Part shown: in pieces, positions 1 to 64,000 of the stretch
Numbering within the stretch: the first letter of the stretch is position 1
How the letters are laid out: every line of letters begins with the position of its first letter
Source: Minisyncoccota bacterium
Lineage (GTDB): Bacteria; Patescibacteriota; Minisyncoccia; Phycocordibacterales; UBA1006
Direction of reading: 5' to 3'
NCBI GenBank assembly: GCA_036405175.1
Contig: DASWYC010000002.1
Coordinates: 57,892 to 121,891, forward strand
Length of the DNA stretch: 64,000 bases
Notes under the pieces: model-generated
What the model was told of the DNA's origin: nothing
What the model saw: the letters and a program-made list of their open reading frames with translations, nothing else
Database searches by the model: none
Translations under genes and position numbers: made by a program

Positions 1-218
1 CAAAATTACTGTAATTAATAAACTATTAATACGACTTAAGGCGCCGTCCTAAATATGACTTGCGGATCTTACGGGGATCGAAGTCGGGAAAGTGTTGGCG
101 GATAGCTAAGTTAGAATTCTTGCCTCTATAATTTATAGAGGCATTATATTTATCTCATTCTATACAAAATTAAGATTTTAGGGTATACTGGCGGTACTTA
201 TTAATAGTATAAATCACT

Positions 219-347
219 ATGGCAAAACGAAGTCCTAAAATTGGTGTGCACGTAAAGTCAAACCATTCTCCAAAGACCAAGAAGCGTATCGAGGCAAAGC
301 TCGTAATGCTTGAAGCTAAAAAAGCAAAGCGTGGAGGAAAGAAATAA
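219..347 (+). CDS. small lysine/arginine-rich ORF (42 aa, MAKRSPKIGVHVKSNHSPKTKKRIEAKLVMLEAKKAKRGGKK); possible ribosome- or nucleic-acid-associated small protein
   Basis: ATG at 219, stop 345-347. Promoter-like TATACT/TATAAA boxes lie upstream and a strong hairpin terminator follows. It is below the 60-aa cutoff of the ORF track. No family recognised. Confidence 0.3.
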   Translation: MAKRSPKIGVHVKSNHSPKTKKRIEAKLVMLEAKKAKRGGKK

Positions 348-362
348 AATTATTTCCTAAAA

Positions 363-393
363 AATCTTAACCAGTGATGGTTAAGATTTTTTA
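363..393. terminator. rho-independent terminator (AATCTTAACC / GGTTAAGATT stem + T-tract), bidirectional between convergent genes
   Basis: Perfect 10-bp inverted repeat followed by TTTTTT. Seen directly. Confidence 0.6.
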
Positions 394-980
394 GTATAGT
401 TAGCCAGGAATGGAATTGAAATCATTATTGCCCCCAAAAGATCAAGCGCCATATCTTTTTGCGCATCCCAAATATCGCCTTGAGATCCCAAGAAAGCTGC
501 GCCAGCTGAACCTCCATAGAGTGCGGCGTATGCCCATTCAATAACCTCGTATACCATTGCAACCGTTCCAATAGTAAAAATTCCAAATAAAACAGCAATC
601 CAAATAGTTGAAACCTTTTTTGTTTTCCAAAGATATTCGGCAATAGGATAGGCATAGAATCCTGCTGAAAAGTGCCCAATACGATCAAACATATTGCGTT
701 CAAATCCAAAAAGATTATTAAAAAAATCAAAAGGAACGAGTTCGAACGTATAATATCCACCAATAGTGTGCCAAAAAGCTAAAAATGCGATACAGCAGTA
801 TGCAAAGTTGGAAAAGCGGATATTCTTAAAATAGAGAATTGTAGCGGTTGTAACGATTAAGAGTATCGGAATATTTTCTGCCCACCACACTGCACGATCA
901 AAAGGATTAACCGCAAGAATAAAAAATTCTACTATATAAATTGCAAAAAGAATTTTTGGAAATATTGATTTATTTTCCAT
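381..980 (-). CDS. polytopic inner-membrane protein, YjdF/DUF2238-like
   Basis: 199 aa with multiple TM helices. Overall similarity to the YjdF-like family is from memory. Confidence 0.45.
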   Translation of the reverse strand: MENKSIFPKILFAIYIVEFFILAVNPFDRAVWWAENIPILLIVTTATILYFKNIRFSNFAYCCIAFLAFWHTIGGYYTFELVPFDFFNNLFGFERNMFDRIGHFSAGFYAYPIAEYLWKTKKVSTIWIAVLFGIFTIGTVAMVYEVIEWAYAALYGGSAGAAFLGSQGDIWDAQKDMALDLLGAIMISIPFLANYTKKS

Positions 981-983
981 GAG

Positions 984-1403
984 TTAATTAAGAAGCCCGT
1001 ACTCTTTGGCCATTGTAATAAGACGAGGAATAAATACAATCGCATAAATCACCGCAGAGGTAATGAATGCAATCAAAACTGCTCCCGCTGCAACATCTTT
1101 AGTATCGCGTGCATACGGATGAAAATCAGGAGAGGTAAGATCAATGTCAATTTCTATGGCTGAATTGAATGCTTCAGAAGCCATAACAAATCCCATTGAG
1201 AAAATGAGGATTGCCCATTCGGCAGTATTTACCTTGAAGTAGCATCCAAGAATAATAACCACGATACTTACCGCAATATGTACCCAAAAGTTATGCTGAG
1301 TTCTAACAAGTACCCATAAGCCACGAGATGCATGGGTAAGACTCTGGAAACGTTTAATAACACTAAAGCGTTTTTCTTCTGAATAATTGGTTGTCTGATT
1401 CAT
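984..1403 (-). CDS. dgkA: prokaryotic diacylglycerol kinase / undecaprenol kinase family protein
   Basis: 139 aa, 3 TM helices. The ASEAFNSAIE...D.....AKD.AAGAVL pattern is typical of the DgkA family. Confidence 0.6.
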   Translation of the reverse strand: MNQTTNYSEEKRFSVIKRFQSLTHASRGLWVLVRTQHNFWVHIAVSIVVIILGCYFKVNTAEWAILIFSMGFVMASEAFNSAIEIDIDLTSPDFHPYARDTKDVAAGAVLIAFITSAVIYAIVFIPRLITMAKEYGLLN

Positions 1404-3297
1404 GAAGAAAGTATATCACGCATATGAAGTGGGTGGACAAGTGGCACAAAAACGAGTTATCTTGTATAGTTGCTATAAGACTATGAAATCAAAACCGCAG
1501 CAATTTTTAGACAGAATGAATAAGGAATACATAAAGCTCCATAAGGTGTACGAGGAGTACTTCTGGACCTCATATATGGGAGACACATCGGTTAATCCTC
1601 AAAAAGATGAAGCGTTGGCGGCTCGAGATGCGTTTAGGGCGGATTCCACATACATTGCACAAATCAAAGATTTGTTGCCGAAAGCTAACAAGCAGGAACA
1701 GTCTCGCCTTAAGCTATGGCTTAAATTCTTTGAAGCGTATCAATCACCTCAAGAAGGGATTGAATTAAAGAAAAAGATTGATGCACTTGAAACTAAAATT
1801 ACTAAAAAACGAGCAACCCGCAAAGAAGGATATATTGATCCCGTTACCCAAAAGTTTGTTAAGGCATCGGAGAATAAAATGTCTACGATGACACGAACTC
1901 ATCCTGATGAAAAAATTCGCAAAGCATGTTTTGAGGCACGCGAAAAGTTGGCAGAGGATTGCTTGCCTGAATATATTGAAATGATTAAACTTCGCAATGA
2001 GTATGCACGCATGCTTGGTTTTGAAGACTTTTATGCATATAAAGTTGAGCGTGAAGATGGGATGACCAAAAAAGAACTATTTGCAATTTTTGATGCAATA
2101 TATGAAAAGACAAAATACGCATTTAAAGATTTAAGAACACTTGAAAAGAAAATGCCTAATCTAAGAAAGCCATGGAATTTTGGATACATGATGACCGGAA
2201 ACTTTACCAAAGAAGAAGATCAATATTTTCCATTTGAAGAAGCGGTTACTCGATGGGGTCGCTCATTTGCTGCGTTAGGAATAGACTTTCAAGGAGGAAA
2301 ACTGCAACTTGATTTGCTTGATCGGCAGGGAAAGTATGACAACGGATTCTGTCACTGGCCAGATATGGTGAGCTTTGAAAACGGAAAACGAAAACCAGGA
2401 AGTTCAAACTTTACCTGTAACGTGGTAATGGGGCAAGTAGGTTCTGCGTTTCAGGGATATCATACGCTGTTCCACGAAGGTGGACATGCTGCGCACTTAT
2501 TGAACTCTGAACAACAGGATGTTTGCGTCAATCATGAGTATGCACCAATGGCGTCATCATGGGCAGAAACACAAAGTATGTTCTTGGATACGATGTTAAG
2601 CAGTATTGAATGGCTCACACGATATGCGCATAATACACAAGGAGATGAATATCCGTTTGAGCTCTTTGTTCGTAGGGTTGAAAAGCTGGGTCCGTTACGA
2701 CCGCTCAATCTTAACGGAATCATCTTTGTTTCAAGTTTTGAGAAGGAGATTTATGAAACAAAAAATCTAACTGCCGAAAAGGTTAAGAATATTGCTCGTA
2801 AAGCATACAAGAAATATTTTGATCGAAGTGAAGATTCTCTGTATGCATTGAACGTACCTCATATTTATGCTTGGGAAAATTCAGGATCATATCACGGATA
2901 CGGTTTGGCAGAACTTGCTCTTGAGCAATGGCGGGATTACTTCTACAAAAAGTATGGATATATTGTTGATAATCCTCAAGTGGGTAAAGAGATGAAAAAA
3001 GTATGGGCGCTTGGCTCATCAAAAACATTTAAAGAATGTGTACAAATGGCAACTGGTAAAAAATTGAGCCCACAAGCATTTGTTCGTGTTGTTACTCGTT
3101 CAAAAGATACAATCATTAAGCTAGCTCAACAGCGTATTAAAAAACTTAACGAGGTTAAGGTTTCTCGTGCGGCTATAAAGCTTAATGCTCAGATAGCAAT
3201 GGTGAGCGGAAAAGAAACTATCGCAACAAATGCAAAGAGTTTTGAGGACATGGCAGAGAAATACGGAAAATGGCTCAAAACTCAGGTAGAAAAGTAG
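1402..3297 (+). CDS. M3-family zinc metallopeptidase (oligoendopeptidase F-like)
   Basis: HEGGHAAH motif (HExxH) with a downstream Glu (AETQS) as in M3 peptidases; 631 aa. The start overlaps the dgkA start (CATG), so the true start may be an internal Met (M28 or M39). Confidence 0.5.
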   Translation: MKKVYHAYEVGGQVAQKRVILYSCYKTMKSKPQQFLDRMNKEYIKLHKVYEEYFWTSYMGDTSVNPQKDEALAARDAFRADSTYIAQIKDLLPKANKQEQSRLKLWLKFFEAYQSPQEGIELKKKIDALETKITKKRATRKEGYIDPVTQKFVKASENKMSTMTRTHPDEKIRKACFEAREKLAEDCLPEYIEMIKLRNEYARMLGFEDFYAYKVEREDGMTKKELFAIFDAIYEKTKYAFKDLRTLEKKMPNLRKPWNFGYMMTGNFTKEEDQYFPFEEAVTRWGRSFAALGIDFQGGKLQLDLLDRQGKYDNGFCHWPDMVSFENGKRKPGSSNFTCNVVMGQVGSAFQGYHTLFHEGGHAAHLLNSEQQDVCVNHEYAPMASSWAETQSMFLDTMLSSIEWLTRYAHNTQGDEYPFELFVRRVEKLGPLRPLNLNGIIFVSSFEKEIYETKNLTAEKVKNIARKAYKKYFDRSEDSLYALNVPHIYAWENSGSYHGYGLAELALEQWRDYFYKKYGYIVDNPQVGKEMKKVWALGSSKTFKECVQMATGKKLSPQAFVRVVTRSKDTIIKLAQQRIKKLNEVKVSRAAIKLNAQIAMVSGKETIATNAKSFEDMAEKYGKWLKTQVEK

Positions 3298-3298
3298 T

Positions 3299-3622
3299 AT
3301 GAAAAAAGAAGCGTCGCCGTATGTTAAGCGAGTGATTGAGTTGGCGTTAAAAATTCCCAAAGGTCGCGTGACAACATACGGGATTATTAATCGACTTGCT
3401 GGCGGTTCTCCGCGTATGGCGCAAATGATTACAAGTATTCTCGGACGATCAGACGTTGCGGATAAGATTCCATTTCATAGAATTATTTATAGTGATGGTC
3501 GCGTATGGACAAGCCCAGAACACGATACTCAACGTATGAAACTCTACAAAACAGAAGGAATCAAGATTGATGAAAAAGGAAAGGTGATTGATTTTGATAA
3601 AAAAGTATATTTGTTTGAATAA
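3299..3622 (+). CDS. MGMT-fold alkyltransferase-like (ATL) protein; the active-site Cys of the PCHRV motif is replaced by Phe (IPFHRII)
   Basis: VTTYG...GSPRMA...IPFHRII matches the Ogt/Ada C-terminal DNA-binding domain, but without the acceptor cysteine. Confidence 0.55.
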   Translation: MKKEASPYVKRVIELALKIPKGRVTTYGIINRLAGGSPRMAQMITSILGRSDVADKIPFHRIIYSDGRVWTSPEHDTQRMKLYKTEGIKIDEKGKVIDFDKKVYLFE

Positions 3623-3626
3623 AAAA

Positions 3627-3651
3627 TAGCTCCACCTTTTTGATGGAGCTA
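3627..3651. terminator. hairpin terminator (TAGCTCCA / TGGAGCTA); an A-run on the plus side gives a T-run for the minus-strand gene
   Basis: Inverted repeat seen directly. Confidence 0.5.
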
Positions 3652-3670
3652 TTAAAAATACGTTTTAAGA

Positions 3671-4069
3671 TTAATCGAGTTTGTCTTTTAAGAAATCAAA
3701 TGCTTTAAGAGCTTTTTTCGCACGTACAGCCGCTGCTCCAAGTGAGTCATCCCCACCTTCGGAGTCTTCGAAGTTCCTATACTGTTCATAGCCATTTTTG
3801 TCTACAATTCTTTGTAGATATTTTAGCTGCTCTTTCATCATTTTTTTATGGTTGGTAATTATTTGCGAAGAAAAACTATTTATTATTTTCACTACGGTAA
3901 TAATCACCACGCATGCAGCAATCATAACAAGGGCAGGGTTATGATCTTTAAGTATCAATAAAGCCATTAGAAGAGCAATAATAGAAGCAATACCTCCAGT
4001 GAGGTAATTGTACATATTTTTATTCCTCATTAAAACGTAGTCGCGAGACATTTCTAAGAATCCTTCCAT
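3671..4069 (-). CDS. hypothetical membrane protein
   Basis: 132 aa ORF. The N-terminal half is hydrophobic and the C-terminal half is charged. Confidence 0.35.
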   Translation of the reverse strand: MEGFLEMSRDYVLMRNKNMYNYLTGGIASIIALLMALLILKDHNPALVMIAACVVIITVVKIINSFSSQIITNHKKMMKEQLKYLQRIVDKNGYEQYRNFEDSEGGDDSLGAAAVRAKKALKAFDFLKDKLD

Positions 4070-4080
4070 AGAATATGGGT

Positions 4081-4635
4081 TTAATTTTTAACTATATTAA
4101 CTAAATAAAATTTACTACAAAATAAAGAAAAGTCAAACAAAAGTCGCATAGTTTCTATGCGACTTACGGAAGAGTTCTTTCTTCGTTTTGTTTTGATCCG
4201 ACTTAATCTACGAAGACTAAGTAGTCTGTTGAAGGCTTTTGATAATATAAATCTTATTAGCAAAAGAGTGTAGTTAACCATTAGCGCAAAAAGTAAGTTA
4301 AGGAACGTGAACTTCAGAAATCTTAATGTTTCTTCGTGAAAGCTTGTCGTTATAAAACATCCTAAGAATCCGATTAATGGAAATAGTGCTATAACAACAT
4401 TGGTTCCTCTGTTTCTTTTTACTTCTTTTTCAATATCAAAGTTGTAGTTAATTCTTGATTCGTTGATTAACTCAATCTTTCCGAATAGTATCAAACTACA
4501 AACGGAAATAGTTACGACGAAAAAGAATTCATCTCTTTTTATTGACCATAAAAGTGCAGTAATAACAGCAAAGACAATCGTTGCAATAATGGGTAATAGT
4601 ACCCTTACAAAAAAAGATTCATTTTTCATATCCAA
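4081..4635 (-). CDS. hypothetical polytopic membrane protein
   Basis: 184 aa ORF with several TM segments and a basic C-terminal tail. Confidence 0.35.
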   Translation of the reverse strand: MDMKNESFFVRVLLPIIATIVFAVITALLWSIKRDEFFFVVTISVCSLILFGKIELINESRINYNFDIEKEVKRNRGTNVVIALFPLIGFLGCFITTSFHEETLRFLKFTFLNLLFALMVNYTLLLIRFILSKAFNRLLSLRRLSRIKTKRRKNSSVSRIETMRLLFDFSLFCSKFYLVNIVKN

Positions 4636-4721
4636 GAGTTGTTTTGGGTTTATGTTAATTTGTCTAATAGTATTATACTATATATATTATATAATGTCAA
4701 TATTTTGGATTCCTTTAAAAA

Positions 4722-5849
4722 CTAATTAACTTTTGTGATTTTAGTAAACCCAAATACATCACTTTTTACATCATACGCATACGGAAGCGCGGTGTAGTTT
4801 TGTACAATTTTTTCTACAAATGTATCAACAAATAATTTTGTTTTGTCATTCTCGTTCATATTCTTATACGTGCCAAAGACTGCAAAATATACATGGCCTT
4901 TCTCAGTATTAATTACACCTGCAAGATTTTGGTGATAGTTGATAAAGCCAGACTTAAGTACAACATTATCTGCACTTGAAAGTCCTGCAAGACGCTTACT
5001 TACTACACCCGGATCACGCCCCGGTACTGACATTACATCGGTGATCTGAAGCCCTACGTTATGAAGTGATTGCTCAAAATGTTTAAGGACTTTTAACGTA
5101 AGCTCACAGGTGGTGTAGTTATTTTTAAGTCCCGATCCGGTTCCAAACTTTACAGTGTTCGTATCTGCGCCATAAACTTGCTTCATGTATTTTTGAAACT
5201 CTGAATAGCCACCAGCTCGTTCAATGAGTACATCAGAAGAAATATTGGTTGAGTAATCATTAATCTGCTTCATAAGTATTGAAAGCGGTGCTGACTCAAA
5301 CGTATAGATACTTCCAGCTCCAGAATACTTTTTAGCTGAGTATGCTACTGCAAGATTTTTATCTACTGATATATTTTTATTATTCTTAAGCGCGCTTATC
5401 AGTGCAGACTTCACGGTTGGAGATGTTTGTTTCCAGTTAAAATAAAAGTTAGGAGAAAATACGATCTTTTTAATTGGTGATGAAGGACTCATTTGCTTAA
5501 TGACAGCTTCAAGATTTTCAATCACAAAGTGTGGATCGCCGCCACCGTTAATATAAAGTGTTGAGTCGTTCAAAATAAAGTCGGTTTTGTAGCGAAAATC
5601 TTTTCCAAGTTTTGCGAGTGCAAAATCGAATGTATATACTTTTGAAACTGAAGCCGGAATAACGCGTGCTGTTGGTCTATATGATTGCGTTGTTCCATCC
5701 GGATCTTGAAGACAGAATGCTTGCTGAGATATGGCAAGATTATTTTTTGCAACCAGTTGTTTATGAATTGTACTAAGATCTGCAGCAAACGTGAATTGAG
5801 GTATCAATGCACCAAGAATCAAAAGAGGGGTGAAAATTCGTAACATCAT
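4722..5849 (-). CDS. dacB: D-alanyl-D-alanine carboxypeptidase/endopeptidase, PBP4 (peptidase S13) family
   Basis: Signal peptide, SVSK (SxxK) active-site motif and GGGDP motif typical of DacB/PBP4. Confidence 0.7.
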   Translation of the reverse strand: MMLRIFTPLLILGALIPQFTFAADLSTIHKQLVAKNNLAISQQAFCLQDPDGTTQSYRPTARVIPASVSKVYTFDFALAKLGKDFRYKTDFILNDSTLYINGGGDPHFVIENLEAVIKQMSPSSPIKKIVFSPNFYFNWKQTSPTVKSALISALKNNKNISVDKNLAVAYSAKKYSGAGSIYTFESAPLSILMKQINDYSTNISSDVLIERAGGYSEFQKYMKQVYGADTNTVKFGTGSGLKNNYTTCELTLKVLKHFEQSLHNVGLQITDVMSVPGRDPGVVSKRLAGLSSADNVVLKSGFINYHQNLAGVINTEKGHVYFAVFGTYKNMNENDKTKLFVDTFVEKIVQNYTALPYAYDVKSDVFGFTKITKVN

Positions 5850-5909
5850 AATAAATAAGGACGAGAAAGTGTGATTAAGATTACTATCGCTCTAGTATTG
5901 TAAAGTTTC

Positions 5910-6116
5910 ATGAAAATTGTCGCAAATTTGAAGGTGTATAGTATGTATATGAATCAGAAGTTCATTACCGGCGTGTGTACTATTGTTGGGTCGGGTATTG
6001 GAAGTGCTATCCCACTCATATGGGGAGCATCCATGCTCTCAATGAGCTCAATGGTTTTTGGTGCACTCGGAGCTATTGCTGGTATTTGGGTTGGATTTAA
6101 GATAAATAATTACTAA
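5910..6116 (+). CDS. small hydrophobic glycine-zipper peptide (about 55-68 aa)
   Basis: Repeated GxxxG/AxxxG spacing (GSGIGSAIPLIWGASMLSMSSMVFGALGAIAGIWVG). Several in-frame Met starts are possible. Confidence 0.3.
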   Translation: MKIVANLKVYSMYMNQKFITGVCTIVGSGIGSAIPLIWGASMLSMSSMVFGALGAIAGIWVGFKINNY

Positions 6117-6183
6117 TTAGACAATATCTAAAATAAGTGTTATTGTAAACCAAAATTCAAAACATATTTTAAAAATCAAGAAC

Positions 6184-6972
6184 ATGAAGAAAAGATTTTC
6201 TTTTATTGGGGTAACTGATGTTTCAGATTCCCGCGAAGTTGAAGAGTTTTTAGGTACTTTTAAAAACTTTTGGCCCGAGAATGAAGTCTACAAGCTTCAG
6301 ATTGGACCCATGACGAATCCGCTCATTATTGCAGGTGTTGGCGGTAGTGAATGGGATGATATTTGGCCAAAACCAGAACGTTTGGCTGAGTTATTCCTGA
6401 GCGACGAGAAGCTATTTAACACTGTTCATTATGCTAACCCTAACAGTAACGATAACTTCCTGAACGACTTGTTAGCCATAACTTATTATGGAGGTGAAAA
6501 TCTGCACGGCATTCAGCTCGACATGGTGTGGCCCTCTATTGAGGTTCTACGAATGTATAGAGAGAAGAATCCCCACATAAAAATCATCCTGCAGGTTGGC
6601 AATGATTCTCTCAAGCAAGTCTTTGATAAAAAAGAAACGCTTGTTGATCACCTTCGGCTATACGAAGCTCTCATTGATTATGTGTTGCTTGATATGAGTA
6701 TGGGAAGAGGTATAGCAATGAATCCGGATCTCTTGGCTCAGCATATATCTTTGATCCAAGATTCTTTTCCAGGCCTTGGCGTTGCGGTGGCTGGCGGGCT
6801 TGGTCCTGACACTGCTGAGTTGGCTTACCCTTTGTTGGAAAGATTTAAAGGGTTAAGTGTTGATGCTCAGCGTAAGCTACATCGAGATGAAGATCTCAGA
6901 AAGCCCTTGGATATTGGTAGTGTGAATATGTACATTATAAAGAATCTAAACTTTATACTTGATAATTCATGA
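6184..6972 (+). CDS. TIM-barrel protein resembling phosphoribosylanthranilate isomerase (TrpF-like)
   Basis: N-terminal FIGVT, internal LHGIQLD and C-terminal VLLDMSMGRG...VAGGLGPDT resemble the TrpF pattern (ICGIT, QLHG, LLDs..GGtG, LAGGL.peN). Assignment is tentative. Confidence 0.3.
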   Translation: MKKRFSFIGVTDVSDSREVEEFLGTFKNFWPENEVYKLQIGPMTNPLIIAGVGGSEWDDIWPKPERLAELFLSDEKLFNTVHYANPNSNDNFLNDLLAITYYGGENLHGIQLDMVWPSIEVLRMYREKNPHIKIILQVGNDSLKQVFDKKETLVDHLRLYEALIDYVLLDMSMGRGIAMNPDLLAQHISLIQDSFPGLGVAVAGGLGPDTAELAYPLLERFKGLSVDAQRKLHRDEDLRKPLDIGSVNMYIIKNLNFILDNS

Positions 6973-6990
6973 GAATCTCAAATCGGTTTA

Positions 6991-7029
6991 AAAAGGCTTC
7001 GTGTAAAGTTTGCGAAGCCTTTTTGTTTT
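6991..7029 (+). terminator. rho-independent terminator (AAGGCTTCG / CGAAGCCTT + T-tract)
   Basis: Seen directly. Confidence 0.6.
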
Positions 7030-7046
7030 GAGTATGCTTAAGGTAT

Positions 7047-7976
7047 ATGAACAAAACCACCAGTATCATTATTGGAATCGTAATTATTCTTTTGGTTGGA
7101 TTTGCAATTGTTGTATCTGGCAAGAAGGCCAATGCACCAGTTGCTATAACTAACTTTGAAGAATGTGTAGCAGCAGGAAATCCAATTCAAGAAAGTTATC
7201 CTGAGCGCTGTACAACGCCAGATGGATTATCGTTTACTAAACAGATTGATCCAAATGATATGTCGCAATTTATTGTGCCAAATAATCCTCAGCCAAATGG
7301 GGAGATTTCAAGCGGTATTGAACTTACCGGAAAAGCTAATTGGTATTTTGAGGGATCGTTCCCGGTATACCTTCTTGATGCAAATGGTGTAGAGATGACG
7401 GCAACTCCTGCAACTGCACAGGGTGAATGGATGACAAGTGAATTAACTCCGTATAAGGCTGTTCTTAATTACTCAACCCCAACGACACCAACCGGAACAA
7501 TCGTATTACATAATGACAATGCATCGGGACTTCCGGAGAATGATAAAGAAGTTCGTATCCCGGTGAAATTTAAAGAATATAACCCTGATCAGAAGCTTAC
7601 TAAGGTAAAGGTGTATTTTAATAATTCAACCCAGAAGGCTGAATGCGAAAAGGTGATAGCTATTGAACGCTCGGTTCCAGAAACTCAAGCGATTGCACGT
7701 GCTGCGCTTGATGAGTTGCTTAAGGGGGTTATGTCGAGTGAGTTGAAGAATGGATATCAGACTTCAATTCAATCAGGAGTTAAGGTGAAAAGCCTAGATA
7801 TTAAAAATGGTACTGCAACGGTTGATTTCTCAAAAGAGCTAGGGGTTAATGCTGCGGGATCATGTCATGTTGGTGCCGTGCGCGCACAGATTGAGCAGAC
7901 GCTTAAACAGTTTAGTACAGTTAAAAAGGTTGTGATTTCTATTGAAGGAAATTCAAAAGATATTTTGCAACCGTAA
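7047..7976 (+). CDS. membrane-anchored protein with Gmad2-like Ig domain and GerMN domain
   Basis: N-terminal TM helix. The C-terminal region (QAIARAALDELLKG...ATVDFSKEL) resembles the GerMN family. Confidence 0.45.
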   Translation: MNKTTSIIIGIVIILLVGFAIVVSGKKANAPVAITNFEECVAAGNPIQESYPERCTTPDGLSFTKQIDPNDMSQFIVPNNPQPNGEISSGIELTGKANWYFEGSFPVYLLDANGVEMTATPATAQGEWMTSELTPYKAVLNYSTPTTPTGTIVLHNDNASGLPENDKEVRIPVKFKEYNPDQKLTKVKVYFNNSTQKAECEKVIAIERSVPETQAIARAALDELLKGVMSSELKNGYQTSIQSGVKVKSLDIKNGTATVDFSKELGVNAAGSCHVGAVRAQIEQTLKQFSTVKKVVISIEGNSKDILQP

Positions 7977-7986
7977 TGCGTTGATA

Positions 7987-8014
7987 TTGACTTGCTGGAG
8001 AGTTGGAGTATATT
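7987..8014 (+). promoter_or_regulatory. sigma70-like promoter: TTGACT, 16-nt spacer, TATATT
   Basis: Hexamers seen directly. It overlaps the first ATG of the next ORF, so that gene may start at a downstream Met (M16, around 8048). Confidence 0.35.
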
Positions 8015-8353
8015 TTTGATAAGTTATTAATTAAAAATATAGGCCCAATGATAGCGTTGTTGAATTTAACCCTGAGTTTTAGTATATTAGATCTTTTAAA
8101 AAAAGACTTTCGCTTTAACTTTACAAAAGGTAAGTATTGGTTCTGTAAACCGATTCATTCAAAAAGTTCCTATTATATTATAGGAATAGTAAAAATAAAT
8201 CCGGACTCATTTATTCCAGAATCAATTACTATTGGTATTTCGGATAGCCAAGATGGCGAACCAGAAAAAGATGTTCATGAATGTCGTTCACTTGAAGAAT
8301 TTGAAGTAATGAGAAAAAAATTAAAAGAAAGGTATCTATTAGAAAAGGCGTGA
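8003..8353 (+). CDS. hypothetical protein
   Basis: 116-aa ORF followed by a terminator. Start uncertain. Confidence 0.3.
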   Translation: MEYIFDKLLIKNIGPMIALLNLTLSFSILDLLKKDFRFNFTKGKYWFCKPIHSKSSYYIIGIVKINPDSFIPESITIGISDSQDGEPEKDVHECRSLEEFEVMRKKLKERYLLEKA

Positions 8354-8372
8354 TGAGAAATCACGCCTTTTA
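8344..8372. terminator. hairpin terminator (AAGGCGTGAT / ATCACGCCTT) between convergent genes
   Basis: Seen directly. Confidence 0.55.
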
Positions 8373-8382
8373 ACATATCTTG

Positions 8383-8856
8383 TTATTTCTTTACTTCAGC
8401 TGCGGGTCTGATAGAAACATTGGTTGCAGAAATACTTCCATCTGCATTTGGTGTTCCCATTACCATAACTTCTTCACCAACTTTCAAGTCAGTAATTGTT
8501 CCTGCTGCACTCTTTGAAACGGTGGTTGAAGGACTGATCATAATAATCTTTGATCCGGTCTCCCCCATTTGAACCGTAATACTTGTTGCATCAACAGAAA
8601 GAATCTTTCCCATTGCAGCATTGCCTCCAGCACGGCGCATCATGCCGCCTTGTGCACCGGCAACAAAGTTGCCACCCATGCCCATGCCAAAACCAGTATT
8701 ACCTCGTTGGCCTGCACGCATGGTGCCCATTTCACCACGCATAGCTCCACGCATTTTTGAATGAGCAACTTTAGTTCCAATAAAGAAGGCAAGCATAATC
8801 AAAATAACTGCGCCAATAATCATGCCGGTAAAACTTGTTCGTGAAAATGTATACAT
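8383..8856 (-). CDS. small membrane-anchored Gly/Met-rich protein; its C-terminal beta-rich module is paralogous to 12379..12873 (possibly DUF5666-like)
   Basis: N-terminal TM helix, then GMGMGG and MRGAMRGEMG low-complexity region. C-terminal ITDLKVGEEVMVMGTPNADGSISATNVSIRP aligns with PEDIKVDSVIVVIGEPSEDGTIAAKLIRILP of the other protein. Confidence 0.45.
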   Translation of the reverse strand: MYTFSRTSFTGMIIGAVILIMLAFFIGTKVAHSKMRGAMRGEMGTMRAGQRGNTGFGMGMGGNFVAGAQGGMMRRAGGNAAMGKILSVDATSITVQMGETGSKIIMISPSTTVSKSAAGTITDLKVGEEVMVMGTPNADGSISATNVSIRPAAEVKK

Positions 8857-8884
8857 AATAATTTATTTAAATAATAATGAGCAA

Positions 8885-10105
8885 CTACTCGTACCGTAGC
8901 GCTTCAATTGGATTTAGCTTAGCAGCACGCTGTGCGGGATAATATCCAAAGATAACACCAATTGCCGTTGAAACACCAAAGGCAAGCAGAATCGAACCAA
9001 ATGAAACATTCGTCTGAAGAATGCCCAGCTTGGTTACGGCAAACGAAACTGCCCAGCCAAATGCCACGCCGATCACGCCGCCGGTAAAGGTGAGCATGAC
9101 TGACTCAATTAAGAACTGGAGACTAATATCTGATCGTTTAGCACCGATTGCTTTGCGGAGTCCAATCTCGCGTGTACGTTCGGTAACCGTGGTGAGCATC
9201 ATATTCATGATGCCAATACCCCCAACCAGTAATGAGATTCCTGCAACGGCTGCTAAGAGTGTGGTGAATGTTCCAGTCACGCTTGATGCGGTTGCAATAA
9301 TATCTGATTGGTTGAGGGTTGAAAAATCTGCTGCGGATGGATCAGAAATCTTGTGGCGTGTGAGCAGGAGATTGGTAACGTCATTTTGCACTTGAGTAGT
9401 TATTTCAGAGTTTTCTGCAGAAATATCAATTTCGCTCAAGAACTTATTCCCGGTTAAATAATGTTGTGCAACAGTGTAGGGGACATAAATCGTATCATCA
9501 GCATTAGAAAATCCAGACCCCCCTTTGCTTGCGGTGATTCCAATAATTCTAAAGGTGATACCATTGATGCGAATACTTTCTCCTAATGGTTCTGGGTTTT
9601 CTGGAAAAAGATCTTCTGCTGTGGTTGGTCCAATTACGGCAACTTTTGATGCACTATTTACATGAGCATCGCTAAAGAAAGTTCCCGTTGCAACTGACAC
9701 ATTGCGCACGGCAGTGTAGCTTGGGGTGGTGCCAATAATACTCGTGTTAGTATTGGTTCCTTTTGCAATGACTTGTTGGCGAGAAGAAACAACAAATGCA
9801 ATACTACCAATGTTTTCAACTTGGTTTTCAATCGCTTCGCCATCTTCTACGGTAAGTGATTGACCGCCACCACGTCCTGCGCTTGGTCCACCAAAACTAC
9901 GCTGAGCACCAGGCATAATCATAATGAGATTTGATCCAATAGATTGAATACTTGATTCAATAGATTTCTGTGCACCTGCACCAATTGCCGTCATTGCAAT
10001 CACCGAGCTAATACCAATAATCACACCAAGCATGGTAAGTCCGGTGCGGACTTTATTGGCCATCAGTGATGAGTATGTTTCGTGGAGAATATCTTGCGTA
10101 GTCAT
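8885..10105 (-). CDS. ABC transporter permease, MacB/FtsX family
   Basis: N-terminal TM helix, large periplasmic domain, C-terminal FtsX-like 3-TM bundle. Start reassigned to MTTQD (ATG at 10105..10103), 1 nt after the ATPase stop. Confidence 0.75.
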   Translation of the reverse strand: MTTQDILHETYSSLMANKVRTGLTMLGVIIGISSVIAMTAIGAGAQKSIESSIQSIGSNLIMIMPGAQRSFGGPSAGRGGGQSLTVEDGEAIENQVENIGSIAFVVSSRQQVIAKGTNTNTSIIGTTPSYTAVRNVSVATGTFFSDAHVNSASKVAVIGPTTAEDLFPENPEPLGESIRINGITFRIIGITASKGGSGFSNADDTIYVPYTVAQHYLTGNKFLSEIDISAENSEITTQVQNDVTNLLLTRHKISDPSAADFSTLNQSDIIATASSVTGTFTTLLAAVAGISLLVGGIGIMNMMLTTVTERTREIGLRKAIGAKRSDISLQFLIESVMLTFTGGVIGVAFGWAVSFAVTKLGILQTNVSFGSILLAFGVSTAIGVIFGYYPAQRAAKLNPIEALRYE

Positions 10106-10106
10106 A

Positions 10107-10802
10107 TTATTTCTTATGATGATTTTTGTGATCACTGACAATGAGTCCGTCACGAATGGTAATAATTCTGTCTGCATATGCAGCAATCTCAGGTTCGTGG
10201 GTAATCAAAACAATCGTGCGACCAAGTTCTCTATTTAACTTTTGGAACGTTGCTAATACAATTTCTCCCGTTTTAGTATCAAGGTTTCCGGTAGGTTCGT
10301 CGGCAAGAATAATGGTGGGATCATTCACGAGTGCGCGGGCAATTGCAACACGTTGAATCTGTCCTCCGGATAGTTGATTTGATTTGTGTAGTAGGTGAGA
10401 GTCATTGAAGCCTGCAGATTTGAGTGCCGCTTTTGCTTTTTTCTGGCGCTCTTCTTCATTCATGTGTGCATACACAAGTGGCAGCTCAACATTTCTTAAT
10501 ACGGTAGTACGGGGAAGTAAATTAAATGCCTGAAAAACAAATCCAATATGAGTACGACGAATATCCGCTAATTCATCATCAGAAAGCTTTGAAACATCTT
10601 TACCATTCAAAAAGTACTTTCCATGCGTTGGCGTATCAAGTGCGCCAAGGATATGCATCAAGGTAGACTTTCCAGAACCACTTGGCCCGACAATAGCAAC
10701 AAATTCGCCATCAGGAATTTCAAAACTCACTCCTTTAAGTGCCTTAAATTCATTCTCACTTCCTGAAGAATATGTTTTGGTAACATCTTTAACTTCAATC
10801 AT
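10107..10802 (-). CDS. ABC transporter ATP-binding protein (MacB/LolD-type)
   Basis: Walker A GPSGSGKST, signature LSGGQIQRVAIARAL, Walker B ILADEPTGNLD. Confidence 0.85.
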   Translation of the reverse strand: MIEVKDVTKTYSSGSENEFKALKGVSFEIPDGEFVAIVGPSGSGKSTLMHILGALDTPTHGKYFLNGKDVSKLSDDELADIRRTHIGFVFQAFNLLPRTTVLRNVELPLVYAHMNEEERQKKAKAALKSAGFNDSHLLHKSNQLSGGQIQRVAIARALVNDPTIILADEPTGNLDTKTGEIVLATFQKLNRELGRTIVLITHEPEIAAYADRIITIRDGLIVSDHKNHHKK

Positions 10803-10811
10803 ATGAGTATA

Positions 10812-12374
10812 TTAGCGAGTGAATGTTCGCATGGTTGGTGTTGCACCCATGCCGCCGGCACGCACTGCACCACCACGCGTAGATCCGCCAACACTGTTAA
10901 GGATGCTTGGTGCTTGCGTAGATGACTGTTTGGTATTGCTGGTTGTCATGCTGCGTACCACAATACTTTCGCCTTCGGTAAGTCCTTCAACAATTTCTGT
11001 ATTGGTGTCATCAGAAATTCCAATAGTTACAGGTAGCTGCTTTGGTGCAGGATCGGTTGCGCTGGTTGCTTGAAGGACATAGGATGCATTTCCATCAGTT
11101 TTAACTGCAGCAATTGGCACCAGAACTACATCTTGGCGAACGTCGGTTGCAATTGTTGCAGACACGCTCATACCAGATTTAATACGCGCATCGGTGGTAT
11201 CAAAAGCAATCTTAACGTTGTAGTTCACCACACCTTGTGACACCGTTCCGAGCGTATCAACTTGAATGATCTTTCCAGTAACCGTAAGCTCATCAATTGC
11301 ATCAAATGTCATCGTTGCTTTTTGTCCAACCGCAACCTTTGCAGCATCAATTTCATTAAATGGAATAATGGCAACTTGTTGGTTGGTAATAATGGTTCCA
11401 AGTGCCGTTCCTGATCCAACTTGTTGTCCAACAATAACATCGGTGCTTGCAAGAGTTCCGGTAAGGGGTGCCTTCACATAGTACTTAGCAAGATTTTGCT
11501 GAGCATCAAACACGCTATTCTTTGCCTGTTGAAGTGAAAGTTGCTTTTGTTGGAGTTCAATCTCGTTAGTACCTTTTACTGTGGTTGCTTCTTTCAAGTC
11601 TTGAACAGCGTTTTCATAGGCATTTAAATTGCTTACATAGCTAGAGCTATTTTTATTAGGAATGGTAATGGTCCACGTTTGATTTTCATTTACGGTGGCT
11701 GGAAACTTGATAAAGAGTCCAGAAGCTCCTAGTGGTTGAGCTGTTGTAGTATTTACGGTGCCAATACCATTTGCTAGACCCGACATATTAAATGAGTATC
11801 CAGCATCAGTTTTATAGGTAGTAAGGGTAATAGTTCCTTCAGACCCGAGCGTATAGTTTCCAGAAATAGTAGGAGCTGTTGCATTCAAGTTGCGGTCACC
11901 TGGCATAGCTTCAAGCTGAGAGCTCAAGAGTGTTGAATATGCACGATCAACAGCTTTCTTTAAATCAGCGGTTGAGTTTTGCGAGCTATTAATGTAGCTA
12001 TCATATGAAAGCTGCGCAGACTGCAAACTAATTTGCGCATCACGCAAGCTTTTTTGTGCATCGGTACTTTTAATCACAAATAAAGTTTTTCCTTTGGTAA
12101 CCTTGTCGCCGGGTTTTGCATAGATGGCAATGAGTTCTCCTGACGCTTCTGGATTAATATCGAGTGAATTAGAGTTGGAAACTTGTCCGGTTCCAGAAAC
12201 AGTTGAAATAATCGTTCCTTTTTCCGCAGTTCCAAGCATATAGGTAGTTGCCTCTGCTTCTTTATGTGACGCGCGTACGATTAAAACTACTCCCACAATA
12301 ACAATAATAAGAGCGATGATGCTGCGTACTTTATGTGTGCGAATGTATTTGATAGTTTTAGAAAAGATAGACAT
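10812..12374 (-). CDS. HlyD/MacA-family periplasmic adaptor subunit with a long S/T-rich insertion
   Basis: N-terminal TM helix, coiled-coil, beta-barrel and MP domains. Start reassigned to MSIFSKTIKY (ATG at 12374). Confidence 0.7.
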   Translation of the reverse strand: MSIFSKTIKYIRTHKVRSIIALIIVIVGVVLIVRASHKEAEATTYMLGTAEKGTIISTVSGTGQVSNSNSLDINPEASGELIAIYAKPGDKVTKGKTLFVIKSTDAQKSLRDAQISLQSAQLSYDSYINSSQNSTADLKKAVDRAYSTLLSSQLEAMPGDRNLNATAPTISGNYTLGSEGTITLTTYKTDAGYSFNMSGLANGIGTVNTTTAQPLGASGLFIKFPATVNENQTWTITIPNKNSSSYVSNLNAYENAVQDLKEATTVKGTNEIELQQKQLSLQQAKNSVFDAQQNLAKYYVKAPLTGTLASTDVIVGQQVGSGTALGTIITNQQVAIIPFNEIDAAKVAVGQKATMTFDAIDELTVTGKIIQVDTLGTVSQGVVNYNVKIAFDTTDARIKSGMSVSATIATDVRQDVVLVPIAAVKTDGNASYVLQATSATDPAPKQLPVTIGISDDTNTEIVEGLTEGESIVVRSMTTSNTKQSSTQAPSILNSVGGSTRGGAVRAGGMGATPTMRTFTR

Positions 12375-12378
12375 ATAA

Positions 12379-12873
12379 TTATTGGAGTGCCTCTGGGCGA
12401 GGGAGAATACGAATAAGTTTTGCGGCAATGGTTCCATCTTCCGACGGTTCGCCAATTACTACAATGACTGAGTCAACCTTGATATCTTCTGGTTTTCCAT
12501 CGTCACGCATATTTTTAATACTCGTAGTGTTAGAGATTGTGATAACTTTCTCAGTATTATCGCGGTCTTCAACGGTAATATTAGGAAGGTCTACGGCCAG
12601 TACGCGTCCCATAGTTCCGTGCGTATTGGGGAACTCATTACGGATAATTACCATCTTCCCACCACGAGGACCTGGGCGTGGTCCAAAGTTCTGAATGTAG
12701 TTATTGTGCCACGATTGCCCAAATGATGCCTTACGGAATCCATACGCTGCTCCCATACGGAAGATTGCAATAAAAATAATTCCAAAGATGATTATGGCAA
12801 TCACGCATTGGAAAATACGGTTGGTAAATATGCGATCAACTTTTTGAAGAAATTCAGAGTTGTGTGAGTTCAT
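12379..12873 (-). CDS. small membrane-anchored protein, paralog of 8383..8856 (possibly DUF5666-like)
   Basis: TM helix, GPRPGPRGG low-complexity region and shared C-terminal module. Confidence 0.45.
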   Translation of the reverse strand: MNSHNSEFLQKVDRIFTNRIFQCVIAIIIFGIIFIAIFRMGAAYGFRKASFGQSWHNNYIQNFGPRPGPRGGKMVIIRNEFPNTHGTMGRVLAVDLPNITVEDRDNTEKVITISNTTSIKNMRDDGKPEDIKVDSVIVVIGEPSEDGTIAAKLIRILPRPEALQ

Positions 12874-12876
12874 ATA

Positions 12877-13272
12877 TTATTGAATTGCGAGAGATGAATA
12901 ATGAGAGAGTCGAAGCGACTTTTTAAGTGACCATGCAAAGCTGAACGTTGCCATAATCACCAAGATGATACTTGCAAGCGGAAGGCTTTCAAGAAGAATT
13001 ATGCCAAGATCTTTTAGAACATTCACGAGGGCACCACTTGATAATGCAAGCGAAAGATATTGATATAGTCCGCTTGATGCTGTTTGGATAACCAAATGTA
13101 TGATGGCAGCAAGGGTTCCGATTCCAGAAGCCCACATAAGTCTTTTATACAGTAGCGCTGATCCAGATGATTGTTGGACAGAATAAATACTTTGTTTAAT
13201 GCGTTCAGCTAAGCCATGAGGTGTTGAGATCTCTGATTGCAACAGTGTTCGCAATGTACGATGGTTATTCAT
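12877..13272 (-). CDS. putative membrane anti-sigma factor (assigned by position only)
   Basis: 131 aa, immediately downstream of the ECF sigma gene, about 45-aa cytoplasmic N-terminus followed by TM segments. No zinc anti-sigma motif. Confidence 0.3.
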   Translation of the reverse strand: MNNHRTLRTLLQSEISTPHGLAERIKQSIYSVQQSSGSALLYKRLMWASGIGTLAAIIHLVIQTASSGLYQYLSLALSSGALVNVLKDLGIILLESLPLASIILVIMATFSFAWSLKKSLRLSHYSSLAIQ

Positions 13273-13310
13273 ATACTATCTATACGTATAAGAATTAAGT
13301 TTTGGTGCAG

Positions 13311-13862
13311 CTATTGATTGAGTTCTTGCTTAAGTTTGCTGAGCGCACGATGGTGCCAACTTTTTACCGTGTTCATAGGGGTTTCTAAAACGTCACTAAT
13401 TTCTTGAAAGGTAAGTTCTTGTTGATAGTGAAGGATGAGTACAGATTTGTAATTGATTGGAAGATTGTTAAGATGATTTTCAAGAAACACTGAATCAAAT
13501 TGCTGATCAAGAATATCAACCACAGAAGTATGATCGCTGGGAAGTGAAGATTCAAAATCTTGATCATTAGATGAAAGTTGAGAAAAGGTGAATGATTTCT
13601 TTTTACGAAGATGATCCGTTGCAGTGTTGCGTGCAATAGTAAAGAGCCATGCTCTAAAACTTTGTGCGGAGTTGTATTGTGTAAACCGTTGCCACATTTT
13701 AATGAATGTTTCTTGGGTGGCGTCTTCCGCAAGTGCGGCATCATTACTTATGCGATAAATAAAGTTGTAGAGCGGGACAGTGTAGCGTTCAATTAATATA
13801 TTGAGCGCCTGAGAATCTTTAAGAAGAATTTTTTCTACGAGTGCGGTATCCGAAAGTTCCAT
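13311..13862 (-). CDS. RNA polymerase ECF-type sigma factor (sigma-70 regions 2 and 4)
   Basis: Region 2 FIKMWQRF...FRAWLFTIARNTATDHLRKK and a C-terminal region-4 HTH. Confidence 0.8.
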   Translation of the reverse strand: MELSDTALVEKILLKDSQALNILIERYTVPLYNFIYRISNDAALAEDATQETFIKMWQRFTQYNSAQSFRAWLFTIARNTATDHLRKKKSFTFSQLSSNDQDFESSLPSDHTSVVDILDQQFDSVFLENHLNNLPINYKSVLILHYQQELTFQEISDVLETPMNTVKSWHHRALSKLKQELNQ

Positions 13863-14061
13863 AGGTACACTCTATCATGATGATCAGAAAATAAAGAAGC
13901 AAAAAGTATTTTGTTATGAAATAACTTCATGAAGTGTCAATGATGTGGAAAATGATTTTTTGGATATACTAATCAAGACGAAGAAATTTTTCTTTAGAAA
14001 GATTTTTTAGCAAATTTACAATTTTATATCAAGTTTCACTATTAAACCAATCGTTTCTACA

Positions 14062-14211
14062 ATGGACAAGACATTTTTCCATGCGAGCCAAAATTTGGCA
14101 GCTCAAACAAACTCAACTCCTGATTCCATGAACGCAAGAACCAATATTAAAGACGTAGGAAAAGCAGCTGGTTTTGATAATTGTATGACTTTCGGTGCCG
14201 GCAGCTTCTAA
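14062..14211 (+). CDS. small ORF A (49 aa, MDKTFFHASQNLAAQTNSTPDSMNARTNIKDVGKAAGFDNCMTFGAGSF), paralog of ORF B
   Basis: Preceded by a conserved 17-bp motif plus TATACT and a conserved leader; followed by its own terminator. No signal peptide. Confidence 0.3.
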   Translation: MDKTFFHASQNLAAQTNSTPDSMNARTNIKDVGKAAGFDNCMTFGAGSF

Positions 14212-14236
14212 GCGAAATAAACTGAAGCTCAACCAA

Positions 14237-14278
14237 AAAACTGTTTTATCATTTTATCGATAAAACAGTTTTTATTTT
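14237..14278 (+). terminator. rho-independent terminator (AAAACTGTTTTATC / GATAAAACAGTTTT + T-tract)
   Basis: Perfect 14-bp inverted repeat. Confidence 0.6.
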
Positions 14279-14490
14279 GCTAAAGTTTTCAAAAGATAGA
14301 TGACAATAGAATAAGTAAAGAGCGGAGTTGTATATATTATTACAGCATACTCTAGTAGTATGTCAATAATGTGGAAAAAGGGAACGCAAGTATACTTGAA
14401 AGGAAGATGAAATTCTGATTGAAAAAACAGAAATTCAAGCTTGTTTATAATTTCATATCCAATTTTCACCATTAAACTAATATTTTAGTT

Positions 14491-14631
14491 ATGCCAAAAT
14501 CAAATCTTGCAAGCCAATCATTGGCAGCTTACAAAAAAACCGTACAATTCTTCCATGCCAAAGATATTAATGCCTCTTATGAAGATGCTGGTGGCCTTAT
14601 CGAAGACAGAGTGAGTTCCTATCGTGACTAA
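14491..14631 (+). CDS. small ORF B (46 aa, MPKSNLASQSLAAYKKTVQFFHAKDINASYEDAGGLIEDRVSSYRD), paralog of ORF A
   Basis: Shares the FFHA and SQxLAA motifs and the upstream leader with ORF A. Confidence 0.3.
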   Translation: MPKSNLASQSLAAYKKTVQFFHAKDINASYEDAGGLIEDRVSSYRD

Positions 14632-14653
14632 TTTAAGCGCCCGTCCGTAGTTG

Positions 14654-14696
14654 CCTACTATTCAAATGTCAAATGAATAGTAGGTATTTTATTTTC
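14654..14696 (+). terminator. rho-independent terminator (CCTACTATTCA / TGAATAGTAGG + T-tract)
   Basis: Perfect 11-bp inverted repeat. Confidence 0.6.
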
Positions 14697-14761
14697 TGAG
14701 AAAAAAGTTATCAAAACAAAAACCACTCAATCACTTGAGCGGCTTTTTAATTTCTTAATTT

Positions 14762-15277
14762 TTACATTTTGGTTTCAAGACTTGCAACTTGCGCACAATC
14801 TACCGGTGGAAGATCCATATACGTAAGATTCTTTGTATCAATATATACATAAGTACCATCTCCGCGATCTTTCATGCCACCAAAACCAATATGAGCTCCT
14901 TCTGCATCAACAACAAAGATGAGTTCTTCAGGATTCGTCATACCTTCTGCGCTTGCAGTCCAGGTTGCACGTACCGCTGCCATAGTTGGATTTGATTCAA
15001 TCGTTCCTGTGTATGGTCCAATCTTTTTATCTTTCTCGGCAGGAAGGATGTGGAATTCTCCAGACGTTGCGGTGTTGTTAATAGTGAGGGTGAGCCAAGC
15101 AATATCTTTCATGGTCGTACCGGTCTCCCTATAAAAACAGAGCTTGGTAGTCTCTGAGGCGGTTGGGTTAATAGGGGTTGGGGTAGTGGTTTGTGATGAA
15201 GGTTTGAGCCAGATAGCGCTTACGATTAAAAGAGCTCCACACAAAAGTGCCACTTTAAGTACGTCATTCTTGGTCAT
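14762..15277 (-). CDS. hypothetical secreted/membrane-anchored protein
   Basis: Start set at MTKNDVLKVALLCGALLIVSAIW (signal/anchor), then a T/P-rich linker. Confidence 0.4.
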   Translation of the reverse strand: MTKNDVLKVALLCGALLIVSAIWLKPSSQTTTPTPINPTASETTKLCFYRETGTTMKDIAWLTLTINNTATSGEFHILPAEKDKKIGPYTGTIESNPTMAAVRATWTASAEGMTNPEELIFVVDAEGAHIGFGGMKDRGDGTYVYIDTKNLTYMDLPPVDCAQVASLETKM

Positions 15278-15363
15278 ACTCTCTAAGTATACAGGAGTAG
15301 GGTAAAAAGTCCGATTTATGAGAAAACCCTTCAATTGACCACTTTCCAATTGTTTGCTATTAT

Positions 15364-15555
15364 TTGAACATTATGAAAGCATTCGCCCAGGACTTACAAC
15401 GAGAAATCACCAAAATCAACTGGCCTTCACGAGGTACCGTTTTTTCTTACACCGTAACGGTTTTGATTGTGTCGGTGGTGGTTGGATACATCTTGGGAGC
15501 TTTTGACAGCCTCTTTACCGCTGGACTTAAGTATTTGCTTTCATCACCTCTTTAA
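15364..15555 (+). CDS. secE: preprotein translocase subunit SecE
   Basis: 63-aa single-TM protein immediately upstream of nusG in the conserved secE-nusG-rplK arrangement. Confidence 0.7.
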   Translation: MNIMKAFAQDLQREITKINWPSRGTVFSYTVTVLIVSVVVGYILGAFDSLFTAGLKYLLSSPL

Positions 15556-15558
15556 TAT

Positions 15559-16107
15559 ATGAGCAAGCAATTAGAAACCGGTGAGCGCAACTGGTATGCC
15601 ATTCACACCTATTCTGGGTATGAAGATGCTGTTAAGCGCAATCTTACGCAGCGTGCAGAATCAATGGGAATGACCGACTATATTTTTGAAGTTATTGTTC
15701 CAACCGAGAAGAAGATTAAGATTAAAAACGGAAAACGTGTTGAGGAAGAAGAAAAAATCTATCCTGGATATGTTTTGGTAGACATGATTGTTACCGATGA
15801 GTCATGGTACTTGGTGCGAAACACTCCACGAGTTACCGGATTCGTAGGATCAGGTGTTCAGCCGGTTCCCGTATCAGAAGAAGAAGTTGCTCGCTTGCTT
15901 GCCAACATGAAGCCAAAGAGTGATGCAAATTACGAAGTAGCCTATGAAGTTGGTGAAGTAGTTAAGATCGGTGAAGGACCATTTAAAGACTTTGAAGGAA
16001 AGATCTCAGAAATTAATCGCCAAACCGGAAAGCTTAAAGTACTTGTATCAATGTTTGGTCGCGAAACACCGGTAGAACTTGATTTCCTTCAGATTAAAAA
16101 GTTGTAA
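15559..16107 (+). CDS. nusG: transcription termination/antitermination factor NusG
   Basis: NGN domain (WYAIHTYSGYE) and C-terminal KOW motif (GEVVKIGEGPFKDFEGKI). Confidence 0.9.
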   Translation: MSKQLETGERNWYAIHTYSGYEDAVKRNLTQRAESMGMTDYIFEVIVPTEKKIKIKNGKRVEEEEKIYPGYVLVDMIVTDESWYLVRNTPRVTGFVGSGVQPVPVSEEEVARLLANMKPKSDANYEVAYEVGEVVKIGEGPFKDFEGKISEINRQTGKLKVLVSMFGRETPVELDFLQIKKL

Positions 16108-16116
16108 TAGTTACCG

Positions 16117-16178
16117 TTTCCTACATAGAATCCTGATGATGCCTCTCCCGTCATCTTGCTTCTAAGCTATGTAGGTAG
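16117..16178 (+). promoter_or_regulatory. structured leader between nusG and rplK (9-bp stem TTCCTACATAG / CTATGTAGG around a 38-nt loop)
   Basis: Inverted repeat seen directly. No T-tract follows, so it is more likely a leader or processing structure than a terminator. Confidence 0.3.
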
Positions 16179-16207
16179 GGAGAGATTAGAAGAAATTTGA
16201 AATTATT

Positions 16208-16630
16208 ATGGCAAAGAAAATCACTCGAAAACTTAAATTGATTATTCCTGGGGCAAAGGCAACTGCAGCTCCACCACTTGGACCGGCAATCGGAGGATTG
16301 GTGAACATTGGAGAATTCGTAAAGCAATTTAACGAACAAACCAAAGACAAGGCTGGTATGATGACCACTTGTGTACTCACCGCATACGATGACCGTTCAT
16401 TTGACTTTGAAATCAAGACATCACCAATTTCTGCTCTTATTAAAAAAGAACTTGGAATTGAATCAGGATCTGGAAAGAATCGTCAAAAGAAAGTTGGTAA
16501 ATTGACCCAAGCGCAATTGCGCAAGATCGCAGAAGAAAAACTTCCTGACCTTAATGCTATGACCGTTGAAGCGGCTATGGAAATGGTAAAGGGATCTGCT
16601 CGATCAATGGGGGTTGATGTGGCTGAATAA
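16208..16630 (+). CDS. rplK: 50S ribosomal protein L11
   Basis: MAKKITRKLKLIIPGAKATAAPPLGPAIGGLVNIGEFVKQFNEQT is typical L11. Confidence 0.95.
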   Translation: MAKKITRKLKLIIPGAKATAAPPLGPAIGGLVNIGEFVKQFNEQTKDKAGMMTTCVLTAYDDRSFDFEIKTSPISALIKKELGIESGSGKNRQKKVGKLTQAQLRKIAEEKLPDLNAMTVEAAMEMVKGSARSMGVDVAE

Positions 16631-16655
16631 TCCATTGATTGTTTGGTTGAGAAAA

Positions 16656-16686
16656 AAGGCGCAGCCGTAGGCTGCGCCTTTTTTCA
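16656..16686 (+). terminator. rho-independent terminator (AAGGCGCAGCC GTAG GGCTGCGCCTT + T-tract)
   Basis: Seen directly. It overlaps the spurious N-terminal extension of the argS ORF. Confidence 0.7.
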
Positions 16687-16726
16687 TATACTTTTAATCT
16701 ATCTCTTTTTTTGCTATTCTTACTTT

Positions 16727-18442
16727 ATGAAACTCCTCGCGCAGATTAAACAATCAATTGAGTCGTATCTCCTCAAAACACATGGTATTGCGGAAGATGC
16801 TCAGCTAATTTTATCTGATCTTAATCACGCTGATTTTCAATATAACGGTGCGCTCAAATTTGCAAAACAGCTTGGTGTTGCGCCACTAAAAATTGCAGAA
16901 GAAATTGTTGAACAACTTACGCAGTATGTTCAAGATGTTGAGATTAAAGCCGTGGCTCCAGGATATGTTAATTTTATCTACACACAATCATATATTGAAG
17001 ACGCACTTGCGCCGCTTGTAACCGGGGATGTTAAGCCGAACATTGTAGACAAAAAACGCATCATGGTTGAGTACACTGATCCAAACACCTTTAAAGTGTT
17101 CCATATTGGGCACCTTATGACCAATGCTATTGGAGAATCATTAGCGCGTTTGTTTGAATACGGTGGACACGATGTGATTCGTGCAAATTATCAGGGAGAT
17201 GTTGGACGTCATATTGCTCAGGCAATTTATGGAGTACTCAATGGTGATATTCAGCGCCCTGCAGATGATGCTCCGCTTAAAGAAAAAACAGAATATCTTG
17301 GAAAGTGTTATGTCTATGGTGCTCAGCAATTTGAAGCGTCAGATGATGCAAAAGCAAAAATCAGAGAAATCAACGCTCATATTTATAACAATGATAACGA
17401 AGAAATTAACGCATGGAATCAAAAAGGGCGCAATTGGTCACTGGAGCGTTTTGAAGAACTCTATAAAATTCTTAATACAAAATTTAATTACTACTTTTTT
17501 GAATCTCAAACCGCACCAATCGGACTAGAGAAGGTAAAAGCAAATATTCCAAGCGTATTTGTTGAATCTGACGGGGCAATCGTATTTAAGGGTGAAGAAT
17601 ATGGATTGCATACGCGTGTATTCATTAACAAAGAAGGCCTGCCAACCTATGAAGCAAAAGATGTTGGACTTGCGTATCTTAAGCATGAAAAAGAACCAAA
17701 GCTTAATATTTCAATTACCGTAACCGCCAATGAACAGGCTGAATACTTTAAGGTAATGAAGAAAGCTGTTGAATGTATTGATCTAAAAATTGCATCACCA
17801 ATGATGCATGTGTACCACGGAATGATGAGCGGGCCGGGTGGTAAAAAAATGTCATCACGTAAAGGTGATGTTGTTACCGGTGAAAGCTTGATTGAGGACG
17901 CAATGGAGCGCGCACGCGAGGTAATTGAAGAACACTATAAAGATAAAAAAACTGCCGCAGAAAAGGATGCTATTGCAGAAGCGGTTGCAGTTGCTGCTAT
18001 TAAATTCACCATTCTTAAACAGGACAGTTCAAAAAATATTATGTTTGATCTTGAAAAGGCACTTTCTTTTGAAGGAGATAGTGGACCATATTTGCTCTAT
18101 ACCAATGCACGGTTGTGTTCAATCATTCGTAAATCATCAGGATTGATGAATGTTCTTGGGCGAATGTTTAGTGCTAAAAAATCTGACCCAGTGGGCGAGC
18201 TTGAACGAGTATTGATGCAATTTCCAATTGTTGCTGAGCGCGCTGTTGAAGCAATGGAATCACATCGCATCACTACCTATGCACTTGAACTTTCACGAGC
18301 AATTAATAGTTGGTATGGATCACATAAAGTTATTGGGTCAGGGGAGTACGAAGCGTATCGTTTACGTGTGGTGCAGGCTGCACAGCAAACGCTTAAAACA
18401 TGCATTGAACTTTTGGGGATGAAAGCGGTTGAGGAGATGTAG
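16727..18442 (+). CDS. argS: arginine--tRNA ligase
   Basis: HIGH-type motif FHIGHLMTN, C-terminal DALR anticodon-binding region. Start moved to MKLLAQIKQ (16727), downstream of the rplK terminator. Confidence 0.9.
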   Translation: MKLLAQIKQSIESYLLKTHGIAEDAQLILSDLNHADFQYNGALKFAKQLGVAPLKIAEEIVEQLTQYVQDVEIKAVAPGYVNFIYTQSYIEDALAPLVTGDVKPNIVDKKRIMVEYTDPNTFKVFHIGHLMTNAIGESLARLFEYGGHDVIRANYQGDVGRHIAQAIYGVLNGDIQRPADDAPLKEKTEYLGKCYVYGAQQFEASDDAKAKIREINAHIYNNDNEEINAWNQKGRNWSLERFEELYKILNTKFNYYFFESQTAPIGLEKVKANIPSVFVESDGAIVFKGEEYGLHTRVFINKEGLPTYEAKDVGLAYLKHEKEPKLNISITVTANEQAEYFKVMKKAVECIDLKIASPMMHVYHGMMSGPGGKKMSSRKGDVVTGESLIEDAMERAREVIEEHYKDKKTAAEKDAIAEAVAVAAIKFTILKQDSSKNIMFDLEKALSFEGDSGPYLLYTNARLCSIIRKSSGLMNVLGRMFSAKKSDPVGELERVLMQFPIVAERAVEAMESHRITTYALELSRAINSWYGSHKVIGSGEYEAYRLRVVQAAQQTLKTCIELLGMKAVEEM

Positions 18443-18460
18443 GGTGATATACTTTAGGGT

Positions 18461-18877
18461 ATGTTCATACATGATTATATCTATGTTCCATTTATAAATA
18501 TTTTTATATTCTATCCTTGGATTACTTATATTCTTATTATTATTGGGTCTTTTCTTGCTCGTTTAAGAAATAAAAAGAAAAACCAACAGATTGATATTCT
18601 CTATTGGGTGTTCACTGGAATTGCAGCAGTCTCACTAATTGGGCTCAACCTTACGTTTACTAGCCTTAGCACAGGTTTCTTTATCGCTGAACTTGTGATT
18701 GCTGCTGTTCTGCTGACAATTAAATTCTTTTTTAAAAAAGAAAATTTTGTTGTGAACTATTTGCTGCTGATAATTACTATCCCCGCTATTATTTCTATAA
18801 TCGTAATTATTATGACTTTATTGCACCCTCCATGTATGGGATGTATAGACCTTCCACGTGTTCCACTTCCAATTTAA
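18461..18877 (+). CDS. small 4-TM membrane protein ending HPPCMGC...VPLP; tandem paralog 1
   Basis: Aligns throughout with the next gene (WVFTGIAAVSL vs YVFLGISVLAL; FIAELVIAAVLL vs FVAEIIIMIVLL; HPPCMGC vs HPDCMGC; C-terminal VPLP). Confidence 0.5.
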   Translation: MFIHDYIYVPFINIFIFYPWITYILIIIGSFLARLRNKKKNQQIDILYWVFTGIAAVSLIGLNLTFTSLSTGFFIAELVIAAVLLTIKFFFKKENFVVNYLLLIITIPAIISIIVIIMTLLHPPCMGCIDLPRVPLPI

Positions 18878-18887
18878 AAAATAAAAA

Positions 18888-18919
18888 ATCACAGAATAAT
18901 ATTATTCTGCGATTTTTAA
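18888..18919 (+). terminator. hairpin terminator (ATCACAGAATAAT / ATTATTCTGCGAT + T-tract)
   Basis: Seen directly, one mismatch. Confidence 0.5.
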
Positions 18920-18958
18920 ATGAATGAAGAGTATCGGGAGAGGTGATATGCTATAGAT

Positions 18959-19420
18959 ATGCACATTATTTCTATGCTACTTCCATGGGTTTCAGGTATT
19001 TTAATTTGTATTGGACTTATTATTGCATGGCAAAGGAGTAAAAAGAGAAATCGTTCTTTAAATATAACCTATTATGTATTTTTAGGTATTTCAGTACTTG
19101 CCCTGATCGTAATAGACCGATTTTTTAGAGGTATGCTTATAAGTCTGTTTAGTAATACTGTTCATCCAGGCTACTTCGTAGCTGAAATCATTATTATGAT
19201 TGTATTATTAATAATAAGATTTATTCCTAAAAAAGGAAATTTAAATTTTATTGTAAATCATCTCTTGTATATATTTGCTATTCCAGTTATTCTCGGCACG
19301 ATTGATTTGGTGAATGCGGTTCGTCATCCTGACTGTATGGGTTGCCCAATTTACATTAATGATGATCCCACCAGAGAATTCAATGCCATAGAAGGATTGA
19401 GACATGTGCCTTTGCCCTAA
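18959..19420 (+). CDS. small 4-TM membrane protein ending HPDCMGC...VPLP; tandem paralog 2
   Basis: See paralog 1. Confidence 0.5.
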   Translation: MHIISMLLPWVSGILICIGLIIAWQRSKKRNRSLNITYYVFLGISVLALIVIDRFFRGMLISLFSNTVHPGYFVAEIIIMIVLLIIRFIPKKGNLNFIVNHLLYIFAIPVILGTIDLVNAVRHPDCMGCPIYINDDPTREFNAIEGLRHVPLP

Positions 19421-19435
19421 TAAAAGAAAATAAAA

Positions 19436-19467
19436 AACAGTAGAATGATTTCATTCTACTGTTTTTG
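19436..19467. terminator. hairpin terminator (AACAGTAGAATGA / TCATTCTACTGTT + T-tract)
   Basis: Perfect 13-bp inverted repeat. Confidence 0.65.
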
Positions 19468-19484
19468 TAATTGAGCAAAAAACT

Positions 19485-19835
19485 TTAATTTAAATACTTA
19501 TATTCGAATTGTCTTCGATATTCAAGATAAGAACAGATTAGTGTGGTTAAACCAAGAGTAATACTAAGCCAAAAGGCTTCTTTGAAGAGGGTGTATGAAA
19601 ACCAAACCAAACAAAATCCCCCTATAAGTAAAATACAGTGGATAAAACTTTTTGCGTTAGCGGTCAAGAATGACAGTACTATTGCTGCACTAATTCCTCC
19701 AAAAAAACTGAAAACTGTACCCAAAGGGATTCTTGTCTCTTTGATTGCAAATGAGACGGTGGCGAGTCCTACAATTAAGACAATGTAATAGAAATTAATC
19801 CAAAATAAACTTTTACGTTTTTCCATGTTGTTCAA
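19485..19835 (-). CDS. hypothetical 4-TM membrane protein
   Basis: 116-aa hydrophobic ORF. Confidence 0.4.
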   Translation of the reverse strand: MNNMEKRKSLFWINFYYIVLIVGLATVSFAIKETRIPLGTVFSFFGGISAAIVLSFLTANAKSFIHCILLIGGFCLVWFSYTLFKEAFWLSITLGLTTLICSYLEYRRQFEYKYLN

Positions 19836-19926
19836 GTTTTAAAGTGATATTCTCAAAATACTATTCTTTATATAGATTGTCAAATTTACTAATGCAAAAC
19901 CCCATAAAATACGCTATACTCTTCAA

Positions 19927-22900
19927 ATGAAACAGCCTGACCTGAGCAAGTATTTTGAAGGATTTGAAAAATCTAAGCGTTCGCACGATGAGGAAAATAT
20001 CCTCAATTTTTGGCAAGAAAATCAAATCTTTGAACAATCACTTAAAAAACCATCACCAAAAGGAGAGTATGTTTTTTATGAAGGTCCTCCAACGGCAAAC
20101 GGCCGTCCAGGAATTCACCACTTTTTAGCACGCTCATTTAAAGATGCAATTCCTCGCTATAAAACAATGCAAGGATATCATGTAGCGCGTAAGGCTGGTT
20201 GGGATACACACGGTCTTCCTGTTGAACTTCAGGTAGAAAAAGCGCTTGGGTTGGCTAATAAAAAAGAAATTGAACAATACGGTGTAGAAAAGTTTAATGA
20301 AGCGTGTAAAGAATCAGTGTGGCAGTATCAGTCTGAGTGGGAAGCTATGACCGCCCGCATGGGGTATTGGATTGATATGGAAAATCCATATATCACCTAT
20401 GAGACTCCATATATTGAATCAGTATGGAATATCCTTAAGACAGTTGATGACAAGCAGCTTCTCTTTAAGGATTACAAAATTATTCCATGGTGTCCTCGTT
20501 GTGGAACGGGACTTTCTTCTCATGAGCTTTCACAGGGTTATGAAGATGTAAAAGATATCTCAGTAACAGCAGCATTTAAAGTGACGGGCTCAATTGTTAA
20601 TCTTCCAGAAAATACTTCTATTCTTGCATGGACAACAACACCGTGGACGCTCTTTGGAAACGTTGCGCTTGCCGTAGGAAATACTATTAATTATGTTCTC
20701 GTTCAAGATAGTTCACGTGACAATGCACACTTTATTATCGCTGAAGATCGTTTAAGTTTTGCATATCCTGATCAATCAATAATTAAGGTTATTGGAACGT
20801 ATACAGGAAGTGAATTGGTTGGCACAAAGTATCAACCATTGTTTCCATATGCTGCAGAGTTTATTCAATCACAAACAACTCCTGAACAATTTTCAAAAGC
20901 ATACACGGTATACGATGCAGATTTTGTAACAACCAGTGACGGAACGGGTGTTGTCCACACTGCAGTAATGTATGGAGCTGACGATTTTGATCTTGGTACA
21001 AAATTAGGATTGCCAAAAGTTCATATGGTAAACCAAGACGGAACGTACAAAGAGGGTCTTAAAGATTTTACCGGACGATTTGTTAAAGACGAGCAGGTGA
21101 CCATTGATATTCTCAAAGAACTCACTGTATATAATTCTCTTTTTTCAAAACTCAAGTACGAACACTCATATCCTCACTGTTGGCGCTGTAAAACGCCGGT
21201 GCTGTATTACGCGCGTGACTCATGGTTTATTAGAATGTCTCAACTTGCAGACACGTTGCAGCAAGAAAATGAAAAGATTAATTGGAATCCAAGCCACATC
21301 AAAGAGGGGCGTTTTGGAGAATGGCTCCGTGGTCTTAAAGACTGGGGATTGTCTCGCGAACGGTATTGGGGAACACCACTTCCAATTTGGGAATCAGAAG
21401 AGGGTGGACGGATTACGGTGGGTTCACTTGAAGAGTTAAAAACATATTCAACAAAACCAACCGTTGATCTTATTTTGATTCGTCACGGGTTTGCAACTCA
21501 TTTGCGTGACGGAATCTTTGCCGGTGATCGTGCAAACGATACCGCAACACTTACTGAAGAAGGAATTAAACAGGTACAAGAGCTTGCAAATACGTGTGGC
21601 GATACTATTAAATCTGCTGACGTGATTTTTGTTAGTCCATTTAAGCGTACGCAGGAAACCATTACAATCTTGCAGGATGCGCTTGGTCTTACTCAAGAAG
21701 TTATTGTTGATGATCGTTTAGTTGAAATGAATTTTGGAGCATTTAATGGTAAGAAAAACTCAGAACGCGATGGCTACTTTGATAATGATCAGTACACTAA
21801 AGCAAATCCAGAAGGTGAATCACTCTTTGACGTGCAAAAACGCGTAACGGCGTTCTTGAAAGATGTTGAATCTCAATATGCTGGTAAAAAAGTGATCGTA
21901 ATTAGTCACGATGATACGCTCAGTTTGCTATGTTCTGTTGCACGTGGAATTGTTGATAAAGTTCCTCAGATTCAATATTTTAATCCTGCAGAGTGTCGTA
22001 CCGTAACTTCAACAAATTTGCCAGTAAGCCATGACGGGTTTGTGGATCTCCATAAGCCATATATTGATAATATTGTGCTCAAAAAAAATGAGCGTATATA
22101 TACACGCGTACCAGAAGTGATTGATGTGTGGTTTGATTCTGGGTCAATGCCATTTGCACAACAGCATGCACCATTTGCTGGGGAGCTTACCAGTGCTCAA
22201 TATCCAGCAGATTACATAACCGAAGGTCTTGATCAAACCCGCGGATGGTTTTATACCTTGCTTGCTATTGGATGTTTGATGGGTAAAGGTTCACCATATA
22301 AGAATGTAATTTGCTTAGGACTTTTGCTTGATGACAAGGGGCAGAAAATGTCTAAATCAAAGGGGAACATTGTGTCGCCATGGAAGGTCATGTCTGGCGT
22401 TGGATCAGATGTTGCCCGCATGTGGTTGTATAGCGTGAACCAGCCAGGAGAATCAAAGAGTTTTGACATGGCAATGTTGCAGGATCTTGAGCGTAAATTG
22501 TTTGTGATCTTTGAAAACTGTTTAGAATTTTATAAGCTTTCACCCGATGTTCAAACATCATACAATGCTGATCTTCTTAAGAATGCATCATACTTGGATA
22601 AATGGTTAATAGCATACATGAATACTGTTAAGAAAATGGTGACCGAATCACTTGATGCATACGATCTTTTCACCGCAACTCGCACCATCCGCGATTGTGT
22701 GACCGAATTGTCTCAATGGTATGTGCGTCGTTCGCGTGAAGCACTTAAAGAAGAAGGGGTAGTTGGGGATGCAACGCGTCATACCTACCGCAATGCACTC
22801 CGCGATATTGCCATAATGTTGGCACCGTTTACCCCATTCCACGCAGAAAAATTCTTCCAAGACGTGAAGTTTGAAAATGACCCAGCGTCAGTACATCTTG

Positions 22901-23406
22901 CTGATTGGGTAATATTTAATACTGATAGTTCATCAGATATCTTGAATGAAATGGATCAGACACGCACTGTGATCTCGGAAATTCTTAAGAAGCGTGACGA
23001 GGTAAAAATTAAAGTACGCCAACCGCTCGCTTCAGTGACACTTAATCGCTCATTTAACATTGAACTTCAAGAACTTATTAAAGATGAGGTAAATGTAAAG
23101 GAAATAAAGGTTGATGAAAATGCGTTTGAAACAACACTTGATACAAATCTCACCCAAGAACTTATTGAGGAAGGAATTGCTCGTGAAATCACGCGTGCTA
23201 TTCAATCAATGCGTAAGAATAATAATCTTTCACCAGATGATGCGTTTACGGTTACACTCCAAGATTCAGAACTCGTGCAAAAGATCCTGGATACCTATGG
23301 TGATGATATCTCAAAGAAAACAAAAACTACTCTTGCAACCGCCGCATCGATTACTGATTCAGAAAAAATTACCACTAATCTTGGCGATATTCTCATTCAA
23401 AAGTAA
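19927..23406 (+). CDS. ileS: isoleucine--tRNA ligase (eukaryote-like type 2) with an inserted histidine-phosphatase (PGAM-like) domain of about 190 aa
   Basis: PTANGRPGIHHF (HIGH), WDTHGLP, KMSKS (GQKMSKSKGN). The insert between ...EELKTYSTKPTVD and LHKPYIDN carries RHG, SPFKRTQET, LVEMNFGAFNG and SHDD motifs. Confidence 0.9.
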   Translation: MKQPDLSKYFEGFEKSKRSHDEENILNFWQENQIFEQSLKKPSPKGEYVFYEGPPTANGRPGIHHFLARSFKDAIPRYKTMQGYHVARKAGWDTHGLPVELQVEKALGLANKKEIEQYGVEKFNEACKESVWQYQSEWEAMTARMGYWIDMENPYITYETPYIESVWNILKTVDDKQLLFKDYKIIPWCPRCGTGLSSHELSQGYEDVKDISVTAAFKVTGSIVNLPENTSILAWTTTPWTLFGNVALAVGNTINYVLVQDSSRDNAHFIIAEDRLSFAYPDQSIIKVIGTYTGSELVGTKYQPLFPYAAEFIQSQTTPEQFSKAYTVYDADFVTTSDGTGVVHTAVMYGADDFDLGTKLGLPKVHMVNQDGTYKEGLKDFTGRFVKDEQVTIDILKELTVYNSLFSKLKYEHSYPHCWRCKTPVLYYARDSWFIRMSQLADTLQQENEKINWNPSHIKEGRFGEWLRGLKDWGLSRERYWGTPLPIWESEEGGRITVGSLEELKTYSTKPTVDLILIRHGFATHLRDGIFAGDRANDTATLTEEGIKQVQELANTCGDTIKSADVIFVSPFKRTQETITILQDALGLTQEVIVDDRLVEMNFGAFNGKKNSERDGYFDNDQYTKANPEGESLFDVQKRVTAFLKDVESQYAGKKVIVISHDDTLSLLCSVARGIVDKVPQIQYFNPAECRTVTSTNLPVSHDGFVDLHKPYIDNIVLKKNERIYTRVPEVIDVWFDSGSMPFAQQHAPFAGELTSAQYPADYITEGLDQTRGWFYTLLAIGCLMGKGSPYKNVICLGLLLDDKGQKMSKSKGNIVSPWKVMSGVGSDVARMWLYSVNQPGESKSFDMAMLQDLERKLFVIFENCLEFYKLSPDVQTSYNADLLKNASYLDKWLIAYMNTVKKMVTESLDAYDLFTATRTIRDCVTELSQWYVRRSREALKEEGVVGDATRHTYRNALRDIAIMLAPFTPFHAEKFFQDVKFENDPASVHLADWVIFNTDSSSDILNEMDQTRTVISEILKKRDEVKIKVRQPLASVTLNRSFNIELQELIKDEVNVKEIKVDENAFETTLDTNLTQELIEEGIAREITRAIQSMRKNNNLSPDDAFTVTLQDSELVQKILDTYGDDISKKTKTTLATAASITDSEKITTNLGDILIQK

Positions 23407-23433
23407 TCGCAATATCATTGCGTAGACATATAT

Positions 23434-24006
23434 ATGAGTCATGAGTTTTCTCATAAAAAAGCCATTGTATTTGGGTATAGAAATTATGGAGAAAAAGATC
23501 GCTATTACAATTTATTGATAGAAGATGATGGGCTCCGGTATGTGCGTGTTCAAGGGGTGCGTGATGTAAAGTCAAAACATCGTAATCTACTTGGACTCTT
23601 TGCATGTCCCACTATTACCTATATTCACGGACGGGAATACCGCCTGATTGGAATTCAAGAAGATGAATATCTGGCAACAACAGAAGAATTGGTATTTGCA
23701 TTTAGCTTTATTGCTAATATAACTCGTGTTGTTGAATTTGATGAAGCTGAACACAAAGGTCTCTATCATCTGATTCGTGAAATTCATGACGAGATTAGCC
23801 AGCATCCAGCTGTCCCTCGTACAAAGCTGCTGGTCTATATTGCTAGCACAATTCTTAACTTTATTGGATATGGGGACGAAAAACACGAGCACATGCCGCT
23901 TGAACAGGTTATACTTACCTATGAGACCATTCATACGAAAGTCCGTGCTATGGTGTATGAACATCGCGAGCTCAGCTTTTTGAATGAATATCTTGATATT
24001 GTATGA
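23434..24006 (+). CDS. RecO-like protein (N-terminal OB-fold domain; no zinc-finger seen)
   Basis: Weak resemblance to the RecO N-terminal domain and helical region; 190 aa. Overlaps the next gene by ATGA. Confidence 0.35.
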   Translation: MSHEFSHKKAIVFGYRNYGEKDRYYNLLIEDDGLRYVRVQGVRDVKSKHRNLLGLFACPTITYIHGREYRLIGIQEDEYLATTEELVFAFSFIANITRVVEFDEAEHKGLYHLIREIHDEISQHPAVPRTKLLVYIASTILNFIGYGDEKHEHMPLEQVILTYETIHTKVRAMVYEHRELSFLNEYLDIV

Positions 24007-25901
24007 ATCAGAAGTCACCCATAGAAGAACTTAAGGAGGAAATTACTCATAATGATCCGGTGCCGCACCAAAAAAAGATCATTAAGGATACCAGCTTGCC
24101 CAATAAAAAAGAGCTTGAGTTTTTTAATCCTCAAGAAAAACAAAAAAATTCATATGTAGTACCAAAGCATAAATTTCTTAATACGGTGTTTTTTGTTTCG
24201 TTTGCATTTTTCTTAGCCGTGTTTGGGTACATGGTGTATCGCTATAAATTTGCTGATAGTGTAATTTCAAATCGAAAGATCGAAGTGCATGTGGTAACAC
24301 CAGCATCAATCACCTCTGGAAAGGATGCGCTCTTTACGATGTCGATTAATAACGACAATAAAGCTCCGCTCATGAAGCCAGAAATTGTCACCACGATTAC
24401 AGAAATTAATCAATCAAAAACTGCACCGCTCTTGGATGCGTATGAAAAAGAAGTAAATATTACGCTGAAAGATATTGGAAGTGAGGCTGTTGTTAATCAA
24501 GATGTTCCACTCTTATTTATTGGATCAGCAGGAAAGAAGTTTTTAGTTGAATCACAACTCCAATATTCACTTCCGGATTCTGTGGCGCGTTTTACAAAAG
24601 ATCTGCTGCGCCAAGAGGTGACCATTACCAACAATCCGATTGCTATTACTCCTAAATTAAGTGAGCAGAGAATTGTTGAAGGACAAGAATACACCACAAG
24701 TTTTACGCTTCAAAATACTGATACGAATGATTTTGAAAACATTGCACTCCGCATTAGTGCTCCAGAGGGGGCAACGGCAGTCATTCAAGAAGCTAAAAGT
24801 TTTGAAGGGGGAGGCACGTATCCAATTGGACTTTTAAAGAGTCGTGAGCTTCAAACTTTTACGCTGAATGGTGTTCTTGATGCGCGATCACAAGATGTAT
24901 CTGTAATTACTATTGAAGTGGTGTCACTTAAAAGTCTAGGAAGTGAAGAAGTTGATAGTGTGCTTTCAAAAAATACTATTACCTTTACAAAAGAAAAACC
25001 ATTTATTACCGCTCGCCTTGATGGAAATGAGGCACAGCTCACTGTGATCCCACTAAGAGATATTACTACTTCATTTACCATTAAAAATAATTCAAAAGAA
25101 GATTTGCAAGATATTGAAATTCGTCTGAGCTCAACGGGAGATATTATTAACAAACAATCATTGGCAAGTGATAACGCATCATCGGTGGGAACAGGAGAGA
25201 TTGTGTACAGTCGCTTTACGGATGATCGTCTTGAGTCACTTAAGATTGGAGAGAGTATTAGTCTTCCGCTTAAGTTTAGCTCTAATCCGGTGGTGTCTCG
25301 TCAGTTCTTAACAGAAAATCCAGAAAGTGTTGTGGTTGCAAATATTCAAGCGCGCAACTCATCGTTGGAAACATTTAATTTAAAAGATTATCAAGTTGGA
25401 AAAGTGCAGGGTCAAACAACTGCTGAGCTCACGTTCTACACCATTCCATCAACAAATGGTACCTATGTTGAATCGGGAGCATTTCCGTTGAGGATTGGAA
25501 GTACAAGTCAAATGTTAGTACGGTTTGAAGTGAAAAATACTTCAAACACTTTAAATGCCACCAAGATAAGTTTTAAATTGCCGTACTATGTAAGTTTTGG
25601 GCAGAATAAAACATTGGGTGAGAATGTTGCCTATAATGATGTTGAGCGTACCGTAACGTGGAATATTGGTGAGTTGGCAGCAGGAGCTGGCGTGATTGAA
25701 GGAACTGAGCGTGCCCTTACTTTGAGCTTATTTATCACTCCTGTGGTGTCCCAGGCTGATCAAGTAGTGCCACTTACCTCAGAAGTAACGTTAAGCGGAA
25801 CGGATGCGCTCACTAAAAAAGCAATTCAGGTTAAGCGACCATCACTTAAACCATCATTTGATGGGGTAAACGATGATCAGCTTAAGGTGCAGCGGCGATA
25901 A
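24003..25901 (+). CDS. membrane-anchored extracellular protein with repeated beta-sandwich (CARDB/DUF11-like) modules
   Basis: Single N-terminal TM helix. Internal repeats share T.TFTLQNT... / TTSFTIKNNS... / VRFEVKNTSN patterns. Confidence 0.45.
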   Translation: MNQKSPIEELKEEITHNDPVPHQKKIIKDTSLPNKKELEFFNPQEKQKNSYVVPKHKFLNTVFFVSFAFFLAVFGYMVYRYKFADSVISNRKIEVHVVTPASITSGKDALFTMSINNDNKAPLMKPEIVTTITEINQSKTAPLLDAYEKEVNITLKDIGSEAVVNQDVPLLFIGSAGKKFLVESQLQYSLPDSVARFTKDLLRQEVTITNNPIAITPKLSEQRIVEGQEYTTSFTLQNTDTNDFENIALRISAPEGATAVIQEAKSFEGGGTYPIGLLKSRELQTFTLNGVLDARSQDVSVITIEVVSLKSLGSEEVDSVLSKNTITFTKEKPFITARLDGNEAQLTVIPLRDITTSFTIKNNSKEDLQDIEIRLSSTGDIINKQSLASDNASSVGTGEIVYSRFTDDRLESLKIGESISLPLKFSSNPVVSRQFLTENPESVVVANIQARNSSLETFNLKDYQVGKVQGQTTAELTFYTIPSTNGTYVESGAFPLRIGSTSQMLVRFEVKNTSNTLNATKISFKLPYYVSFGQNKTLGENVAYNDVERTVTWNIGELAAGAGVIEGTERALTLSLFITPVVSQADQVVPLTSEVTLSGTDALTKKAIQVKRPSLKPSFDGVNDDQLKVQRR

Positions 25902-26201
25902 GATGGTGGAAAATCTAAATATTTACATTTGTGAATTTTGGAGTAAGATCTGAAGAGAACAGCACTTTCAACCTATAAACATTTATCGTCATGTATGCAC
26001 AACGTTGCATGGTTATTAATGGATCAGATCCAAAGATACTCGTTGAATTTTCTCCTCCTGCTTGGATAATCGTACAGGTAGAGTTGTATATAAAGATCTA
26101 CTATCCTAATGTTGCATCAATGGACATTTCAGATTATTTGGCATTCTTTGATTCAATGGTTCTGCAATTGCTGCATGCCCAAGAATTTCATCGTCGAATT
26201 G

Positions 26202-26231
26202 AGCCTGATGTAGATCGGGCTTTTTCTTTTC
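26202..26231 (+). promoter_or_regulatory. hairpin + T-tract (AGCCTGAT GTAG ATCGGGCT TTTTCTTTT) about 30 nt upstream of the glyQS start; possible attenuator or terminator
   Basis: Seen directly. No T-box consensus (GGTGG.ACCGCG) found. Confidence 0.3.
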
Positions 26232-26262
26232 AAAAACGCCTTTTGTGGTATAGTTAATTTCT

Positions 26263-27639
26263 ATGAGCAAACAAACACGAAATTTCCCTCTCGATGCTCT
26301 TGTTAGTCTGGCAAAGCAGCGAGGTTTTATCTACCAAGGTTCAGAAATTTACGGGGGGATTGCCGGGATGTTTGATTACGGTCCATTGGGGACACTCCTT
26401 AAAAGAAATATTGTAGACGCATGGGTGAATTATTTTGTGCATGGTCGTGAAGACATGTTCTTGATTGACTCTGCAATTTTGATGAATAAAAAAGTTTGGG
26501 AGGCAGCCGGTCACGTTGAGGAATTTGTTGATCCGCTCGTTGATGATCTTAAAACCAACAAGCGCTATCGTGCTGACCATCTTTTGGAAGATAAAGGAAT
26601 TGATCCATCAAAAATGACGATTGATCAAATGACTCAGGCATTTGTTGATAATAAAATTTTGAGCCCCGAAGGAAATCCTGTTGGACCAGTTCGCAAATTT
26701 AATATGATGCTTGAAACAAAAGTTGGAGCGATGGAAGATTCAAGCGCAATATCGTATCTTCGTCCAGAAACGGCTCAAGGTATCTTTGTGAACTATAAAA
26801 ATATTGTTGATTCATTTGCTCCAAAATTGCCATTTGGAATTGCACAAATTGGTAAGGCATTTAGAAATGAAATTACACCACGTGATTTTATCTTCCGCCT
26901 CCGCGAACTTGAGCAAATGGAGATTGAATATTTCATTAATCCAAACGCAGATTGGCTCGCTATTTTTAATACGCTCTTTGAAGAACAGAAAAAGTTTCTA
27001 GAGTCAGTTGGAGTAAAGGCAGATTCAGTCCATGCCTATGAACATCCGGACGAAGCTCGTTCACATTACTCAAAGAAAACTTTAGACTGGGAATTTGATT
27101 ATCCGTTCGGAACTAAAGAGCTCACCGGTATTGCATATCGTACTAACTACGACCTCACTAAGCATGCTGAGTTTTCAAAAACAAAACTCACCTATTTTGA
27201 CCTTGAAACCAATGAGCACATTGTGCCTCATGTAATTGAGCCAACGTTTGGACTTGATCGACTTGTATTGGCGTTGCTCGTTGATGCGTATGAAGAGCAA
27301 GATCTTGGAGAGGGAAATACGCGCACCGTGCTTCACCTTCAAAAAAATATGGCACCATATTTATGTGCAGTATCACCACTTCTTAAAAACAATCCAGAGA
27401 TGGTTGAAAAAGCTCAAGCTGTATACAAAACCCTTAAAGTGGCCACAAAAGGACGCACCATTTGGGAAGATAACTCAAATATTGGAAAGCGATATCGTCG
27501 TCAGGATGAAATTGGAACACCATACTGTATTGTTGTTGATCATCAAACACTTGAAGACAATACGGTGACCGTGCGTGACCGCGATACGATGGCTCAAGAA
27601 CGTGTTGCAATTGATGAGTTAAAAAACTACATTGCATAG
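26263..27639 (+). CDS. glyQS: glycine--tRNA ligase, homodimeric alpha2 (archaeal/eukaryal-like) type
   Basis: N-terminus RGFIYQGSEIYGGIAGMFDYGPLGTLLKRNI is typical of alpha2 GlyRS; class II motifs present. Confidence 0.9.
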   Translation: MSKQTRNFPLDALVSLAKQRGFIYQGSEIYGGIAGMFDYGPLGTLLKRNIVDAWVNYFVHGREDMFLIDSAILMNKKVWEAAGHVEEFVDPLVDDLKTNKRYRADHLLEDKGIDPSKMTIDQMTQAFVDNKILSPEGNPVGPVRKFNMMLETKVGAMEDSSAISYLRPETAQGIFVNYKNIVDSFAPKLPFGIAQIGKAFRNEITPRDFIFRLRELEQMEIEYFINPNADWLAIFNTLFEEQKKFLESVGVKADSVHAYEHPDEARSHYSKKTLDWEFDYPFGTKELTGIAYRTNYDLTKHAEFSKTKLTYFDLETNEHIVPHVIEPTFGLDRLVLALLVDAYEEQDLGEGNTRTVLHLQKNMAPYLCAVSPLLKNNPEMVEKAQAVYKTLKVATKGRTIWEDNSNIGKRYRRQDEIGTPYCIVVDHQTLEDNTVTVRDRDTMAQERVAIDELKNYIA

Positions 27640-27642
27640 CCT

Positions 27643-28914
27643 ATGTATCAAGAAAGAAAATTAAACAATGGGACTCGGTTGGTAACGTATCATCAAAAAG
27701 ATCTTGATACGGTAACTATGATGGTGCTTGTAAAGACGGGAGCGCTCTTTGAAGATGCTCATGAAAAAGGGATCGCACATTTCCTTGAGCATATGTGTTT
27801 TAAAGATACTAAAAACTACACCAAAGAAGATTTGTTGAAAGAATTTGAAATGCGCGGTGCGGTTTCGAATGCATTTACGGCATATGAATGTACGGCATAC
27901 TATGCAAAAACCACAAAAGATATGTATGAGGAGGTATTTCCTTTGATTAGTGAAATCTATCACTACCCTCAATTTCCTGAAGATGAAATTGTTATTGAGA
28001 AGGGAGTAGTTATTGGCGAAATTAATATGAATAAAGATTTGCCACAGATGATGACGTATAAAAAGCATCAAGAGTTTTTGTATGGCATAGGAAAGCCGCA
28101 TGGAGATGCTATTTTAGGAAGTATTGAATCGGTAAATTCATTAACGCGTGACATGCTAAAAGACTTTCATGATCGTTTCTATATTCCAGAAAATACGGTT
28201 ATTATGATCGCAGGTAACTTTGATGAATCAAACATTGTTGAATTATGTGAAAAACATTTTACCAAACCGGCCGGCTCACCAGTGCTGCCAATACCTCCTA
28301 CGCAGCAAAGCACAGGTGGGGCTATTAATCTTGTTGAAAAAGAATCAGAGCAGTCGCATATTATTTACTCATACAATACAGAGTCTTTTTATCATAAAGA
28401 TGCAACGCTTTTGACCGTACTCGGTAATATTCTTGGACAAGGGCTTACCTCGCGTCTCTTTATGCGGCTCCGTGAAAAAATGGGAGCAGGGTATTATGCG
28501 CAAGCTGAACTTGATGAGACCTATGATGCCGGAGCACTTTTGATTGCAACAGGCACCGAGCATGCTCGTGTGCAAGAGGTAATTATGGCAATCCACGATG
28601 AATGTACCAAGCTTATTAATGAAGAAATTTCAGAGGCAGAACTTAAGAAAGTGAAAGATATGACGTTAGCGCGTCATATTATGGGGCTTGAATCAAGTGA
28701 TAGTCGGGCAGATTACAACGGAGTGCGTGCAATTCTTGGGTTGCCAGAGCGTAATGCAGAAACGCTCAAGCATGAGCTTGAAGTGATTACACCTGCGGAT
28801 GTGATCCGGATTGCTCGTCAGTATTTTATACCGGAAACTCTGCTTGTTACCGTTGTGGGTCCAGCACTCGTGCGTGAACAAATTGATGCATGCCACGCGC
28901 AACTTTTTAACTAA
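27643..28914 (+). CDS. M16-family (insulinase/pitrilysin-like) zinc peptidase
   Basis: Inverted zinc motif HFLEH (HxxEH) near the N-terminus; 423 aa. Confidence 0.8.
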   Translation: MYQERKLNNGTRLVTYHQKDLDTVTMMVLVKTGALFEDAHEKGIAHFLEHMCFKDTKNYTKEDLLKEFEMRGAVSNAFTAYECTAYYAKTTKDMYEEVFPLISEIYHYPQFPEDEIVIEKGVVIGEINMNKDLPQMMTYKKHQEFLYGIGKPHGDAILGSIESVNSLTRDMLKDFHDRFYIPENTVIMIAGNFDESNIVELCEKHFTKPAGSPVLPIPPTQQSTGGAINLVEKESEQSHIIYSYNTESFYHKDATLLTVLGNILGQGLTSRLFMRLREKMGAGYYAQAELDETYDAGALLIATGTEHARVQEVIMAIHDECTKLINEEISEAELKKVKDMTLARHIMGLESSDSRADYNGVRAILGLPERNAETLKHELEVITPADVIRIARQYFIPETLLVTVVGPALVREQIDACHAQLFN

Positions 28915-28964
28915 CTTTCCACTGAACTCAGGGGTTCATGAAAAAATACTTGGTGTGATATACT

Positions 28965-30068
28965 GTGCCTATGAAAGATGGCAAGATGGAAATCTCAATC
29001 CGATCAACCACACTTATTAAAATTGGTGTTTTTGCTGGAATTGCATACCTAGTAACGCAAGTGTGGAGCTTCCTTCTAATTATCCTCTGTGCTGTGGTAT
29101 TGGCAGCATTCGTTGAAAGTCTTGCTGATGGATTGGTAAAATATAAAATTCCACGAGGACTCGCAATTGTGATGGTGTATTTGATTATGATTGTTGCAAT
29201 CAGTGGATTGCTCTATGCCCTTATCCCGCTCTTTGCAAGTGAGCTCTCAGGAATTTTTGCATTGCTTCCAAACAGTGAAGAAGGTTCATCTATTTTTCAA
29301 GCATTTGGTGACTTTATTAATGCTAAAGAAGTATTTTCACAGGTAAGCCAAGGTGGCGGAGCGGCAGCAGGATCAGGGCTAGCTGATCTTAAGAGTTTGG
29401 TTTCATTATTGTCTGGCGGAATTCTTAAAACTATTTCTTCAAGTTTAGGAGGAATTGTCAACGCAGTGTTGTTGGTAATCATTTCACTCTATTTAGCAAT
29501 GCAGAAGCGTAGTGTTCATAAGTTTTTAAAAGCAGTAACACCCTATGAATATGAACCGTATGCAATCTCGCTCTGGGCTCGCACCGAGAAAAAAATTGGT
29601 TCATGGTTTAAGGGGCAGCTTCTTTCAGCATTCATTGTTGCCGTACTTACTGCTATCGGACTCTTCTTCTTGAAAGTTCCGTATGTTATTTTGCTTTCAG
29701 CATTTGCGGCCATCATGGGACTTATTCCGTTTGGAATTATTTTGGCAACTATTCCTGCGCTCATTATTGCGTTCTTGGCGGGAGGGTTTGAACTCTTTGC
29801 ACTTACCGGGTTGCTATACTTTGTGATCCAGCAGATTGAAGGATACGTAATTCATCCGTTGGTGCTCAATAAGGCTACCGGAGTTCCGTCACTCATTATT
29901 ATGTTGTCTTTGATTGTTGGAGGAAAGATTGCAGGAATTGTTGGTGTATTCCTTGGTTTGCCAATCTCAATTATGCTTACCGAGATTGTAAACGATCTTG
30001 AAGCTAAAAAACAAAATAAACGTGCGTTATTTGAAACTCCGGTTTCAGAAGAAATTACTGCTGAATAA
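28965..30068 (+). CDS. AI-2E family transporter (PerM/YhhT/TqsA-like, UPF0118)
   Basis: 367 aa, about 8 TM helices, characteristic topology and motifs. Confidence 0.7.
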   Translation: MPMKDGKMEISIRSTTLIKIGVFAGIAYLVTQVWSFLLIILCAVVLAAFVESLADGLVKYKIPRGLAIVMVYLIMIVAISGLLYALIPLFASELSGIFALLPNSEEGSSIFQAFGDFINAKEVFSQVSQGGGAAAGSGLADLKSLVSLLSGGILKTISSSLGGIVNAVLLVIISLYLAMQKRSVHKFLKAVTPYEYEPYAISLWARTEKKIGSWFKGQLLSAFIVAVLTAIGLFFLKVPYVILLSAFAAIMGLIPFGIILATIPALIIAFLAGGFELFALTGLLYFVIQQIEGYVIHPLVLNKATGVPSLIIMLSLIVGGKIAGIVGVFLGLPISIMLTEIVNDLEAKKQNKRALFETPVSEEITAE

Positions 30069-30104
30069 AAAACTCCTTTTCGATTTATCAAAAAGGAGTT
30101 TCAT
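30067..30104. terminator. hairpin terminator (AAAACTCCTTTT / AAAAGGAGTTT) between convergent genes
   Basis: Seen directly. Confidence 0.6.
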
Positions 30105-30122
30105 CTATTAGTACAAAAGCAA

Positions 30123-30491
30123 TCAATCTTCACCTCTAAAGTGCTCTTTAAGAAGAGTGAGTAGTTTTTCTATTTCTTGAGTATTAGTTAAATCTAACGT
30201 GTTTTTATCCGATGCCGTAAGGGTGGGTCTTGGATAGATGATTGTCTTTTTAAATTGAAGACAATAAACTATACTTCCTGTTGCATAGAGATCCAGAAAA
30301 GCTCGGGCCTTTTCTTTTTCAATACGAAAGCGTGCTACGCCAAAAGGATATGTTGTTTTAACTTCTGTTCCAAGCTCCTTCTGTAAAAGAAGGGCAATTT
30401 GTTGAGCATTAGTTTTGAGTTGCTCTTTTTGCCTATTGAGTCGTTCTGAGATTTTTATAATTTTCATTTTAATAAGTTTATGATTCATCAT
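30123..30491 (-). CDS. hypothetical protein
   Basis: 122-aa ORF, divergent from gatC. Confidence 0.3.
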   Translation of the reverse strand: MMNHKLIKMKIIKISERLNRQKEQLKTNAQQIALLLQKELGTEVKTTYPFGVARFRIEKEKARAFLDLYATGSIVYCLQFKKTIIYPRPTLTASDKNTLDLTNTQEIEKLLTLLKEHFRGED

Positions 30492-30561
30492 TATCGTACG
30501 CTTAAATCGTTATACTCGCAAGCTTCTTTCAAAATGGGTTCAAAAATGCTACAATCCACGC

Positions 30562-30828
30562 ATGGAAATCAATACGTCGTACTTGGCAAATCTTGCACGT
30601 ATCCACTCAGATCGTGTATCAGAAGGCCTTAAATCAAGCATTGCAAGTATTCTGGAATTTGTAGATAAACTTGCCGGAGCAGAGGTTAAGAGTTTTAAAA
30701 ATACCAATTATAACCGCACACGCCCAGACAACGTAGAAAATTTTGCATTCTCTCGAGAATTGCTTCTCAAAAATTTCCCACAACAACAGGATGGATTTTT
30801 AGTCGTTCCACAAATTTTGAAAAAATAA
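30562..30828 (+). CDS. gatC: Asp/Glu-tRNA amidotransferase subunit C
   Basis: 88 aa, immediately upstream of gatA with a 1-nt spacer; typical GatC size and pattern. Confidence 0.7.
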   Translation: MEINTSYLANLARIHSDRVSEGLKSSIASILEFVDKLAGAEVKSFKNTNYNRTRPDNVENFAFSRELLLKNFPQQQDGFLVVPQILKK

Positions 30829-30829
30829 T

Positions 30830-32251
30830 ATGATTGATACTGATTCACTTACTATTACAGAAGCACGCAAGTTATTAGGTGCAGGAACTATTACCAGTTC
30901 AGAGCTTACACAAGTCTATCTTGAAGAAATTGAGCGTGAAAACGGAGAGCTTAATGCATTTATTGAAATCTATGAAGATGCACTTGATTCTGCAGCTATT
31001 GCAGATAAATCAAATGGCTCAGGAGTTTTGCACGGTATTCCAATGGGAATTAAAGATAATATTTTAATTGAAGGAAAGCATGCGTCATCAGGGTCAAAGA
31101 TTTTGAAGGATTATGTTGCATCGTACGATGCGCATGTGATTACTGAGCTTAAAAAAGCCGGAGCATTGTTTATTGGTCGCACCAATATGGACGAATTTGG
31201 GATGGGATCTTCAACAGAATCATCACACTATGGCCCAACAAAAAACCCCGTAGATCCAACACGGGTACCAGGAGGCTCATCAGGAGGTTCGGCAGCAGCA
31301 GTAGCTTCAGGAATGGTGCCAGTGGCACTTGGATCAGACACAGGAGGTTCATCGCGCCAACCGGCAAGTTTTTGCGGTATTGTTGGATTCAAGCCAACGT
31401 ATGGAACCGTGTCTCGTCGTGGGTTGATGGCACTTGCCAGTTCACTTGATCAGGTGGGTGTATTAGCGAAGACATGCAATGATGCCAACTTGGTGTATAC
31501 CGTAATCTCAACCGAAGATCAGTTTGACGCCACAAACATTCCAATGAGTGAACGAGCGACTACTAAGAAGGAGATTAAGAAGGTTGGTGTACTGAGAAAT
31601 TTTGTAGCATCACAAAACATTGATGCATCAGTTAAGGATGCATATGAAAAGTTTTTGAATGAACTTGAAGCTGCCGGACATGAATTGGTGGAAATTGATA
31701 CTCAGCTCTTTGTTGATGCTATCTCCGTGTACTATATTATTCTTCCTTGCGAAGCATCATCAAACCTTGCACGATATGACGGTGTACGTTTTGGATTGCG
31801 CGAAGATTATGTAGATCTGCTTGAACAGTACGTATATACTCGTGCATCAGGATTTGGAGATGAAGTGGTGCGCCGTATTCTACTGGGAACATTCTCTCTT
31901 TCTGCAGGATATAAAGATGCCTACTATGGAAAAGCAAATGCTAAGCGTCAAGAAATTACCGCAACATTCCGTAAGCTCTTTGCGGAACAAGTTGATGCGA
32001 TTGTGACACCAACTGCACCAACACCAGCATTTAAGATTGGAGGAATTTCTTCGGCACTTGAGATGTACATGCAGGATCTCTTCACGTTGCCAATCAATAT
32101 TGCAGGAGTTCCATGTGTTTCAATTCCATATACTCATGACGAGGCAGGACTTCCAATTGGAATGCAGATTATTGGAGACTATTTTAGTGATCACACTATT
32201 CTTGATTTTGGAACTAAATTTGAAAAACTTACTCCATTCAAACAGAGCTAG
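30830..32251 (+). CDS. gatA: Asp/Glu-tRNA amidotransferase subunit A (amidase signature family)
   Basis: Amidase signature [12 protein letters not shown], Ser-cisSer-Lys triad context. Confidence 0.9.
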
Positions 32252-32277
32252 TCTCTGTTTTTTGGTATACTAAAGCT

Positions 32278-32811
32278 ATGTTTGCATTCTTGCTTGATCC
32301 CCTCGTAAATTCTGGAATTACCAAAGGAGTTTTTGGGCTTTTGACCAATAACGGCTTAATTGGTTTTGCGTCACTATTAACATTTCTTGGTTTGATGGCA
32401 ATTGGATATTCATATATTCGTATTAAAGAAATTAAAAAAGAAGAAGATGAGAAGTGGACAAACTTTTTTGTACGCAAATATGAGACACAGCAGGCTCAGC
32501 CATCGCGATGGGAGACTATTCGAGGACTTTTTCTTTCTGATGCAGAAGAGAAGTGGCGTTTGGCGATTATTGAAGCTGATTCGTTAATTGAAGAATTATT
32601 ACGTGCAAAAGGCGTGCCAGGTGCAACATTTGCTGACATGCTAAAAGCTAATCCGCCATTTCTTGCGCCCGTGATTCAGCAGGTATGGGGAGTGCATATT
32701 ATGCGTAATCGTATTGCTCATGAAGGGCTTATGTTTAAGGTTGATCGACGATTAGCAAATCATGCGTATCAGGTGTACGAGGCTGCAGTGAATATGATTC
32801 AGGCAGCGTAG
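32278..32811 (+). CDS. membrane-anchored protein with C-terminal HEPN-like (DUF4145-like) domain
   Basis: Two N-terminal TM helices. C-terminal helical domain with an Rx4H motif (RNRIAHEG). Confidence 0.35.
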   Translation: MFAFLLDPLVNSGITKGVFGLLTNNGLIGFASLLTFLGLMAIGYSYIRIKEIKKEEDEKWTNFFVRKYETQQAQPSRWETIRGLFLSDAEEKWRLAIIEADSLIEELLRAKGVPGATFADMLKANPPFLAPVIQQVWGVHIMRNRIAHEGLMFKVDRRLANHAYQVYEAAVNMIQAA

Positions 32812-32822
32812 AGTGAACTAAG

Positions 32823-32858
32823 AAAAGGGTGGTCGGCTTTGCCGACCACCCTTTTTCT
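32823..32858 (+). terminator. rho-independent terminator (GGGTGGTCGGC / GCCGACCACCC + T-tract)
   Basis: Perfect 11-bp stem. Confidence 0.7.
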
Positions 32859-32918
32859 TACACTAACTTCTAAGTCCACTGAAAAATCCCACCATTTCTG
32901 GTCGGATTTTTCTTCTTG

Positions 32919-32989
32919 TTGCGGAGGTCCGAATCGAACGGACATCCCAGGGTTATGAGCCCCGTGAGTTACCTTTACTCCACTCCGCG
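32919..32989 (-). tRNA. initiator tRNA-fMet (anticodon CAT)
   Basis: Hand-folded cloverleaf. C1·A72 mismatch, A11:U24, three consecutive G:C pairs at 29-31:39-41, T-loop TTCGATT. No CCA encoded. Confidence 0.8.
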
Positions 32990-33070
32990 AGCCCCTCAAC
33001 TATACCAAACAAACAAAAAATTGGCAAACTAGGTATTGCACCACGTATACCTGATATACTAGAAGTATAT

Positions 33071-33442
33071 ATGAAGAAATCACTCAAATTTATCCTTATC
33101 GGGATAATTGGAATTGTTATTGGATTTGTGGGCGGTCGTTTTATTCGCGTTCAGCCAGCTCCAATGGATCATTCTCAAATGGGAATGGGTGACCAGATGT
33201 CATCAATGACCACTTCAATCAAAGATTTGAAAGGGGATGAGTTTGATAAAAAGTTTCTTGAAGAAATGATCGTGCATCACCAGGGCGCAGTAGACATGGC
33301 ACGTTTAGTGCTTAAAAATAGCCAAAGGGAAGAGCTTAAGGCACTCGCCAGTGATATTGTGAGTGCTCAAACGAAAGAAATTAGCATGATGAAAGAGTGG
33401 CTTAAAACGTGGTTTGCACCCGCTGGAACTAAAAAGAAATAA
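33071..33442 (+). CDS. DUF305-family secreted/anchored protein
   Basis: N-terminal TM/signal. HHQGAVDMA motif characteristic of DUF305. Confidence 0.65.
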   Translation: MKKSLKFILIGIIGIVIGFVGGRFIRVQPAPMDHSQMGMGDQMSSMTTSIKDLKGDEFDKKFLEEMIVHHQGAVDMARLVLKNSQREELKALASDIVSAQTKEISMMKEWLKTWFAPAGTKKK

Positions 33443-33443
33443 G

Positions 33444-33484
33444 CAAATATCCCAGATCACCTAGGTGACCTGGGATATTTCTTG
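33444..33484. terminator. long hairpin (AAATATCCCAGATCACC / GGTGACCTGGGATATTT), bidirectional terminator for the DUF305 gene and the minus-strand tRNA
   Basis: 17-bp stem with one mismatch; T-runs on both sides. Confidence 0.6.
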
Positions 33485-33558
33485 TGTCAGAGGGCGGACT
33501 TGAACCGCCGACCTGAGGTTTATGAATCCTCCGCTCTAACCAGCTGAGCTACACTGAC
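33485..33558 (-). tRNA. elongator tRNA with CAT anticodon (tRNA-Met or lysidine-type tRNA-Ile2)
   Basis: Hand-folded. D-arm GCTCAGCTGGTTAGAGC, anticodon loop TTCATAA, T-arm GGCGGTTCAAGTCCGCC (Ile2-like in E. coli), C11:G24. Confidence 0.75.
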
Positions 33559-33791
33559 AGTCACCATAGTATACAAAAAAATCAATATTTTTCAACACTA
33601 TTTTATGTTTCAAAAATCACTAAAAATTCATACGCAGTGGCTAATTCTGTCACAATAAGATTTGTCATAATCCATCTAGTCAAAAAAAGCTATATATGGT
33701 ATGGTAAGAGGGCTTGAGGACTCGACCAGAGAGGGCTTTTGACACCCTTTTCCTCCTGCATATTATTAGAAATTTCGTCAAAAACCATAAT

Positions 33792-34317
33792 TATGGACGA
33801 CATTCAATCAACAAAAGTTTACGAACTTGGATATCATCTTCTTTCAACACTCGGAGAAGCTGAAGTTGCTAAATTTCACAGTGATGTAACTGCTCTTGTA
33901 ACAAGCAAGGGCGGAGAAATCATTTCAGAAATGGCGCCGGAACTTATCCGTCTCGCATATCCAATGTTCAAGGTTATCGATAACAAACGAATCTCATTTG
34001 AAACCGCACACTTTGGCGTAATCAAATTTGAGGGAACCATTGAGCTTCTTGAAGAAGTTGCTCAGATGGTAAAGATCCACAAGGGAGTTCTTCGCCACCT
34101 TCTTATCAACACTGTTCGCGAGGATACGCTTGCTAAAAAGCGTCCTATGCGTGGCATTCAACGAGCATCAAAGTCTGATGAATCAGAAACCGAAGCAGAA
34201 GCTCCTGTAGCAGCTGCAGAAGAACCTGAAGTTAAGGACGATGTGCAAGACGATGAAATGCAAAACAAGATTAATAAATTGGTTGAAGAAGATCTCACAG
34301 TCGAAGGTGATGAATAA
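33792..34317 (+). CDS. rpsF: 30S ribosomal protein S6 with acidic C-terminal tail
   Basis: YELGYHL...LAYPM...HFGVIKFEG pattern. Start at MDDIQSTKVYE. The rpsF-ssb-rpsR gene order is conserved across bacteria. Confidence 0.8.
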
Positions 34318-34340
34318 TTAATAACTCATTCTTAATCTGT

Positions 34341-34805
34341 ATGTATCTTAATAAAATCTATATTCTCGGAAATCTTACCCAAAATCCAGAACTTAAAACA
34401 CTTCCTACGGGAAATAAAGTGTGTACGTTCTCGGTAGCTACTAATCGTACCTGGAAGGACGCTGCAACCGGACAAAAAAAGGACGCAGTTGAATTCCACT
34501 CAATCGTAACCTATGGTCGTCAGGCAGAAATCTGCGGACAATACCTTCAAAAAGGTTCACAACTCTTAGTGGAAGGACGCGTGCAAACTCGTTCATGGGA
34601 TGATACTGATGGCAAAAAGCGCTATCGTACCGAGGTAATTGCAGAAAATATTCAACTTGGAAATCGCCCACAAGGCGGTTCAGCTCCGCGCGACTTTGGA
34701 TCTGATAATCAGATTCCTCAAACTGACGAGCCAAAACAAGCAGCTCCAGCAATGGATGCAATTGAATATCCAGCTGATGTAGATTTAGAAGATATCCCAT
34801 TTTAA
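34341..34805 (+). CDS. ssb: single-stranded DNA-binding protein
   Basis: OB fold and a C-terminal acidic tail ending DIPF. Confidence 0.9.
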   Translation: MYLNKIYILGNLTQNPELKTLPTGNKVCTFSVATNRTWKDAATGQKKDAVEFHSIVTYGRQAEICGQYLQKGSQLLVEGRVQTRSWDDTDGKKRYRTEVIAENIQLGNRPQGGSAPRDFGSDNQIPQTDEPKQAAPAMDAIEYPADVDLEDIPF

Positions 34806-34816
34806 GATAAATCAAT

Positions 34817-35014
34817 ATGCAATGTTTTTTCAAACAAAACGGAATTAAACACATCGATTACAAAGATGTTGATCTTTTGAAGCGATTTTTGTCACCTTCA
34901 GGAAAGATCTTGCCTGCACGTCGTGCGGGAGTATGCCGAAAGAATCAACGAAAACTTTCAGCAGCCATTAAACGTGCTCGATTTATGGGATTCCTCCCAT
35001 ACATCCAAGGATAG
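34817..35014 (+). CDS. rpsR: 30S ribosomal protein S18
   Basis: [36 protein letters not shown] is typical S18. Confidence 0.9.
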
Positions 35015-35030
35015 GGTATACTAGAACTCT

Positions 35031-35630
35031 ATGGCACTTTTAGATTACAACGAGGTAACACTCAAAAAGTATGTGGTGGTAGATGGAGAACCCTATGAAG
35101 TAGTGGACTCACATGTTGCTCGTACTCAGATGAGAAAACCTACCAATAAGACCAAGCTTAAAAGCCTCATTTCTGGACGCGTGATCGAACAGGTATTCCA
35201 AGTTTCTGATCGCGTTGAAGAAGCTGATATTTCTAAGAAACCAATTACCTTCTTGTATAAAAACGAGAAGAAAGCTGAGTTTTGGTTCAGCTGGCCTGAT
35301 AATCCAAAAGATCGTTTTGTCCTTGATGACAAAATTGTTGGAGATCAGATTAAATATATTAAAGAGAAATCAGAAGTTGAAGCGCAAGTATTTACCCTTA
35401 AAGACGGGGAAGAGAAAATCATCGGAATTAAGTATCCCATGAAGGTTGATCTTCGTGTTGTGGAAGCTCCACCTTCAATCAAGGGAGACACCGCTACCGG
35501 TGGAACCAAGGTTGTGGTACTCGAGACTGGTGCAACCGTAAACGCTCCGCTCTTCATCAATGAAGGGGAACTCATTAAAGTAAATATTGAAACTGGAGAA
35601 TACTCAGAACGAGTTAATGAGTCTAAATAA
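35031..35630 (+). CDS. efp: elongation factor P
   Basis: KOW-like N-domain with a basic loop (QMRKPTNKTKLKS); three-domain length. Confidence 0.9.
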   Translation: MALLDYNEVTLKKYVVVDGEPYEVVDSHVARTQMRKPTNKTKLKSLISGRVIEQVFQVSDRVEEADISKKPITFLYKNEKKAEFWFSWPDNPKDRFVLDDKIVGDQIKYIKEKSEVEAQVFTLKDGEEKIIGIKYPMKVDLRVVEAPPSIKGDTATGGTKVVVLETGATVNAPLFINEGELIKVNIETGEYSERVNESK

Positions 35631-35647
35631 CAACATTGTTTGTTAAT

Positions 35648-35680
35648 CAAAACCCGCAGAAATGCGGATTTTGTATTTTG
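35648..35680 (+). terminator. hairpin terminator (AAAACCCGCA GAAA TGCGGATTTT)
   Basis: Seen directly. It overlaps the 5' end of the annotated ORF 35636. Confidence 0.5.
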
Positions 35681-35728
35681 TTGAGATTTATGTATAATCC
35701 CAAACAGAACCAAACCTTATCAATTACA

Positions 35729-36268
35729 ATGAAAACAAAAAAGCAAGAAAGGGTGTTCTTTGGGAAAGTGGATTATCAGAATCTTAAAGCGCCTTCATAT
35801 TTAAATCAATTAATTCTTGCTTTAACAACGATATTAAAGTTTATCGCACTAAGGCAGGTATTTTCAGGAAAAGCCTCTACAAACAAACAGGCCTTGCATT
35901 TGATAAAGCATATTCAAAGTTCGATAAGAAGTATTCAAGGAAACTTTGAGTTAAACGAGATAGATCTTGTTCTCAGGTCAAACTTTCGTAACGAACGTTT
36001 TGATAAATTTGTGAGCTTGGAAGTGTGTGAAGAGCAAAAATACTTTCTCGTTGCTATTGCTATACAGAATGTTGCGAAGGAGTTTAATAGAGACTTTTTA
36101 GAGCTCGTTGAAATTGTTGGTAAGAAACCATGGGTGGGCAATCGACAGGTTATTCCTGAAGACTTGGTTAATTCTTCGGAAAAAGAAATCAATTGGCGTG
36201 CTGTAAGTAATTTTGAAAAAATTATTTTCCACGCTCTTGATTGTCCTAAGTCAGGGGACATTATGTAA
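35729..36268 (+). CDS. hypothetical protein
   Basis: Start moved to MKTKKQERV, downstream of the efp terminator. Confidence 0.35.
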   Translation: MKTKKQERVFFGKVDYQNLKAPSYLNQLILALTTILKFIALRQVFSGKASTNKQALHLIKHIQSSIRSIQGNFELNEIDLVLRSNFRNERFDKFVSLEVCEEQKYFLVAIAIQNVAKEFNRDFLELVEIVGKKPWVGNRQVIPEDLVNSSEKEINWRAVSNFEKIIFHALDCPKSGDIM

Positions 36269-36284
36269 AAAACCCTTTATTATA

Positions 36285-36319
36285 AAAGCTCTCACTGTTT
36301 GTGCAGTGAGAGCTTTTTA
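36285..36319. terminator. hairpin terminator (AAAGCTCTCACTG / CAGTGAGAGCTTT), bidirectional (convergent with recA)
   Basis: Perfect 13-bp stem. Confidence 0.7.
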
Positions 36320-36334
36320 CATTTAGTTTTACTA

Positions 36335-37462
36335 CTATTCATCCAGCCCTGCTTCATCCTCGGAACTATCTACTGACGGTGCAGCAGATTCTCCTGAACG
36401 ATCACGTTTAGTTGCAGTTTTAATATCTGCCAACAACGAATCTTCAACGGTTGGATTTTCTCGCAAGAATGTACGAGCAGCATCATATCCACGTCCAAGC
36501 TTTACCACTTCGCTGCCATCGGTCGGAGTATACGTATATGCAGCTCCAGACTTTCCAATAACTTTATACTTTTCTCCAAGCGCCAAGAGTTCTCCTTGCT
36601 TTGAAATTCCTTCGTTATAGATAATATCAAAGTCGGTTTGACGGAATGGTGCCGCAACTTTATTTTTAACAATCTTTACACGTGTACGGTTTCCAACAAC
36701 TTCTTCTCCTTTTTTAATCTGCGCAATCTTGCGGATATCGATACGGATAGAAGTATAGAACTTAAGCGCTTTTCCTCCTGGAGTAGTTTCTGGATTACCA
36801 AACATCACACCAATTTGCATACGTACTTGGTTGATAAAGATAATTACTGTTCGTGTTTTTGAAACAAGGGCAGTCAATTTGCGAAGGGCTTGAGACATCA
36901 AGCGTGCTTGTTTTCCAACATGGTAATCTCCCACATCTCCTTCAATTTCATCACGCGGTGTCAATGCTGCTACTGAGTCGATAACAATAATATCAAGCTT
37001 GCCTGAACGCACCAAGGTGTCAGCAATTTCAAGCGCCTGTTCTCCATTATCTGGTTGAGATACCAAAAGATTATTAATATTTACACCAAGCTTGCGTGCA
37101 TAGTCTGGATCAAGTGCGTGTTCGGCATCAATAAATGCACATACACCGTTTAATTTCTGAGCTTCTGCAATTGCGTGAAGTGCAAGTGTTGTTTTTCCAG
37201 ATGATTCTGGCCCAAAGATTTCAATAATACGTCCGCGAGGGTATCCTCCAACGCCAAGCGCATCGTCAACGCCGATTGATCCGGTAGGGATTACATCAAC
37301 ATCAACTTTTGCGGTCTCATCAAGCTTCATAATTGATCCTTCACCAAATTTGGTTTGAATCATTGCAATGGTTTCTTTGAGTTCTTTGGAAATATCTCCG
37401 TGTGCATCTCCTCCTTTAGATGCTTTACCAACTGATTTGTCCGATTTTGCTTTCTTTGCCAT
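36335..37462 (-). CDS. recA: recombinase RecA
   Basis: Walker [11 protein letters not shown]1/L2 loop regions, typical RecA length. Confidence 0.95.
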
Positions 37463-37471
37463 ACGAATGTG

Positions 37472-37976
37472 TTAATTAACGGGTGTTAGTGAAGGCGTTG
37501 CTTCAGAATCTGTATTAGTAATATCTATAGTATCTTCGCTTTTAGTTTGAGCGTCAATAGCCGGTGTATCAGATTTCTTTGTGACTGATGGTGAAATATA
37601 TGGTTGGCATGGGAATCGGCAATAAAGTCTCAGAATGCGGCGTTTTTGCATTGAGAAAGGATCTTGTAGGTCAATGATGAGGGTATTGTTTCCAGGCGAT
37701 AACAGTATGTCATGCTGGAATGTGCCTTCGGGAGAAAGGGTAATAGGGTATCCATTAATTTGAATACTTTGGGTGCGTTTTGTTGATCCTTCAAGAATCA
37801 CCAAAGGATATTCAAACGCCGTTCCATCCTTAATATTTTCAAAGATTACTTTTGGTGGAAGTATGAGCGAGCGACCTACATATAATACGTATACTGCACC
37901 ACAGATTGATGCAATGACCGTTACTAAAAGTGAAACACGTTGAGCAACTGATTTCTTTTTATTCTTCATCAGCATA
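37472..37976 (-). CDS. hypothetical membrane-anchored protein
   Basis: Start set at MLMKNKKKS, overlapping the ftsK 3' end. Single TM helix plus a beta-rich domain. Confidence 0.4.
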
Positions 37977-40262
37977 TGAACGCTCAATATCTGATCCACG
38001 TGGTCCCATGCCATCAGATTCCTCATTATCATTCATAGAACTACCATTGTTGCCGCCAAGTACCGCACGAGGTTTTGCGCCATCCTGTGGTCCGATAATT
38101 CCTTTGTTTTCTAAGATATCCATTAAGCGTGCCGCACGTGAATAGCCAATCTTAAAGCGGCGCTGCAAATAGCTGGTTGAAGCTTTTCCGGCTTGCATAA
38201 CAACCTGTTTAGCTTCTTCATATAAATCATCATCGGCATCGTCGTCTCCTCCAGTATCACCACCAAACCCGCTTGAGCCACCAGAACTCATACCATCACC
38301 GCTTCCGCCGGTTGGAATAATAATTTGATCGAGTTCTTCGCCATTTTCTTCTTTAATCTGAGCAACAACGGCTTTAAGCTCATCTTCTGAAACGTATGCA
38401 GACTGCAAGCGTTCACCCTTGGCAGACTCTGAGCCAACAAAGAGCATATCTCCAGCACCAAGCAATTTTTCTGCACCCGCAACATCAATAATAGTGCGTG
38501 AGTCAATTTGTGATGCAACTCTAAGCGCAATACGTCCAGGAATGTTTGCTTTGATGAGTCCAGTAATAACATTAACCGATGGGCGCTGTGTTGAAAGAAT
38601 CAAGTGAATCCCAACTGCACGAGACATCTGCGCCAGGCGTACAATTGCAGCTTCAAGTTCGCGAGGGAACGACTGCATAAGATCCGCCATTTCATCAATA
38701 ACAATCACAATATATGCCATACGCTCTGGAAGGTTTGAGGTATCTGATGCATCGTTAATATTTTTGTAGGCAGGCTCAACAATATTGGCATGATATGAAC
38801 CAATATCGCGCACTGAGTTTTCTTCCAAAATATTGTAGCGACGCTCCATTTCTTTAACCGCCCAACGGAGTGCAAAAATAGCTTGTTTTGGATTTTTAAT
38901 TACCGGCGTCAACAAATGCGGGATGTTGTTGTACAGCGTAAGCTCAACACGCTTTGGATCCACCATGATAAAGCGGAGCTTCTTTGGTCCATTGCGGTAG
39001 AGAAGACTGGTAATAATATTATGTACGGCTACAGATTTTCCAGCTCCCGTTGCTCCTGCAACCAACAGGTGAGGGAGCTTTGCAAGATCAGCAAAGTGAT
39101 GCTGACCAGTAATACTTGCTCCAAGTGCAAAGTACAGTGGTTTGTGTGAATTCTTAAATTGAGCGTCCGCTAACATTGATCCAAGTCCAACGAGAGCTTT
39201 TTTGCTGTTTGGAAGTTCGATTCCCACTAATGACTTTCCAGGGATGGGTGCTTCAATGCGAATAGATGAAGCAAGTGCAAGCTCAAGGTTAGCTTGGAGT
39301 CCAACAATTTTTTGAAGACGTGTTCCTTCACGAGGTTTCACTGCAAAACGAGTTACCGTTGGCCCCACATCAATTTCTTCAACTGTTACATCAATATCAA
39401 AGTTCTTGAGGGTGCGCACAATTTCATCACTGCGTGCTTGGGTGTCTTCAATACCAGCTTTCCCAGACGATGTCTTAAGAAGGTTAAGTGCTGGCGGGTT
39501 GTAATCATCAATAAGCGATGTATCTGAGAGGGGAACAAAGGCGGGTGTCTCAGCAATCTTGCCATTCTTTTTTGAAGGAGCTTCGGTGCGCTCTGATTCT
39601 GTTCCGTTTCTAATAATAGGTACAGTGCGCTGACGATCTTCATCAGTGAGCACTACTTCTTCAAGTATGTCATCACCTTCGAGATCTTCTTGGGAAGCTA
39701 CTGCGCGATCACCAAGTGTGGTAATAAATTCAATAAAATTATCCCACCACGATTTGATGGTCTTGTGACGGAGCATGATGATAGCAATGATACCGATAAA
39801 AATTACAACCGATACCAACATGGCACCGTAGAGTCCAAAGAGTGTTTGCGAGATATTCCTCAGCGTGAATCCAAGCGTTCCTCCGGCGGTTGCATTGTTG
39901 GGAAGAAAATCGAGCATGGTTGCAACCGTGGCAAGAAGTACCACCGCAAGTGCGCTATCAATTCCATCAAGCGTACTTTTTTTGGTGAAGAGCAGCTGCG
40001 CACCAATCACTGCGGCGGCAAGTGTTGTGAGGAGGAGTGTACATACTCCAAGAAATTGAATGAGGTATCCGGTAATAAATTCTCCGATGAGTCCTCCGTT
40101 TGAAAGAAGGGAATAAAGAGCAAGTGCGCTGATTAAAAAAAGTACTAATCCGAAGAATCGGATCATGCGCGATTTGGTGATTAAGATTTCAACAGGATCT
40201 TCTTCTGGAAGAGGTTGTTTGCGAGGTCGTCCGGGTTTAGCCATGCATATATTATATATCAT
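37959..40262 (-). CDS. ftsK: DNA translocase FtsK/SpoIIIE
   Basis: N-terminal 4-TM, linker, motor domain with Walker A GATGAGKS, C-terminal gamma (winged-helix) domain. Confidence 0.9.
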   Translation of the reverse strand: MIYNICMAKPGRPRKQPLPEEDPVEILITKSRMIRFFGLVLFLISALALYSLLSNGGLIGEFITGYLIQFLGVCTLLLTTLAAAVIGAQLLFTKKSTLDGIDSALAVVLLATVATMLDFLPNNATAGGTLGFTLRNISQTLFGLYGAMLVSVVIFIGIIAIIMLRHKTIKSWWDNFIEFITTLGDRAVASQEDLEGDDILEEVVLTDEDRQRTVPIIRNGTESERTEAPSKKNGKIAETPAFVPLSDTSLIDDYNPPALNLLKTSSGKAGIEDTQARSDEIVRTLKNFDIDVTVEEIDVGPTVTRFAVKPREGTRLQKIVGLQANLELALASSIRIEAPIPGKSLVGIELPNSKKALVGLGSMLADAQFKNSHKPLYFALGASITGQHHFADLAKLPHLLVAGATGAGKSVAVHNIITSLLYRNGPKKLRFIMVDPKRVELTLYNNIPHLLTPVIKNPKQAIFALRWAVKEMERRYNILEENSVRDIGSYHANIVEPAYKNINDASDTSNLPERMAYIVIVIDEMADLMQSFPRELEAAIVRLAQMSRAVGIHLILSTQRPSVNVITGLIKANIPGRIALRVASQIDSRTIIDVAGAEKLLGAGDMLFVGSESAKGERLQSAYVSEDELKAVVAQIKEENGEELDQIIIPTGGSGDGMSSGGSSGFGGDTGGDDDADDDLYEEAKQVVMQAGKASTSYLQRRFKIGYSRAARLMDILENKGIIGPQDGAKPRAVLGGNNGSSMNDNEESDGMGPRGSDIERSYADEE

Positions 40263-40296
40263 TCGCTCAAGTTAAAACGGATATAAATTCTTACAA

Positions 40297-40427
40297 AATA
40301 ACTCCTGATGAAGCAGCGGATCAAGTCCTATTCTCGGTGTATTTGAGGCACACAATAAAGCAGAGTTTACACACATTAAAAAGTGCCTCAAATACACCTC
40401 CGAAACTGCTTCATCAGGAGTTATTTT
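40297..40427. repeat. 131-bp nested inverted repeat: outer 21-bp perfect stem plus inner 15-bp perfect stem
   Basis: AAATAACTCCTGATGAAGCAG...CTGCTTCATCAGGAGTTATTT and GTGTATTTGAGGCAC...GTGCCTCAAATACAC, seen directly. Confidence 0.6.
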
Positions 40428-40464
40428 ACATGCTACTTTTAGGCAAGAACTGGGCGAATGATAT

Positions 40465-41505
40465 GTGAAATCTATGATCAGAAAGGTTTATTGCACAACA
40501 GGTTTTTATAATGGACATATTGAAATGTCCTTTAAAATATGTAGAATACGAGTAATGGACAAATCACCACTCGCAAATTCTAATGGACAGGATAATCATG
40601 GTAATGGACAAGAAAATGTATGGTTGGAATTTATAACGGACAATAAAGATTTTCTTGTGTCCTTTAGAACGCGTGTCCGTAAGATTTCTTCAGCACTCTA
40701 TATGCTGGGTAACCTTTGGCAGGAAGATGACTTTGGTAAACACTTACATTCGGTGTCCCTTACTATTTTGAGTGCTTCAAAAATTCCTGTAACGGACAAT
40801 CGTCACACTATCATGAATCACTTTATGTCCGTTAAAGAGTCAGTTGAGTATGCATTGTCTCTTATTATCTTTGGCGCAGAAGCAGGACTTCTTGCCACAT
40901 CAAACGTAACCATGATTACGCCGTTTTGCATTGCACTGCTTGGTGACCTCCACGATCTTGAAAATACCCTTCCTGCACTTTTTAATACTTCACGCGTTAA
41001 TAATGCTAAGAGTACTGCTCAAGCGCCAGATGCGAGCGCAGATCTGGCCAACATACTTACTAAGGATCACGGAGATTTCTTTAATCAAGCTGGTTCAGAA
41101 CGCAAAGAAATTCGTGTTCCTGTTCAGCCGCCTACATATATACATACCCCAGCATCAGCAGCAGCTGAAGTTCCTGTGGCTCAAGATATCCACACACTAA
41201 TGTCGCCAACAACGGCTCCGGTTACTGCCCAAGAATTTGTTCAAGCTCGAACCGTTCCAGTTGCTCAAACACAATTGCAACAGCCAGTGCGTACTCGCCA
41301 GGAGGCTACAACTAATCAATATCGGGAAGCTATTTTTGCTGCCATCAAAGCATCAGAACAACAAACACCAAGTGAATTGCAGGCTCAATTTCCAGCATTA
41401 AGCGCAAAGCGTATTCAGCGAGAGCTCCAGCAATTGGTGCAAGAAAAACGGGTCATTAAGAAAGGGGAAAAGCGCTGGGTTTCCTACCATTTGAACGCTT
41501 CATAG
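40465..41505 (+). CDS. hypothetical protein with Q/P/T-rich linker and C-terminal winged-helix-like DNA-binding module
   Basis: C-terminus AKRIQRELQQLVQEKRVIKKGEKRWVSYHL resembles a wHTH. Start uncertain. Confidence 0.35.
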   Translation: MKSMIRKVYCTTGFYNGHIEMSFKICRIRVMDKSPLANSNGQDNHGNGQENVWLEFITDNKDFLVSFRTRVRKISSALYMLGNLWQEDDFGKHLHSVSLTILSASKIPVTDNRHTIMNHFMSVKESVEYALSLIIFGAEAGLLATSNVTMITPFCIALLGDLHDLENTLPALFNTSRVNNAKSTAQAPDASADLANILTKDHGDFFNQAGSERKEIRVPVQPPTYIHTPASAAAEVPVAQDIHTLMSPTTAPVTAQEFVQARTVPVAQTQLQQPVRTRQEATTNQYREAIFAAIKASEQQTPSELQAQFPALSAKRIQRELQQLVQEKRVIKKGEKRWVSYHLNAS

Positions 41506-42080
41506 GATCCTCACAAAATCCCTTGCAGGATAAGCTCAAATGTGGCATAATCTTAGTGTAATATCATGCTCGTAAACACGTCACAACACATAGCAAGAGT
41601 CAGTAGTTTGTAACCCATTGGGTTGTGGAATACCATCTCTTGAATAACTTCATTTCATTGGTATATACTTAGAACACCTTCGTGGACACACAGTGCTTTG
41701 TATCAATAAAGTATTACTGTGCCCATGAGGCACCATCATAAGGAGTAACCTTGTGATGAATAATTACCAACCAAATACATCAGGTTAATAATTATTACTC
41801 TGGTAAAGAAATCGGAAAGACCAAAAAAGATTTCCTTTTTGTCTGATATCTTTTCTTTTGCGAACTTTATCAATTCTTATTTTGGTTACACACATTGAAA
41901 AAAGGTGGACTTATTATTAAGTCGAATCCACCTCGTGTGTAATAAAAGACAGTTTTCTATTGAACTATCTGAAGGTACAACACACTACGACTAGATTGAC
42001 CGTCTGTCGATAGCGGTGAATTTCGTATTGCGTTTCAGATGGAGAGGTAGATTAATGTCTTGTTATGTACATTACAAGAT

Positions 42081-44111
42081 ATGACTAGTAAATCAATCAA
42101 GAACGTGATTGGTCTCGTAGCTATTACTGCTCTTGCGTCAGTTTCATTGACCGCAAACGCAGCATCAGCTTACACCCACTCACGTACTCTTAAAGTAGGT
42201 TCACGCGGACTCGCTGTTGAATCACTTCAAGATGCTCTCAACGCATGTTGGGATCTAGGGCTCACTGCCGATGGAATCTTCGGTAAGGGAACCCGTGCTG
42301 CTGTTATGGCTGCACAAAAAGACCTCGGTCTTAAGGCCGACGGAGTTGTAGGACCAATGACTGGTGCTGCAATCGAGGATTGTGATGGAGCTGTAGTAAC
42401 ACCTACTACCCCAACCACACCTACTACCCCAGGAACTTTGACTCCTGGAGCAGAACTCCGCACTCGTAACTTCCAAATCCGCAACGCATCTAACTCTTCA
42501 GTAGAAGAAGGAGCACGTGGAGTAGAAGTTGCTCGCGTACAGTTCGATACTCAGTACTCAGATGCTAAGCTCGAACGAATTGACCTTGTGGCAACTCCTA
42601 ACGGAACTGTGCCATCACCAACTACACCATGGCGTGTATTTGATCGCGTAATGATCAAGGTAAACGACACTCAAGTAGCTTCATTCGATACTGCTAACGC
42701 AACTATGTGGGATGAAGTTTCATCAGGTGTATACCGCCTTCGCCTTTCAGGACTTACTGCTATCCTTCCAAAGGATCGCACACAAAACATCTCAATCCTT
42801 GCTGACATCAATTCTGGTGCTAACGGAGGATCAGGCGATGTTAAGTGGGATATCTCACTCGGAGCTGACGCTCAGGGAATCCGTATGCTTGACCAGGCTG
42901 GAATTACTCAATACGTAGGACTCGCTTCTACTTTTACCGGAACCACTTTTGGAACCGATAAGGTTGCAAGCAATGCTGCAGTATTGACTATTAAGAACCT
43001 CGGAGGTCTTTCAACTGTACGCGTAACAGCTAGTTCAAATGACCCTGTATCAAAGACCTTGATGGCTAACAAGAACACTGCTTCATCAGCAATGCTTGTA
43101 CACTCATACACCGTTAAGGCTGAAGAAGGAGATATCAAGATCAAGACCGTTCCAGTTAAGCTTGACATCACCGAAGCTTCAGGAGGAACACAGGCAACTG
43201 TTTCTTCAACTGACTACGGAGCACTCTATAAGGCTGTTATTGACTCAACTTGGATTGAAATCAACGGAACCCGTTTTGACTCAATCACATCAAAGTCATC
43301 AGCTGACAACACCACTTACGAAACTGATACCATCAACTTCGACGTTAACCGCAACTTCACTATTACTAGTGGATCAACTGCAACTATTAACGTTTATGTA
43401 AAGCTTGCGTCAATGCCTGATAACTCAGGAAATCCAAACGCAAACTCAGGTGCAACTATCAAGTCTTCAGTAACTGGAACCACTTTGGCTCTTGAAACTG
43501 GAATGTATGATGCTGTACCAAGCAACTCAATCACCGGTTCAGCTACTGGATATGTTCACACTATCCGTACATCAGGTGTTGTTGCAACCATGGGAACTGC
43601 TTCAATCGCACGTACCACCAACAACAGTGGACAAACCACTGCAGTTGAATACACCATTCCGTTGACTCTTACCGCATCTGGAAACACCTTCTATATCGGA
43701 CAGTCAGCAGAATTTGCTGCAACCTCAACCCTTGCCGCAGATGGAGCATCGGCTAAGGCTCTTGCATTCACCTTGCAATCAGCTTCAGCAGCATCAACAG
43801 ATATCACTTCTGTAAACAACTCAGTGTTTACAAACGGAACTGCTGATGGAACTGTTATCTCAACCCTTTCATCTTCAAACGCTTCAATCCAAAATCTTGG
43901 ATACCGTCTTGATGATGGATCAGCTAAGAACTTTACTCTTAAGGTTACTGCAACCGCAGCGTCAGACGGAACAACCGACTCACTCCGCGTAGCACTTAAG
44001 ACCCTCAAGTTCTACAATGCTGACACTCTTGCTGATGGAGCAGGTGAAACTGTATTCACCCTTCTCCCAGTTGAGAACTTCCGCACCGAATTCCAAACTC
44101 TTACTCGCTAA
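42081..44111 (+). CDS. secreted cell-surface protein: signal peptide, peptidoglycan-binding (PG_binding_1-like) domain, TTPTTPTTP linker, large T/S/A-rich beta-rich domain; candidate abundant envelope/S-layer-like protein
   Basis: LKVGSRGLAVESLQDALNA...GLTADGIFGKGTRAAVMAAQKDLGLKADGVVGPMTGAAI matches the PGBD pattern. Codon usage resembles rplL (highly expressed type). Confidence 0.55.
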   Translation: MTSKSIKNVIGLVAITALASVSLTANAASAYTHSRTLKVGSRGLAVESLQDALNACWDLGLTADGIFGKGTRAAVMAAQKDLGLKADGVVGPMTGAAIEDCDGAVVTPTTPTTPTTPGTLTPGAELRTRNFQIRNASNSSVEEGARGVEVARVQFDTQYSDAKLERIDLVATPNGTVPSPTTPWRVFDRVMIKVNDTQVASFDTANATMWDEVSSGVYRLRLSGLTAILPKDRTQNISILADINSGANGGSGDVKWDISLGADAQGIRMLDQAGITQYVGLASTFTGTTFGTDKVASNAAVLTIKNLGGLSTVRVTASSNDPVSKTLMANKNTASSAMLVHSYTVKAEEGDIKIKTVPVKLDITEASGGTQATVSSTDYGALYKAVIDSTWIEINGTRFDSITSKSSADNTTYETDTINFDVNRNFTITSGSTATINVYVKLASMPDNSGNPNANSGATIKSSVTGTTLALETGMYDAVPSNSITGSATGYVHTIRTSGVVATMGTASIARTTNNSGQTTAVEYTIPLTLTASGNTFYIGQSAEFAATSTLAADGASAKALAFTLQSASAASTDITSVNNSVFTNGTADGTVISTLSSSNASIQNLGYRLDDGSAKNFTLKVTATAASDGTTDSLRVALKTLKFYNADTLADGAGETVFTLLPVENFRTEFQTLTR

Positions 44112-44144
44112 TCGCGTTTAAGCTGGAACTAGGTTCTGGATAAC

Positions 44145-44174
44145 AAAAAACACCCTTCGGGGTGTTTTTTGTTA
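44145..44174 (+). terminator. strong terminator AACACCC TTCG GGGTGTT + TTTTTGTT (UUCG tetraloop); identical copy at 45826
   Basis: Seen directly. Confidence 0.75.
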
Positions 44175-44386
44175 TGGGAAAAGGGGAATTTATGGGTAAG
44201 GATATTGGGAAATATAGTAGGGGATATGAAGCCCTAAACCCTCTATATAACTGTTAAAAACTCCGTAAAGTCTTTATAAATAAGGAATATTAAGAGTACT
44301 TTACAAATACATCTAAGTATGATATAATAATACTATCAAATTACTTATTAATACAATAATATATACATTTTAAATCTTTTAAGAGC

Positions 44387-44782
44387 ATGAAAAAGAGAAC
44401 AGGTTTATTTGTGATTTTGGGCCTTGCCATTAGTTCTATCTATTTGGGGTTGTCAATTAATTCGGTGCCTCAATATTGGAGAAGAGCCGGTTTGATTATT
44501 TTGTTTTTCGTAACTATGTTACTGCAGAGCTGTATGCCGGGGATGTACAGTCCTTATGGGAACTCATACGGATATCAGCAGCCTTACGGTAATCCATATG
44601 CTACTGGGAGACCTTATTGCCCTCCTCCGGTGCGGGGAAATCCAAGCGCCTACGGAGACGCAGCATACTGGTATAATTATCAGCGTTTGGCACGAAATGG
44701 TGGCCTAAACATAGGTCTTCAGCCACAGCGAAGATTCAGAACGGTAATGGAGGCTGTTGATGCCTTGGGTTACTCAAGATAG
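44387..44782 (+). CDS. hypothetical membrane protein with Tyr/Gly/Pro/Asn-rich low-complexity tail
   Basis: Two hydrophobic segments then SPYGNSYGYQQPYGNPYATGRPY. Confidence 0.35.
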   Translation: MKKRTGLFVILGLAISSIYLGLSINSVPQYWRRAGLIILFFVTMLLQSCMPGMYSPYGNSYGYQQPYGNPYATGRPYCPPPVRGNPSAYGDAAYWYNYQRLARNGGLNIGLQPQRRFRTVMEAVDALGYSR

Positions 44783-44945
44783 GCCCTTAAATTGATTATC
44801 TTAATTTTAAACTAAGCGTACTTTTGTACGCTTTTTTATTTTCTCTTTAATAATAATTCACCATAAAATCATTAAGTAGGCAAGTAGACGCAATGCCTAA
44901 ATTTTGATTTCATTAATGTATACCAAGAATAATTCTGAAATCTTT

Positions 44946-45824
44946 ATGAACACCCCAACCAAGTCTGCATCACTTGTTCGCCAGATTGCTACCCTTGCAG
45001 GTATTGTTGTACTCGTATTTGCTATGGCAATGTCATCAGCTGATGCTCAATCAGTTCGTCGCGTATTTGTAACCTTGCCAGATGGAACCGCAACCGACAT
45101 GACCATCACCGAGGCATATCAGCGTAACCTTGTTAATACTATGAATGGTCAAAGCGGCCAAACCGGAATCGGCGGACGCAAAGCCCTCGCAACTACCGTT
45201 AACGCAGAAGGAGTTACTACTTCATCAGCAACTATGGTTGGAATCGTTCGTCCTGCAGATGGATGTGTTGCAGGTACCGCTACTCAAGGATTTGAATTTG
45301 GATACGGATCTGAATGGACCAAGGCATCACCTCGCGTAGAAGACGTGAATGATGGAGTAATCATGTACACCTTGCGTGATGTTCCAGCAGGAAAGACCTA
45401 TTCATATCGTGCATGGGTAACTGATTGTACAGGAACCACCTATGGGTCAACTCGCAGTGTAACTACTCGTGTACCAGCTCCAGCGGTAACCGTACCAGCA
45501 CAAGCTATTGATGGAGGTTCAGTAGTTGTTCCAGCAGGAACTTCAACCGAAGATACTAAGAAAGATACTTCTCGTATTGATTTTGGAAACCTCTTCAATA
45601 AGAAAGATTCAACAGATTCAGAAACAACCACTCCTACTACTGAAACCAAGAAAGCAGATGTAAAGACCGAAACCAAAGCTGATGCTAAGGCTGAAGATGC
45701 TGCAGTAGAAACAGAAGCAGCTCCAAAGAAGAAAGGCGGATTCTTCCAGTGGCTTTTGAAGGGAAACACCTCAGAAGCTCCAGCAGATACTGAAGAAACT
45801 CCAACTGCATCTTCAAACAGCTAA
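44946..45824 (+). CDS. secreted T/S-rich hypothetical protein with acidic/K-rich C-terminal tail
   Basis: Start at MNTPTKSAS with signal peptide. Ends with the same terminator as the 42081 gene. Confidence 0.5.
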   Translation: MNTPTKSASLVRQIATLAGIVVLVFAMAMSSADAQSVRRVFVTLPDGTATDMTITEAYQRNLVNTMNGQSGQTGIGGRKALATTVNAEGVTTSSATMVGIVRPADGCVAGTATQGFEFGYGSEWTKASPRVEDVNDGVIMYTLRDVPAGKTYSYRAWVTDCTGTTYGSTRSVTTRVPAPAVTVPAQAIDGGSVVVPAGTSTEDTKKDTSRIDFGNLFNKKDSTDSETTTPTTETKKADVKTETKADAKAEDAAVETEAAPKKKGGFFQWLLKGNTSEAPADTEETPTASSNS

Positions 45825-45825
45825 T

Positions 45826-45857
45826 TTTAAACACCCTTCGGGGTGTTTTTTGTTATC
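45826..45857 (+). terminator. terminator identical to 44145..44174
   Basis: 27-nt identity AACACCCTTCGGGGTGTTTTTTGTTAT. Confidence 0.75.
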
Positions 45858-45914
45858 AAAATTTATTGTTAGTTTGAAATACCCAAACCAGATGAAGAAT
45901 GATATAGTGAATAT

Positions 45915-46781
45915 ATGAAAGCAGTAAAACCTCAAGGAACAACCTGGAAAATCATTGGGATTACTATTTTTGCATCAGTACTTATTGCAGTGCTTGCTGG
46001 CGTAGTCTTTAGAGCGCTTGGATACTATAGTTTGGCTCCGTATGCAGGAATTATTGCGGTAACTGTTTTAAATGTTATTTCATTTTTCTATTCAGATAAG
46101 ATTATTTTACGCATGCATGGAGCAGAAGAAGTTGATCCGCATCGCAATCCAGAACTGTATGATATGGTTGGGCAACTTTCTCAGACAGCAGGCATCCCTA
46201 TCCCAAAGCTCTACATTATTGAAGATGATGCGCTCAATGCATTTGCAACGGGGCGTGATTATAATCATAGTGCGGTGGCGGTGTATCGGGGACTTCTCGA
46301 TAGATTGGATAGAGAAGAATTGCGCGGTGTATTGGCGCATGAAATTGCTCACATTAAAAACTACGATATGCTCACAGGAACACTATTGTCTGTTGGGGTG
46401 GGATTCTTGGCGGTGTTGGCAGATATGATTGGGCGTGTAGTAGTGAGAGAAATTGGTAAGGATAATGCCATTGTATATTTCTTGGGAAGTATCATTCTAT
46501 TCTTTTTGATTCCTATTGGTTCACTCTTGATTCAGATGTTTGTATCACGCAAGCGTGAGTTTGCTGCTGACCGTGATGGGGCGCATCTTGCAAAGAGTTC
46601 TGATGGATTGGCGCGGGCACTTATAAAGCTTGAACAGGCTCATATTCCGCAAGAAACCAATGTTGCAGCCGCTCAGAACCTCTACATTATTCATCCTTTT
46701 AGAGGAGGATTAGCATCGCTCTTTTCTTCACATCCTTCAACGGAGGATCGTGTAGCGCGGCTCCAAAAGATGGTTTTGTAA
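45915..46781 (+). CDS. htpX: M48-family zinc metalloprotease HtpX
   Basis: HEIAHIKNYD (HExxH) and TM helices flanking the protease domain. Confidence 0.85.
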   Translation: MKAVKPQGTTWKIIGITIFASVLIAVLAGVVFRALGYYSLAPYAGIIAVTVLNVISFFYSDKIILRMHGAEEVDPHRNPELYDMVGQLSQTAGIPIPKLYIIEDDALNAFATGRDYNHSAVAVYRGLLDRLDREELRGVLAHEIAHIKNYDMLTGTLLSVGVGFLAVLADMIGRVVVREIGKDNAIVYFLGSIILFFLIPIGSLLIQMFVSRKREFAADRDGAHLAKSSDGLARALIKLEQAHIPQETNVAAAQNLYIIHPFRGGLASLFSSHPSTEDRVARLQKMVL

Positions 46782-46789
46782 GCAAAGAA

Positions 46790-47008
46790 GTCCCAAACGA
46801 GGCTTTTTTACTGCAGAACGAGTTCTCTTGGCAAAATAGCTATTTTATAGTATGATCTTCCCATACGGCCAAAGAAAAGAGGCACGGAATCGCCACGTAA
46901 AACTGGTTATCCCATAAGCCCTCTCGAGGTATAACAAATACATTGTAAGCGGCGGCCGTGGTCGCAAATCAATTTTTACCAGCGATGTGCACTCGCGCAT
47001 CAATTTAT
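46790..47008 (+). promoter_or_regulatory. putative rplJL leader region (GC-rich stems GCGGCGGCCGTGGTCGC / GCGATGTGCACTCGCGC)
   Basis: 220-nt untranslated region upstream of rplJ. L10(L12)4 autoregulatory leaders are common in bacteria. No covariance check done. Confidence 0.3.
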
Positions 47009-47506
47009 ATGGCTACAAGTAAAGCTAAAAAAGAAGAGACATTGTCTGATCTTAAAGCTGCTTTCACAAACGGAGCTTCAGCAACATTCGTATCATTTGC
47101 TGGTGTAGACGTGGCGTCATCAACTGACCTTCGTCGTTCACTTGCAGGAGAAGGCGTATCATATCAAGTTGCAAAGAAGACCCTCATTGCAAAGGCAGTA
47201 CAGGATGGTGGATTTTCTGGAGACATGCCTGAATTGCCAGGAAATATTGCGGTAACCGTATCGCAAAACGATCCAACAGCATCAGCACGTGTACTCTACA
47301 ACTGGTTTAACGATAAAAAAGAGATGAAAGAACTCTTTACAATCGTTGGAGGTATTTATGAGGGAAAGCTCATGAATGCTACCGAGATGCAGGCTATTGC
47401 AACGATTCCAGACATTAAAACCCTTCGTGGAATGTTTGTTAACATTATCAACAGCCCAATTCAATCTATGGTCATCGCACTTTCAAAGATTGCGGAGGCA
47501 AAATAA
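47009..47506 (+). CDS. rplJ: 50S ribosomal protein L10
   Basis: Start set at MATSKAKKEETLSDLKAAF. Typical L10 pattern; immediately upstream of rplL. Confidence 0.85.
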   Translation: MATSKAKKEETLSDLKAAFTNGASATFVSFAGVDVASSTDLRRSLAGEGVSYQVAKKTLIAKAVQDGGFSGDMPELPGNIAVTVSQNDPTASARVLYNWFNDKKEMKELFTIVGGIYEGKLMNATEMQAIATIPDIKTLRGMFVNIINSPIQSMVIALSKIAEAK

Positions 47507-47533
47507 TTACTCATTAATTTTTTATATTTATAT

Positions 47534-47968
47534 ATGGAAGAAGACGTAAAAGTAGCAGCAGAAGCTGCAGAAGTTACAGCAACTGAAGAAGTTACTGTTC
47601 CTGAAAAGTTCAAGACTATCGTTAAGGCTATTGAAGAAATGTCAGTAGTTGATCTTAATGAGCTTGTTAAAGTATTTGAAAAGAAATTTGGTGTATCAGC
47701 AGCAGCTGTTGCCGTTGCAGGACCTGCAGCTGGTGGCGCTGGAGCAGCAGAAGAAAAGACCGAATTCACCCTTGTTCTTACCTCAGATGGTGGAAACAAG
47801 ATCCCTGTGATGAAGGTTATTAAAGAAGCTCTTGGCCTTGGACTTGCAGAAGCTAAGACCATGGTTGAATCTCTCCCCGCAACCGTTAAAGAAAACGGTA
47901 AGAAGGAAGAAATCGATGCGCTCAAGAAGCAAATCGAAGAAGCAGGAGGAAAGGTTGAAGTTAAGTAA
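47534..47968 (+). CDS. rplL: 50S ribosomal protein L7/L12 (with about 25-aa acidic N-terminal extension)
   Basis: [28 protein letters not shown], Ala/Gly hinge, C-terminal domain [13 protein letters not shown]. Confidence 0.9.
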
Positions 47969-47986
47969 TCTTAATCTCTTGAACAA

Positions 47987-48014
47987 AAAGCACTCAGTAC
48001 TGAGTGCTTTTTGT
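47987..48014 (+). terminator. rho-independent terminator (AAAGCACTCAGT / ACTGAGTGCTTT + T-tract)
   Basis: Perfect palindrome. Confidence 0.75.
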
Positions 48015-48057
48015 GTACATGAGTAATAATGTGTGGATATCTTTTTAGATTACATAT

Positions 48058-49041
48058 ATGATGCATATGAATGTGTATACTATAGATATGAAAAAGGAGG
48101 TATCATCTAAGAAAACAAAAAATGCAAATGAATTGCAAAAGTCTGCCACCCTTAAAAAAGTAGTTACTAAAAAGAAGGTGGTACGAACATCTACACCAAA
48201 AGTAATGAGTGTTAATGATTGGCTTCATGAGCCAGTGATCTTGGTTCCAGTGGTGTTTGTTCTTTTGTTTGGAACGTTGGCGTTATGGACAAGCATTCTT
48301 CCTATGGAGGCTCCTTTGAATACTAAGAATCACTCAGGACTTGTTGTTAAGGATGAGGTATATGCCAAAGAATCAGGATTCTTTAATCGTTCTCGTCAAT
48401 ATACTATTGCAATCAAGTATCCTCAATTTGGACAATCAAGCTCAGCTTTTGGGGCTGTGCGTAAATACATGATGAATGATATTGCTGATATTGTTCAGCG
48501 CGGCATGCAGCTTTCAAATACTTCAGCGCGCGTAACCATTCAGGGAGGATATACTACGTCATCATCATACTCATCACAGTTTGGCGAAGTATTTTCTATT
48601 GTGTTAAGCGTACGTACTCGTGCATATGACAACCTCACTGGTGCACTCATGAACGATAGTGTAACCACTCGTTCATACAATATTGATCTTGATACTAACG
48701 AGCTTATTTGGCTTGATGATATTAAGACCTTGAATCAAACCAGTCTTACCTCACTCATTAGAAGTGAATTGACGGCAACAGGAAGCTCAAATGTTGCAAG
48801 CGCTATTGGGTATCTTAATATGACTATGGCGTCTGGATACGGTAAAGCACTTCCATTTACCATTCAAGGTGAACGTGCACTTATTTATCTTGATTCACCA
48901 CTTGGTGGATATGCTATTAAGCCAACAGTAATCAGTATTCCTCTTGATGCAACTATTGAGTTACCAGTAGCAGTAGAAGAGCCTGTTGTTGAAGAAGAGG
49001 CTGCAGAAACTGCTCCTACAACCCAAAAAACAGCTCAATAA
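48058..49041 (+). CDS. membrane-anchored protein with DUF4163/DUF3298-like (RsiV/PdaC-type) extracellular domain
   Basis: TM helix, then YTIAIKYPQFGQ...NDIADIVQRG pattern reminiscent of DUF4163; acidic tail. Confidence 0.4.
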   Translation: MMHMNVYTIDMKKEVSSKKTKNANELQKSATLKKVVTKKKVVRTSTPKVMSVNDWLHEPVILVPVVFVLLFGTLALWTSILPMEAPLNTKNHSGLVVKDEVYAKESGFFNRSRQYTIAIKYPQFGQSSSAFGAVRKYMMNDIADIVQRGMQLSNTSARVTIQGGYTTSSSYSSQFGEVFSIVLSVRTRAYDNLTGALMNDSVTTRSYNIDLDTNELIWLDDIKTLNQTSLTSLIRSELTATGSSNVASAIGYLNMTMASGYGKALPFTIQGERALIYLDSPLGGYAIKPTVISIPLDATIELPVAVEEPVVEEEAAETAPTTQKTAQ

Positions 49042-49083
49042 TCAATCTGTTCTTATTAAAGAATATTTGATATACTGAGGTTA

Positions 49084-49665
49084 ATGGAGACCCTTTCTAA
49101 GATATTTCAGTCGGTATACCGTGTTAAATTAATGCGCCTTTTTCTCTTTAATCCTCAAACTACCTATACTATTCAGGCGCTTATAACAACATCACGCATT
49201 TCGCGGGCTCAAGCACTTAAGGAAATTAAAATTCTTGAATCTGCCGGGTTTATTAAAAAGGCAAAAGATGGTAAAGCAAATGTGAATACATATAGCCTTG
49301 AGCCAAAATTTCCGCTCATTGAACCTCTTAAATCACTTATTATTGATTCTGAACTTATTCGCACAAAAGATATTGCTGAAAAGTTTACCAATGTTGGCGT
49401 GATTAAGCTGCTCATTCTTTCAGGAATCTTTACCAAAAATGAGTCACGTCAGGTAGATATTTTTGTGGTAGGGGATAAGGTAGATAAACAGAAGTTTATG
49501 AAAGCCATGATGGTGCTTGAATCAGAAATTGGAAAAGAGCTTCGATATTGTTTATTTACCCCAGAAGAATATGCGTATCGTATTAATATGCACGATTCAT
49601 TGGTGCTTGATGTGATTAACTATCCAAACCAGCGTATTATTGATAAGATTTCACCTCGTTCATAA
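49084..49665 (+). CDS. winged-helix regulator-like protein with C-terminal nucleotidyltransferase-like region
   Basis: N-terminal wHTH-like (TIQALITTSRISRAQALKEIKILESAGFIKK); C-terminal DIFVVGD motif. Confidence 0.35.
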   Translation: METLSKIFQSVYRVKLMRLFLFNPQTTYTIQALITTSRISRAQALKEIKILESAGFIKKAKDGKANVNTYSLEPKFPLIEPLKSLIIDSELIRTKDIAEKFTNVGVIKLLILSGIFTKNESRQVDIFVVGDKVDKQKFMKAMMVLESEIGKELRYCLFTPEEYAYRINMHDSLVLDVINYPNQRIIDKISPRS

Positions 49666-49835
49666 CGAGGTGATTTCTTGACAGCTTTGGAGAATATTTC
49701 TTTATAATTTTTCCTCAGAGTTGCTTTAAAACTATGAAGATTGAGTGAATTATTCTGATATACTATAAGTACGACTTGCGATCTATCGTTTCGTAAGATC
49801 GGTTTAACAGTAATTAGATCGTAAATTCTATACGT

Positions 49836-50507
49836 ATGGATTTTCTCAGTATTTTCACAGGAACTCTCTCTGTCCTCTGGATCGGAGTAATTGCTTCTGC
49901 GACTAAAATCATTGGAGCTATCCTTATTTTCATCATTGGATGGCTTCTTGCATCACTTGTTGAGAAAGCAATCGAAGAAATCTTTGAAGCTATCAAGCTT
50001 GATCGTCTTCTTGCTCATACCGGTCTTGATACTGCAGTATCAAACGCTGGATACAACCTCAACTCAGGAAAGTTTGTTGGTACCATTTTTAAGTGGCTTA
50101 TCATCATCCTCTTCCTTAAACTTGCTCTTGGTGTAGTAAATCTTACCCAAGTAGATGTATTCCTTGATAAAATTACCAGCTACATTCCATCAGTGATTGT
50201 TGCTACTGTAGTTTTGTTTATTACCTCAATCGTTGCATCAACACTTGCAAAGATCGTAAAGGGAAGCTCAAAAGCTATCAAGCTTGGATCAAGCAACTTT
50301 ATTGCAAAGATCGTAGAAGTTTTGGTGTGGGTATTTGGAATTGTTGTTGTTCTTTCTGAGCTCAACATTGCACAAAACATTGTGGTTCCAGTATTCCTCG
50401 GAATTGTATACGGAATTATCGCTATGCTCGCAATTGCAGGAGGACTTGCATTCGGACTTGGCGGAAAAGAGCACGCTTCAAAGTGGCTTGATAAAGTTGA
50501 ACGCTAA
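49836..50507 (+). CDS. conserved TM-helix repeat membrane protein (PF05552-like)
   Basis: Internally repeated TM helices (IIGAILIFIIGWLLASLVEKAI / IAKIVEVLVWVFGIVVVLSELNIAQNI). Highly-expressed-type codon usage. Confidence 0.4.
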   Translation: MDFLSIFTGTLSVLWIGVIASATKIIGAILIFIIGWLLASLVEKAIEEIFEAIKLDRLLAHTGLDTAVSNAGYNLNSGKFVGTIFKWLIIILFLKLALGVVNLTQVDVFLDKITSYIPSVIVATVVLFITSIVASTLAKIVKGSSKAIKLGSSNFIAKIVEVLVWVFGIVVVLSELNIAQNIVVPVFLGIVYGIIAMLAIAGGLAFGLGGKEHASKWLDKVER

Positions 50508-50525
50508 TTTGTTAGCCTTCAGGCA

Positions 50526-50553
50526 AAAACCAGCAGCAATGCTGGTTTTTTGT
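50526..50553 (+). terminator. rho-independent terminator (AAAACCAGCA GCAA TGCTGGTTTTTT)
   Basis: Seen directly. Confidence 0.75.
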
Positions 50554-50582
50554 TATGAAAATATTCAGTGTATAATGAGGGT

Positions 50583-51611
50583 ATGAATAAGAAACGCATT
50601 GCTATCAACGGTTTTGGGAGAATTGGTCGCGCATTTTTTAAGATTGCACTTAACGATCCAGAGTGTGAGATTGTTGCCATTAATGACTTGATGGATCCGG
50701 AGACTCTTTTGTATTTACTCAGTTATGACTCGGTGTATGGAGGATTCATGCAAGGAAAAATTACGCTCGATGGGGCAGACTTGGTGACCCCATTTGGACA
50801 CGTAAAGCTCTTGCAAGAAAAAGAACCAACAAAGTTACCATGGCGTGATATGAAAATTGATGTGGTAATTGAATCAACCGGTCTCTACACTAATTATGAT
50901 AAAGCGCAATTTCACATTGATCAGGGGGCAAGCCATGTACTTATCACGGGCCCAGTAAAAGGGGAATCAGCTGCAAAAGGAATTACGGCACTTTCAGGAA
51001 TTAATCTTGATCAAGTTACGACGTGTTCTATTACTTCAAATGCATCATGTACCACCAACTCAGCATCGCCAATCATTGCTATTATGGATGAGTCAATTGG
51101 AATTGAAAAAGCAATCCTTTCAACCGTACATGCGTATACGGCAACACAATCTATTGTTGATGGAGGAGGGAAAAAGGATAAACGAGAAATGCGTGCAGCT
51201 GCACAAAATATTATTCCAAGTACTACCGGTGCAGCTATTGCGGTAACAGAAGTGTATGAGCCGCTCAAGAATAAATTTGATGGAATTTCACTTCGTGTGC
51301 CAGTGGTTGCCGGCTCAATCGCAGACATTACCTTTATTTCAAAGCGCCCTACAACAGTGGAGGAAGTACAGCGCATTCTGGTAAAAGCATCGCAAGATCC
51401 ACGCTGGGAGGGGATCTTTACCGCCTCAAACGCACCGCTCGTTTCTACAGATATTATTGGCTCACCGTACGCTTCTATTGCAGATCTTCAGATGGTAAAA
51501 GTGGTAGATGGCAATCTTGTAAAAGTGTTGGCTTGGTACGATAATGAAATGGGGTACACACATACACTTTTGCGTCATGTGAAAGCGATTAAGTCAATAC
51601 CTCGATCATAA
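50583..51611 (+). CDS. gap: glyceraldehyde-3-phosphate dehydrogenase
   Basis: N-terminal Rossmann motif INGFGRIGR, active site SNASCTTN. Start at MNKKRIAING. Confidence 0.9.
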   Translation: MNKKRIAINGFGRIGRAFFKIALNDPECEIVAINDLMDPETLLYLLSYDSVYGGFMQGKITLDGADLVTPFGHVKLLQEKEPTKLPWRDMKIDVVIESTGLYTNYDKAQFHIDQGASHVLITGPVKGESAAKGITALSGINLDQVTTCSITSNASCTTNSASPIIAIMDESIGIEKAILSTVHAYTATQSIVDGGGKKDKREMRAAAQNIIPSTTGAAIAVTEVYEPLKNKFDGISLRVPVVAGSIADITFISKRPTTVEEVQRILVKASQDPRWEGIFTASNAPLVSTDIIGSPYASIADLQMVKVVDGNLVKVLAWYDNEMGYTHTLLRHVKAIKSIPRS

Positions 51612-51630
51612 TCGTAATAAACATACTTCT

Positions 51631-52326
51631 ATGGAACAGTCATCACAAAAAACAACTACAACAATTGTTGTTATTGCACTTGTAATAATTATTGGATTGA
51701 TAATTGTGTTGTCGCAGCGTACCGTAAAGGCGCCTGAGCCAACAACTCCTGAGCAGCCTACTACTCCCGTAACTCAAACACCGGTCACTCCTGCAACTGC
51801 CGTGTACGCTGATACTCAATATGGATATGAGGTTACGTATCCAACAAATTTTACCCTCAACACCAGCAAAAATATTATTAATGATGGCTATATTGCAGAA
51901 GGAAAGCCACTTGTATCATCATGGGTGCTTGATTTTCCAAACGACACCTATAAGGGTACCAATCTTACCCGAGTTCATATGGGGGTAGGAGTATTTGAAG
52001 CAGATGAAAAGTCATGTGTAAATATGGTAACCGGGAATCCTCTTACCGCATTCCCAAGCAAGCAAACTCCTGTGACTATTAATGGTCAAAAGTTTACTAA
52101 AGTAACGGGAATTGGCGATGCTGGAGCTGGTCAATTTGAAACCACGGAATACTATGCAACGTATAAAAATAATAAATGTTATCGAATGATTCTTCTTGGA
52201 CATGGATTTAATGATATTGTTGGGCACAATCAAGATAATCCAAGTGATCAAGTGAAGCAGTATGACATTGCACCACTTGATGCAATCTTTACCACCTTTG
52301 CTGAATCGTTCAAATTTACTAACTAA
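51631..52326 (+). CDS. hypothetical secreted/anchored protein with TP-rich linker
   Basis: TM anchor, PEPTTPEQPTTPVTQTPVTP linker, globular C-terminus. Confidence 0.4.
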   Translation: MEQSSQKTTTTIVVIALVIIIGLIIVLSQRTVKAPEPTTPEQPTTPVTQTPVTPATAVYADTQYGYEVTYPTNFTLNTSKNIINDGYIAEGKPLVSSWVLDFPNDTYKGTNLTRVHMGVGVFEADEKSCVNMVTGNPLTAFPSKQTPVTINGQKFTKVTGIGDAGAGQFETTEYYATYKNNKCYRMILLGHGFNDIVGHNQDNPSDQVKQYDIAPLDAIFTTFAESFKFTN

Positions 52327-52329
52327 TAT

Positions 52330-52812
52330 ATGAACGATACGCCAACACTTCTCATTACTTGTGATCATGCAGGGTTTGAGGACAAGCAGCAACTCTGCGT
52401 GCTTCTTGAACAAGAAGGAAAATATACAGTGGTAGATGTAGGGCCAGACTCAATGCATCCTGACGATGACTACCCGCTTACCGTAGCACCAATGTGTAAA
52501 CTTCTTCAAGAAGCTCTTGCTCAAAAACAACAAGCTTTTGGAATTATCATTGCTCGGTCTGGACAGGGTGAGGCAATGGTGGCTAATCGTTTCAAGGGAA
52601 TCCGTGCCATGGTAGTGAATAATGCTAATGACGAAGTGGTACGGTTAGGGCGTGATCACAATAATGCAAATGTAATTTCATTAGGAACCGCATTTATGAC
52701 GCTTGGTGAAATTAAGCATGCAATTGATATTTTTGTATCTACACCATTTTCAAATGATACGCGTCATCAACGCCGTATTGCTCAGATTGATGACTGCACT
52801 ATTTATGAGTAA
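52330..52812 (+). CDS. rpiB: ribose-5-phosphate isomerase B
   Basis: RpiB/LacAB family pattern (LITCDHAG...GIIIARSGQGEAMVANRFKGIRA). Confidence 0.85.
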   Translation: MNDTPTLLITCDHAGFEDKQQLCVLLEQEGKYTVVDVGPDSMHPDDDYPLTVAPMCKLLQEALAQKQQAFGIIIARSGQGEAMVANRFKGIRAMVVNNANDEVVRLGRDHNNANVISLGTAFMTLGEIKHAIDIFVSTPFSNDTRHQRRIAQIDDCTIYE

Positions 52813-53449
52813 GTATCACATTGTTCCGGCATGTCTTCCATATACCCAGGAAGATCTGGAAAATTTCTTAAAGCGTTGGCAGGGGCACGCGGCACATATT
52901 CATATCGATTGTGTTGGAGAAAAATATGCTGCGGGCGTACTACCAACGCTTTCATGGCGTCAAGAAGTTGATCTGCTTAAGGAATATATCAGTGACTTTA
53001 GCTGTATTGAATTTCATATTATGGATACAGGATTTTCTCGCGAATCAATCTTGGCTATTCGTGAAGCGCTCCCTAATGTGCTCATATTTTGCAAAGAAGT
53101 TCATCATAATGTATGTCCGGAGCTTAAGCATCCATATATTGTAGGTGAGATGTCTGAAGACTGTTCCGATGCTCTTTGTATGACCATTGAGAATATTGGT
53201 GTGCAAGGACAAGAGTTTTTATATGAACATGTGGGTGAATTGGTTGAATGCGTAACAAAGTCTGCTTTTGAAAATATTCATATTGATGGAGGTGTCACGC
53301 CTGATGCTATTAAGAAGGTAGTTGAAAATATTGAACCGGTCGCTGGTGATACAGCTCATAAGCACATCTACTTCACCATCGGAACCTATTTACGAGGTGA
53401 AGACTATCTTGAAAAATATACCGATCTTCATAACTTATTTCCCGCATAA
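52804..53449 (+). CDS. divergent ribulose-phosphate 3-epimerase-like TIM-barrel protein
   Basis: HIHIDCVGEKY...IEFHIMD...IHIDGGVTPD resembles the Rpe metal-ligand pattern (H.D...H...D). Start ATG overlaps the rpiB stop (ATGAGTAA). Lies between rpiB and tkt. Confidence 0.45.
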
Positions 53450-53494
53450 AACTGCCTGAGACGGCAGTTTTGCTATGGTAAACTAAAGAAGAAT

Positions 53495-54349
53495 ATGATT
53501 TCTTATGATCGCGTACAAGAATTAAAAATAATTGCTGCTCGTGTACGTGAGTCTATTATTGAAATGCTGGTAAGTGCAGGGTCGGGACACACTGCTGGAC
53601 CGCTTGGATTTACTGATGTTTTAGTGGCACTTTATTTTCAAACAATGAAACATAATCCAAAAAATCCATCATGGGAACATCGTGATCGATTTTTGTTATC
53701 TCATGGACATATTTGTCCAGCTCTGTATGCAACCATGGCGCACGCTGGATATTTTTCAAAAGCTGAGCTGTTAACTCTGCGTTCGTTTGGGTCACGATTG
53801 CAAGGGCATCCTCATCGTGAATACTTGCCAGGAATTGAAACATCATCAGGTCCACTTGGCTGTGGAATTTCTCAAGGAGTTGGCATGGCACTTGGATTAC
53901 AATTACAAAAAAATCCTGCACGAGTTTTTGTAGGAATTTCTGATGGAGAGTTGCAGGAAGGAAATACATGGGAGGCGCTTATGCTCGCTGCGCACTACAA
54001 GCTCACTAATTTTGTGATTATTTTAGATAGAAACCATATTCAGATTGATGGATTTACGGAAAATATTGTAGGGCTTGATCCGGTGGCAGATAAAATGCGT
54101 GCATTTAATTATGAGGTTGCTGAAGTTGATGGCCATAATTTTGAAGAGCTTGAAAAAGTGCTGCATCAAAAAAATACCAGCGGAAGACCATTATTCGTGA
54201 TTGCGCATACAACTCCGGGGAAAGGTGTAAAAGCATTTGAGAATAAATTTGAATGGCACGGTAAGCCACCGGTAGACAAAGAAGCATATGATGCTTTGGC
54301 AAGCTTGCGCAGTTTAGAGGGTGCCTTAGTAGCTCCGCATCATCACTAA
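53495..54349 (+). CDS. transketolase, N-terminal (TPP-binding) subunit
   Basis: GSGHTAGPLG...GISDGELQEGNTWEA are typical TPP-binding motifs. Split tkt arrangement. Confidence 0.9.
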   Translation: MISYDRVQELKIIAARVRESIIEMLVSAGSGHTAGPLGFTDVLVALYFQTMKHNPKNPSWEHRDRFLLSHGHICPALYATMAHAGYFSKAELLTLRSFGSRLQGHPHREYLPGIETSSGPLGCGISQGVGMALGLQLQKNPARVFVGISDGELQEGNTWEALMLAAHYKLTNFVIILDRNHIQIDGFTENIVGLDPVADKMRAFNYEVAEVDGHNFEELEKVLHQKNTSGRPLFVIAHTTPGKGVKAFENKFEWHGKPPVDKEAYDALASLRSLEGALVAPHHH

Positions 54350-54352
54350 TAT

Positions 54353-55315
54353 ATGAATGAATCACCTATAAAAAAAGAACCAAGTCGTCATGGATTTGGT
54401 AGAGGATTGGTTGAAGCCGCACGAATACATCATAACGTGGTTGGTTTGTGTGCTGATTTGACTGAGTCTACACGGATGAAGGAATTTAAAGAAGAGTTTC
54501 CAGATCGATTTTTTGAGGTTGGTGTTGCTGAACAGAATATGGCTGCTGTTGCATCTGGATTGGCAGCTTCAGGATTTATTCCAGTCATTGCATCGTATGC
54601 AATGTTCTCTCCAGGACGTAATTGGGAACAAATTAGAACAACCATTTGTTATAACAATCAGCCGGTAATTATTGCTGGTCATCACACCGGTCTTTCTGTT
54701 GGTTCGGATGGTGGGTCTCATCAAGCACTTGAAGATATTGCACTCATGCGTGTGCTTCCTAATATGCGTGTAGTGAGTCCATGCGATAGTGTTGAAGCGA
54801 CTCAGCTTATGAAATTATTGGTTCAAAATCCAAAACCGTCATATATGAGATTGGCACGTAGTGAGACAGAGATTTTAACACAACAGAGCGATGCAGTTGA
54901 TCTGTCATCTAATACTATTTTGTATCAAAGCAGTAATACTGCTGAGGTTGTAATTATCTCAACCGGAGTAATTGGGGTTGAGGCTCGCTATGCTGCTCAA
55001 GCGTTAGCACAGCAAGGTGTGAGTGTGGCTTTGTTAAATGCCCGCATCTTAAAACCATTTCCTGTTGAGCAGTTGCGGTTTTTGATGGAACAATTTGGTG
55101 TAACTACTATTGTGACCGTTGAAGAACATCAAAGAAACGGTGGGCTCGGTTCAATTATTGCTGAATTGATTGCTGATAATGGATGGTCACAGAAGTTGTT
55201 ACGAATTGGAGTGGATGATCAGTTTGGGCAATCAGGGACTGTTGAAGAATTATATAAAGCGTATGGTTTGGATAGAGATTCTTTGACAGAAAAGATTAAA
55301 GGTTTCATTGGCTAA
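54353..55315 (+). CDS. transketolase, C-terminal (pyrimidine-binding) subunit
   Basis: FEVGVAEQNMAAVASGLA...; follows the N-subunit with a 3-nt spacer. Confidence 0.9.
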   Translation: MNESPIKKEPSRHGFGRGLVEAARIHHNVVGLCADLTESTRMKEFKEEFPDRFFEVGVAEQNMAAVASGLAASGFIPVIASYAMFSPGRNWEQIRTTICYNNQPVIIAGHHTGLSVGSDGGSHQALEDIALMRVLPNMRVVSPCDSVEATQLMKLLVQNPKPSYMRLARSETEILTQQSDAVDLSSNTILYQSSNTAEVVIISTGVIGVEARYAAQALAQQGVSVALLNARILKPFPVEQLRFLMEQFGVTTIVTVEEHQRNGGLGSIIAELIADNGWSQKLLRIGVDDQFGQSGTVEELYKAYGLDRDSLTEKIKGFIG

Positions 55316-55321
55316 AATTCT

Positions 55322-55447
55322 TTGACTCGAAACTTTTTCATTCACAGTGGCCTCTATTGGGCCTACGCTCGACGATTCGATATATTCGCCCAATGAGCTC
55401 ATCATCGGTCGTCTCCGCGACTGCTCATTCAAAAAGTTTCGAGTCAA
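55322..55447. repeat. 126-bp element bounded by 17-bp perfect inverted repeats (TTGACTCGAAACTTTTT / AAAAAGTTTCGAGTCAA) with an inner 7-bp hairpin (ATTGGGC/GCCCAAT)
   Basis: Seen directly. Confidence 0.5.
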
Positions 55448-55610
55448 ACTCAATCTGGGAAATGTCTTATAGAATATCTCGATCACATACTTTCAAGACA
55501 GTCTCGGAGACATATAAAAAGCACCGTCGTATGATTATTCATTAATGAGGTGCTTTTTATATGTTGAGAATAGGGCTTGACCCGCTGTCTTGAAAGTATG
55601 TGATAAAAAC

Positions 55611-56063
55611 CTACTCACTTTCAGCAACGCGCACAATCAACTTCTTTCCAAACCCAAAGTATTGTCCGGCATTTAAGAAGATAAGCGAAAGCAAAATCAG
55701 AATATAAAAGATATATTCAGAAATAAAGAGTGAGCCGTTCGTTAAAAATGGGAATTTTTCAATGAGGGGAATGTAATAAAGTGTTACCGCAACGATTCCA
55801 AAAATAGATGCAAGGCGCGTACTAAATCCAATAATCAAACAAACACCCAGCACAAGAATTCCCCAAGAATTCAAAAAGTGTACCCATTCAAGAATATCAG
55901 GTGTGGTAAACCAGCTATAAAGTGATTCAAATGTATTCGTACGTTGAATATAGGGAACAGCACTCCATGTTTTGTCAGAAATATGCAACCATCCATTCCA
56001 CGCAAATAACCACCCCATACAAATACGGAGTGTTGCAATGAGCCAAGTAGGAAGACTATTCAT
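55611..56063 (-). CDS. DoxX-family membrane protein
   Basis: 4-TM protein with RICMGWLFAWNG pattern typical of DoxX. Confidence 0.55.
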   Translation of the reverse strand: MNSLPTWLIATLRICMGWLFAWNGWLHISDKTWSAVPYIQRTNTFESLYSWFTTPDILEWVHFLNSWGILVLGVCLIIGFSTRLASIFGIVAVTLYYIPLIEKFPFLTNGSLFISEYIFYILILLSLIFLNAGQYFGFGKKLIVRVAESE

Positions 56064-56184
56064 AAAAATAGTATAGCACTCGTCAATATCTAAGAATGTG
56101 CGGAATACAAATAATTATTGACATAATACTATATATGTGATATATTATTTCAAAATATTTTGCTACTTAAAACTTTGAAAAACA

Positions 56185-56775
56185 ATGGAAAAAAATACTC
56201 TTGGGATTATTGCAGGGTGCATTGCACTCTCAGCTTTCGTACCTTTTACCTATGCGATATTAAAAGGACCAGCTAAGCCAAGTATCGTCACGTGGGGTAC
56301 TTGGGTGGTAGTAAATATTTTACTACTTAAAAGTTATCACGATAACGGAGCGTACAGTACTCTTTGGATGCCTAAGGCATTTCTTCTGGGTGATATTATT
56401 ATCTGCATTCTTTCAATTAGGTTTGGAGAACGGAAGATCTCCAGAATTGATAAAGCAGTTATTGCAGTCACTATTCTTAATATTGCAGGTATCATATTCT
56501 ATAAATATGACAAAGAGGTGGTATTAATGCTCTCAGTTATCGCGCTCGCAATTGGAGGTGTCCCAACAATGATAAAATCTTGGAAACGTCCGTACAACGA
56601 GGATAAATGGGTGTGGTCAATCTTTGGTTTGGGAGCAATCCTTAATCTTGTTGCAGTTGAAGATTGGTCGCATTGGCAAATCTTTGCTCATCCATTATAT
56701 GCAGTATGCGTAGATGTGACAATTGCTATTATCCTTTGGCTAAGAAGTGGCGTCAAAAGACCATTAGTCGCCTAA
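56185..56775 (+). CDS. hypothetical polytopic membrane protein
   Basis: 196 aa, about 6 TM helices. Confidence 0.4.
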   Translation: MEKNTLGIIAGCIALSAFVPFTYAILKGPAKPSIVTWGTWVVVNILLLKSYHDNGAYSTLWMPKAFLLGDIIICILSIRFGERKISRIDKAVIAVTILNIAGIIFYKYDKEVVLMLSVIALAIGGVPTMIKSWKRPYNEDKWVWSIFGLGAILNLVAVEDWSHWQIFAHPLYAVCVDVTIAIILWLRSGVKRPLVA

Positions 56776-56845
56776 AAGATGACATTATTAAAAAGCCTTC
56801 TTCTGGATAAGAGGGCTTTTGTGTTGAAAGGATGTTTGCACGGGG

Positions 56846-57469
56846 TTAAAGTTTCTCAATAATTTTTTTGAGTCCTTTAATAGAATGCGCTATATATTTA
56901 TGCGGTGAATTTTTGAGACGCTTCACACCATGAAGTCCCCACGTTACAACAATAATTTTTTCAACACCGAATTCATAAGCTTCAAGCGCATCGCCACGAG
57001 TGTCGGTAACAAAAATTAATTCGCTTGGCTGTATTCCAAATTGTTCACAAATCATTCTAAACTTTTCAACCTTTGACGCATGAGTTTCTTTGCCGCCAAT
57101 AAATGAAAAACCTGAACTGATGCCGTGATGATTAAGACAAGCAATCACGGGTTCTTCATAACAGGACGTATTGAGTGTGATTGTGTTATCTTTAGAAATA
57201 TTATGAATGAATTCGGCTGCTCCTGCAAACAGCTTTACGGTTTTAATAGCCTTCAGATAGTTTTGAAAACGTGTTTGAAATTCTTCAGGAGATACCGGAA
57301 TTTCTTGATGGCCAGTAGACCCTATATGTTTCCAGTAGTTACCATCATGAACTTTCTGAAAATCTCTGAACGTCATAGTAGGTGAACAGGCTTTTCTGTA
57401 CGGCCAGTGAAGGTGATACGAATCAGCCAAAACGCCATCCCAATCAAAACAGATAACCTTTCTTTTCAT
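56846..57469 (-). CDS. HAD-superfamily hydrolase
   Basis: Motif I FDWDGVL (DxD) at the N-terminus; HAD fold length. Confidence 0.7.
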   Translation of the reverse strand: MKRKVICFDWDGVLADSYHLHWPYRKACSPTMTFRDFQKVHDGNYWKHIGSTGHQEIPVSPEEFQTRFQNYLKAIKTVKLFAGAAEFIHNISKDNTITLNTSCYEEPVIACLNHHGISSGFSFIGGKETHASKVEKFRMICEQFGIQPSELIFVTDTRGDALEAYEFGVEKIIVVTWGLHGVKRLKNSPHKYIAHSIKGLKKIIEKL

Positions 57470-57523
57470 TATCTAAAGCGTAACACAAAAAATATAACCG
57501 AACGAATCGGTTATATTTTCTTG

Positions 57524-57595
57524 AGGCGTGAGCGGGAATCGAACCCGCGCATATCGGTTTTGCAGACCGCTGCGTTTCCACTTCGCCATCACGCC
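57524..57595 (-). tRNA. tRNA-Cys (GCA)
   Basis: Hand-folded. Acceptor GGCGTGA/TCACGCC, anticodon loop CTGCAAA, T-arm GCGGGTTCGATTCCCGC. A terminator hairpin (57490..57520) lies downstream on the minus strand. Confidence 0.8.
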
Positions 57596-57619
57596 GTTAA
57601 ACTAGTGACCTAGTTTTTG

Positions 57620-57701
57620 TGCCCAGGAAAGGACTTGAACCTTCATACCTCGCGGTGCTTGCTCCTAAGGCAAGTGCGTCTACCAATTTCGCCACCTGGG
57701 C
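57620..57701 (-). tRNA. tRNA-Leu (TAG), class II with long variable arm
   Basis: Hand-folded. Acceptor GCCCAGG/CCTGGGC, anticodon loop CTTAGGA, 13-nt variable arm. Confidence 0.8.
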
Positions 57702-57818
57702 ATATTTGTGGCTTGCTTCTTCGAGATAATTCTCAAAATCGCATGGTAATACTGTACCATATTGCAGGATTTTTTCACCTTTTTAGCGTTCGACACAATT
57801 AAGACTTTGTAAAGATTA

Positions 57819-57847
57819 TTGACTTTCTGCTTAAAAAACAGTAAATT
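57819..57847 (+). promoter_or_regulatory. sigma70-like promoter: TTGACT, 17-nt spacer, TAAATT. The -10 ends 8 nt before the ATG, giving a probable leaderless mRNA.
   Basis: Hexamers and spacing seen directly. Confidence 0.45.
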
Positions 57848-57855
57848 CATGAAGT

Positions 57856-58362
57856 ATGAAACAACTTGATCCAAAGGCAGTCTGGTTTTTCTTTATTAAT
57901 TCTATTTTGCGCGCAATAATTCCAGCAATTATTGTAGCTAGTTGGGTGCTAGAGCTTTTATCTGGTTCTGTTGAAAATGGTGAAACTTCACTAAAGGTTT
58001 TTAATTGGCTTTGGCTGATTGTTCCAGTATTTTTTGCTTTGTGCTATGGTTGGGCAAAACTTACATATCGTTTCTATCGTTATGAACTTCTCGATTCAGG
58101 ATTTCGTAAAGAATCAGGGGTAATCTACAAAAAATACGTTACGATTCCATATGATCGAATTCAAAACGTTGATATTAACCGAGGAATTTTAGCTCGCATT
58201 CTTGGACTTTCTGATCTTAATATTCAAACCGCTGGAATGGGGGCAGCAACTATTGGCGGCGGTGCAGAGGGGCGGCTTCCTGCAGTTTCTAAGGAAGACG
58301 GTGAAAAGCTTCGAGATGAATTGATTCAGCGAACTCGCCAGTCTAAAAATCAGGGACTCTAA
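57856..58362 (+). CDS. membrane protein with bacterial PH domain (bPH_2/YdbS-like, PF03703-like)
   Basis: Two TM helices then VTIPYDRIQNVDINRGILARILGLSDLNIQTAG, typical of bPH_2. Confidence 0.6.
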   Translation: MKQLDPKAVWFFFINSILRAIIPAIIVASWVLELLSGSVENGETSLKVFNWLWLIVPVFFALCYGWAKLTYRFYRYELLDSGFRKESGVIYKKYVTIPYDRIQNVDINRGILARILGLSDLNIQTAGMGAATIGGGAEGRLPAVSKEDGEKLRDELIQRTRQSKNQGL

Positions 58363-58465
58363 GGTTTTAAGAAAGAAATTTGAAGCATGGAATATGAGTC
58401 CGGCAAACCAGCCGGGCTTTTATTCTATTCCAATTTTCAGAAAATATAGTATTATAGTCATATTC

Positions 58466-58538
58466 GCGCTAATAGCTCAGTCGGTAGAGCAGCTGCCTCT
58501 TAAGCAGACGGTCGAAGGTTCGAGCCCTTCTTGGCGCA
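58466..58538 (+). tRNA. tRNA-Lys (CTT)
   Basis: Hand-folded. GCGCTAATAGCTCAGTCGGTAGAGC..., anticodon loop CTCTTAA, T-arm GAAGGTTCGAGCCCTTC. Confidence 0.85.
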
Positions 58539-58560
58539 CATAATATAATAGATAGTACAA

Positions 58561-58594
58561 CAAACCCCACCTGTAATAAGGTGGGGTTTGTTGT
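58561..58594 (+). terminator. rho-independent terminator (CAAACCCCACC / GGTGGGGTTTG + T-rich)
   Basis: Perfect 11-bp stem after the tRNA-Lys. Confidence 0.7.
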
Positions 58595-58786
58595 GGAAAT
58601 TGACAGATATAAGATCACGATGTAATATTTTCTTAATCGCTATTTCCTACACAATTTAAAGATTCTACTTAATTTGTTTAAATACTTCTTATAAGTATTT
58701 AGTAAATAGGTTAGAGCACGAAAAATCGGAATCCTTGCCACTATTACTTAGAGGCAGGGATTTTCATTTTAATTTATAATTATCCT

Positions 58787-59374
58787 ATGACTCAAAAAGT
58801 ATTCGTTGGTATTGATGAGGTTGGTCGCGGACCGATTGCCGGATCGGTGGTGATCTGCGCATATGTTGTTGCAACTAGCATGTATCAAGAATTTTGCCGC
58901 ACGGCGCAGGGAATCAATGATTCAAAAAAACTTTCATCAAAAAAGCGGCAAGCGTGGATTGAGAAAACTAAAAATAGTGGATTCTCTATTCTTAAAGAAA
59001 AGTCAGCCGCAGAAATAGACGAATATGGAATTTCATATTGTCTCACAAAAAATATTGAAGAAGCGCTCCAAGAAATTGAACTACAAGGATATGAAATTGA
59101 AAAAGTATTTTTGGACGGCTCGCTGAAAGCGCCAGAAAAGTATTCTCAAGAAACAATTATTAAAGGGGACGAGTCACAGCCGCTTATCTCCATGGCTTCA
59201 ATTGTTGCAAAAGAATATCGGGATGATTATATGAAAAAGCTTGGCGCTCAATTTCCAGAATATGGATTTGAACAACATATGGGCTATGGAACCAAGCACC
59301 ACTACTCAAAAATCCTTGAAAATGGGGTTATTTCTACAATCCACCGCCTCAGCTTCCTTGCAAAGCTCCTCTAG
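58787..59374 (+). CDS. rnhB: ribonuclease HII
   Basis: N-terminal GIDEVGRGPIAGSVV catalytic motif. Confidence 0.9.
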   Translation: MTQKVFVGIDEVGRGPIAGSVVICAYVVATSMYQEFCRTAQGINDSKKLSSKKRQAWIEKTKNSGFSILKEKSAAEIDEYGISYCLTKNIEEALQEIELQGYEIEKVFLDGSLKAPEKYSQETIIKGDESQPLISMASIVAKEYRDDYMKKLGAQFPEYGFEQHMGYGTKHHYSKILENGVISTIHRLSFLAKLL

Positions 59375-59421
59375 TATCCCAAGTTGCAAAAAATACCAAT
59401 ATATTGTAGAATATTCACACT

Positions 59422-59613
59422 ATGGTAAACCGAATGCGTCATACAAAAAGCCATACCGCAAACCGTCGTTCTCACCACGCTCTTAAGGAGGTTCATCAGT
59501 CTAACTGTGCTAACTGTGGCGCTATCAAAAAAGCTCACAACGCATGTCCAACCTGTGGAATGTATCGTGGAAGAATGGTATTAAAATCACGTGCTGCGGT
59601 TGTGGTACAATAA
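59422..59613 (+). CDS. rpmF: 50S ribosomal protein L32
   Basis: Basic N-terminus RRSHHAL and a CxxC...CxxC zinc ribbon (CANCG...CPTCG). Confidence 0.8.
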   Translation: MVNRMRHTKSHTANRRSHHALKEVHQSNCANCGAIKKAHNACPTCGMYRGRMVLKSRAAVVVQ

Positions 59614-59670
59614 TATTACCCTAACAGGTGATATTATTTTGTTTTTTACTAAATCTTTTTAGCTATTTGT

Positions 59671-60597
59671 ATGTCCCAACGTCATCTTGCTCGTTCTCTC
59701 GTTATGCAAGGGCTCTACGCCCGAGATTTTGCCTTGGATCAAGGTGAAGAAGAGTGTTTTAATACACTCATGTACACTGTTAATGAATATGCTAAAGGGA
59801 TGGATAATCCGGAATTCGTATACGATCTTTATCGTAATATCATCAGAAAAATTGCCGTACTTGATGAAGTAATTCAAAAAGCTGCGCCGCAATATCCTAT
59901 TCAAACTATTTCAGGAGTTGACCGCAATGTGATGCGCATTGGGCTTTATGAGCTTTTGTTTGGTGACTATGATCAAGTGCCACCAAAGGTTGCAATCACT
60001 GAAGCTATTGTGCTTGCAAAAACATTCGGTGGAGAAAATTCAAATAAATTTGTGAACGGAGTACTTGGAACAATTTATCGTGAACTTGGTGAGCCACAGA
60101 AAGATCACAAGCCTGAAGAAAAGAAAGATGTGGTTGATGATGCAGATTTGCCGGTGCTTAAAAAAGCTGGAGGATTTATTTACACCGTTGAAGATGGCAT
60201 GATTTATGTTGTGCTTGTTCATGATATCTTTGGATTCTGGACGTTTTCAAAAGGTGGACAAAAAGAAGGTGAGGATCTTCGCCAAGCAGCAGCTCGTGCG
60301 CTTCAAGAAGAGCTTGGTATCACTGTAACTCCTCAGGAAGAAATTGGAATGCATAAATATACTGCTCACTCGCCAACAGAAGGAAAGGTTATTAAGGAAG
60401 TTACGTACTATTTATGTCAGGCACCAGAGCGCTCAGATTTGGTAATTGGAGACATGGATGGTGGAATCATTGACGCACGTTGGTTTTCGTTGGATGAAAT
60501 TACCGATTTGCGTATGTACAGCGATGTGGTAAAAATAGTAGGAACCGCACTGGAAATCATTGCTGAAAAGCATCAAGATTTAGTAAAGGCGCGCTAA
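59671..60597 (+). CDS. nusB: NusB-NUDIX fusion: antitermination factor NusB N-terminal domain (about 145 aa) fused to a NUDIX hydrolase domain
   Basis: NusB-like N-terminus LARSLVMQGLYARDF...ITEAIVLAKTFGGENSNKFVNGVLG. C-terminal Nudix box GGQKEGEDLRQAAARALQEELGI. Confidence 0.8.
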   Translation: MSQRHLARSLVMQGLYARDFALDQGEEECFNTLMYTVNEYAKGMDNPEFVYDLYRNIIRKIAVLDEVIQKAAPQYPIQTISGVDRNVMRIGLYELLFGDYDQVPPKVAITEAIVLAKTFGGENSNKFVNGVLGTIYRELGEPQKDHKPEEKKDVVDDADLPVLKKAGGFIYTVEDGMIYVVLVHDIFGFWTFSKGGQKEGEDLRQAAARALQEELGITVTPQEEIGMHKYTAHSPTEGKVIKEVTYYLCQAPERSDLVIGDMDGGIIDARWFSLDEITDLRMYSDVVKIVGTALEIIAEKHQDLVKAR

Positions 60598-60612
60598 ATA
60601 TATATCTCTCTT

Positions 60613-61302
60613 ATGATCAATACGACCGCACTCGAGAAAATTATCGGAACAAAGATTAAGGATCAAGATCTCTATACTCAGGCATTTACGCACCGTTCGT
60701 TTATTAATGAACATCCTCATTTGGGGCTTTCGCATAATGAACGTCTTGAGTTTTTAGGTGATGCTGTTTTGGAATTAGTGGCAACTCATGCGCTCTTTTT
60801 ACAATATCCAAAACATCCAGAAGGGCAATTAACGGCCTTTAGAAGTGCGATTGTTCGCACGGAATCTATTTCAGAAAGTGCTCGTGAAATTGGTTTAAAT
60901 GATTTTCTTCTCCTTTCAAAAGGTGAATCACGTGATACAGGGAAGGCTCGTGACTATATTTTGGCAAATACCTATGAGGCGTTGATTGGTGCAATTTACT
61001 TGGATGCCGGCTATGAAGCTGCATCTGCGTTTATTAAAAACACTTTGCTTCATAAAGTTGAAGGGGTAGTAGAAGGAGGATTATGGCGCGATCCAAAATC
61101 ATACACGCAAGAGAAAGCGCAGGAGCAATTTAATGTGACACCAATGTATAAAAGTCTTAAAGACGAAGGGCCTGATCACGATAAAATATTTACCGTTGGA
61201 GTATTCTTTGGTGAGAAAGAGGTTGCGCGTGGGGTAGGAAAGTCTAAACAAGATGCCGAGCAGGCTGCGGCACGCAAAGCGATTGAGATGTTTAATTGGT
61301 AA
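60613..61302 (+). CDS. rnc: ribonuclease III
   Basis: Signature ERLEFLGDAVLELV and a C-terminal dsRBD. Confidence 0.9.
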   Translation: MINTTALEKIIGTKIKDQDLYTQAFTHRSFINEHPHLGLSHNERLEFLGDAVLELVATHALFLQYPKHPEGQLTAFRSAIVRTESISESAREIGLNDFLLLSKGESRDTGKARDYILANTYEALIGAIYLDAGYEAASAFIKNTLLHKVEGVVEGGLWRDPKSYTQEKAQEQFNVTPMYKSLKDEGPDHDKIFTVGVFFGEKEVARGVGKSKQDAEQAAARKAIEMFNW

Positions 61303-61370
61303 TATTGACTAATGTTAATATATATGTTATAAGACATGTATATTTGTTTAACCTCAAAATACTAAAATAA

Positions 61371-61886
61371 ATGAAACATAGAATACTTAAGCTTCGAGTT
61401 GTCGTCCCAGGGAATATAAACCTGAATACTCTTATTCCAAATACAATGATGAAGTTGGAGAAAAAACAAAAGAAGAAGGGTGTTTATGCATATGGTAGCT
61501 CACTCCTCAGTAAGCCTGCAGTGCCAAAGGGTTTATTTCCAGGCAAAACCTACAAGGTGATTATCATTTCTCGAGAAAGTGTTGCCGTAAATGAAGACTC
61601 AAGTAAGCTGTATTATCAGGGTCAAGAATACCTCTGGTTCGGGGCTCATGGGTTCTGTATTCTGGCGAGTTTTTTATCAAAAAAGATGAAATCTAAAATC
61701 GGAGAACAGGAAAGATTAATATCTTTTGGAGAAAAGATGCCATATGAAACTTTTGATGAAACAAAAGTGGATAACAGGTTGGCTGCAATGTATGTTACGA
61801 CTTCTCGTAATATTTTCCAATTTGTTATACCTGAGTGCGGAAGTAATCAAAGAAGGGACATGCTGGTTGCTTTTAGGCCTATTTAA
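61371..61886 (+). CDS. hypothetical protein
   Basis: 171-aa ORF between rnc and smc, followed by a long hairpin (61890..61928). Confidence 0.3.
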   Translation: MKHRILKLRVVVPGNINLNTLIPNTMMKLEKKQKKKGVYAYGSSLLSKPAVPKGLFPGKTYKVIIISRESVAVNEDSSKLYYQGQEYLWFGAHGFCILASFLSKKMKSKIGEQERLISFGEKMPYETFDETKVDNRLAAMYVTTSRNIFQFVIPECGSNQRRDMLVAFRPI

Positions 61887-61956
61887 ATAGAAGGATCACC
61901 TACATAACTATGTAAGGTGATCCTTTTTGCTTAACTCGTGATACAATAACAACAAC

Positions 61957-64000
61957 ATGACCGCGCTCAAACGCCTTGAAATGGAGGGTTTTAAATCATT
62001 TGGAAAGAAAGTTATCCTCCAATTTAACACACCTATTACGGGTGTTGTTGGGCCTAATGGGTCAGGAAAATCAAATATTGTGGAGGCATTCCGCTTTGTG
62101 TTTGGAGAACAATCAATGAAATCAATGCGTAGCGATGCGGGAGCAGATTTGCTTTTTCAAGGTGCAGGTACCAAAGCTACAGAGGCTTACGTATCAATTA
62201 TTTTTGAAAATGTTTCAATTAAAAACAAAGCACTCCTTTCAGATATTAGTGCGCTGTTGGAAGGTGATGAGTTGGAAATCAAACGTACTATTACATTGGA
62301 TAAAGGTTCACAGTATTTTATTAACGGAACAAATGTGCGTCTTAAAGATGTGACGGCATTGGCTGCTGCACTTTCTTTGGGAATTGGAAGTCATCATATC
62401 ATTTCACAAGGTGAGGCGGATAGGATTATGTCTGCAACGGCACGTGAGCGTAAGCTCATGATTGAGGATTCTCTTGGGTTGCGCATCTATCACATTAAAA
62501 TCAAAGAGACTGAGAAAAAGTTGGATCAGGCACTGATGAATGTGCGTGAGTTGGCAGCAAAAAAACAATCAATCATTCCAATCTTTAATGATCTTAAAAA
62601 ACAAGTTGAAAAGATTGAGTTGGCACAATCACTCAGAACAGAATTACAAACGGCGGCATCAGTGTATTTTTCATTATTAGAAAAAAGTTTGTCCGAGGAG
62701 AGCAAAAAGAACTCAGAAGAGTATGGTGTGATTTTGCAGGAGCTTGCAAAAGTTGAACAGGAAAAATCAATCAAAGAAGAATCACTTATTGCAAAAAAAA
62801 GCAGCATGACCAAGCGGGTTACGAATGTTGAACTTGAAGAATCAATTGAACAACGCCGTAATGATATACGGAATTGTGAACGTGATAGTGATGCGCTTAC
62901 CATGAAAATTGATTTTGCTATGAGAGAGGCAGAAAAGCTTGTAAAAAAAATGACCCATCAAAATCATATTCACTACACAATTTCTCATGAAGAATATGAA
63001 GTATTTCAGTCTGTTCTTAAGCACATTGAACAGGCCTCAACACTTGAGCAGATAAAAACTATTTTAAATAGTGCGGATTTTGAAACATGTAAAAAAGTTT
63101 TTAGCTCGCAGCAGGATAGAGTTGCAAAGCAGGATTTTGAAATTGATATCCAGAATTATCGTGATGAGGCAACGCAGTTGGAAGAACAAAGAAATGCATT
63201 AACAGAAAAGTTGCGTGGACTTCAGGCGGCATATCAGGATTTGATTAATCAAAAAAAGCAGGATGAGCAAGCCTTTGTTGAAAGTTTTTCTCAGATTGCA
63301 GATGATGAACGTGCGGTGATGCAGTTACAGCAGCGCGTAATGGAGCTCATGCAGCGCAAAAATATGTTGGATATGGCGCGTAGTAACGTGGCACATAAGC
63401 AGGAAGAAATGAATACCTTTAAAGAGTATATTGGTGCATATGTTGATCTTGCTCAGGAGATAAACAATGACGATGCTCAAAAGTTTACCGGTAAAGAACT
63501 GGGTGCACTTAAGCAGCAGTGTGAACGTTTGTGCTACAAAATTGAAGATATGGGAGGTGGAGGTGGCGGAGATGTGATGCATCTGTTTGAAGAAACTCAA
63601 AAAGAACTTGATGTTATTGCAGGACATAGTGATGATACAAGTCGTGCCGTTGATGAACTTCAAAAGATAATTGCTGACTTGCAGGAATCACTCAAACAAG
63701 AATTTGAAGAAGGACTAGAAGCGGTAAATAATTCGTTCAAGCATAATTTTGTAACCCTCTTTTCTGGTGGTGATGCACGTATTGTGATATTGAAGAGTGA
63801 GGATGAGGACGGCGTGTCTGAGGGAATTGATATTGACGTTGCGTTGCCTAAGAAAAACATTACCTCACTCGCAATGCTTTCAGGAGGAGAGCGTGCGCTT
63901 ACCTCGATTGCGCTATTGTTTGCACTCTGTTCGTTGACTCCGCCACCATTCTTAGTGCTCGATGAAACCGACGCTGCACTTGACGAAGCAAACTCAGCAC
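61957..64000 (+). CDS. smc: SMC-family chromosome partition ATPase with short coiled-coil and no recognisable hinge (3' end beyond window)
   Basis: N-terminus LEMEGFKSFGKK...GPNGSGKSNIVEAFRFVFGEQSMKSMRS. C-terminal head ...LSGGERALTSIALLFAL...FLVLDETDAALD only about 640 aa later. Open to window end in frame. Not in the ORF track because no stop falls inside the window. Confidence 0.8.
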   Translation, partial: MTALKRLEMEGFKSFGKKVILQFNTPITGVVGPNGSGKSNIVEAFRFVFGEQSMKSMRSDAGADLLFQGAGTKATEAYVSIIFENVSIKNKALLSDISALLEGDELEIKRTITLDKGSQYFINGTNVRLKDVTALAAALSLGIGSHHIISQGEADRIMSATARERKLMIEDSLGLRIYHIKIKETEKKLDQALMNVRELAAKKQSIIPIFNDLKKQVEKIELAQSLRTELQTAASVYFSLLEKSLSEESKKNSEEYGVILQELAKVEQEKSIKEESLIAKKSSMTKRVTNVELEESIEQRRNDIRNCERDSDALTMKIDFAMREAEKLVKKMTHQNHIHYTISHEEYEVFQSVLKHIEQASTLEQIKTILNSADFETCKKVFSSQQDRVAKQDFEIDIQNYRDEATQLEEQRNALTEKLRGLQAAYQDLINQKKQDEQAFVESFSQIADDERAVMQLQQRVMELMQRKNMLDMARSNVAHKQEEMNTFKEYIGAYVDLAQEINNDDAQKFTGKELGALKQQCERLCYKIEDMGGGGGGDVMHLFEETQKELDVIAGHSDDTSRAVDELQKIIADLQESLKQEFEEGLEAVNNSFKHNFVTLFSGGDARIVILKSEDEDGVSEGIDIDVALPKKNITSLAMLSGGERALTSIALLFALCSLTPPPFLVLDETDAALDEANSA

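Follow-up and report, generated by a model that had tools for sequence, protein, structure and literature searches.

A NusB protein with a tethered Ap4A-hydrolase-type Nudix domain and an eroded Nudix box in Patescibacteria

RESULTS

A NusB–Nudix fusion at the nusB locus

The nusB gene of a Minisyncoccota bacterium encodes this organism's syntenic, housekeeping-type NusB with an added Nudix domain, an arrangement that is standard for NusB throughout a large clade of Patescibacteria/CPR (Paceibacterota/Parcubacteria). From comparison of family sequences, the conserved property of the added domain appears to be binding and not hydrolysis: catalytic residues are gone from about half of the family, around a pocket that is invariant. 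All coordinates refer to the window, a 64,000-nt stretch of Minisyncoccota contig DASWYC010000002.1 (GCA_036405175.1), in which the following features were located.

58787..59374, + strand: rnhB (RNase HII), upstream of rpmF; PF01351
59422..59613, + strand: rpmF (ribosomal protein L32), upstream neighbour; PF01783
59671..60597, + strand: nusB::nudix fusion gene, one uninterrupted ORF of 308 aa plus stop, with two Pfam domains above cut-offs
59671..60090, + strand: NusB domain, aa 1–140, all-helical (PF01029, TIGR01951, alignment to solved NusB, AF2)
60091..60165, + strand: hinge followed by a charged linker that varies in length, aa 141–165 (AF2 pLDDT; hinge conservation)
60166..60540, + strand: Nudix-fold domain, predicted to be of ApnA-hydrolase type, aa 166–290 (PF00293, domain-profile matches, Foldseek)
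60220..60252, + strand: invariant pre-box strand H184-D185-x-F187-G188-x-W190-T191-x-x-K194 (conservation in 200 family members)
60253..60321, + strand: degenerate Nudix box, aa 195–217, with K198 and A210 in place of acidic residues (direct reading, column statistics)
60298..60300, + strand: codon GCG for Ala210, the position of the 'RE' glutamate (direct reading)
60613..61302, + strand: rnc (RNase III), starting 15 nt past the fusion stop codon; PF14622, PF00636, PF00035
61957..64000, + strand: smc, partial, an SMC-like open frame that leaves the window

The original prediction, made from the DNA alone, had described a NusB–Nudix ORF of 308 aa, about twice the normal length, and this was borne out: the locus holds a single ORF at 59671..60597, and the short NusB of related lineages measures 140–144 aa. 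In a Pfam search with the fusion protein, PF01029 (NusB) matched residues 7–137 with 96 bits (cut-off 23.1) and PF00293 (NUDIX) matched residues 177–281 with 51.7 bits (cut-off 21.1), so that both families proposed for a profile check lie above their curated cut-offs. These were the only domains found, and the C-terminus extends ∼20 aa past the Nudix fold. The protein also passed the nusB equivalog model TIGR01951 of NCBIfam (102.9 bits; cut-off 88.35). Its NusB half aligned end to end with the solved NusB of T. maritima (2.1e-17) and of E. coli, is predicted by AF2 to form helices over residues 2–139 (pLDDT ∼90), and has conserved N-terminal residues R4, H5 and R8 together with a conserved aromatic residue at position 16.

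For the whole protein, the AF2 prediction has an overall pLDDT of 87.5 and a pTM of 0.56, with residues 143–154 below 50 and no fixed contact between the NusB and Nudix domains; as modelled, the two are joined by a disordered, flexible tether of ∼25 residues. The tether begins with a hinge, in which G140 is followed by the near-invariant E141-P142-x-K144 (hinge residues at least 97% conserved), and past the hinge both length and sequence of the linker differ among family members. The hinge motif GEPxKD is kept across the fusion family and is absent from a short NusB (P0184).

The gene order at the locus is rnhB, rpmF, nusB::nudix, rnc, a 171-aa ORFan and an SMC-like frame. Searches of Pfam and PHROGs with the 171-aa ORFan gave no match. 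The SMC-like frame is open from 61942, with a Met at 61957 and the motif '...GPNGSGKSN', and in L085 and L086 the orthologous position carries an SMC_N annotation. A scan of 58600–62100 gave no terminator-like site on the + strand, and promoter matches were at chance level; the absence of a + strand terminator is consistent with co-transcription of the fusion with rnc. Among the species loci, rnc lies downstream of the fusion in 80/80, rpmF lies upstream in 77/80 and rnhB is present in 32/80; rnc also follows the fusion in L088, the most divergent of the fusion loci. Since related lineages (L084 and L089) hold a NusB of ordinary, short length in the same rpmF–nusB–rnc slot, we conclude that the fusion is the housekeeping-type, syntenic nusB, as had been proposed from the conserved neighbourhood. 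No second NusB relative was found within the 64-kb window.

Distribution and integrity of the fusion

At least 596 species genomes matched the fusion. In the 80 best species-representative genomes among them, which belong to Paceibacterota/Parcubacteria lineages, one HSP ran across both domains in every case (80/80). All of the top 120 homolog clusters measure 290–328 aa, with both Pfam domains in all but one, and at the level of 50%-identity clusters there are ∼55 full-length fusion representatives, with identity down to 28%. An identical protein (P0001) is encoded on 7 contigs, and three close relatives from independent samples have the same 308-aa ORF. The survey of nusB lengths and the check for a frameshift or assembly error in relatives, both suggested with the original prediction, thus gave the outcome expected of a genuine fusion. 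No published description of a NusB–Nudix architecture was found in the literature searched.

Several candidates for separate genes were rejected on inspection. In metagenome contig L081, an apparent split nusB/nudix pair (P0263) results from a single in-frame TAA at the codon of the invariant Tyr136, the frame being otherwise continuous. As to apparent stand-alone Nudix copies, P0247 and P0234 are contig-edge fragments, and the starts of P0174 and P0192 lie inside the NusB C-terminus. No genuine stand-alone copy of the family's Nudix domain was present among the three Nudix-only candidates examined, which were fragments.

Relatives and pocket of the Nudix domain

Profile searches and fold comparison of the predicted structure assign the Nudix half to the ApnA (Ap4A/Ap6A) hydrolase branch. 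Domain-profile matches were obtained with Chlamydia CT771 (5.9e-11), Ndx1 (1.3e-10) and the Aquifex Ap4A hydrolase (3e-10), and further with the Ap4A hydrolase of C. elegans (5.5e-9) and human NUDT2 (2.7e-7); Foldseek ranked the Aquifex Ap4A hydrolase first (3i7u; TM 0.88, rmsd 2.1). With these best profile and fold matches, which include the Ap6A hydrolase Ndx1 of Thermus (1VC8), the domain shares the W-T-x-x-K-G motif, the loop-5 Tyr, the Lys and the C-terminal stacking Tyr. The closest relatives are thus Ap4A/Ap6A hydrolases, whose branch has RNA 5′ ends among its substrates too, so that the original suggestion of Ap4A or a cap lay on the right branch. Specificity for ppGpp or an NAD cap, as also suggested, is not supported by these relatives: they include no (p)ppGpp hydrolase, and matches of the NudC/NADH-pyrophosphatase type are weak (NUDT12, E 5.6e-4 in the profile search; NudC, rank 46 in Foldseek). 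An RppH ortholog is ruled out by NCBIfam RppH models, whose scores of 16–23.5 bits are far below their cut-offs of 116–139 (best, 23.5 against 118).

H184, D185, F187, G188, W190, T191 and K194 are each conserved at 98% or more in a sample of 200 family sequences and are present in all box-degenerate ones (94/94), and Y230, K242 and Y283 are, like K194 and W190, 98–100% conserved family-wide. K194 and W190 match the phosphate-contact residues of the Ap4A-hydrolase motif W-T-P-P-K-G. The pocket residues aligned with Ce K36/K83/Y121/W109 in a profile alignment, not a 3D superposition, and their equivalence to Hs/Pf K42/K48, Y82/Y87, K89/K94 and F128 is by motif register. The numbering of the human and of part of the C. 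elegans Ap4A-hydrolase residues agrees with PMC4734340. These alignments suggest that K194, Y230, K242, Y283 and W190 match the residues with which Ap4A hydrolases contact the phosphate chain or stack on adenine.

Repeated erosion of the Nudix box

The string GGQKEGEDLRQAAARALQEELGI, originally read as a canonical Nudix box (GX5EX7REUXEEXGU), is present at residues 195–217, but it is not canonical. Read in register, the box is G195-x5-E201-x7-R209-A210-L-Q-E213-E214-L-G216-I, with the Glu of 'RE' replaced by Ala, and the commonly acidic 'GGxxE' position is Lys198; the 308-aa protein belongs to the degenerate class on both counts. At position 210, Ala is also found in relatives P0002 and P0003 and Glu in P0004, a box-intact ortholog of 78% identity. 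NUDT2 has PPP-RNA among its substrates, and the E58A mutation leaves it inactive; judged by sequence register, A210 is the equivalent of this inactivating change.

All five catalytic residues are intact in 70/121, 36/80 and 106/200 sequences of three family samples, and at least one is missing in 94/200 members. On a neighbour-joining tree of the 200 members, with an intact ancestral state, we count at least 45 independent state changes, a number that is approximate. No box position reaches 98% conservation, compared with 18 positions outside the box, and the catalytic positions rank 24–58 of 125 in conservation within the domain. E198 falls together with the box, being kept in 100/106 box-intact versus 41/94 degenerate members, and E214 and E201 are kept in 193/200 and 185/200 members, respectively. 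Besides being fused to NusB, the domain differs in this erosion from ApnA hydrolases proper: in the stand-alone Ndx1 control family, 109/111 sequences have an intact box, with signature positions ranking 1–7 of 119, and in a control subset with a mean pairwise identity of 0.41 the box is intact in 50/50. In the degenerate members (n = 94), pocket residues are 99–100% conserved, and non-box identity is 0.57 versus 0.60.

In the clade of the 308-aa protein, dN/dS was 0.10–0.17 for the Nudix domain, 0.23–0.38 for the box and 0.03–0.13 for the NusB half, as calculated from a protein-guided codon alignment (the genes contain indels); with dS near saturation, these values are rough. Within the Nudix domain the box evolves fastest, and NusB is the more conserved half of the fusion. 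We conclude that the metal-binding glutamates of the box were lost many times independently and that the domain remained under purifying selection afterwards.

DISCUSSION

We give about even chances to the proposal, drawn from these conservation patterns, that the Nudix domain is a tethered nucleotide- or 5′-end-binding module on NusB, hydrolytic in some lineages only. On this view, selection would maintain the binding of a purine nucleoside polyphosphate and not its hydrolysis. With NusE/S10 as partner, NusB would sit on BoxA RNA of the nascent pre-rRNA, beside RNA polymerase, and the tether would bring within reach of the Nudix domain either the transcript 5′ terminus (a 5′-triphosphate or Np4-type cap) or a free ligand (ApnA or NTP). 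The leader 5′ end, once bound, might be kept in the complex during formation of the 16S flanking stem for RNase III, which is co-encoded; alternatively, binding might make Nus-complex function responsive to nucleotide or alarmone levels. A genetic link between nusB and rnc and a BoxA-tethering model for 16S stem formation have both been published. Box-intact lineages would probably cleave the ligand as well, and the protein of the present genome would most likely bind it with little or no hydrolysis. In the box-complete half, approximately, of the family, hydrolysis may be the main function, and elsewhere unusual residues may compensate for those missing.

The suggestion of the original prediction that the domain acts by removing a nucleotide signal is not supported, given the E58A equivalent in this protein and a family of which about half is catalytically eroded around an invariant pocket. 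In its fuller form this reading has an active tethered hydrolase taking pyrophosphate or an Np4A- or NAD-type cap off nascent BoxA RNA, or degrading free Ap4A, with antitermination coupled to catalysis. The nearest relatives are indeed true ApnA hydrolases, NUDT2 of the same branch dephosphorylates PPP-RNA, Np4 caps occur in bacteria and are removed by the Nudix enzyme RppH (PMC8833179, PMC7044304), and the inferred ancestor was box-intact, as all five residues still are in 106/200 members. We nevertheless consider it unlikely, in view of Ala210 and of Lys198 at GGxxE, of purifying selection that persists through at least 45 independent changes and in the 94/200 members lacking at least one catalytic residue, and of a box that evolves fastest within the domain here and is intact in 109/111 Ndx1 controls. 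That catalytic residues are dispensable in the family would also suit a purely structural subunit, the Nudix fold being a protein–protein module of the antitermination complex with no nucleotide ligand. Non-enzymatic, protein-interaction Nudix domains are known, and SuhB, an inositol monophosphatase, is integral to the NusB-containing rRNA antitermination complex. However, the invariant K194, Y230, K242, Y283 and W190 line the Ap4A-hydrolase phosphate/adenine pocket and E214 (193/200) and E201 (185/200) are kept, a pattern more in keeping with a ligand site that was retained than with a newly formed protein interface, and AF2 shows no fixed contact with the NusB domain, which makes a structural role quite improbable in our view.

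Two further readings concern the gene itself. A chimeric assembly, a frameshift or a missed stop might have joined separate nusB and Nudix genes, as the separately called nusB and nudix of contig L081 and the few Nudix-only proteins in the representative search could suggest. This is effectively refuted: the L081 split comes down to one in-frame TAA at Tyr136, the other Nudix-only matches examined are contig-edge fragments, and the protein recurs identically on 7 contigs, with one HSP over both domains in 80/80 genomes and a conserved GEPxKD hinge. It is also very improbable that the fusion is an accessory NusB-like protein, with housekeeping done by a separate canonical nusB elsewhere. NusB-like domains do serve as targeting modules in other enzymes, such as RsmB, to which weak matches occur here, and inspection of the genome covered 64 kb; yet the protein passes the nusB equivalog model, shares its slot with the short NusB of related lineages, has no second NusB relative beside it in the window and is more conserved in its NusB half (dN/dS 0.03–0.13).

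Measured against known NusB (TIGR01951/PF01029), which binds BoxA as the partner of NusE/S10 in antitermination and rRNA maturation, the fusion matches solved structures over the full length of its first 140 aa and lies in the same rpmF–nusB–rnc slot as the short NusB of related lineages; what it adds, C-terminal to the GEPxKD hinge and a disordered linker, is the Nudix domain. RppH, which acts in RNA pyrophosphohydrolysis and Np4 decapping, is a Nudix enzyme working on RNA 5′ ends and would be a functional analogue if the fusion domain is catalytic. NrtR resembles the fusion in joining a Nudix ligand sensor to nucleic-acid-binding transcription control, and 3gz8 is a top fold match; its partner domain, however, is a DNA-binding winged helix and its ligand ADP-ribose, whereas the partner here is the RNA-binding NusB and the pocket is apparently of ApnA type. 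An NrtR-type C-terminal winged-helix domain is absent from the fusion protein.

CF Im25 (NUDT21) is likewise a Nudix-fold subunit of an RNA-processing machine, that of pre-mRNA 3′ processing, and a non-catalytic one: its catalytic glutamates are replaced, tests for hydrolysis were negative, and its Kd for Ap4A is 2.4 uM. It differs in being eukaryotic, in its 3′-end role and in not being fused to an antitermination factor, and it is absent among the listed sequence and fold matches of the Nudix domain. SuhB of E. coli is comparable as an enzyme-fold protein in a NusB-containing complex for rRNA transcription and maturation, but its fold is that of an inositol monophosphatase and it is a separate polypeptide. 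In RsmB/Sun, a NusB-fold domain is covalently joined to an rRNA-acting enzyme fold, a 16S rRNA methyltransferase; there the NusB-like domain is a diverged paralog and the C-terminus a methyltransferase, whereas the fusion passes the nusB equivalog model. The weak RsmB matches from NCBIfam fall on the NusB half of the fusion.

NusB is a core, near-universal part of the machinery for rRNA transcription and maturation, and there is continuing debate over which cellular targets Ap4A-type alarmones have. The current annotation of the fusion proteins as 'NusB' conceals their second domain. That the standard NusB of hundreds of species carries an Ap4A-hydrolase-type domain, always encoded beside RNase III, points to an undescribed input to rRNA synthesis in organisms with extremely reduced genomes, candidates being 5′-end chemistry or dinucleoside-polyphosphate/NTP levels. 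The covalent link to a Nus factor makes the domain a concrete, testable candidate target of Ap4A-type alarmones, and its repeated catalytic loss around a frozen pocket would be a clean natural case of an enzyme becoming a binding module. More specifically, and tentatively, the domain could serve NusB as a dedicated, built-in reader of the 5′-terminal nucleoside polyphosphate (5′-PPP or an Np4/ApnA-type cap) or else of Ap4A-type alarmones in free form. If so, 5′-end chemistry or the level of alarmone would gate assembly or function of the rRNA antitermination/maturation complex, catalysis would act as an optional reset, abandoned in many lineages, and a major bacterial radiation would possess a nucleotide-sensing Nus factor without a described counterpart.

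One gene encodes a NusB and a Nudix domain

The fusion gene is a single unbroken ORF encoding a protein of 308 aa (SPECIFICALLY). Pfam places a NusB domain at aa 7–137 (PF01029, 96 bits versus a cut-off of 23.1) and a NUDIX domain at aa 177–281 (PF00293, 51.7 bits versus 21.1). In NCBIfam, the nusB equivalog TIGR01951 is satisfied (102.9 bits versus 88.35), and the specific Nudix equivalogs (RppH, MutT, NudE and others) all fall far under their cut-offs. The gene and its neighbours are arranged as follows:

58787..59374, rnhB, before rpmF
59422..59613, rpmF, before the fusion gene
59671..60597 (+), NusB–Nudix fusion gene
60613..61302, rnc, beginning 15 nt past the fusion stop
61371..61886, ORF of 171 aa without a family match, between rnc and smc
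after the 171-aa ORF, an SMC-like frame that extends beyond the window end

No terminator-like site was found on the + strand from rnhB to smc, and the position of the SMC-like frame is annotated as SMC_N in close relatives (contigs L085 and L086). Pfam and PHROGs searches with the 171-aa ORF gave 0 matches; since the rnc–smc gap is only 63–67 nt in L085 and L086, which are the closest relatives, the ∼600-nt insertion in the window is lineage-specific. Just upstream of the rnhB-rpmF-nusB-rnc block lie tRNA-Cys(GCA) and tRNA-Leu(TAG) (57523..57701, −) and tRNA-Lys(CTT) (58466..58539, +), and two further tRNAs are found near 33 kb (32919..32989 and 33485..33558, −).

AlphaFold2, supplied with a 43-sequence alignment, predicts two confident domains (pLDDT ∼90), one of helices (aa 2–139) and one with a beta-rich fold (aa 162 to ∼300), as well as a disordered stretch at aa 143–154 (pLDDT <50). 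The pTM is only 0.56, so no fixed packing between the domains is predicted. The hinge E141-P142-x-K144, preceded by G140, shows conservation of at least 97%, and the charged linker after it is variable in length and sequence. The NusB half could be aligned end to end with the solved NusB of T. maritima, E. coli, Aquifex and M. tuberculosis. Within 'ENS' (aa 122–124, 60034..60042), which aligns with 'AENS' of PDB 3imq, both the window protein and the family consensus ('GGENS') carry Asn at a position that we take to be E. coli NusB D118; the nusB101 allele, D118N, reportedly raises BoxA affinity.

The fusion is genuine and clade-wide

The original prediction had raised the possibility of an assembly or frameshift artefact, which is contradicted by the distribution of the fusion. 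An identical sequence (P0001; NCBI name 'transcription antitermination factor NusB [Candidatus Paceibacterota bacterium]') is present on 7 contigs and relatives carry an unbroken ORF, among them the same 308-aa ORF in three close relatives, each from a different sample. The best 120 clusters of homologs, drawn from NCBI, JGI, ENA and Logan assemblies, are 290–328 aa long throughout at 45–50% identity, and all but one have both Pfam domains. Scanning one genome per species, we found a relative in at least 596 genomes, not necessarily all with fusions as one of the two scan patterns sits in the NusB half; the best 80 of these all match the query from aa 1 to ∼300 in a single HSP over both domains, and their lineage names are Paceibacterota, Nomurabacteria, Campbellbacteria, Giovannonibacteria, Zambryskibacteria, Tagabacteria and Parcubacteria. 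Searching 1.84 billion cluster representatives without an index yielded 94 proteins at E ≤ 1e-30 and ∼55 full-length fusion representatives, with identity down to 28%.

Three candidate stand-alone Nudix genes were rejected: P0263, on metagenome contig L081 (542–1459), is actually a fusion with one in-frame TAA at the invariant Tyr136 codon, and P0247 and P0234 are truncated by contig ends. The TAA in L081, a sequencing error or else a nonsense allele, makes gene callers split the gene into 'NusB' and 'NUDIX', a route by which such fusions get mis-annotated as two genes. Many TPA metagenome bins with the Paceibacteria-type fusion (L002–L009 and many others) are titled 'uncultured Candidatus Saccharibacteria bacterium', and homolog P0005 bears the label 'Planctomycetota bacterium'; such names seem to be generic or the result of mis-binning and are not evidence of the fusion in those groups. 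The most divergent fusion (P0243, 28% identity) is encoded at L088:4001–4900 (GCA_054047225.1, JBPLFY010000016.1) in a genome of ∼25% GC, which also encodes MurJ, MreB, trigger factor and MscS. Read with table 11, this gene has two in-frame TGA codons exactly at the family-invariant Trp190 and Trp271, which are both W in the deposited protein, so that UGA appears to encode Trp (code-4-like) in this organism.

The predicted assignment as the housekeeping nusB is also supported, and both synteny and equivalog data speak against a paralog. Across 80 species loci, rnc lies 3′ of the fusion in all 80 and rpmF lies 5′ in 77; P0243 has rnc next as well. In two related lineages, the same rpmF-nusB-rnc slot is occupied by a normal NusB of 140–144 aa that has no GEPxKD hinge, and the surrounding sequence examined contains no Nudix gene. 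No second NusB or Nudix relative was found within the 64-kb window. The shared slot and the equivalog-level score thus support orthology with the housekeeping nusB. In the lineages with the short NusB, its stop overlaps the rnc start by 11–20 nt (L084:513–1026, 144 aa; L089:4001–5123, 140 aa), indicating that tight nusB–rnc coupling is independent of the fusion.

Catalytic residues erode while the pocket is retained

The 23-mer of the Nudix box is present at aa 195–217, but its description as canonical was incorrect. Set in register with GX5EX7REUXEEXGU, it is G195..E201..R209-A210-L-Q-E213-E214-L-G216-I: the 'RE' glutamate is Ala210 (codon GCG, 60298..60300). NUDT2 E58 is described as the metal-coordinating glutamate, and E58A lost PPP-RNA phosphatase activity (PMC8616924); A210 is the counterpart of E58A. 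A second acidic residue is lost at the GGxxE position, usually acidic, which is Lys198. Given A210 and K198, the window protein probably binds without much, if any, hydrolysis.

All five catalytic residues are retained in 106 of 200 distinct family members (E15 in 136, E18 in 162, R14 in 180, E6 in 185 and E19 in 193), and likewise in 70/121 and 36/80 (species representatives) of independent subsets. When the box columns were left out of the tree, which is approximate, an intact box was inferred as ancestral and no fewer than 45 state changes were required, compared with 66.7 ± 3.7 for shuffled tips, indicating that losses were many and scattered, yet not random. The GGxxE Glu decays with the box (present in 100/106 intact members versus 41/94 degenerate ones). 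Conservation of at least 98% is reached at none of the 23 box positions but at 18 positions outside the box in the same domain, and the catalytic positions rank 24–58 of 125 in conservation. In the 94 degenerate members, H184, D185, F187, G188, W190, T191, K194, Y230, G265, W271, F272 and Y283 are 100% conserved, and non-box identity is 0.57 versus 0.60 in intact members. In the clade of the window protein, R-A is found in the latter, P0002 and P0003, and R-E in P0004; codon-aligned dN/dS estimates, approximate and rough with dS near saturation, are 0.03–0.13 for NusB, 0.10–0.17 for Nudix and 0.23–0.38 for the box segment.

As a control, the closest stand-alone enzyme family, Thermus Ndx1-like, was measured in the same way. 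Its box is intact in 109/111 members and in 50/50 of a subset at ≤60% identity (mean pairwise identity 0.41, more divergent than the fused domain), and its seven signature positions rank 1–7 of 119. Erosion of the box is thus particular to the domain fused to NusB.

Profile alignment to the C. elegans Ap4A hydrolase equates K194 with K36, W190 with W32, K242 with K83, W271 with W109 and Y283 with Y121. In the ligand scheme shared by the enzymes of Plasmodium, human and nematode (PMC4734340), a His, the 'PKG' Lys (Pf K48/Hs K42), a loop-5 Tyr (Y87/Y82) and a Lys (K94/K89) hold the P1 phosphate, with the adenine sandwiched between that Tyr and another Tyr/Phe (Hs F128). By motif register, K194, Y230, K242 and Y283 correspond to those ligand residues ('NEY-IA' versus 'LNY-VA', 'K-QVTYFLA' versus 'K-TVIYWLA', 'L..Y.D' versus 'LAQFKE'), equivalences that are alignment-based and not from superposition. 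The human numbering used here matches the residue numbers in PMC4734340. Since the invariant residues coincide with Ap4A-hydrolase ligand residues, the predicted nucleotide-binding pocket is what selection preserves.

A putative nucleotide reader in the Nus complex

A domain-only profile (alignment A2) matched, in order, Chlamydia CT771, Thermus Ndx1 (an Ap6A hydrolase) and the Aquifex Ap4A hydrolase, then the C. elegans Ap4A hydrolase, M. tuberculosis Rv2985 (a diadenosine polyphosphatase) and human NUDT2. Foldseek ranked the Aquifex Ap4A hydrolase first (TM 0.88, rmsd 2.1 Å), followed by the NrtR Nudix domain, mycobacterial MutT1, Ndx1 and CT771. From these matches, the Nudix half is a member of the ApnA-hydrolase branch, of which NUDT2 strips 5′ phosphates off PPP-RNA (PMC8616924). 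No description of a NusB–Nudix architecture was found in the literature searched, a 2017 Nudix-clan survey does not mention NusB, and the source databases name these proteins only 'NusB'. Both domains belong to known families; the novelty lies in their fusion across a clade and in its tendency towards a pseudo-enzyme, and the system as a whole does not form a new category.

NusB and NusE/S10 bind BoxA in the pre-rRNA leader and become part of the elongating polymerase complex. In a proposed model, BoxA is tethered to RNAP by Nus factors, letting the 16S flanking stem form for RNase III, and rnc mutations suppress nusB defects (PMC4807359, citing Bubunenko 2013). Np4-type caps exist in bacteria (PMC7044304, PMC8833179). 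Each element has a precedent: in NrtR, a fold match, a Nudix sensor is joined to a regulator that binds nucleic acid; CF Im25, a Nudix protein without catalysis, belongs to an RNA-processing complex and binds Ap4A at 2.4 µM; the Nus complex includes SuhB, a subunit with an enzyme fold; and RsmB, with weak matches to the window protein, fuses a NusB-like domain to an rRNA enzyme.

The removal of Ap4A, an NAD-cap or (p)ppGpp, as originally suggested, would require an active tethered hydrolase or decapping enzyme. This may apply in box-intact lineages but fits the window protein and the family-wide pattern poorly. A purely structural Nudix module, in turn, fits poorly with the identity of the invariant residues. 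A predicted purine nucleoside polyphosphate pocket on a ∼25-residue tether, in a gene that always has rnc next downstream, is best accounted for by a reader module. Such a reader might recognize the transcript 5′ terminus (5′-PPP or an Np4-type cap) and so anchor the 5′ end of the leader; alternatively, it might read free ApnA/NTP and make Nus-complex function dependent on nucleotide status. Only some of the lineages would have kept hydrolysis.

Follow-up and report, generated by a model that had tools for sequence, protein, structure and literature searches.

A short Smc-type protein lacking a recognisable hinge is widespread in Paceibacteria and may act with ScpAB

The 64,000-nucleotide stretch of DNA analysed here (the window) closes with the rnc gene for RNase III, an orphan open reading frame of 171 aa and an smc gene whose 3' end lies beyond the window (Table 1). 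The 681 smc codons inside the window contain zero stops, and their translation holds all of the motifs that were quoted in a preliminary description of the locus, namely GFKSF, GPNGSGKSN, FGEQS, MGGGGGGD, the signature and LVLDETDAALD. That description had also recognised that the protein is truncated by the window end and had estimated its total length at about 720 aa, which was close as the full protein (P0001), encoded on a 667,975-bp NCBI contig and with 100% identity to the window ORF, has 738 aa. At NCBI, P0001 is labelled merely "AAA family ATPase", and the current annotation of short Smc proteins is either this label or the generic "chromosome segregation protein". The Pfam family SMC_N covers aa 4-680 (2.3e-45, search at E<=1).

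Table 1. Features of the smc locus, with positions counted in the window and amino acids (aa) counted in the short Smc protein
Feature	Position	Strand	Basis
rnc (RNase III), conserved upstream neighbour of smc	60613..61302	+	Pfam Ribonucleas_3_3 3.9e-39 plus dsrm; TIGR02191 9.5e-72
Orphan 171-aa ORF between rnc and smc, outside the conserved unit	61371..61886	+	no Pfam, NCBIfam or PADLOC match
Short hinge-less smc gene	61957..64000	+	open frame, codons 1-681 of 738; 3' end beyond window
N-terminal half of ATPase head, aa 1-172	61957..62472	+	motifs; aligns to B. subtilis Smc head residues 1-209; beta/alpha head fold in AF2 model
Walker A GPNGSGKSN, aa 32-40	62050-62076	+	motif
Arginine finger KSMR, aa 55-58	within 61957..62472	+	motif
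Q-loop SQGE, aa 150	within 61957..62472	+	motif
N-terminal arm helix, aa 176-334	62482..62958	+	AF2 helices 176-288 and 291-334; family length 151-163 aa
Apex, aa 335-391: small helical cap replacing the hinge, low-confidence in the window protein	62959..63129	+	
C-terminal distal arm helix, aa 392-492, antiparallel to N-arm	63130..63432	+	AF2 helix 392-492
Joint region of arm, aa 493-538: break, short helices, poly-Gly loop MGGGGGG	63433..63570	+	AF2 break 493-511, helix 512-531, loop 532-537
G533-G538 of poly-Gly loop	63553-63570	+	MGGGGGGD = aa 532-539
C-terminal neck helix and C-terminal head half, aa 539-681 in window	63571..64000	+	36% identity to B. subtilis Smc C-head over 205 aa
Signature LSGGERALTSIALLFAL at aa 641; LSGGE	63877-63891	+	motif
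Walker B LVLDETDAALD at aa 666; LVLDE	63952-63966	+	motif
H-loop THN, aa 700	outside window, in P0001		motif

The ATPase head is of the Smc type by sequence as well as by structure. The best NCBIfam identity of the 681-aa window fragment is SMC_prok_B (TIGR02168; 1e-106, 358 bits), as compared with at most 50 bits for the ASRP, Rad50 and RecF models. The score of 358 bits lies below the 567-bit equivalog cutoff of TIGR02168, which is expected because about 450 profile positions are missing from the short protein. When PDB sequences are searched with the family profile, the B. subtilis Smc head 5XG3 is matched at 4e-119 (33-36% identity to the B. subtilis head), and the top structural match in Foldseek is 5XEI, a Smc head with coiled coil and joint (1.4e-26). 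The Walker A, arginine finger, Q-loop, signature, Walker B, D-loop and H-loop motifs are invariant in 119 relatives, and judged by these motifs the head is complete and predicted to be a catalytically competent ABC-type Smc head. Most family members additionally carry an acidic insert in the C-terminal head that is absent from the window protein.

Beyond the head, the AlphaFold (AF2) model of the protein (pLDDT 81.7) contains an arm built as an antiparallel coiled coil with approximately 160-170 residues per strand and a length of roughly 24 nm, which bears out the earlier claim of strongly shortened arms. As modelled, these arms would be about half of the canonical ~50 nm or ~340 aa. Segment lengths are tight across 119 family members, with 151-163 aa for the N-arm, 43-61 aa for the apex and 134-149 aa for the C-arm (the stretch corresponding to aa 392-532), a regularity that argues for selection and not decay. 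The neck part of the N-arm (aa 176-225) is highly conserved and its distal part poorly so. On the C-terminal strand, the break at aa 493-538 faces a continuous N-helix, and these model features match the joint of Smc as previously described (PMC5526789). The family motif ERxKIKLEDxGGGGGGDV aligns to IKLAIEELGTVNLGS of B. subtilis Smc, by which alignment the glycine run is this family's counterpart of the canonical "EELGxVNLG" joint loop; a reading of this run as a hinge remnant is ruled out by its alignment to the LGxVN loop. The Smc-type head-proximal joint is retained.

The preliminary description reported no recognisable hinge, and profile searches agree with it, as SMC_hinge (PF06470) was absent from the window protein in Pfam at E<=1 and, for each of 40 relatives, from the families that were listed at E<=0.1. 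What occupies the site of the ~150-aa hinge in the 119 members is the short apical segment, a helical cap. Apex-only AF2 modelling of typical members yields a confident small two-helix cap, so that the apex is not bare, and the apex modelled alone is a monomeric arrangement of four helices, again predicted with confidence. The cap helices bear one hydrophobic stripe apiece, a pattern compatible with a purely intramolecular cap. Sequence conservation of the apex is low (0.25-0.4 in the conservation profile), and a GRxEG helix segment of the GxxxG type beside it is kept by at least 113 of the 119 members, which suggests a specific contact at this position. The window protein and its closest relative (P0002) are without the GRxEG motif, and their apex is modelled at low confidence. 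A zinc-hook apex was also considered and is ruled out, as a CxxC motif in the distal arm or apex occurs in 0 of 119 members.

The short Smc is not a one-off but a large family in the ultra-small Paceibacteria. Relatives are present in at least 541 species-level genomes and fall into more than 150 clusters at 50% identity, usually beside rnc, and when lengths are compared the best 150 representatives at 50% identity all measure 663-782 aa. A search of the literature found no prior description of a short Smc family in Patescibacteria. The gene order NusB-NUDIX / rnc / smc / VanY / RNase R / S16 / KH / TrmD is kept in most of approximately 82 loci, with rnc adjoining the short smc in 64 of them. 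This conserved arrangement supports Smc orthology and, together with heads that are Smc-type by both sequence and structure, upholds the original reading of the gene as an SMC ortholog. The rnc-smc position that had been assigned to it was correct in substance, though the 171-aa ORF intervenes here. In relatives this ORF is missing from this position, rnc is usually directly adjacent to smc, and the slot, where there is one, is filled by unrelated variable genes. A role for the ORF as a partner subunit was therefore rejected, given that it has no family matches and is unconserved.

Likely partners of the short Smc were looked for both in the window and in related genomes. With 39 mid-size ORFs scanned as concatenated pseudo-proteins, ScpA and ScpB were not found in the 64-kb window, nor in the 10 kb downstream of it, a portion that amounts to ~74 kb of the 668-kb contig. 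In one related locus (L043), a short Smc of 752 aa is followed 4.4 kb downstream by genes for ScpA (Pfam, 58.5 bits) and ScpB (116 bits), and another contig (L088) carries the C-terminus of a short-family Smc together with scpA-scpB. Additionally, the Parcubacteria-type ScpB family is large and ScpB is widespread in Parcubacteria. A 5' fragment on a further contig (L090) was considered as a Smc C-terminus and rejected, as it is a Sua5-like gene instead.

We consider it probable, at approximately 0.7, that the protein is the Smc ortholog of Paceibacteria (Parcubacteria / Patescibacteria), a lineage-wide reduced form that works with ScpAB as a compact condensin. Two short Smc proteins would form a homodimer that, together with the kleisin ScpA and the kite protein ScpB, would make up a compact Smc-ScpAB complex in which ATP-driven head engagement and release clamps and moves chromosomal DNA, as in canonical prokaryotic condensin. 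The dimer may be held together at its apex, through the cap and the conserved GRxEG helix segment beside it, and additionally by co-alignment of the arms and bridging of the heads by ScpA, with the hinge's own DNA-binding and gate functions presumably absent or taken over elsewhere. Experiments in B. subtilis make a short hinge-less Smc plausible, as Smc there tolerates a Rad50 zinc hook in place of the hinge and works only with arms of certain discrete lengths, which recur with a period of ~91-99 aa (PMC5344682), while arm-arm contacts contribute to dimerisation of hinge-less Smc (PMC5526789). Removal of two such periods from the 344-aa wild-type arm leaves ~146-162 aa. Natural prokaryotic SMC arms have a minor length mode at 163 aa (PMC5344682), and the strands of ~160-170 aa coincide with this mode. 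A more far-reaching proposal, which we put forward only tentatively and at somewhat short of even odds, is that the short form is the only Smc of the whole class (Paceibacteria, with hundreds to thousands of species) and carries out the full Smc-ScpAB cycle, the loading of DNA and its translocation or loop extrusion included, without a hinge, with ~24-nm arms and with dimerisation via a small helical cap that has not been described before and makes a GxxxG contact.

The same partners could also be served by a protein that forms no stable dimer at its apex. The cap would then merely close the hairpin, and the two arms would be kept together by contacts between them, by ATP-engaged heads and by ScpA as a bridge, in an open-topped or transient SMC dimer. 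The confident monomeric fold of the apex-only model, the low conservation of the apex and the lack of the GRxEG motif in the subclade of the window protein all fit this alternative, as does the dimerisation of hinge-less B. subtilis Smc through its arms (PMC5526789). Against it stand the tightly constrained length of the apex and the GxxxG-type motif that nearly all members keep beside it. Additionally, topological closure of a ring usually requires a second interface that is stable. On balance we regard an open-topped arrangement as rather unlikely.

It is improbable that the gene instead encodes a specialised SMC-like paralog, such as a repair protein akin to RecN or Rad50, and that a canonical smc gene lies elsewhere in the genome. 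The preliminary description had noted a RecN-like architecture with SMC-type heads, and the overall likeness (heads, a short coiled coil and no hinge) holds; however, no RecN model matches and ScpA/ScpB partners occur in the genomes of at least two relatives. The uninformative NCBI annotation and the limited portion of the contig that was inspected leave some room for a paralog. The Rad50/SbcC models score just 20-42 bits against 358 bits for Smc, however, and a zinc hook is missing, the Smc-specific joint is kept, the gene fills the smc slot by rnc in most genomes and the closest 150 representatives are all short. Membership in a system of defence against phages or plasmids (MADS mad3, Lamassu LmuB or Wadjet JetC) is very improbable: the PADLOC models do give 183-205 bits for mad3 and 47-99 bits for LmuB, but the head of the housekeeping B. 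subtilis Smc scores higher on mad3 (340 bits), which identifies this model as a generic Smc-head profile and effectively refutes such an identity, and the neighbourhood is conserved and housekeeping with no defence partners. An assembly artefact or decaying gene, with an internal deletion that fused the N- and C-terminal halves, has nothing beyond the unusual length in its favour and is refuted by three Logan runs that independently assembled the identical gene in the same context, thereby excluding mis-assembly, and by hundreds of species with the same architecture, narrow lengths and invariant catalytic residues.

To our knowledge, every textbook SMC from bacteria to humans has arms of ~50 nm and a globular hinge. 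The hinge dimerises SMC and binds DNA, and proposals cast it as a gate for DNA or, in models of loop extrusion, as a moving part. A widespread Smc with half-length arms that has neither hinge nor hook and retains ScpAB would therefore offer a natural test, set by evolution, of which parts an SMC truly needs, including what the hinge is for, and would constrain models that require hinge-DNA contacts, hinge-head contacts or an elbow. Should the short form indeed be the only Smc of these organisms and run the full cycle, then a domain held to be universal and mechanistically important would be dispensable in nature, and the complex would be the smallest natural SMC-kleisin machine available for structural work. 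A protein of ~740 aa should also ease crystallography, cryo-EM and single-molecule study. The short form may additionally reflect chromosome machinery that is scaled to ultra-small cells and their 0.5-1 Mb genomes.

Comparison with known systems places the family closest to Smc proper. RecN dimerises at the tip of its coiled coil and shares with the short Smc the SMC-superfamily heads, the short coiled coil and the lack of a hinge; the NCBIfam RecN models give no match to the window protein at E<=1, and the heads, joint and gene context of the short Smc are Smc-type, with ScpAB as the likely partners. Rad50/SbcC likewise combines heads with an antiparallel coiled coil and a small apex in place of a globular hinge, but differs by its CxxC hook and by the low scores of its models. 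The archaea-specific SMC-related protein (ASRP, NF045487) reaches 49.7 bits, which is below its 300-bit cutoff. Mini-Smc and Smc(zinc-hook) chimeras established that shortened arms with a non-hinge dimerisation module can give a functional Smc-ScpAB (Burmann et al. 2017; PMC5344682); the shortest functional arms in these laboratory constructs were ~253-267 aa and ended in a hinge or hook, whereas the arms of the natural family are shorter still and end in neither of these. A cluster of "hinge-less" SMC sequences from marine metagenomes, assigned to Actinobacteria, was described in 2025 (PMC12153180). This cluster and the short Smc family of Patescibacteria both have natural SMC-type heads with a coiled coil, no hinge and no CxxC hook and come from uncultivated bacteria; compared by description only, the marine cluster differs in reported lineage and habitat, with ScpAB linkage, joint and arm length undescribed there. 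With respect to B. subtilis Smc of Smc-ScpAB (TIGR02168; ~1,180 aa, arms of ~344 aa), the short Smc is reduced to ~740 aa and ~160-170 aa per arm strand, has the helical cap for a hinge and a poly-Gly loop for LGxVN, carries the acidic head insert in most members other than the window protein, and scores below the family cutoff. It nevertheless shares with B. subtilis Smc the full-motif ABC head, the neck and the joint with a loop at the LGxVN position, the intramolecular antiparallel coiled coil, the gene position next to rnc, and the presence of ScpA and ScpB in its lineage, on the same contig in two genomes.

Translation of the smc reading frame gave 681 stop-free codons containing all of the SMC head motifs quoted in the preliminary description. 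Homology searching yielded the full-length protein (P0001, 738 aa), which is 100% identical over the window portion and is encoded on a 667,975-bp contig under the NCBI name 'MAG TPA: AAA family ATPase [Candidatus Paceibacterota bacterium]'. Both the short smc and the same neighbours were independently assembled in three Logan runs, so a chimeric assembly is ruled out. Pfam SMC_N covers both ends of the protein and SMC_hinge was not found in it even at E<=1. The NCBIfam bacterial Smc equivalog matches in two stretches (1e-106, 358 bits), below its 567-bit cutoff.

As judged by Foldseek, the closest PDB structure is 5XEI, in which the head of a Pyrococcus Smc is seen together with its coiled coil and joint. 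A family profile matches 5XG3, the head of B. subtilis Smc (E=4e-119), and both head halves exhibit 33-36% identity to B. subtilis Smc in pairwise BLAST. Walker A, arginine finger, Q-loop, signature, Walker B, D-loop and H-loop are all present in the window Smc, and the catalytic motifs are invariant across the family. The Smc joint is a head-proximal interruption of the arm in which a continuous N-terminal helix is wrapped by C-terminal helix-loop elements (PMC5526789). The glycine run previously noticed near the C-terminal head is present and is the family's form of this conserved joint loop, since 'IKLEDxGGGGGGDV' aligns with the canonical 'IEELGTVNLGS' of 5XG3 in the profile alignment, with pairwise BLAST in agreement; a displaced hinge motif is therefore rejected. 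Short Smc keeps the Smc-type ATPase head, the neck and the joint intact, and its anatomy in an AlphaFold2 model built from an alignment of 119 relatives (mean pLDDT 81.7) is tabulated below. Most family members additionally have a strongly acidic, Lys-rich insert of 30-45 aa between the FGGG and GIDI strands of the C-terminal head, where the window Smc has only 15 aa.

Coordinates of short Smc segments and of associated genes
Feature	Nucleotides	Amino acids	Source or length
smc, codons 1-681	window 61957-64000 (+)		translation
N-terminal head half		1-172	AlphaFold2 model
Long helix, single kink at 289-290		176-334	AlphaFold2 model
Apex, low confidence, three short helices		335-391	AlphaFold2 model
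Long return helix		392-492	AlphaFold2 model
Interrupted segment		493-538	AlphaFold2 model
Helix into C-terminal head half		538-602	AlphaFold2 model
Divergent neck positions		202-209	family alignment A2
Divergent GRxEG positions	window 62890-62904	312-316	family alignment A2
Site of acidic insert	window 63781-63825	609-623	family alignment A2
NusB-NUDIX fusion	window 59671-60597 (+)	NusB 7-137, NUDIX hydrolase 177-281	308 aa
Orphan ORF between rnc and smc	window 61371-61886 (+)		171 aa
Membrane protein, first paralog	window 18461-18877 (+)		138 aa
Membrane protein, second paralog	window 18959-19420 (+)		153 aa
Gene upstream of scpA, locus L043	16330-16608		92-93 aa
Gene upstream of scpA, locus L088	4659-4937		92-93 aa
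Gene upstream of scpA, locus L090	4284-4565		92-93 aa

The claim that no hinge is recognizable held not only for the window protein but also for its relatives. For none of 40 full-length relatives did the list of Pfam families at E<=0.1 include SMC_hinge, and a profile search of 40 diverse apex fragments against PDB and Pfam for a cryptic hinge returned only coiled-coil and helical-bundle noise. Additionally, no family member has a CxxC in the distal arm or apex. AlphaFold modelled the apex alone, from a fragment of a typical member (P0024), with confidence (pLDDT 87); in this model the N-arm helix ends in a loop, followed by two short helices (13 and 16 residues, pLDDT ~90) and a second loop, after which the C-arm helix starts. 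Based on these negative searches and this model, the family has a 43-61 aa helical cap, and no hinge, crowning a short antiparallel arm. In most members the N-arm helix has a strongly conserved LGRxEGxIE motif shortly before the cap; it is the sole conserved island of an otherwise variable distal arm and has a GxxxG-type pattern, with both glycines in at least 113 of 119 sequences. The motif is absent from the window Smc and its nearest relative (P0002, 57% identity), which have D-A-x-T-M where the family has GRxEG and, in the neck, KKQSIIPI where the family has LRRExAPH. Both arm positions are near-invariant in the remaining family, and these two proteins form a divergent subclade.

The best 120 database matches are all 728-775 aa with none having a precomputed hinge domain, and comparison of lengths across relatives revealed the short form throughout the best 150 representatives of 50%-identity clusters (663-782 aa). 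A scan of species-representative genomes located relatives in at least 541 genomes. In the best 80 of these the match spans residues 1-738 within ~2.2 kb, and the genomes are from Paceibacterota, Parcubacteria, Nomura-, Yonath-, Taylor- and Ryanbacteria, and Minisyncoccia. Many MAGs with a short-smc locus (L006-L084) are titled 'uncultured Candidatus Saccharibacteria bacterium' and one 'Flavobacteriaceae bacterium', titles that probably reflect generic or wrong taxonomy or mis-binned contigs. ORF clustering across ~82 loci defined a conserved housekeeping set of RNase HII, NusB-NUDIX fusion, rnc, short smc, VanY-type peptidase, RNase R-like protein, S16, KH protein and TrmD. An rnc gene adjoining smc is the classical bacterial arrangement, and this adjacency supports positional orthology of the short smc. 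The NusB-NUDIX fusion is found upstream of rnc in 64 of the ~82 Paceibacteria loci. Neither Pfam nor NCBIfam nor PADLOC matches the orphan ORF that separates rnc from smc; because other genomes have unrelated genes in this slot (among them sigma-factor-like, pilin-like and P-type ATPase genes), the slot looks like an insertion hot spot with the ORF as one such insert. Elsewhere in the window, two adjacent paralogous small multi-pass membrane proteins share a C-terminal 'HP(P/D)CMGC...VPLP' motif and have no Pfam match.

Partners of Smc were sought by comparing approximate ScpA (kleisin) and ScpB (kite) query sequences with all ORFs of the window and the retrieved loci. Neither was found in the window and the next 10 kb, which cover ~11% of the 667,975-bp contig, and the queries matched one locus (L043). 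There, a 752-aa hinge-less Smc in its usual context is followed 4.4 kb downstream by scpA and scpB (Pfam 58.5 and 116 bits; cutoffs 24.6 and 27.4, respectively). A search seeded with this ScpB uncovered a Parcubacteria-type ScpB family that is large, has entries bearing the names Parcubacteria and Paceibacterota, and lies in a conserved operon context of aminoacyl-tRNA synthetases, ScpA, ScpB, Peptidase_S11, MraY, FtsW and MurG. A second locus (L088) starts with a short-family Smc C-terminus (motifs PPPFLILDETDAALDEANS, THNRETM and terminal YAK) and has scpA-scpB 4.6 kb downstream. Since these two loci carry both, at least two genomes combine short Smc with its canonical kleisin and kite, and ScpAB is present in the lineage. 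Immediately upstream of scpA and nearly abutting it, three related genomes have a small gene with weak Trp-repressor/HTH_23 similarity that may encode either a co-transcribed regulator or an additional subunit.

We envisage that short Smc would form a homodimer with heads bridged by ScpA, and that ATP-driven head engagement would open the arms and clamp DNA in the manner of Smc-ScpAB. The dimer could be joined through the cap and the GRxEG region. It is also plausible that arm-arm contacts, ScpA and the heads suffice, since arm contacts contribute to dimerisation of a hinge-less B. subtilis Smc (PMC5526789).

Short Smc is unlikely to be a repair paralog resembling RecN or Rad50, as RecN models in NCBIfam do not match the window Smc, Rad50 models reach only 20-42 bits and the zinc hook is absent, whereas the Smc-specific joint, rnc synteny and ScpAB linkage all indicate Smc proper. 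The PADLOC 'mad3' model (PDLC04135) strongly matches short Smc (183-205 bits), as would befit a defence component, but the hit is non-specific because the head of the housekeeping Smc of B. subtilis reaches an even higher score (340 bits), and the surrounding genes do not form a defence island; this profile will tag ordinary Smc genes as defence unless gene context is checked. Because lengths stay within narrow ranges and the catalytic residues do not vary across hundreds of species, gene decay and artefact are both excluded.

In the searchable literature, this Patescibacteria family was not found to be described. The concept of a natural hinge-less SMC is not new, since such variants were reported in 2025 from marine sequences assigned to Actinobacteria, also without a zinc hook and with hinge loss versus paralogy discussed (PMC12153180). 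A very large Paceibacteria family with half-length arms and tightly constrained lengths, which keeps the joint and ScpAB partners, appears not to have been described before. In 119 members, lengths range over 151-163 aa for the N-arm, 134-149 aa for the C-arm as far as the Gly loop, and 69-70 aa from that loop to the head strand. With head boundaries taken from the B. subtilis alignment, each arm strand has ~160-170 residues (roughly 24 nm) versus 344 in B. subtilis Smc, and the arms are indeed strongly shortened, as first proposed. Natural prokaryotic SMC arms have modes at 238, 341 and 515 aa, with minor ones at 163 and 423 aa (PMC5344682). B. subtilis Smc accepts the Rad50 zinc hook as a functional substitute for its hinge and tolerates shortening only at discrete arm lengths, with function regained at 253-267 aa and a functional period of ~91-99 aa (Burmann et al., PMC5344682). 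By correspondence rather than demonstration, the short-Smc arms would lie close to the wild-type B. subtilis length minus two periods (~146-162 aa).
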